From Macrostomum lignano (lineage: Eukaryota), in contig NIVC01003135.1 in NCBI GenBank assembly GCA_002269645.1, positions 1-31,867 on the forward strand: 31,867 bases of DNA, read 5' to 3'. The position numbers and the translations under genes are program-made. Below the pieces are notes generated by a model. It worked only from the letters and a program-made list of their open reading frames with translations, ran no database searches and had not been told where the DNA came from. Below, one piece after another: positions 1 through 31,867 of the stretch; positions within the stretch are counted from its first letter, which is position 1; every line of letters begins with the position of its first letter.

Positions 1-397
1 TCTGTTGCCATGCTGAGCCAGACACTTGACATATCTGAGGGCAGCGTTTTCACCATCCTGCATGAGAAGCTAGGGCTCAGGAAGATCACAGCTCATTGGG
101 TGCCCCATCAGCTCACTGAGGAGCAGCGGGTTCGCTGCAGTTAGGAGTTCTTGCGCTGCTTCGGTTCTGGTGGCACCAAGCGCCTCTCTGACATCGTTAC
201 CGGTGACTTGGCTCCGTGCGACTTCTGGGCCTTCCCGAAACTGACCGAGAGGCTGGCTGGGCGCCAATTTCAGAGGCCGCAAGACCTGGCACGCGCTCTC
301 AATTCAGAGTTGAGGGCATTCACTGAATTGGAGTACCGCGGCACCTTTGATTTGTGGCTACGGAGGCATCAAAAGTGACTACATAGAAGGACTGTAA
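1..397 (+). mobile_element. Decayed, internally deleted mariner (Tc1/mariner) transposase remnant, inside intron 1 of the SLC13 gene
   Basis: Frame 1 reads ...LGLRKITAHWVPHQLTEEQ (mariner WVPHEL motif), in-frame TAG at 142-144, then IVTGD joined directly to LAPCDFWAFPKL (YSPDLAPSDF motif). The mariner-type C-terminus DYIEGL* follows in another frame at 377-397. Confidence 0.85.
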
Positions 398-532
398 ACC
401 CTTACTTTTAGAATAATGAGCTTGCACTGGATTTTAGTAGTCTGTTGCCAAAACTTTGAATATGTGAGAGTGAATAAACTAAGGAAATGATGGCGGAGAC
501 TGGGAGCAAACGGCAGTGTGATCTCAGCTCAC

Positions 533-682
533 CATGGTCCCGATGCGGAACAGCAGGGGCAGCAGGGCAACCGGGATGCCCACCATGATGCACTGCACCC
601 GGTAGGCATAGACCACCTTCGCAGCAGTGCCAATGGCCCTGCCCAGGGTCGACAGAGCGCTGGCCGGTCGCTCCTGGTCCAT
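533..682 (-). CDS. First coding exon (50 aa) of an SLC13-family Na+/dicarboxylate-citrate/sulfate cotransporter; gene continues beyond the left edge
   Basis: MDQERPASALSTLGRAIGTAAKVVYAYRVQCIMVGIPVALLPLLFRIGTM|gtgag resembles the SLC13 N-terminus as recalled (LWAYRSYLIVFFVPILLLPLP), with a phase-0 donor where SLC13 intron 1 lies. An in-frame TGA lies 6 nt upstream of the ATG. Too short for the ORF track. Confidence 0.7.
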
Positions 683-924
683 TGTGCGTCACTCCTTGAA
701 GATGACGGTTCGATAAGCAAGGTGGCGCGGGGCTGGCAACAGAGAGGGCTGTCAGCTGCTGTCGGGACAAGCGCTGTTCAGCCATTCCTAGGGTTTCACT
801 CAAATACCGTAGAGAGACGCTCAGTTCTGCCCCCCCCCCGTCTGATTGGCTGACTGACGGTTCAAGGGCCCCACAGTCAAAGGCGGTGGCCTGTTTTTCC
901 GCTCTCGAGATCGGACTGAGTTTT

Positions 925-1030
925 GGCTCTTTTGGAGTAGAGAGGAAAGAGATTGGAAAGAAAGGAGAGAATGGAGGGGAGAGGAGAGAGCAGAGAGGGA
1001 AGAGGGGGTGGAAGGGAGGGAGGGAGATGG
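925..1030. repeat. GA-rich low-complexity tract
   Basis: Nearly pure purine run (agagaggaaagagattggaaag...gggagggagatg). Confidence 0.8.
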
Positions 1031-1714
1031 TAGTTAAAAGATAAAATTCGCCCATGGGAGTCCTTCACTGGTTGCAACTGAGCGCATCAGTCATTCATTG
1101 CTGGAGATTCAGGAGTTGCACCTGGCAAAGACGAGACCAGCAAAGTGGAGTAGAAAGGCATGAATTCCATGCTATGAATCTGCACTTCTCAGCAGTAAGG
1201 CAGCCAGTCAAGCAGCCCAGAACTGACCAAAAACTGTCAGCAGGTGCCAGTGCAGGAAAGGCCGGAGCGAAGTGCGCAGTTCTGACGAATTCGGAAAATG
1301 CCAAGCCAGAGCGGGGCCTCCTCAGGTGGTTGAACACATCGTGCCCAGAGCCGCAGGCGGGCGTTGGAATGCCGATATATTCGGGGCAGCAGACCCGGCC
1401 TGCGCAAGAGAACAGTAGCGAAATCTGCCAGTCTGGCTGACTGCTGCACTTGCCAGACTTTGCTGAGACCTGTCGGCATAGAGAAGACATGCACGGCGGT
1501 TGCCACACTGCGATCCTGTTCCTATTCTGGACTTTTCAAACTCTCTATTCGATCACTCCCTTCTCCCAGCTCCGGTCCCCGAGTTTGATTCCTCGCGCTA
1601 AAGCACCTGGGTTCGATTCTCGCGAGGCCAAATTTCACTTTCTGACTGAAGCAGCAGCGCGTGCCTGCCTAAGCATCCGTGTGCCCGCTCTCGGGGTCAA
1701 GAATGAGCAGGACT

Positions 1715-1918
1715 GGCTGCTGCATCCTTGCCGGCTGCTGCATCCTTGCCGGCTGCTGCATCCTTGCCGGCTGCTGCATCCTTGCCGGCTGCTGCATCCT
1801 TGCCGGCTGCTGCATCCTTGCCGGCTGCTGCATCCTTGCCGGCTGCTGCATCCTTGCCGGCTGCTGCATCCTTGCCGGCTGCTGCATCCTTGCCGGCTGC
1901 TGCATCCTTGCCGGCTGC
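1715..1918. repeat. 18-bp minisatellite (GGCTGCTGCATCCTTGCC) x~11
   Basis: Perfect tandem copies visible directly. Confidence 0.97.
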
Positions 1919-1968
1919 AGATTGACTGATTGATTTGACACAGCGGCACATGGCCACTGACTAAAAAT

Positions 1969-2123
1969 TGACTGACTGACTGACTGACTGACTGACTGAC
2001 TGACTGACTGACTGACTGGCTGACTGACTGACTGACTGACTGACTAGCTGACTGACTGACTGACTGACTGACTGACTGACTGACTGACTGACTGACTGAC
2101 TGACTGACTGACTGACTGACTAG

Positions 2124-2168
<45 letters not shown>

Positions 2169-2265
2169 TGACTGACTGACTGACTGACTGACTGACTGAC
2201 TGACTGACTGACTGACTGGCTGACTGACTGACTGACTGACTGACTGGCTGACTGACTGACTGAAG
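1969..2265. repeat. (TGAC)n tetranucleotide microsatellite, ~70+ copies with few interruptions
   Basis: Direct observation. Confidence 0.98.
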
Positions 2266-2483
2266 CTGACCAATTTAGCTACATGTAACTGCTACTTGGA
2301 GTAGCAAGCGCAGGACTTGCAAATCGCAAAAATCTGCAGAAAAGTAACAAAGGAAAAAACAGGGATTCGAACAGCATTTATGGGCAGATTTAGGCAAGGC
2401 GGTGGCCGCCTGCTCCGGTCTGTATTTGTACAGCTAATAAAGGCAGTCTCAGAACTCTCGCAGGCAGTGTGAAATGCGAGTCC

Positions 2484-3001
2484 TCAGTGGGACACGTCGG
2501 GCAGCAGCTGGGCAAAGGACTCGGCCTGCTTCATCAGCTTGAGGTGTCCGCCCGGCACGGTGGACCGCACAGCCGAGAGCTTCAGCACCACTCCAGACTT
2601 GAAGACGTCCTGCAGCTCTTCCTTGGACCTGGTGGCGATCTCGCGGATGTTGGCGCCGTCCTGCCCGATCACGCAGGCGAGGGCGCGCAGCGAGGGGCAG
2701 CGGATGCGCGCGCTGATGAACAAACGGCCGTCGCGGGAGCGGTCCAGGTCCAGCAGTTCGAAGCCCAGGCGGTACGGCACCTCCTGGGGAAGCAGGTCCA
2801 GGCAGCGGGCCCAGATGCACATGCGGACCAGGTCCAGCGGCTCCATGTCCGACAGGCAGGAGCTGTGGAAAAGCCACGGCCGGGGCAGCGCGATGGAGAA
2901 TAGGTAATCCCGGAGCCGGTCCACTCCGTGGCCCGTGGCGGCCGACACCATGAACACCTCCTGCGGATGGGGTGGATGGGTAGGCAGATGGAGACAGAAA
3001 C

Positions 3002-3098
<97 letters not shown>

Positions 3099-6000
3099 TA
3101 GACAGATAGACAGTATTCCCCCAGCAACCGGGTCTCACCTGGAAGCCGCGCCACGTGGCCTGGCCCTGAATCAGGCAGCCAATTTCGCGCCAGCGTCGCC
3201 GGCGCGCCAGGGCCTCCTCTTTGGTGACGGCGCCAAGCAGCATTTGCTCGCGCAGCCAAAGGGCGAACGGGTCCAGCTGCGAGAGGCTGGGCGGCCGCCC
3301 CCCGCTGGCCAATGCGCTACGGTCGTCGGCCTCGGCCAGGCTGGCGGGCAGCGGGTCGTCGTCTGTGAATGAAGGGATAAAGAGATCGAAATGAATTGGG
3401 AGAAGGGAAATGGAGATCACAGGCTAATCAGGGACAATGGAGGTCACAGGCTAATCAGGGACAATGGAGATCACAGGCTAATCAGGGACAATGGAGGTCA
3501 CAAGCTAATCAGGGACAATGGAGGTCACAGGCTAATCAGGGACAATGGAGGTCACAGGCTAATCAGGGACAATGGAGGTCACAGGCTAATCAGGGACAAT
3601 GGAGGTCACAGGCTAATCAGGGACAATGGAGGTCACAGGCTAATCAGGGACAATGGAGGTCACAGGCTAATCAGGGACAATGGAGGTCACAAGCTAATCA
3701 GGGACAATGGAGGTCACATGCTAATCAGGGACAATGGAAGTCACAGGGACAGTGGGGGATATGACAGTCTCAGGACACCGAGCTCACTCACCTTCGTTCT
3801 CAGTCGCCCCCTCACCGCCGTCGGGCACAGCCGTCAGCAGCCGTTGCTCGTCCGCTTCGTCGTCCAGCAGTGCGACTCGCCGGTTCTCCTCAAGCAGCAG
3901 CGGAGTCGGCGCGGGCGGGTTGGGGCCCCACATGAGAACGTCGGGCGGAGGCAACAGGTGCCGCTGCAGCCGCTCCACAGGGGGCACCAGGTACCGCTCC
4001 CAGCTCGGGTCCCAGCGGCCGTGCCAGTCGCTGCCGTCCGTGAGGGCGGCCTCGTCTGCGGCCTGGGCGGAAAATTCAACGGGTGAAGAGGGTTCCACAG
4101 GGTCAACCGATTGTGGAAGGTCCAGGGTTCGATTCCTAGGATCTATAACGTGTACGAGTATTTATTAGTCACGTTCCCGGATTCGGTTCCAACAATGGTC
4201 TTGGTCCGTAACATATATATAAGCCAAAGGTCCTGGGTTCGATTCCAGCAATCGATAGCTTTGGTCGGGAATGTGTAACGAGTACAGTAACCAACGTCCC
4301 GGGTTCGATGCCCCCAGTCAGCCAGGATCATCACCAACCAACCTCAGCGCGGCCCTCCAGCGCCTGCAGCTCGCGGACGGCCCGGTCGATGGCCTCGATG
4401 CGGCCGGCGTACTTGTCCACGTGGCTCACCCGGCCGGCCACCACACCGTCGGTGAGGCAGCGGACCGTGTCCAGCAGGCGCACCCGGCTGCCGCGCAGGA
4501 GGTCCACCTTGTTCAGCACCAGCACAGACGGCTTGTCGGCAAAGTAATGCAGCGCCTTCAGCACCTCCGGGTCCAGGCGGCTGCGCGACGGCTTGTGGGA
4601 GACGTCGGCCATCACCAGGATGAGGTCGGCCTGCGGGCAAGTGGCGGCAGCAGGTCACAAACTGGCACGTGATGCATCACCAGATTGCTTATCGTAAGGC
4701 AGAGACAAGGATATGAGGCTGAGAGAGGCGGAGAAGAGGAGCGGAGAGGAGGGGAGAGGAGCGGGGGAGAAGAGGGAGCGGGGGAGAAGAGAGGAGCGGG
4801 GGGAGAAGAGAGGAGCGGGGGAGAAGAGAGGAGCGGGGGAGAAGAGAGGAGCGGGGGAGAAGAGAGGAGCGGGTGAAAATAGGGGAGCGGGGAGAAGAGA
4901 GGAGCGGGGGAGAAGAGGAGAGTGGGGGAGAAGAGGGGAGCGGGGGAGAAGAGGGGAGCGGGGGAGAAGAGAGGAGCGGGGGAGAAGAGGGGAGTGGGGG
5001 AGAAGAGGGGAGCGGGGGAGAAGAGGGGAGCGGGGGAGAAGAGAGGAGCGGGGGAGAAGAGGGGAGCGGGGGAGAAGAGAGGAGCGGGTGAGAAGAGGGG
5101 AGTGGGGGAGAAGAGAGGAGCGGGTGAGAATAGGGGAGCGGGGGAGAAGAGGGGAGCGGGGGAGAAGAGGGGAGCGGGGGAGAAGAGAGGAGCGGGTGAG
5201 AAGAGGGGAGTGGGGGAGAAGAGAGGAGCGGGGGAGAAGAGGGGAGCGGGGGAGAAGAGGGGAGCGGGGAGAAGAGAGGAGCGGGTGAGAAGAGGGGAGT
5301 GGGGGAGAAGAGAGGAGCGGGTGAGAATAGGGGAGCGGGGGAGAAGAGAGGAGCGGGTGAGAATAGGGGAGCGGGGGAGAAGAGGGGAGTGGGGGAGAAG
5401 AGGGGAGCGGGGGAGAAGAGGGGAGCGGGGAGAAGAGGGGAGCGGGGGAGAAGAGAGGAGCGGGTGAGAAGAGGGGAGTGGGGGAGAAGAGAGGAGCGGG
5501 TGAGAAGAGGGGAGTGGGGGAGAAGAGAGGAGCGGGTGAGAATAGGGGAGGGGGAGAAGAGAGGAGCGGGTGAGAATAGGGGAGCTGGGGAGAAGAGAGG
5601 AGCGGGGGAGAAGAGGAGAGTGGGGGAGAAGAGGGGAGCGGGGCAGAAGAGGAGAGCGGGGGAGAAGAGGGGAGCGGGGGAGAAGAGAGGAGCGGGTGAG
5701 AAGAGGGGAGTGGGGGAGAAGAGAGGAGCGGGGGAGAAGAGGGAAGCGGGGAGAAGAGAGGAGCGGGTGAGAAGAGGGGAGTGGGGGAGAAGAGAGGAGC
5801 GGGTGAGAATAGGGGAGCGGGGGAGAAGAGGGGAGCGGGGGAGAAGAGGGGAGCGGGGGAGAAGAGGGGAGTGGGGGAGAAGAGGCGCAGTAAGATGGCA
5901 GTTGTAGACAAGCACTGGTACTGAGAGCTAATGAAACGAGGCAGGTGTTCATCAGCAGGTCCCACCTGAAACACGGTGGAGTGCACATCCCGCATGATGT

Positions 6001-6457
6001 AGTTCTCCAGGTTGAAGCGCTTTCGCCTCTGTTCGCTGAGCAGCCCCGGCAGGTCCAGGAAAACCAGCTGTGAGTTGCCCCGGGTGCTGATGACGGCCTG
6101 CTTGGAGCGGGTGGTGTTGATCCGCTGGGACACGGCGCAGGACCTGTAGCAGGACAGCATGTTGACCAACGAGCTCTTGCCCACGCCGGTGGGGCCCAGC
6201 ACGGCCACGCGCAGCAGGCGGGCATCGGGCGGCGAGTCCGGGCGCAGGTAGGAGAGCTTCTGCCACAGGCTGCGCGCCTTCTCGACCGACTTGTCCGCCT
6301 GCGCAGCGGCTGGAAGGTCGGCAGCTGCTGAGGCGGCGGCCCGGCTGAACAGCAGAGCCGGGAGTCTCTGCTGGTGGCAGCCGCCGCGGCAGATTCGAAC
6401 TGCCGACGAAACTGCAGCCTGGAGATTCGATGCAACAGTGCTTATGCTATTGTGCAT
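2484..6457 (-). CDS. ERAL1: Mitochondrial Era-like GTPase (12S rRNA chaperone), 5 exons: join(6457..5966, 4630..4343, 4062..3792, 3362..3139, 2960..2484), ~583 aa
   Basis: G1 GPTGVGKS, G2 TTR, G3 DLPG, G4 NKVD, G5 SAA, then PQEVPY and a KH domain (VIGQDGANIREI). All introns are GT-AG with compatible phases (0,0,1,0). The Ala/Arg/Ser-rich N-terminus resembles a mitochondrial presequence. The exon 3 donor could alternatively be at 3816. Confidence 0.93.
2990..3112. repeat. (CAGA)n microsatellite in ERAL1 intron 4
   Basis: Direct observation. Confidence 0.97.
3408..3745. repeat. 27-bp minisatellite (GGTCACAGGCTAATCAGGGACAATGGA) x~12 in ERAL1 intron 3
   Basis: Direct observation. Confidence 0.97.
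4115..4315 (+). repeat. Degenerate tandem array of ~55-66-bp units, each carrying a tRNA T-arm/B-box motif, in ERAL1 intron 2
   Basis: GGTTCGATTCC at 4126 and 4236, GGATTCGGTTCC at 4179, GGTTCGATGCC at 4302. Shared tgt(a)acgagta and ttggtc motifs lie between them. Confidence 0.6.
4725..5885. repeat. G/A-rich ~17-18-bp minisatellite (GGGGGAGAAGAG[A/G]GGAGC) filling ERAL1 intron 1
   Basis: Direct observation; about 60 variable copies. Confidence 0.96.
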
Positions 6458-6585
6458 GCTTTGGAGCTACTGAAAGTAGTATTATCTCTTTTATCATCCT
6501 GATAACCTGCTTCGACATACGGCCACACCTGCTGCTATGAGTAGTGAATGCTTGCTGCACCATCCATTATTCGACTGGACTGGCC

Positions 6586-7156
6586 CAGGTGAGCCGCTAA
6601 ATCCCCCCCTGGAGCACAGGTGAGCTGCTAAATCCCTACCAGGAGCACAGGTGAGCTGCTAAATCCCTACCAGGAGCACAGGTGAGCTGCTAAATCTCTA
6701 CCTGGAGCACAGGTGAGCTGCTAAATCCCCACCTGGAGCACAGGTGAGCTGCTAAATCCCTACCAGGAGCACAGGTGAGCTGCTAAATCCCTACCAGGAG
6801 CACAGGTGAGCTGCTAAATCCCTACCAGGAGCACAGGTGAGCTGCTAAATCCCTATCAGGAGCACAGGTGAGCTGCTAAATCCCCACCTGGAGTATAGGT
6901 GAGCTGCTAAATCCCCACCTGGAGCACAGGTGAGCTGCTAAATCCCTACCAGGAGCACAGGTGAGCTGCTAAATCCCTACCAGGAGCACAGGTGAGCTGC
7001 TAAATCCCTACCAGGAGCACAGGTGAGCTGCTAAATCCCTACCAGGAGCACAGGTGAGCTGCTAAATCCCTACCAGGAGCACAGGTGAGCTGCTAAATCC
7101 CCACCTGGAGCATAGGTGAGCTGCTAAATCCCGACCTTGAGCACAGGTGAGCTGCT
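6586..7156. repeat. 31-bp minisatellite (CAGGTGAGCTGCTAAATCCCTACCAGGAGCA) x~18 between MRPS2 and ERAL1
   Basis: Direct observation. Confidence 0.97.
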
Positions 7157-7392
7157 CATTTACTTTAGTAAAATTTATCGAAACACAAATATCAGAAAAG
7201 CACAGCTGTCTAGTTGCATACTTTTAATTCACAATAAACAGATATTAATAGGAACCGAGTGCACTGGACACGGATACTACTTGAAAACTAGCATGCATGC
7301 ATGGCTGCTCTATTACACAGAGGCGTGAAAATTCAGCGACAGATTAGAAAAAAGAGGAGCAGAGGAAACAATGATTGCGCAAAGGCCTCTCG

Positions 7393-10300
7393 TCAGTCGA
7401 GTTCGTCTCTGGGCGGTGGCGGCGGCGCCCGCGGCTTCCGGTGGCTGTCCGGTGACTGCGGACGCCGGGCAGAGGGCCGCAAGGGCTGCTGCCGAGGCTC
7501 CGAGCGCTGCCGACTCTGTCGCTGCTGGCTGGCAGATCCGGCGGCATCAGCGCCGGCCGAGTCCACCGGCTGTTCGGGCGGTCTGAGCGCCTGCGATTGG
7601 ACTCGACGAAATGCGTCGCGAGGGTCGGCAGCGGAACTGAAATTGGGAAGCGGGACGGCAGAGTCAGGATGGGACTCGGGTTGCCAGGGTGGAAAACTTT
7701 GGCTGTGTAGTGGCGTCTGGGTTTTGAAATGGCGTCTGGGTTTTGAAATGGCGTCTGGGCTTTGAAATGGCGTCTGGGCTTTTAATAAATGGCAACTGGG
7801 TCTTTAAAAATGGCATATGGATTTTCACAAATGGCATCTAGATTTTCAAAAATGGCACCTAGATTTTCAAAAATAACATCTGGGTTCTCACAAATGGCAT
7901 CAGGTTTTTTACAAATGGCATCTGGGTTTTCACAAATGGCATCTGGGTTTTTCACAAATGGTATCTGGGTTTTTACAAATGGCATCTGGGTTTTCACAAA
8001 TGGCATCTGGTTTTTCACAAATGGCATCTGGGTTTTTACAAATGGCATATGGTTTTTCACAAATGGCATCTGGGTTTTCACAAATGGCATCTGGGTTTTT
8101 ACAAATGGCATCTGGGTTTTCACAAATGGCATCTGGTTTTTCACAAATGGCATCTGGTTTTTCACAAATGGCATCTGGTTTTTCACAAATGGCATCTGGG
8201 TTTTCAAAATTGGCATCTGGTTTTTACAAATGGCATCTGTTTAGCTTCAACTTGGCGTTCTGATTCCGATTAAAAATGGTAATCGGGCTTGATAAAATGG
8301 CATACAAATTTAAAGGACTCTTGTATAAAAATGGTTCTCAGTTAAAACGCCTAAATCTCTAAATCCGATGCCAGAAAGCCGGATTCAACACCAACAGTGC
8401 CCTGTAGACCCCCCAGCCCACCGGCGCAGCCCGCACCAGGCCTCCTTGTCTCCGGCCGAACTGCCCTGCGGAGCCTCGGCCGACCACTGAGCGAAGGCGG
8501 CCTTGCCGCGCCTGATGGCCTCAGCGAAGAGCGCCATGTACAGCTGTATCGCCTGCGGCGAGTCATCGTTGCCGGGCACCGGGTAGGTCACCAGACGAGG
8601 GTCCGAGTTCGAGTCGCAGATGCCAACGGTGGGAATCATAACCTGTTGGATTGGGGTTGCTGGATTTTATCTTTGCACTCCTATACAAATGTACTGAGCT
8701 CAAAAAAGGTCGAAAAAACAAAAGCACCCAATCAAAGCTAGCACAACTCGGAGTTGGGGTCAAATGAAGCACCAATCTCAGAAAGTGCACAACATCTACT
8801 GGCAAGTTAAGGTCAAAGGTCAAATACTACATAATCGTAAGTTCTGAGGTCAAAGGTCAAAAAATATATACTGGCAATTGCTAAGGTCAAAGGTCAAATA
8901 CTACATTATGGTAAGTTCTGAGGTCAAAGGTCAAAAAATATATACTGGAAATTACTAAGGTCAAAGGTCAAATGCCTAATCCCAGCAATGACTAAAGGTC
9001 AAAGTGGCGCACCTTGGCACAGGCGGCAATGGCGGGATGCGGCAGCATGACGGGGCTCATGCAGGAGAGGAACACGGCCAGGTCGGGCAGCCGGGTGGCC
9101 GTATCGAAATAAGTGGCGGCATCGGTGACCGCCTGGTCCACCCAGGGCCGGGTGTAGGCGAATTCGCCCATCTCGGCGGCGCGTCGTTCCACCAGGGGCG
9201 ACAGGGCGGGCCAGCCCTGCCACAGGAACAGAACGATGCCGCCTCGGGCGGCCACGTGAGCGGTGAAGTTGAGGGCCCGGCGCAACAAAGGCGCCGTCTG
9301 CTCCAAGTCGATGATGTCGACGCCGCACCGGCAGCCAAAGAGGCTGGGCGTCATCCATTCGCTGCGGCAACCGGCCTTGTGGCCAAGGTGGACTCGGTGC
9401 TCCATCAGCTGGCGCTTGCTGACCAACCGGTTCACCTGGGCAACGGAGTGGGTGGTGGAGTCGGTCTTTTGAAGGCCGATTTAAGAAGAAGCTACCATAA
9501 TCGAGAAGAGTTTTGAAGGCCGATTTAAGGAGAAGCTACCATATTCGAGAAGAGTTTTGAAGGCCGATTTAAGGAGAAGCTACCATATTCGAGAAGAGTT
9601 TTGAAGGCCGATTCAAGGAGAAGCTACCATATTCGAGAAGAGTTTTGAAGGCCGATTCAAGAAGCTACCATATTTGAGGGAGGGGGGCCGTAGCCCAGCG
9701 GTAGCGCAGCTGCTCTGGTATGCCAGCGACCCAGGCTCGATTTCAAGTGCAGTCACATTAATTTGGGGCTGAATTGGAATCTCGGCTTGGCTCTGCTCGT
9801 GCAATTAACGGCCTTGAGAGCCAACCCCCCAAGGCACAGTGAAGTGTACATGCCTAACGTTAAAATAAAGTTAGGGCCGCTGTACACTCCTGTGTGAGTG
9901 TGTGCCTGCGTACGTATCCGCGCGCTTGTGTGCCTGCTCAGGGGAGTCGGCGGAATGGGCAGTAATGCCTCTCGCCGGTTGTGTGCCTATGTCGCTTAAA
10001 GTGCGCCAGGGTGCACACAACCCCCTGCCTCTAATAAAATACCATATTTGAGAAGAGTTTCGAAGGGCGATTTAAGAAGAAGCTACCATATTCGAGAAGA
10101 GTTTTGAAGGCCGATTTAAGGAGAAGCTACCATATTTGAGAAGAGTTTTGAAGGCTTATTTAAGGTGAAGCTATCATATTCGAGAAGAGCTTGGAAGGCT
10201 GGTTTAAAGAAGCAATCGCGAGACGGCTCAGGGACATGGATTTTGATTACCTGAAAGTAATCATCAATACGCAAGCTCTGCTCCATGGTGACATTCTTGG

Positions 10301-10451
10301 CTGGCTGCCAGTTAAGTGGAGAATCCGCCGCAGACGCAGGTGGCCCGGGTGCAGCGGGCGCTGCTGCGGGAGCGGCGGCCGCGCTGAAGCCAGCAGTTTG
10401 GGGCGGGCGCAGCAGCAGGCATCGGCGGAGGCAGCGGCCAACCAGCGCCAT
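7393..10451 (-). CDS. MRPS2: Mitochondrial ribosomal protein S2 (uS2m), 4 exons: join(10451..10251, 9435..9013, 8642..8437, 7636..7393), ~357 aa
   Basis: DDYFQ|[22 protein letters not shown]...DIIDLEQTA...ALNFTAHVA...RLPDL...AK|[28 protein letters not shown] are uS2m signature motifs. Introns are GT-AG with phases 0,0,2. Exon 4 (low-complexity tail) is less certain; without it exon 3 reads to the TGA at 8385. Confidence 0.93.
7710..8240. repeat. 20-22-bp minisatellite (AAATGGCATCTGGGTTTTCAC) x~25 in MRPS2 intron 3
   Basis: Direct observation. Confidence 0.96.
8806..9005 (+). repeat. 37-bp periodic (74-bp dimeric) array with five perfect AGGTCAAAGGTCA motifs in MRPS2 intron 2
   Basis: Motif starts at 8810, 8847, 8884, 8921 and 8958, with a partial copy at 8996. 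Confidence 0.9.
9467..10210. repeat. 44-bp minisatellite (TTTTGAAGGCCGATTTAAGGAGAAGCTACCATATTCGAGAAGAG) in MRPS2 intron 1, split by a SINE
   Basis: Units start at 9467, 9511, 9555, 9599 and 9643, and resume after 10040. Confidence 0.95.
9679..10039 (+). mobile_element. tRNA-derived SINE (~360 bp) with 13-bp target-site duplication
   Basis: A-box TAGCCCAGCGG (9691-9701), B-box-like GGCTCGATTTC (9734-9744) and an A-rich end (TAATAAAA). It is flanked by TACCATATTTGAG at 9666-9678 and 10040-10052. Confidence 0.85.
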
Positions 10452-13059
10452 AGGGGACCGCTGGAATAGATTTCGGGCAGAGTTCTGGTGATGTGCTTTA
10501 GTTCATGGTTACCAGCTGCAACACCTGCTTATTAAGCTTATGAATGTGATTTTGTGATGGGTCAATATTGAAAATTCCGAAGTAGACCCTTGCACGGCCT
10601 CGGCTGAGCTACCCCTATAGAATTGCATGCCATGTGGACATGGCAGTGCAAAGGACAAGCAAATATTCCCAAATATATGAAGCAATGCAGTGCACTATGT
10701 CTAAAATATCTATATATCTTGGGCTGATTGCTACATTTGAAAATCTATTCCAATAAGGACATAGCTTAAGCAATTGGTCTTAAAGTAATACTAATAACCT
10801 TTAGTTTACAAAAATATTTTAAATTTGTGCTAGTCCTAATAAGTGATAATGCTAATGTGGCACAGAAAGTGTCCAAGAGTTCTCTATAGCCCAAAAGGAA
10901 TGAGTGATAATGCTGATATGTTGCATAAGTGTCTGAGTTTTATATGGCACAAGGGGGTTATAGCTAGTATCTAATAAATGCTAAGTAGAAGAAATAACAG
11001 AAAGCATATTTACCAATTATAATTATTCTAAAGCATAAAGCACTCTAGAGCATATTTTGTCTCTATGTGACCAAAAATAGCTAGACATTTACTTAGACAG
11101 TGCAACCAAATGAAGCACTACCAAATTTTAACTATACTCTAGAAGGCATATATCATGCCAGAAAATTCTAGTTTGCATTTGATTTGGCCAAAGAATGTTG
11201 GCATCCATGGGCATGCATTTGGATATTGTATGGCAGAAGTGGCATGCTATGGTGTAAAAGAGCTTGATGGCATAGAATGTGGCATGAAAGTGGGACATGT
11301 CTTCTTGAGTGTTGAGATATGGCAGAGGGTGTTATAATTCTATATTATAGAACATACCATAGTTCTTGAAAATACTTGTAAATCTGCTTTATCTTATTTA
11401 TTTATACTGCAAAACAAAAATATTTTTGTGCGAGAAAATCTTTATATTATGTTTTAATTCTTATGGCATTTAAAAGTGTATTCTTCTGCTTTTTTGTATT
11501 ATAATTTATTGTCAATTTTTAATTTTTATAGCACAGTGTGCATAACATGTAATTGGCAAGCATGGCAACAACTGCATGCAATAGGTATGCAAACAAAAAA
11601 CTCTCTAGTATACATTCTGGCATGTATCCAACCTATAGTTTGGAACATTTTATATGTACCTCAGAAAAATACTATCTAAATCTTTGGTATAAGCCAATGT
11701 ACACTATATGCATATGCACTACTTTATGCAAAGCTCTAAATCATAAATTTTGAAATGATACTACTAAACTGATGATTTCAATATCTAAATTCAATTAGAC
11801 AAAGTTAAAAACTAAAAATAATAATTATATTTGTATAATGTTTCATATGTATAAAAAACAAAAGTAAAATTTGTACATTTTTGCCATAGTCTCATAAAGG
11901 CCTAATTTTAGGGAAAATTCCTATGTGCTATAATGTGTATTGACTTTTGAAAATTCACAGTGCACACAGAGTAGGTGTAGCCATTTCCACCAACATGTAG
12001 CTATGTGCTTAGTATGCATAGCAAATTGCATACTATTGCATAGCATGAAGGATAGTGTAGCTCATATTTATTAAGTTTTTTTTGGCTGCCATGGAAGTTA
12101 TGCTTGGCCAGCAGCCATGTTTTCCATATTGGGCCTTTAAGATATTAGGACAATAAATGACCTTTTTCGCAGTTGCAATATGGGATCTTTTTCAATATGC
12201 ACATAAAGTATATAGGCAATATACCTTTTTCAAAAAACACTAAGTAAAAAATTAAATAAAACTCAATAAATTTTTGTAACATTATTATTATAAATAATTA
12301 TCTGCTTAAACTAGACCTAATAAAAAATATGGATTTTATTACAACAACAAAAACTTATTTTGGCATAATCCTAGTTTTCCAAGTTGAATTATTTAGAAAA
12401 AAATTGAATTTCAGCCTATTTTATGACTGACTATATCAGCATGTCATCATAGTTTGCCTAGGATTATGCCTTTACTTTTATTAACAAAAATGTTAATTTA
12501 GTTTTTTTGGAATTTTTAATTTAGTTATTTTTTCCCACATTGCTTTTTTTCCCACTTCTAAAAAAACTTTTTTTTAACCTGATTAAATGCCAATTCATCA
12601 TACTGCTATGCTGCTATATTGCACAACAAAAAAACAAAAATAGGAGCTACATTGTCATACATGCTATGCAACAGCAGATTTTTAAACAGATCTTTGGCGC
12701 ATGACCAAGATGGCCACAGCTCTGAATGGCTGCTTGGATAGGAATAGGTCTATATATTTCCTCATTTTCTATTGGCTGTGATTGGGGTGGGGTATGACCT
12801 AGCTTCAAGTCTTAGAGAAGACAGATTTTGTTAGTGAAATTAGACTAAGTAAAACAAAAAACACTTCCCTTTATAGCAGGTATTACTACCTACTAAAGCT
12901 AGTAGCACTACTAGCACAAGACATTTGGTTTTTGTATCATGGATAATAGTTTCAAACCTATCTTCAATATACTAAAACTGACATGTTTTTTGTATATGTT
13001 AAATGTTAAAGGTAGAGGTTAAAGGTATTAGTTATGATAGAAGTAAGCAAAAATTGGAG

Positions 13060-13480
13060 TGCCCTCTTATCTCTGATCTTTTCTCTCATCTCTGCACTCT
13101 CGTCTCTTATCTTTTCTCTCTCATCTCTGCCCTCTCGTCTCTAATCTTTTCTCTCTCTCATCTCTGCCCTCTCCTCTCTCATCTCTTGCCTTCTCCTCTT
13201 TCATCTCATCCTCTCCTTACCTCTCTTCTCTCCTCTCTCCTTATCTCTATCCTCTCCTCTCTCCTCACCTCTTTGCTTTCATCTCCCTTTTCCTCTTCAT
13301 TCTCTTCTCCTTTCCTGCCTTTCTCCTCTCCATTAATCTCCCTTCTCCTCTCTCTCTGCTCGTATTTAATCTCTCCTCTCATCAACTCTCTTCTCCTTTA
13401 TTCCTTCGCCTCTCCTTTATCCTATGCTTGTATTTCTCTTCTCTATTCCTTACCCTCTCTCCTCACCTCTGGCCCACTGT
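13060..13480. repeat. CT-rich low-complexity tract
   Basis: Near-pure pyrimidine degenerate repeat. Confidence 0.85.
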
Positions 13481-13729
13481 CATCAGGACTCCTTGCTTCA
13501 CTTTGGGGGCCAACAAAGTGGACTATAGAAGGGCAGTCATAAGCTGGGTTCTCAATTGAGGTAAAAAGTTTGCCAACCCCTGCACTAAAAGCACCTGGCT
13601 TAGTCACATTTTCATCTTTCATCTTCACTTTCATCTTCTGTCTCAGCTCAGCTTATATCTAGTTCTAAAATCTGAAGTCATACTCAAACAAAAACTTGTC
13701 TTTTGAAAACATGTATTGGCAAAATCTCT

Positions 13730-13925
13730 GGCCTCCTGTCTCTCTCTATGTCCTTCAGATCCTTTGAAACTTCTATCTTCTCTTTTGTTTCCTATCTCTC
13801 TCTCCTCTTCTCTTCTTTCCTATCTCCTCTTTCCCATCTTCTCTTGTCAATCTTCCCTCACCTCTCTTCTCTTTCATCTTTGCTCTCTCTTCTCATTTAT
13901 CTCTGGTCTCCACTCTCTCCCCTTA
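13730..13925. repeat. CT-rich low-complexity tract
   Basis: Near-pure pyrimidine degenerate repeat. Confidence 0.8.
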
Positions 13926-14029
13926 GGAAAGAAGGAAAGATAGGAAAGATAGATAGCAAACATAGGAAAAAAGCCAATGTTTGAAAAAGTGCCCGACTTG
14001 TACCAGCTGAGGCCAGCTAGAAGGCAATG

Positions 14030-14195
14030 CGAGAGAGATATTGTTGTAGAATATCCAATCGAGAATGTGCCCACCCACCTTCTGGTGGATGGGGGCAGTG
14101 CGCTGTCTTTGCTAAGAGCCAAAGACTATTCTAAAATCACTAGGAGTGTGGAGGCCTTGGAGCCCCCATGTGTGAAGGCCGTGTCATGCCATTAA
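14030..14195 (+). mobile_element. Degenerate Ty3/Gypsy-type aspartic protease fragment
   Basis: IENVPTHLLVDGGSALSLL...LEPPCVKAV resembles the retropepsin LVD(T/S)G(S/A)xxS(L/I) motif with the catalytic T/S changed to G. No other Gypsy domains are seen. Confidence 0.5.
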
Positions 14196-14679
14196 AGATT
14201 ATAGGACTGAGAAAATTTATTTATTAGGAGTTAGTCTCCCATTTGACCCCGCTGAGTGGCAGAATGGTAGTCAGCCCGTGATTGCTTAATCCCCTCCCAA
14301 TTAGCATATTGAAAGTTTGCTCATGTTGGCCCATTGGATACCATTTTTCGCTTATTTACGTGCGCTTTCCATTATATTCAAACTATGTTGTGACTCCATG
14401 CTCATGTGGCGATGTTTATATATTTAGGATTTGAGCTTGAACTTTGAGCTCAAATTTAAGCTTGTACGGTATGTGTTTATTCTTTATAAGTCAATATTAT
14501 CTTGGAAACCGGAAAAATTTCTATGGGTCTGCCCCGCAGGAGGTCCTGCCCCGCAGGAGGTCCTGCCCCGCTGTTTAAAATTTTGTAGGAACAATAGAAG
14601 TCTGGAATTGTTAAAGTTAGCACATTTCAGTTTGATTTCTCATGTTTGTTCGCACCTTGTAGGTCAGTGCAAAATTCTC

Positions 14680-15205
14680 TCTATTCCCTCTCCTCTATCA
14701 TCTCAACCTTCTCTCCTATTATTTATTTCCTGTCTTATCTCCTCTCTCTCATCTCTCATCTGTACTCTCCTTTAACATCTCTCCTCTTTTTTCCCAACTC
14801 TCCCAACTCTTCTCTCAACTTTCTCCCCTTTACTCTTTCACCTCCCCTTTCTACTCTTTCCTCCCTCTCATCTCTCTTGCTCTCCCATCTCTCTTCTCCT
14901 TTCTACTCTTTCCCTTCTCCATTCTTCTATTTCCTTTCATCTCTCTTCTCTCCCTTCCCCTCTCTTCTTGTCCTCTCAATTCTCCCCCTTTATTCTCCTT
15001 TCTCCTTCACTCCACTTCTCTCCCATTGTCTCTTATGTCTACTCTCACATATTTCTCTTCTCTCTCCACTTGTCTCTATAATCTCTTCTCTCTCCTCTCT
15101 CCTCTCTCCTCTGTTCTAGCTCTACTGTCTCATTTCTTGTCTCTGCTCTCTCATCTCTCCTTTCTCCTCTTTTATCTCTTCTATCTCATCTCTTCTCTCT
15201 TCTGT
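14680..15205. repeat. CT-rich low-complexity tract
   Basis: Near-pure pyrimidine degenerate repeat. Confidence 0.85.
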
Positions 15206-15444
15206 TTGTATCAGACTTGTATCTGTACATGTATTTAGAGGTTCGGCTTATTTTGATGAGATTTCAGAATTGTCAGACTTTGATTAAATCCTTGCATTTC
15301 TTGGGTATATACTTGCTGAAAAATACATGCATCTCATATCTGTGCAAATTTGTTGCAGTGCATAAAGAGTACAAATGATATTTACATAAATAAATCTGAG
15401 GCTTCATGCTAAGTGCTACATGCAAAGTCACTATATTGAGTTAT

Positions 15445-15813
15445 TTATTTATGAGCCAGATTGTTATCATGGCCGGTTATCATTATCATAGCTTGTGCCA
15501 GAATCAGATGCACTGGTTCTGGATTTTCAGCAGGCAGAGGAACAGCCGCTGGTCTAGAATTTGGGGCTTGTACATGTACCACTGCAGCATCTGCAGCTTG
15601 AGACACTGCTAAGTTACCTGTAGGAGCCCGTCTATTGCATTGATTGCAAAGCCAGAAAAACTCACCGACATTTCTCATTGCAGAATACTGATTGATTGTG
15701 ACGCGACTATCACATGCACAATGCTGCCAATTCAAGCATTGAGAACACTCAATTGCTTCTTGTCCATCGCAAACTGGCTGCAGACAGACCACACATGGAT
15801 ATCCGCCTGCCAT
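15445..15813 (-). CDS. Small ORF with a complete N-terminal PHD finger (C4HC3), probably transposon-derived; functionality uncertain
   Basis: CVVC...ECSQC..WQHCAC...FWLCNQC provides all eight zinc ligands. ATG context is aaaATGG, with a candidate acceptor (ctcattcactgacag) ~26 nt upstream. Confidence 0.55.
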   Translation of the reverse strand: MAGGYPCVVCLQPVCDGQEAIECSQCLNWQHCACDSRVTINQYSAMRNVGEFFWLCNQCNRRAPTGNLAVSQAADAAVVHVQAPNSRPAAVPLPAENPEPVHLILAQAMIMITGHDNNLAHK

Positions 15814-17479
15814 TTTGTATCTAAGTGCTTAGACTGCTGTCAGTGAATGAGACAGATGAATTTTGAACAGGGCATGAAATTTATGCAGTTTTTATCCCTT
15901 TAAACAAGTAAATTAGTCTCGACCAATAAGATAAATGGAAAAAAGCTACACCACATTTATATGAAGAAGAGATTTGTTTAATACGAAATATGTTTACAAC
16001 TCTTAGGGGCCTACTATAAGTAGGAAATTAAGACTCGTAACCATTTTTGTCTTTAGCCTTGCAATATACTAATAAAATTTTGACTGTCTGTCTAAACCCC
16101 CCATTGCAACCCCACATCTCCCTACCCAAAGCTATCTAATAGAAAACCAGTTGTCATTTTCCGTGACCCCACCCCAGCTGTGGCCATCTTGGTGTGTGGC
16201 CATCTTGGTCTTACACCATTGCTAGTGCTATCTACCATGCTTTGCCCTGAATTTAAGCCTTGATGCTTGCCCATGAGGCCATGACCTCTTAGTGGTATTT
16301 GTATGAAATGTGGATGGTTGGGTCGTGGGAGTCTATGAAATGGAGTCAGTCACAGTCAGTGATTGATAGGTCTAACCATAATTCTAAAAGCCATTGTAGT
16401 TGTAGTTGTAGGCCTGCCATCTGTCTCTGTCAGTCAATATTCTTATGTCAGGAAGACATACCACTGGATGATGGGCAGAAGGGTTTGCAAATTTTGTGAA
16501 AATGTGAAAATAATTTAATGCAGTAAACTAGAAGATTGCCAACTGCACTAGGCCCTAGTACTAAGTAGTGGCAGTGCTCTCAAAGCTAGGCCTAGCTCAA
16601 TCAATTGGAGAAGGGTGTTGCTACTTTGGCAATAAAATATTTTCCTTGTTAATACAACTAGGCCTAGTCTAGATTAAACATTCACCAAGAAATTTTAAGT
16701 ATAGGGGCCTAAAAATATTTTATACAACTTTAGCAACCATGCCATGTGTGGGCATGGGCATGGCGTGGGTAGTGGGTAGAAATCGAATATCAATCTAATG
16801 CATTGTGGAGATAGGAACATCAGTTTTTCTCGAATAGTTCTCGAGCATGAAGCTTTGAGTTCGGTTTGAGTTATGATAATCGCTTAGTGTCTGGGTGAAG
16901 TCCTGCATGTCAATTTTCAGCGACAGAGAGCAAGCAGAAGTACTCGAAATCGAATATCAATCTAATGCATTGTGGAGATAGGAACATCAGTTTTTTGCAA
17001 ATTGTAAAAAATCCTTTCTATCTGTAGCCGTAATTTTTTTCAAGTCGGTTTATCTCGTGGGTGATGTTTTTTCTGTAAAAAATCATAGCGTTTGGTGCTT
17101 TAAAAGCAAAGATTTTTGTTATTTCCGAATATCGATCTTGAATATCGCTCGGGGAATCCCTGCATGTCAAGTCGTATCGTACAACAGCAGCATACGAAGA
17201 ACGATTCGAAGAATCGTTCGCTAAACTCGAATTCGTGCAAAAATTCATTTATGACAAAACATAACAGATAACACTATAATAGGAAACGAACTAATAAACT
17301 ATGAACGAGAAGTTGAGTTTGAGTTGTGTCGAATAACCTATTAGTTAGCCCCCCCTCCCCCTAGTCGCTTGCACTGAACCAGGGGCCGAATATTATTTAG
17401 GAGGGGGCGGGGGGCGGCCCGCCACCCAAAAACAGCTTGATGGAACATATTGCGCCCCCAAGAATCGGTTCCAGGACCT

Positions 17480-18160
17480 CGGTGAAGGCAATGTCCTCAT
17501 TAGTGCCGGAACGATTGCACTTAATTTGCAGGATATGGGAGCTACTATTGTGCCCGGGAGGTGTTCCACTAACCGAGCTGCTACACTTGGCTGGATTATG
17601 CAGAAGTCGGGTGTCAGGGCTGTGAACGCGGCCTCCATCTTCATAAATGCAATAAACGCCACCGGCGAGGGCGCAGCTAACCCGTGGAAAGCATGCGAGC
17701 AGGTCTTGTGCTGGATGTGAACCCCTGCTGGTGTGGATGTACTGTAAGCAAAGAGTTGCACAGCTGACAGTGAAGAACTCGGCTTCGCTTTAGCACATAC
17801 CCGCCAACGTACTCAGCGAGGCGGCATCATTGCTTGCACCCTGCCGCGAGCCCAGCTTTTCTTGGAGCAGCTGCTGCTGTGGTGCCTGGCTTGCAAAACT
17901 GCTTGAGTTCGATTGGACCCGCTTCGGCCGGTATAGTCATGCAGTCTCCGGCACCGGTGGGGGCGCAGGCTGCTGTGATGGCAGCCTCGCAGTTGTCATC
18001 TTCGCAGTTGCGGGACGTCGAGTCAGGCTGCAGGGCCAGGCTGCTGGCAGTCACGGACCGCAGGGCATCGACGAAAGGAACTGCATGAGCTCTGGCCTGT
18101 CGTTAAAACCGTTGTGCCCGCGGATAATGCAGAAACATGTGTACATTGCTGCATGATCCC
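17480..18160 (-). mobile_element. Frameshifted P-element-superfamily (THAP9-like) transposase C-terminal remnant
   Basis: Successive minus-strand frames give IIRGHNGFNDRPELMQF, ALRSVTASSLAL...RNCEDD, AEYVGGYVLKR...HCQLC and GLAAPS...MEAAF. These follow the order of recalled P-transposase motifs (IRxxGGxNxNP.xQF; NCExD; YIAGYV..CxxC; GLxxPS). Confidence 0.6.
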
Positions 18161-20189
18161 AACAGTCAAGTTACATGTACGTATTCGAGACAGCTGCACC
18201 ACGAATTAGGGTGAAATGTCTCAATATTTAATTATGAAAATATACAGTCTCGCTTTAAATAGATTTTGTGAACTTACCTCAACGTGATCTTAAGTGAATC
18301 GGCTAGAGCACGCACCACAGAACAGAATCAGTTTTCACCACAGTTCTGTGGATGAGATAGAAAAGGGCCCGGGCAATATTTTTCCTTTGTGTCTACCTAA
18401 AGTTAATGACAAGACTTCTGTGCACCACCTAAGGCTATTCTAGCATTAGCATGTCAAGGCAACGTTAAGCTTGCTTCAATGCCAGACGTCAGCATACCCA
18501 GTCATCTTGATCCTGGTTTTCACCTGGACTTACATGTACCATCTGTATCGGTGCCCTTCGACTAAACGCTTGTCTTAGCGCGGTCTTTGACTCAAAATGG
18601 AGCAGTTCTCTTCGACTCAACATCTTCATCAATGCTATTCAAGTTAGCATCTGGATCAGTGCTTTCTAACTCAACAGCTGCACCAGCGGTCTTCGATTCA
18701 ACATAAATCTGCTCGACGATTATAAACTTAATTTTGCTGTCAGTGCTCTTGAATTGCTATTTGATGACTGGCAGATAACAACATTCATTTTCGATGCATG
18801 TCCGGACGACAGTGCATGGCTTTGGAATAATCTATTGTGCAATAGAATAAAGTCACATGGATCGAATACTCTATTGTGACTTGCCTAATTTCGATCGTTG
18901 CCGCAGCTGTTGTCAGACTTGACAATTGATTACCTTTGGCGGTACCAAAATCTTTGTCTTGCGTCGGCACAGTCATCATAGTCATCTCTCCATTTCACTA
19001 TACTGTACGACATGGCCAAGCGTGGTGCTAAGAGTGCATTGTAGAAAAGTTGCGGGGCAAAGCGACGTCATAGAGAGGAGAGGAGAAAATGTCGATGTAC
19101 GAGAAAAGCACCTTCAGGAAAACGGGAATCGGTTAGCAGAAGAGCGGGATGCCCCGGCTGTCAAGCGATCTGTTGTGACTGAAGCTGCACAAGGCCTCCG
19201 CTTACAGGCTGAGCTCACTTTTTTGATGTGCATCTGCTTGACCGGCTGCAGTATGGAAGGCTGCAGCATGGAAGGCAGCACCTTAAGTGCTTCCCGAAAT
19301 TCGGGTCGTCCGCGCGGTTGCAACTTTCATTGGACACAGGCTGTGTTCAAGAATATCCATGCCTTTGCGAATTGGTCTTCAATAGTCTTACAACTGTCGT
19401 GACGAATAAAGCGACACGCAGTGAGTCTGACTTAATCCTAACCCTAACCCATCGGCAGAGACTCGGATAATTCTCGCCCTTTGGTTCTTTGGGATCCGCC
19501 CCAAATATCTGGTTGCACTACTTCCCAAACATTTATGTAACTGTCTATAGACTTCTCACATATATTACTTAATGCAGTCAGCTCCGATACGCTTTATCTC
19601 TCATTCATTAGATTCCTACTAGCAATCCCCATTGGGGAGGCATCAAAGAAAGGAATAAAAGTTTCTGAATAAAATGAAACGTAGGTTTTGACTTTTCAAG
19701 TTACTATCGTTAATTTCTTAACGATATACATGTAAATCCAAGGACCACTAAAAGTTACCGTTGTATCGATACAACGCATGTTGTAGTGGTCCTTCGACCT
19801 TGTATAAATCTAAGGTGATGAAATCAGTCTAAGATGTAGTGCATGCATGGAATTGATCCATTTTTGCAAAAGACTGAGCACAGAGACCCGCGGCATCTGT
19901 GGAATAAGCATATATTTATCTAATGATAATTTTTTTTAGATCATATAGCACTACAACATATTCACACAAGGCAGCGCAGAAGAATTTAAGTTATCATCTT
20001 TAATAATTTATTACGCCGTTAAAATGCTATTATAAGCTGAGAATATTCGCTGGTACAGCAGCTTCAAGTTGAGATGGTGCCAGCAACCGGCACTGGTCTG
20101 GCCATTCGCCAGGCACTGCCAGATCTTCATCGAGGTAAACGAAAAAGCTTTGTGCAAACGCGAGCTCAAGGTGGGGAATCAGAGGGGAG

Positions 20190-21085
20190 TGCAGCACACA
20201 GTGGGCAGCACACAGTAGACACAGTGGACCCTGTGGACACAGTGGGCAGCACACAGTAGACACAGGTGGACACAGTGGACCCTGTGGACACAGTGGGCAG
20301 CACACAGTAGACACAGGTGGACACAGTGGACCCTGTGGACACAATGGGCAGGACAAAGTGGACAGGAAGCAGTGGACAGGACACCAGGACACAGTGGACA
20401 GGACGCAGTGGACAGGACACCAGGACACAGTGAATACAATGGGCAGGACACCGGGACACAGTAGACACAGAAAACAGGACGCAGTGGACACAGCGGACAG
20501 GACGCAGTGGACAGGACACAGTGGATCCAGAGAACAGGACGCAGTGGGCAGGACACAGTGGATCCAGAGAACAGGACGCAGTGGGCAGGACACAGTGGAT
20601 CCAGAGAACAGGACGCAGTGGGCAGGACACAGTGGATCCAGAGAACAGGACGCAGTGGACAGGACACAGTGGATCCAGAGAACAGGACGCAGTGGGCAGG
20701 ACACAGTGGATCCAGAGAACAGGACGCAGTGGGCAGGACACAGTGGATCCAGAGAACAGGACGCAGTGGACAGGACACAGTGGATCCAGAGAACAGGACG
20801 CAGTGGGCAGGACACAGTGGATCCAGAGAACAGGACGCAGTGGACAGGACACAGTGGATCCAGAGAACAGGACGCAGTGGGCAGGACACAGTGGATCCAG
20901 AGAACAGGACGCAGTGGACAGGACACAGTGGACACAGAGAACAGGACGCAGTGGGCAGGACACAGTGGACACAGAGGACAGGACGCAGTGGACAGGACAC
21001 AGTGGACACAGAGGACAGGACGCAGTGGACAGGACACAGTGGACACAGAGGACAGGACGCAGTGGACAGGACACAGGGGACACAA
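20190..21085. repeat. Compound minisatellite; core 37-bp unit (GACACAGTGGATCCAGAGAACAGGACGCAGTGGGCAG) x~12 with related flanking units
   Basis: Direct observation; all subunits share ACAGTGG. Confidence 0.95.
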
Positions 21086-21887
21086 GAAGCACAGCAAAGT
21101 TAAAAGCTGCCTCCCAAAGCAGAAGTGCAGCAGCAGGCAGAGGCAAAATCTACAGGCGAGGAGGTAAAGTTTGACAGGCGAGCAAGCAGGGCTGTGACAG
21201 ATTAAGAAGCAGAGGAGGCGGTTTGCATGCGAGAGCAGTCGCTGAGATACTGCAGTGGATACTGCAGATTAACAAAAAGACACTAAAAATTATAACAAAA
21301 TTCCGATTCACAAATTTGATGAAAAAACGCAAACTCGATCTACGAGTGGCGTTCGCAAAGATCCGATTGAGCAGGCCTGCCTAGCAACTCTTGCTGTTCG
21401 AACAGACTCGCGAGAGATCTGCGTGCAGAACACGAAAGTCCAAGCTAAACAAAACAATTTGCAAGAATTCCCCAGATTCGAAACAGCCGTGGGGAAGCGA
21501 GAGCCGCTCGGCCCGCAAACGTGCAGAGCTCCTTGGCAGCAGACAGAAGGCACAGAGAAAAGGCGCTGACCTTCTCTATTTTTTATTTGGCCAGCAAACC
21601 GACGCGTCAAGGACAAAGATTGCACAGTTATTGAAACAAAGAGCGATCTTTGTTTTATTCTAAAAACAAACTGATAAAATGCTCACTACTCTATGCATAT
21701 ACGAGCGTAGATTTCTTATTTAAAAAGCGAAATTACAGTAGAAACGCAACATACAATTGTATGCTAAAAGATTAACAGAGAAAACTGCAGCGAAGCCTCC
21801 CTGCAGAACAATTAAGACCGCTTCGGCTGCAGCCTGGGATTGCGAAATCCACCGCGAAACAGCTTTATGGCCGATAGGGACCATGCT

Positions 21888-22050
21888 GACAGATTAGGGG
21901 AATACTCCTGACAGATTAGGGGCATACTCCTGACAGATTAGGGGTCATACTGCAGCTACTGCTGACATATTGGGGGCATACTCCTGACTTTTGACAGATT
22001 AGTGGGCATAAATGTACTCCTGACAAACTAGTGTTCATACTCCTGGCAGA
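21888..22050. repeat. Degenerate ~22-bp repeat (TGACAGATTAGGGGCATACTCC) in the Axin 3' region
   Basis: About 6-7 diverged copies. Confidence 0.8.
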
Positions 22051-22208
22051 ATAGGGTCATGGTTAGGGTTATAAAGGACAGAAGATTACGGAGAATAACG
22101 GAGTACTATAGGGGATTATGGAGGACTATGGGGGACTGTGGAGATAAAAATGAGCAGCCCCACAAGCACAAGCTACATGTGATAAAGTACAGAGGAAATG
22201 ACAGGCAG

Positions 22209-25200
22209 TCACTCCACGCGCTCCACTTTGCCCACCACCTTGCCCTCCCACAGGGGCAGCAGGTCGCCATCCGCCGTCACCTCTTCGAAAACGGCGCCGC
22301 CAGTGTCGAATTCGTCGGAGCGCTTCTTGAAAAAGTAGCGGTAGGCGCCGCGCTTGGGCAGCAGGCGCTTGAACTGCGCCAGGCTGATCTCCGGCTGCGG
22401 CCAGTCGTGACGGAACGGCACCGAGTCGCCGCAGAAGAAATACCCGACGGTCAGCTGCGCCTGCGGCTGCTGCTGAGGCGGCTGCGGAGTCTGCTGAGAG
22501 GGTGGCGCCATCTGGAAGCGGCGGTGGGGGACCAGCGGCTGCAGGTTTGATAGAGCAGCACAGACAGACATGTGCCCGAGGTCTGTCGGGCATACGCCAG
22601 CTATGCATTGGAAATGCGTCAGGCTTTTATTATAGATGTGTCAGTGCTTGGGTTGGAAGTGTGTCAGTGCTTGGGTTGCAAGTGTGTCAGTGCTTGGGTT
22701 GGAAGTGTGTCAGTGCTTGGGTTGGAAGTGTGTCAGTGCTTGGGTTGCAATAGTGTCAGTGCTTGGGTTGCAAGTGTGTCAGTGCTTGGGTTGGAAGTGT
22801 GTCAGTGCTTGGGTTGCAAGTGTTTCAGTGCTTGGGTTGCAAGTGTGTCAGTGCTTGGGTTGCAATAGTGTCAGTGCTTGGGTTGCAAGTGTGTCAGTGC
22901 TTGGGTTGCAAGTGTGTCAGTGCTTGGGTTGCAAGTGTTTCAGTGCTTGGGTTGCAAGTGTGTCAGTGCTTGGGTTGCAAGTGTGTCAGTGCGTCAGTGC
23001 TTGGGTTGCAAGTGTGTCAGTGCTTGGGTTTGAAGTGTGTCAGAGCAGTGTTGCAAGTGTGTCAGAGCAGTGCTGCAAGTGTGTCAGAGCAGTGTTGCAA
23101 GTGTGTCAGAGCAGTGTTGGAAGTGTGTCAGAGCAGTGCTGCAAGTGTGTCAGAGCAGTGTTGCAAGTGTGTCAGAGCAGTGCTGCAAGTGTGTCAGAGC
23201 AGTGCTGCAAGTGTGTCAGAGGCTCACCATCTGCAGGCGCCGCCTGGCCTCCTCAATGACATTGTCGGTGTGCGGCCGGTCGAGTACCGGCATGTTCAAG
23301 TCGGAGGCCAGCGGTTGCCTTGGCAACGACATGCCGCCAGCCTGAGACGAGGCGTGCAGAGCCACCCGCTCGTGCAGCTGCCGGCCGGGGACGGCCGTAG
23401 CGGAGGTGGCGGTGGCGGCTGCCGCGGAGGCGACGTCCCCAAAGCCGAAGCGGGACCGGCTGGAGACGGTGCCGCCGAAGCCGGAGTCCGCAGTTGAGGG
23501 GGCCGCCGCCATCGCGGCCGCAGCTGTTGAGACGGCAGCGGCGGCGCTGCCGGGGACAGCGGCGGAGGTCGCGGCGGAGGAGCTGCAGCTGGTGGAGGCG
23601 CCAAGCGCCGCTGCTCCGCTGCGCTTGCCGACGACGCCGATGCCGCCACTGCTGCCGCTGCGTCCGCGGCCGCCGCTGCGACCTCCGCCGCGCAGGATGT
23701 GGTGGTGATGGTGATGGTGATAAACCAGCAGGTTCGGATCGGATATCGAGTGAGGCGCGCTGGCCCGTTGGTCAAGGACTTCGTGCACGTGTCTGGACGG
23801 GGCGGGTAGAGAAAGTTGAAGCCAATAGGAAAACTTGATGATGTCAAATCGGCAATATGCTCATACGCCTACTCACAAGTAGGCTGTAGAAAAATGTAGA
23901 AAACAATTTGACACACAAATATCATTTTCATATAAATTTCAGGCAAAAATCCAGCAGCTATCAGAAACCCCACGTCAGTGATCACACACGCATGTCAGAC
24001 AGTGATCACACACGCATGTCAGACAGTGATCACACGCCTGTCAGACAGTGATCACACGCCTGTCAGACAGTGATCACAGACGCATGTCAGACAGTGATCA
24101 CACACGCCTGTCAGACAGTGATCACACACCTGTTAGACAGTGATCACACACGCATGTCAGACAGTGATCACACACCTGTTAGACAGTGATCACACACGCA
24201 TGTCAGACAGTGATCACACACCTGTTAGACAGTGATCACACACGCATGTCAGACAGTGATCACACACCTGTTAGACAGTGATCACACACGCATGTCAGAC
24301 AGTGATCACACACCTGTTAGACAGTGATCACACACGCATGTCAGACAGTGATCACACACCTGTTAGACAGTGATCACACACGCATGTCAGACAGTGATCA
24401 CACGCCTGCCAGACAGTGATCACACACCTGCCAGACAGTGATCACACACCTGTTAGACAGTGATCACACACCTGCCAGACAGTGATCACACGCCTGCCAG
24501 ACAGTGATCACACACCTGTTAGACAGTGATCACACACCTGCCAGACAGTGATCACACGCCTGCCAGACAGTGATCACACGCCTGCCAGACAGTGATCACA
24601 CACCTGTAGCAGTCAGCACTAACGGGACAGCCATTAGCCTCACCTGTCTAAGATCTGCTCAGGCGTGTCAGACGAGCTGCTCTGCATCACCCGGCCGATG
24701 ATCCGCCGGGCCCAAGGCTCGTTCAGCAGGTCGCGCGCCGGGGGAGCCGACGGCTGGGGCAGCGGCTGCTGCTGTGACGGAGATTGCGAGCCGGCGGCTT
24801 TGGCGGCCGCGGCTGGTGGGGTAACCGCGGAGTCGCCGCCACCGGTGGAGCCGGCCGCCTGGCCGAGCAGCAGCAGCTGCTGCAGCTTGTCGGACAGCAG
24901 CCTGGCGAAGGCTGGCGGATTCGAAGTGGCGTCGCAGGCGGCCGTCGCTGAGGACGACAACGTCTGGGGCGGCGCGACGGCGGCTGCTGCGGCAGCTGCT
25001 GCTACGGCCCGCCTTCTCCGCCGACTGGCGACGGCGGCGCGGGCGGCCTCGAGACTGCCGCTGCCGGTGTCAGTCAGCAGCGACTGCGTGTCCGAGGTAG
25101 TGGTGGTCGGCGCGTCCGACGACAGCGAGGCCGTCTGCGGCAGCGAGTCCGGCAGGGAGGCGGCGGACAGCGAGCTGCCCACGTAGTATGGGAGAGCCAG

Positions 25201-27076
25201 GCCGGCCCTGCCCAGCCTGCGGGGGATTCGAGGGAATAACAGCTTGCAGCGGCATGCGCTGGCCCAGCAACTGGGGATCTGGGAGGCTGGTACAGCAACT
25301 GACACTCTGGGAAGCTGGCCCAGCAACTGGGGATCTGGGAGGCTGGCCCAACAACTGGGGATTTGGGAGGCTGGCCCAGCAACTGAGGATTTGGGAGGCT
25401 GGCCCAGCAACTGAGGATCAGGGAGGCTGGCCCAACAACTGGGGATTTGGGAGGCTGGCCCAGCAACTGAGGATCTGGGAGGCTGGCCCAGCAACTGAGG
25501 ATCTGGGAGGCTGGCCCAGCAACTGAGGATCTGGGAGGCTGGCCCAGCAACTGAGGATCTGGGAGGCTGGCCCAGCAACTGGGGATCTGGGAGGCTGGCC
25601 CAGCAACTGAGGATCTGGGAAGCAACTGAGGATCAGGGAAGCTGGCCCAGCAACTGAGGATCTGGGAGGCTGGCCCAGCAACTGAGGATCTGGGAGGCTG
25701 GCCCAGCAACTGAGGATTTGGGAGGCTGGCCCAGCAACTGGAGAGCTGGAAACGGAGTAGTCAGACGTTCGTGAAGCTCCTTACCCAGCGCAGTCGGCAG
25801 TAAAGGCGGCAGCGGCGCCCCGCTCCCGTACGGTGGCCATGAGGTTGCGGCTTGTGAGGTCCAGGGAGCCGCCGCCGCCGCTGTGGCAGGACCGCGACCG
25901 CGGCACGGAGCTCGCCCGGGCGTTGCGCGCCGCAGCCGCTGACGCCGCCCCGCCGCCACCGACAACGTCAGCAGTGGCGGCGGCCGCGGCAGCGGAGGAG
26001 GTCGCCAGCTCGAATCCAGAGCCGCCGCCGCGCTCGCCCCACCAGCGAGCGAAGCTGGGATAGACCCGGTGCGCAAGAAACTGCGCCACCTCCTGCACAG
26101 CGCAGTCGAACACGCTGGCGTCGCAGTCGTCGCCGGCCTGCAGTCGCTCGTGGATGCTCTGCCGCGCCGCCACACTGATAGGCAGGTGCTCCTCGCGGCG
26201 AATGTAGCGCCTGTCTATGGCCAGAACCACGCGGCGACACCTTGGGGCGAGGCCGGGAATTGAATGATTTGAAATGCAGATTGGAATGAATTCTAAGTTA
26301 GCGCAGAGCTGAAGGATTGGCTATTGTTCCTGAAGGATTGGCTATTGTTCCTGAAGGATTGGCTATTGTTCCTGAAGGATTGGCTATTGTTCCTGAAGGA
26401 TTGGCTATTGTTCCTGAAGGATTGGCTATTGTTCCTGAAGGATTGGCTATTGTTCCTGAAGGATTGGCTATTGTTCCTGAAGGATTGGCTATTGTTCCTG
26501 AAGGATTGGCTATTGTTCCTGAAGGATTGGCTATTGTTCCTGAAGGATTGGCTATTGTTCCTGAAGGATTGGCTATTGTTCCTGAAGGATTGGCTATTGT
26601 TCCTGAAGGATTGGCTATTGTTCCTGAAGGATTGGCTATTGTTCCTGAAGGATTGGCTATTGTTCCTGAAGGATTGGCTATTGTTCCTGAAGGATTGGCT
26701 ATTGTTCCTGAAGGATTGGCTATTGTTCCTGAAGGATTGGCTATTGTTCCTGAAGGATTGGCTATTGTTCCTGAAGGATTGGCTAGTGTTCCTGAAGGAT
26801 TGGCTATTGTTCCTGAAGGATTGGTCCTTGAGTGCGGTGCTTGGTCAAAGCCTAAAGAGACGCCGCCCACCTCCTGTCGCTGTATCCCTGCTCCTGCTTG
26901 GCCCGGAGGCCTCGCACGGCAAAGTAGAAGTCGAAGGCGCGGGCCTGCTTCGGCCAGGCGAGCTCCATGAACTGCTTGAGCAGCTGGACGCCCTCCGGAT
27001 CGTCCAGAAGGCCCTGCAGGCCGCCGTCGAGCCAGCGACATTCGCCGATGCCGCCGCCCTGGCCGGGGTTGGTCAT
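22209..27076 (-). CDS. AXIN: Axin (Wnt destruction-complex scaffold), 5 exons: join(27076..26871, 26240..25785, 25216..24644, 23792..23228, 22538..22209), ~709 aa
   Basis: RGS domain (RWLDGGLQGLLDDPEG...FDFYFAVRGL...VYPSF), PYYV, SLSSDA, GSK3-binding NPPAFARLLSDKL, beta-catenin-binding PEQILDRHV, poly-His, IEEARRRL and a C-terminal DIX domain (YFFCGDSVPF...YRYFFKKRSDEF...KVVGKVERVE). Introns are GT-AG with phases 2,2,2,0, and the exons sum to 2130 nt. Confidence 0.95.
22637..23220. repeat. 23-bp (GTGTGTCAGTGCTTGGGTTGCAA) grading into 22-bp (GTGTGTCAGAGCAGTGTTGCAA) minisatellite in Axin intron 4
   Basis: Direct observation. Confidence 0.96.
23975..24607. repeat. 24/26-bp minisatellite (core CAGACAGTGATCACAC) in Axin intron 3
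   Basis: Direct observation; the centre alternates 26- and 24-bp units. Confidence 0.96.
25258..25742. repeat. 28-bp minisatellite (CTGGGAGGCTGGCCCAGCAACTGAGGAT) x~17 in Axin intron 2
   Basis: Direct observation. Confidence 0.96.
26302..26823. repeat. 21-bp minisatellite (GAAGGATTGGCTATTGTTCCT) x~25 in Axin intron 1
   Basis: Direct observation; nearly homogeneous. Confidence 0.98.
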
Positions 27077-27184
27077 GACGACGGCAGCAACGGCTGCGGA
27101 GTCGATGCCGACCTGGTGCTGGCGGAGCTGCTAGCGAGCTGCGGGAGAGACCGCCCGAAGCCGCTGGTTTATGAGCTGCACTCA

Positions 27185-27490
27185 CTGGCCACAGACTATC
27201 AGAGCAGGTCTTTGTCGGCAGCACAACTGTCAGATCAGACAAATAAAAGCCAGCACAAAAAACTGGCCACAGACTAACAGCAGGTCTTTGTCGGCAGCTC
27301 AACTGTCAGATCAGACAAATAAAAGCCAGCACAAAAAACTGGCCACAGACTAACAGCAGGTCTTTGTCGGCAGCGCAACTGTCAGATCAGACAAATAAAA
27401 GCCAGCACAAAAAACTGGCCACAGACTAACAGCAGGTCTTTGTCGGCAGCGCAACTGTCAGATCAGACAAATAAAAGCCAGCACAAAAAA
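27185..27490. repeat. 76-bp tandem repeat x4 upstream of Axin
   Basis: Units start at 27185, 27263, 27339 and 27415. Confidence 0.96.
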
Positions 27491-29544
27491 CACACAGTGA
27501 CAACTGCCGACAAGACTGCCCAGACAAGAGCTGTCAGGGGGGGAGGAAAGAGATAAGAGAATCATGTCTGGCTCTGCGCCTCTGCCACTGATAACTGTGG
27601 CTTGGAACTCTGCTTTTGCAGCCAGAGCAATGCTTAATGCTTAAAGCTTAAAGCTGTCAAAAATAAGCTTGGGCTTGAAGGCCAGCACAATGTTGCTAAA
27701 ATTTATGAGCTGCACACACTTTACCTTTTGCTGCCCTCTACTCATTAACTAATAAACATAGCACATTTTTATTCAGCTCAGTGTTGTGCTAGCAGCATTG
27801 CAAACTGGCCAAATTATGAAAATCATAATCTTCACTGCTTAACAATGCTTTCATGCCCTTTTTTGAAGAATACTCTGATAATTTTTCTACTGTTCACCTA
27901 AACAGAGAGCAGGATATACATAATTTTATAATTCTATGAAAAAAATTACTAAATTAGATCAACTCATAGCAGCATTTCATAAAATTAGGCAATTTTAATT
28001 TGAATTTACTTGACCAATTTCACATTCATGATATTTGCTTTAAATTGACATGATAGTTTGAACTTGCATGGTTTTAGTCCCACAAAAACCATTCTTTTTT
28101 GTAGAATGGTAACAAATGGATAGGGTTTATAAATTTTGCTAGCAAGAAATCTGTTAGCCAAAATTTGCCAATAAAGATTTTGCTAACTAAATTCTAAAAT
28201 ATGCTAGTAGTAATTTCTCTAAAAGAAATTTGCTAGTAAGAATTTTGCAAGCAATGCTTTTGTTTACTAAAATCTGCTAGTGGAAATACAGTAATTGAAT
28301 ATATAGCTATAATTCTTATGATACTTATTTTTTCTATAAAATAAGAAAAAATATTTATAAATAATTGATTTCACTAACTCTAATTATTAACAATATGTCT
28401 TCAATTATGCTAAAGGTATATTTTAGCATATTGTATATCTTATGTTATTGAATATTGGTATATTGTATTCCCAAATGTGGCCAATTATCTATTGACAACT
28501 ATACTCGTAATCCCTATATAGCAAAATCATTGTTAGTAAACTTTAGCTAGGCCTAGCAAATTTTGTACTCCCATATAGATACCATGGCTTACATATTTTA
28601 ATACTATGAAAGCTTAAGATAAGCTATTGACTATTGAAAGTTTTCATTGAAGCAGACTAATTTGATATAATTGATATGATAAACTATTGTAACAGGTCGT
28701 TTATCGGTAGTCTCTGAAAGGCCTCTCATGCCAACTACCTTACACGCCTGCTACCCCTCGCCACAACAGACAGAAGCTTCGAAGAACTGAGACAAGTCCT
28801 TTTCTTAGGTTTGAGCTCAAACTCTACTAAACTTGGCAGTGGAGAGCCTCAGCTCTTTCAATTGCATTGTATTTATAATCCTGACATTGTGCTCTGGGGC
28901 AGCGTTGGGTGGTGGCATGATATTTTTCCGCTCCACCCATCTTATTTGCTTTTTTGCATAGTTAGGCAGTTAGATAAATTAACACAGAGAGGGCATGCAT
29001 GGTCTGCATGGCTGTTTTAGTGCAGGCAAATGGGTGGGTCTAACATTAAATATCTATGATAAGTTTGTAATAGCATATCAGCATTTTGAATGCTGATAAC
29101 TATATAGGCATAGGCCTAATTAGTTGACTTTTACTCTGATTGTTGATTTGATACTTTAATTTTTTTTGACTAAAAGTTTGAAAAAATCTAGAAAATGATT
29201 TTGAGCAAAAAACCAAATGATTACTAGAATCTTTATAAGGCAAAATTATATAAGTTATATTAGCAAATTTAGCTTCAGGTATAAGGTATTTAACTAAATT
29301 TGATCAATACTAATAATAGTTGTAGTCCTTATAAATTTAAATGAAAAATTATGCAAGTGTGACAGGCCTTTTGGCTCTGTCTTTCTAAACTTCTAACTAT
29401 TAGTGTTTATTAAATATCCTACGAGCTGCCACCAAAGTTGTTACAGGCCTTTCACCTCTTACTTTATCAATTTTAATCCCACCGATTTGCCAACTACTTG
29501 CTTTTACTCCCTAACTATTTCTTAGAATTTCATTTAAATATTTC

Positions 29545-29640
29545 TGGGTAGCGTTCTTAGTAGCGTTTCTGGTAGCGTTCTTAGTAGCGTTTCTGGTAGC
29601 TTATGGCTTGCTTTCTGGTAGCGTTCTAGTAGCTTATGGC
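29545..29640. repeat. Short degenerate repeat (GTAGCGTT[TC]CT...)
   Basis: Several diverged copies. Confidence 0.65.
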
Positions 29641-30393
29641 CTGAGCGGTCTAGTACTGGTATATGTATTAGTGTATAGTCCTAATCGGGCGTTCACCAAG
29701 ACTAGAGGGTCACGGCGCCTCTCTTAGTATATCTCCAGGAATTAGTCCCAATTCCCTTCTCTTAGCAAATTTCTTAGAATCGTTTCACAGGTTTTGCAAA
29801 TGAAGAAGTCGCTATTTAGCTCAAAGACTTTGAAATGGTTTAGATTGAACTGCTTATTCTGTTCGCAATTATTTGCTCACGGGTAAAAGACAGTTAGAGT
29901 ATATTTGTCGCGAAACCGCTCCTATATATAGTGATTTTCCCCACATACGATTAAAACAAAAAATAATTCTCCAATTTATTTCGCGCATTAAAACAAACTA
30001 TTATTTGGCGTTCGCGTAGATTCAGTTTCTAAGAAAGATTCGAATATACAGTTATTACATTGAAAGAACATTCGAGTATACTATGATAAAGGCATAGCAC
30101 TAGTACAACTTTCCTCCTCTATATATCAAATTTTGAACGAAATACTATATTATATGTATACAGTGAAAAATTGATATCGTAGGAAAATGCAGGTGAAAAG
30201 GTGCAAAGCAAGGTGCAGAAAACACAATTCAGTGCTAAAACAATTGGTGCATAAAATGGTTGTGATAGAACTATTATGTAGGTAAACCATTAAAGTGAGA
30301 ACTATTATGGAAGCAAAACGAACTATTATAAAAGTATTATAAAAGGCAAAATTGTTATTAAAGGCAACGCAAAAGTTAGTTCACCTCAATAGT

Positions 30394-31298
30394 TCAGATA
30401 AACATGCAGGGCTCCGGGAGGTCGCGATAGTAGGGCCAGCCGACTTGAGCGAAAAACCATCGGTACTCTTCGTCGAGGACCGTCAGCGCTGGCGGCGGGT
30501 TGGCTCTTATAGCTCGCTGGAGGCGATAGGCGACGTCCTGGAGAACAGCGACAGCTTCCTGGTAACTGAATTGATCCCTCAGAAACTTCAGGTGTGTCCA
30601 AATTTGCGAGCATTGGGGTAGCGCTGTCGGCTGTCGGATCGGTGGTATGCTACTTTCAGTGCGTATTGCTCAATGTGGAAGCGTAGCTTTTCCACCTCTG
30701 CTCCGCGAGTCTCCACAAGTTCTCGGACGATGCGATGAAAATCTCTCTGCGAATTCGATTGCTGCTGGCTCGGCTGTAGTGCTGATGGCTGGCTAGACTG
30801 CTGCGCTGATTGCAGGCTCGGCTGCAGCGCTGACTGCTGCGCTGATTGCAGGCTCGCTGCAGCGCTGACTGCTGCGCTGATTGCAGGCTCGGCTGCGACG
30901 CTGGCTGCTGAGCTGGCGGTGTCGCAGCTGTCGATTTCTTCTGCCGTGGTGCCGGGTCTTTCTCGATGATGGGGCAGCTGGCGGTGACACCAAACTGCTG
31001 CGTTCGGCTTGATGTCGATGATCCTGGCGTGGCCTTGACAACATAGGAGCGCACGGCGCAGCTGCCTGTGCTGCCACCAGGGCGCGCTTCTGCTCGGGGC
31101 CTTCGACCCTCATTTGGCGGCAAGGCGATGAAGCTGGCGATGATGTTCTTGGCCGTTTGCTGATACACCAGGCGCCTTTGGACGTGTTGTACATCGAAGC
31201 GGTGCCTCATTTTCATCGGTGTTGGGCGCTGGCTGGGGCTCCATATCGTCTGACAGATTGCCAATTAACTCGTCCAAGATATCAATAGAGTTGTTCAT
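30394..31298 (-). pseudogene. Intronless orphan ORF (~300 aa when three indels are corrected); pseudogene or assembly-indel-affected gene
   Basis: GC-rich island with coding-like codon use, from ATG 31298 to TGA 30394. It is broken at a homopolymer run (31210-31213), a 1-nt loss in one copy of a 36-bp coding repeat (~30856) and an AC duplication (~30592-30597). No recognisable domain. Confidence 0.5.
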
Positions 31299-31380
31299 TT
31301 GATTTCTCTGCGAATGGCTCTTAGAATAGAAAGGAAGCTAGCAGTGAGCTATGGGATCTGTGGGGCCTGCGGGGTGCTCG

Positions 31381-31447
31381 TATTTATAGGCTGGCGGGCC
31401 GAAAAACTGGACCTCTTCGAAGCACTCCCCTCGCGCGTGGGGCGGGG
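31381..31447 (-). promoter_or_regulatory. Candidate TATA box (TATAAATA, 31388-31381) and GC box (31439-31447) upstream of the orphan ORF
   Basis: Minus strand reads CCTATAAATA ~83 nt upstream of the ATG at 31298, with GGGGCGGGG ~50 nt further upstream. Confidence 0.5.
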
Positions 31448-31867
31448 CATGCCAGATTTGACAGATTTGACAACTAAATTTTTTATGGATTTTCTATTTC
31501 TTTTTAAACTTTTTTATTTTTTGATAGATTTTCTTGAGTAAAGTATCAAAATTAAAGATCGCATTTTGTAGATTAATATGGTATTTACAGATTCGCCTAT
31601 GTACACATGTCAAATTTTATAAGCAGATAAGTAATTCTAATACGGAATTTTAACTATTTAACACTGTTTCTTATGGGAAATTGCTTACGTCATGATTTAA
31701 GGTGCTAAATATTTCGCGTAGCGCCTTCGGGCACAAATCCTGTCGCGCCTTCTCTTTCTCTCCTTCGCTGAGTCATCCTAAAAGTTATACCTATTCTCTG
31801 GCTGAACTCGTCCTCCTCTAACTCTAATGCTCCTTCTTCTTCTTCTGATGGCCTCATCTGAGTCAGT

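What the first reader, a model, noticed from the sequence alone, without database searches (positions are those of the whole stretch)
2484..10463. Candidate SL-trans-spliced mitoribosome 'operon': MRPS2 followed directly by ERAL1
Seen: the two genes are adjacent and co-oriented. Each start codon has a 3' splice acceptor just upstream with no upstream coding exon (MRPS2: ctattccag|cggtcccctATG, 9 nt; ERAL1: tactttcag|tagctccaaagcATG, 12 nt). An ATTAAA at 7223-7228 lies ~750 nt from the ERAL1 acceptor, and only ~180 nt once the 31-bp array is subtracted. Established: uS2m is a mitoribosomal small-subunit protein, ERAL1 chaperones the 12S rRNA 3' end during small-subunit assembly, and flatworms use SL trans-splicing to resolve polycistronic transcripts. 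Inference: a functionally coherent eukaryotic operon coupling a small-subunit protein with its assembly GTPase.
Basis: partly seen in the sequence, partly recalled or inferred. Interest (0 to 1): 0.75.

Follow-up and report, generated by a model that had tools for sequence, protein, structure and literature searches.

The report
Ordinary flatworm two-gene operon candidate
Two mitochondrial-ribosome genes (MRPS2 and ERAL1) sit head-to-tail in the flatworm Macrostomum lignano and probably form one of the thousands of ordinary spliced-leader operons already described there, but the pairing is absent from four other flatworms and co-transcription could not be tested.

Summary
The window is a whole contig (NIVC01003135.1) of the public Macrostomum lignano Mlig_3_7 assembly. 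Both genes are real, adjacent and on the minus strand: uS2m/MRPS2 (10460-7393) and ERAL1 (6418-2484).

The deposited gene models start exactly at a CAG acceptor. That is what the annotators' pipeline produces when it sets 5' ends from spliced-leader (SL) reads.
- For ERAL1 it is a different acceptor, 52 nt further downstream (exon starts at 6418).

The pair meets the published working definition of an M. lignano operon: co-oriented, with a repeat-adjusted gap of about 180-230 nt. About 15% of genes in this species meet it. No transcript spanning both genes could be checked.

Two results argue against a selected functional pairing. MRPS2 is not next to ERAL1 in four parasitic flatworms. In a paralogous M. 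lignano copy, a 16-kb Maverick/Polinton-like element separates the genes by 17.4 kb.

Verdict: a plausible but routine operon, and the functional-coupling claim is weak. Interest is low.

The parts
10461..10466 (-). MRPS2 5' splice acceptor TTCCAG (AG at 10462-10461). It matches the trans-splice motif [T/C]TNCAG, and the deposited CDS starts at 10460.
   Evidence: motif from PMC8629364
7393..10460 (-). uS2m/MRPS2 gene (PAA53098.1, BOX15_Mlig020589g2). Exons are 10460(ATG 10451)-10251, 9435-9013, 8642-8437 and 7636-7393, with TGA at 7395-7393. If the SL joins at 10460, its AUG is in frame and gives MRSP-MALVG...
7223..7228 (-). ATTAAA, the only canonical-type poly(A) signal between the MRPS2 stop and ERAL1. 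It reads ATTATAAA in the paralog.
6586..7156 (-). Minisatellite of 18.4 copies of a 31-bp unit that fills most of the gap between the genes. The paralog has the same array, split by a 16-kb mobile element.
6470..6475 (-). SL joined here gives AUG-UAG and then the genomic ATG at 6457. It is conserved in the paralog but is not the annotated 5' end.
6419..6424 (-). Annotated ERAL1 acceptor CTCCAG (exon starts at 6418). SL joined here gives AUG-GCU-GCA..., i.e. M-AAVSSAVRICRGG. The leader must supply the start codon, because the next in-frame Met lies after the P-loop.
6412..6417 (-). Third acceptor-like site, CTGCAG, 7 nt further on. It is the 5' boundary of the paralog's model (PAA74562.1). The SL AUG is out of frame here.
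2484..6418 (-). ERAL1 gene (PAA53097.1, BOX15_Mlig033511g1). Exons are 6418 (or 6457)-5966, 4630-4343, 4062-3792, 3362-3139 and 2960-2484, with TGA at 2486-2484.
535..682 (-). First coding exon of the next co-oriented gene, an SLC13-type Na+/sulfate symporter. It starts 1.8 kb after the ERAL1 stop (1.25 kb in the paralog) and could be a third cistron or an independent gene.

Best explanation
This is a tandem pair of nuclear genes for the mitochondrial translation apparatus in Macrostomum lignano: uS2m/MRPS2 followed by the 12S-rRNA chaperone GTPase ERAL1.

Each mRNA begins at a 3' splice acceptor with no cis exon upstream in the current annotation. The 35-nt spliced leader (...UUGCAUG) is therefore joined there. 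Most likely both genes are read from one promoter upstream of MRPS2 as a single precursor. MRPS2 would be cleaved and polyadenylated after the ATTAAA near 7223. ERAL1 would be released by SL trans-splicing roughly 0.8 kb further on, or about 0.2 kb once the 31-bp minisatellite is discounted. That makes it an ordinary two-gene SL-resolved operon of the kind assigned to about 15% of this species' genes.

At the annotated ERAL1 site (6418) the leader's terminal AUG is the start codon. At MRPS2 the leader's AUG is in frame, 4 codons ahead of the genomic AUG.

Shown: gene identity, gene order, acceptor-defined annotated 5' ends, distances and reading frames. Inferred: that the 5' ends are SL sites, that the genes are co-transcribed, and that the SL AUG is used. 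The MRPS2-ERAL1 pairing itself is most likely a lineage-specific accident of gene order among housekeeping genes, not a selected functional module.
For: - Identity.
- Source and annotation: the window is contig NIVC01003135.1, and the CDS coordinates are 10460-7393 and 6418-2484.
- 5' ends: four deposited models across the loci read start at the first base after CAG, and a fifth starts 2 nt after CTGCAG. The Mlig_3_7 pipeline (TBONE) set 5' ends from SL-read peaks (PMC5730564).
- Motif: all acceptors fit [T/C]TNCAG.
- No cis donor: no GTRAG donor occurs in the gap between the genes or in the 2.5 kb upstream of MRPS2.
- Spacing: the gap is 753-804 nt from ATTAAA to the acceptor, or 182-233 nt after removing the 571-nt array. 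The published operon rule is a repeat-adjusted distance under 1 kb, with a mode near 100 bp.
- Start codon: SL-AUG frames were computed. Use of the SL AUG as an initiator is documented in flatworms (Cheng et al. 2006, cited in PMC9851317).
Against: - No SL reads, long reads or spanning transcripts could be examined.
- The two genes carry different transcriptional-unit prefixes (Mlig020589 and Mlig033511). This hints that the RNA-seq assembly did not bridge them. The authors note, however, that such units break in repeat-rich gaps, and the naming rule is ambiguous.
- The raw gap of about 0.8 kb is far above the 100-bp mode.
- About 60% of SL-spliced M. lignano genes are not in operons, so trans-splicing of ERAL1 does not by itself imply co-transcription.
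- In the paralogous copy a 16-kb element separates the genes by 17.4 kb, yet ERAL1 keeps an intact ORF and an acceptor-defined 5' end.
- The 31-bp units contain weak donor-like sites (CAG|GTGGGG, G|GTAGGG) that could allow cis-splicing.
- An older gene model cis-splices upstream exons onto the MRPS2 acceptor.
Confidence: 0.55

Rival explanations
1. The genes are two independent transcription units. Each has its own promoter and each is SL trans-spliced as a monocistronic gene. ERAL1's promoter would lie in or next to the 31-bp array or in the 115-nt unique segment upstream of its acceptors.
For: - Most SL-spliced genes in this species are not operonic (PMC8629364).
- The raw gap is 0.75-0.8 kb.
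- The two genes have different transcriptional-unit prefixes.
- In the paralog, ERAL1 is intact and annotated despite lying 17.4 kb from MRPS2, with a 16-kb mobile element between them.
- The adjacency is absent from four other flatworms.
Against: - The repeat-adjusted distance of about 200 nt lies in the operon mode of the published bimodal distribution.
- No promoter evidence is available either way.
- RNA-seq reads cannot be assigned cleanly between copies that are 97-99% identical, so the paralog's annotation does not prove that it is expressed.
Confidence: 0.33
2. One or both acceptors are ordinary cis-splice acceptors joined to upstream non-coding 5' exons. For MRPS2 this could be the donor at 17573. 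For ERAL1 it could be donor-like sites in the 31-bp array. There would then be no SL involvement.
For: - The ML2-era model A0A1I8HNW8 joins exons 18078-17839 and 17723-17574 (donor G|GTTAGT) to the 10461 acceptor.
- Weak donors are present in the array units.
Against: - That model is chimeric. It also fuses MRPS2 to ERAL1 through a GC-AG pseudo-intron.
- Its upstream exons have no Pfam hit. They are only 80-85% identical at the protein level between copies whose DNA is about 87% identical there, which is not the pattern of a conserved coding exon.
- The later evidence-based annotation starts both genes exactly at the acceptor.
- No GTRAG donor occurs in either upstream region.
Confidence: 0.07
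3. The pair is a selected, functionally coupled operon. Co-transcription would be maintained because uS2m and its small-subunit assembly GTPase must be co-expressed.
For: - Both products act on the mitoribosomal small subunit (identities; roles from established knowledge).
- A random neighbour has only about a 1% chance of being a mitoribosome gene (my estimate, not computed).
Against: - The adjacency is absent in two cestodes, where ELP3 and LSM lie upstream of ERAL1, and in two trematodes, where nothing is annotated within 7-10 kb and tblastn finds no MRPS2.
- Flatworm operons in general are poorly conserved (PMC12582326).
- In nematodes, mitoribosomal genes are enriched in operons, yet most operons lack functional coherence.
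- A recent paralog tolerates a 16-kb insertion between the two genes.
Confidence: 0.1

Closest known systems
Macrostomum lignano SL trans-spliced operons (Wudarski et al. 2017; Ustyantsev & Berezikov 2021, PMC8629364)
   Same: Same species. The genes are co-oriented neighbours with [T/C]TNCAG acceptors at their annotated 5' ends. The gap is inflated by a tandem repeat and collapses to about 200 nt when repeats are subtracted. Two-gene operons are the commonest size (75%).
   Different: Nothing structural differs. This particular pair has not been individually described, and its co-transcription was not verified here.
C. elegans SL2-type operons
   Same: A polycistronic precursor is resolved by 3' end formation of the upstream gene coupled to SL trans-splicing of the downstream gene. 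Such operons are enriched for housekeeping genes, including mitochondrial ribosomal proteins (PMC1657053).
   Different: M. lignano has a single SL and no dedicated SL2, so a downstream position cannot be read from the type of leader. The gap here is 0.8 kb with a minisatellite, against about 100 nt in C. elegans.
SL-donated initiator AUG in flatworms (Cheng et al. 2006 J Biol Chem, as cited in PMC9851317)
   Same: The leader ends in AUG. At the annotated ERAL1 site, that AUG is the only usable in-frame start.
   Different: The phenomenon was shown experimentally in Schistosoma mansoni. Here it is inferred from the reading frame and an annotated 5' end only. An alternative acceptor 52 nt upstream would use a genomic AUG instead.

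Membership tests
M. lignano SL-resolved operon (operational definition of PMC8629364) | Immediately adjacent genes in the same orientation, with no opposite-strand gene between them | tested here: met
   Deposited annotation of the contig lists MRPS2 and then ERAL1 on one strand with nothing between them. My exon models agree.
M. lignano SL-resolved operon (operational definition of PMC8629364) | Downstream gene is SL trans-spliced (SL-containing reads at its 5' end) | tested here: inconclusive
   The annotated 5' end abuts a CTCCAG acceptor at 6419, and the pipeline used SL-read peaks. The reads and the 'TRANSSPLICED' tag for this gene could not be retrieved.
M. lignano SL-resolved operon (operational definition of PMC8629364) | Repeat-adjusted intergenic distance below 1 kb | tested here: met
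   From ATTAAA to the acceptor is 753-804 nt, or 182-233 nt after removing the 571-nt array. From the stop codon to the acceptor is 923-974 nt, or 352-403 nt adjusted.
Eukaryotic operon in the strict sense | A single polycistronic pre-mRNA from one promoter spans both genes, with no internal promoter | not testable with these tools
   No RNA-seq, long-read, CAGE or RAMPAGE data were reachable. Different transcriptional-unit prefixes are a weak hint against an assembled bridging transcript.
Conserved, functionally coupled operon | Adjacency of the two genes retained in other flatworm lineages | tested here: not met
   No MRPS2 gene or tblastn hit lies within 10 kb of ERAL1 in E. multilocularis, H. 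diminuta or S. rodhaini, or within 7.4 kb upstream in O. felineus. Other free-living flatworms were not available.
uS2m / MRPS2 | Ribosomal_S2 domain, closest to mitochondrial rather than bacterial or cytosolic uS2 | tested here: met
   Pfam PF00318 at 2e-32. Mammalian uS2m structures match at 1e-58 to 1e-61, against bacterial uS2 at about 1e-23.
ERAL1 (mitochondrial Era GTPase) | Era-type GTPase domain plus a C-terminal KH domain, closest to mitochondrial Era | tested here: met
   MMR_HSR1 at 1e-16. KH_2 is weak (0.004, below the curated cut-off). Human ERAL1 (8csp) matches at 3e-50, against bacterial Era at about 1e-21 or weaker. Flatworm orthologs are named 'GTPase Era, mitochondrial'.

The most novel reading that the evidence does not exclude
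The MRPS2-ERAL1 pairing is a selected co-expression module, and ERAL1's three closely spaced acceptors (6470, 6419, 6412) act as a switch. One uses a genomic AUG after an SL-made AUG-UAG mini-uORF. One depends entirely on the SL-donated AUG. One is out of frame and non-productive. ERAL1 output relative to uS2m would then be tuned after transcription, within a single operon.
Probability: 0.07. Interest if true: 0.5.

Novelty: new member of a known kind. Interest (0 to 1): 0.2.

Why it matters
If co-transcription were confirmed, this would be one more entry among the 10,458 genes already assigned to operons in M. lignano. It pairs two mitoribosome small-subunit factors, which is a tidy example but not a new principle.

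The more useful results are corrective:
- The ERAL1 mRNA most likely starts at a different acceptor and relies on the leader's AUG for initiation.
- The deposited 'partial' proteins are probably complete once the leader is added.
- The paralog carrying a 16-kb mobile element between the two genes is a ready-made natural test of whether ERAL1 expression needs the MRPS2 promoter.

Tried and rejected
UniRef representatives P0001 and P0022 were not on record. The cluster-member listing then gave the NCBI models and contigs.
- Supplementary tables of Grudniewska 2018 and 2016 were searched for ERAL1 and MRPS2, to obtain the 'TRANSSPLICED' flag. Only MRPS22 was found, flagged as trans-spliced. PMC8629364 has no supplements held.
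- The SL sequence itself is not in the window, so there is no SL RNA gene here and no assembly artefact carrying SL.
- I compared the window with the paralog to look for extra conservation upstream of ERAL1, which could have pointed to a promoter. This was uninformative: unique sequence is 96-99% identical everywhere, introns included.
- I tried to read operon membership from the gene names (Mlig020589.g2 and Mlig033511.g1). The papers do not define the naming rule well enough.
- I rejected the older chimeric gene model as evidence of a fused transcript, because it needs a GC-AG pseudo-intron and has unsupported upstream exons.
Full report
**What is there**

Read on the minus strand, the region holds two intron-containing genes with GC-rich exons and minisatellite-filled introns.

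I built exon models from canonical GT-AG junctions.
- Gene 1 has exons 10451-10251, 9435-9013, 8642-8437 and 7636-7393, giving 357 aa.
- Gene 2 has exons 6457-5966, 4630-4343, 4062-3792, 3362-3139 and 2960-2484, giving 583 aa.

Gene 1 is uS2m/MRPS2. It hits Pfam Ribosomal_S2 at 2e-32. Its best solved-structure matches are mammalian mitochondrial uS2m at 1e-58 to 1e-61, aligned from residue 18 of both proteins. Bacterial uS2 scores only about 1e-23.

Gene 2 is ERAL1. It has an MMR_HSR1 GTPase domain at 1e-16 and a weak C-terminal KH_2. Its best structure match is human mitochondrial Era (8csp) at 3e-50. Flatworm orthologs are named 'GTPase Era, mitochondrial'.

**Where it comes from**

The ERAL1 model is 99% identical to Macrostomum lignano UniRef entries. 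Cluster members include NCBI proteins PAA53098.1 (MRPS2, BOX15_Mlig020589g2) and PAA53097.1 (ERAL1, BOX15_Mlig033511g1). The MRPS2 model's contig is listed as 31,867 bp, which is the length of the window, and both models lie on it.

The look-up returned the window itself as NIVC01003135.1 of assembly GCA_002269645.1 (Mlig_3_7). The deposited CDS coordinates convert to 10460-7393 and 6418-2484. My exon structure agrees with the deposited proteins, including the low-complexity fourth MRPS2 exon.

**Checking the observation**

- ttccag| has its AG at 10462-10461, 9 nt before ATG 10451.
- tttcag| has its AG at 6471-6470, 12 nt before ATG 6457.
- ATTAAA lies at 7228-7223.
- The 31-bp array spans 6586-7156 (18.4 copies).
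- ATTAAA to the acceptor is 753 nt, or 182 nt once the array is subtracted.

Both acceptors fit the trans-splice motif [T/C]TNCAG reported for this species (PMC8629364). The motif occurs at 0.0031 per nt on this strand. Two placements within 12 nt of a start codon are therefore not chance.

**The correction**

The deposited proteins are flagged 'partial' and begin RSPMALVG... (MRPS2) and AAVSSAV... (ERAL1). In DNA terms, each CDS starts at the first base after a CAG.
- For ERAL1 it is at 6418, after a different acceptor (ctccag|, 6424-6419).

The same holds for the duplicate contig and, for MRPS2, for the paralog. The paralog's ERAL1 model starts 2 nt after a third site (ctgcag|), 7 nt further on.

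The annotators built these boundaries with a pipeline (TBONE) that cuts transcripts at peaks of SL-containing reads (PMC5730564). Several annotated 5' ends that all sit at a CAG| acceptor are therefore indirect evidence that these are SL trans-splice sites. I could not see the reads or the per-gene 'TRANSSPLICED' flag.

**Consequence for translation**

The M. lignano leader is CGGTCTCTTACTGCGAAGACTCAATTTATTGCATG. I joined it at each candidate site.
- At 10460 it reads AUG-CGG-UCC-CCU-AUG. The leader's AUG is in frame and gives MRSP-MALVG...
- At 6418 it reads AUG-GCU-GCA, giving M-AAVSSAVRICRGG..., a plausible mitochondrial presequence. The next in-frame Met lies beyond the GPTGVGKS P-loop, so at this site the leader must supply the initiator.
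- At 6411 the leader's AUG is out of frame.

Use of the flatworm SL's terminal AUG as an initiator is documented for Schistosoma (Cheng et al. 2006, as cited in PMC9851317). This is therefore a known mechanism, inferred here and not shown.

**Is it an operon?**

The published working definition for M. lignano has three parts: adjacent co-oriented genes, a downstream gene that is SL-spliced, and a repeat-adjusted distance under 1 kb. The distribution peaks near 100 bp, and repeats are known to inflate these gaps.

This pair meets the definition. The adjusted distance is 182-233 nt from the poly(A) signal and 352-403 nt from the stop codon. No GTRAG donor lies in the gap or in the 2.5 kb upstream of MRPS2, which fits acceptors that have no cis partner.

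Several points argue the other way.
- Only about 40% of SL-spliced genes are operonic.
- The raw gap is about 0.8 kb.
- The two genes carry different transcriptional-unit prefixes. The naming rule is unclear, and the authors say such units break at repeat-rich gaps.
- The 31-bp units contain weak donor-like sites.

I put co-transcription at about 0.55. Independent promoters with monocistronic trans-splicing come in at about 0.33.

**Other copies in the same genome**

Contig NIVC01000290.1 is 99.8% identical to the window over 16.4 kb and has the same arrangement.

Contig NIVC01000939.1 carries a copy that is 96-99% identical in unique sequence. There, MRPS2 (384,743-388,884) and ERAL1 (406,260-411,213) are 17.4 kb apart. 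A 16,018-bp insertion sits inside the 31-bp array, leaving 5.4 units on the MRPS2 side and a longer run on the ERAL1 side.

The insert has the following features.
- Terminal inverted repeats of about 690 bp.
- An ORF hitting the double-jelly-roll capsid-like domain.
- An ORF hitting the A32-type packaging ATPase.
- Type-B DNA polymerase fragments split across several frames.

These make it a Maverick/Polinton-like element. Close adjacency was therefore the earlier state in both copies. That ERAL1 copy keeps an intact ORF, so either transcription reads through 16 kb, or ERAL1 has its own promoter, or that copy is silent. This is the most useful natural test.

**Functional coherence**

ERAL1 loci in four other flatworms show no MRPS2 nearby, either as an annotated gene or by tblastn within 7-10 kb.
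- In Echinococcus multilocularis and Hymenolepis diminuta, ELP3 and an LSM gene lie upstream of ERAL1.
- In Schistosoma rodhaini and Opisthorchis felineus, nothing is annotated within 10 kb (7.4 kb upstream in O. felineus, where the contig ends).

Flatworm operons are in general poorly conserved (PMC12582326). [quoted passage not shown]

The pairing is therefore best read as a lineage-specific neighbourhood of two housekeeping genes. I give selected coupling about 0.1.

**Surroundings**

Upstream on the same strand lies an Axin-like gene (DIX domain at 1e-24, weak RGS) that ends at 22209. It is followed by about 11.7 kb of repeats, which includes an AT-rich stretch (about 30% GC over 11-13 kb) extending down to the MRPS2 acceptor.

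An older ML2 gene model (A0A1I8HNW8) fuses exons at 18078-17574 to MRPS2 and to ERAL1 exon 1. It needs a GC-AG pseudo-intron, and its upstream exons have no family hit. I treat it as a prediction artefact, though it is the one piece of evidence for cis-splicing onto the MRPS2 acceptor.

Downstream of ERAL1, at 1.8 kb (1.25 kb in the paralog), a co-oriented SLC13 symporter gene begins at 682. It could be a third cistron or an independent gene.

**Verdict**

The operon reading is reasonable, fits published criteria and remains unproven. The 'functionally coherent operon' claim is weak. The arrangement belongs to a well-described and abundant class in an already annotated genome, so it ranks as a new member of a known kind with low interest.

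Noticed in passing
L005 14540 to L006 9040 (contig NIVC01000939.1, about 389,282-405,299): A 16,018-bp insertion sits inside the 31-bp array of the paralogous copy. It has terminal inverted repeats of about 690 bp (98.8% identical). Its ORFs hit DJR-like capsid (3e-5), Pox_A32 packaging ATPase (5e-6) and DNA_pol_B_2 fragments split across frames. This is a Maverick/Polinton-like element with a broken polymerase frame.
   Followed up: partly
window 6412-6475 (minus strand): Three [T/C]TNCAG acceptors lie within 60 nt at the ERAL1 5' end. Joined to the SL, they give a genomic-AUG start after an AUG-UAG mini-ORF, an SL-AUG-dependent start, or an out-of-frame AUG. The deposited 'partial' proteins are probably complete once the SL AUG is added.
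   Followed up: partly
window 1-400 (+ strand): A mariner/Tc1-like transposase remnant with an in-frame stop lies inside what appears to be the first intron of the downstream SLC13 gene. It was read by eye from the translation.
   Followed up: no
window 22209-27300 (minus strand): Axin-like gene upstream of MRPS2: DIX domain at 1e-24 (22209-22571) and a weak RGS hit (25781-26230). Several long minisatellites lie in its introns.
   Followed up: partly
window 535-682 (minus strand); L006 16200-23637; L007 15732 onward: A co-oriented SLC13 Na+/sulfate symporter gene starts 1.25-1.8 kb after ERAL1 in all copies, and its exon 1 is 100% identical between the window and the paralog. Whether it is a third cistron is open.
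   Followed up: partly
window 10559-11475: The window carries about 900 nt of extra AT-rich DNA compared with the paralog. It begins just upstream of a 98-nt block before the MRPS2 acceptor that is 96% identical between the copies. It may be a small insertion close to the presumed promoter or outron.
   Followed up: no
window 17574-18078 (minus strand): Exons of the old chimeric model A0A1I8HNW8 end in a plausible donor (G|GTTAGT at 17573). They have no family hit and are only 80-85% identical at the protein level in the paralog. They may be a non-coding or lineage-specific transcript.
   Followed up: partly
window 6586-7156: Each 31-bp unit of the array between the genes contains a CACCTG E-box and weak splice-donor-like sequences (CAG|GTGGGG, G|GTAGGG). 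The significance is unknown, and minisatellites also fill every intron of both genes.
   Followed up: no
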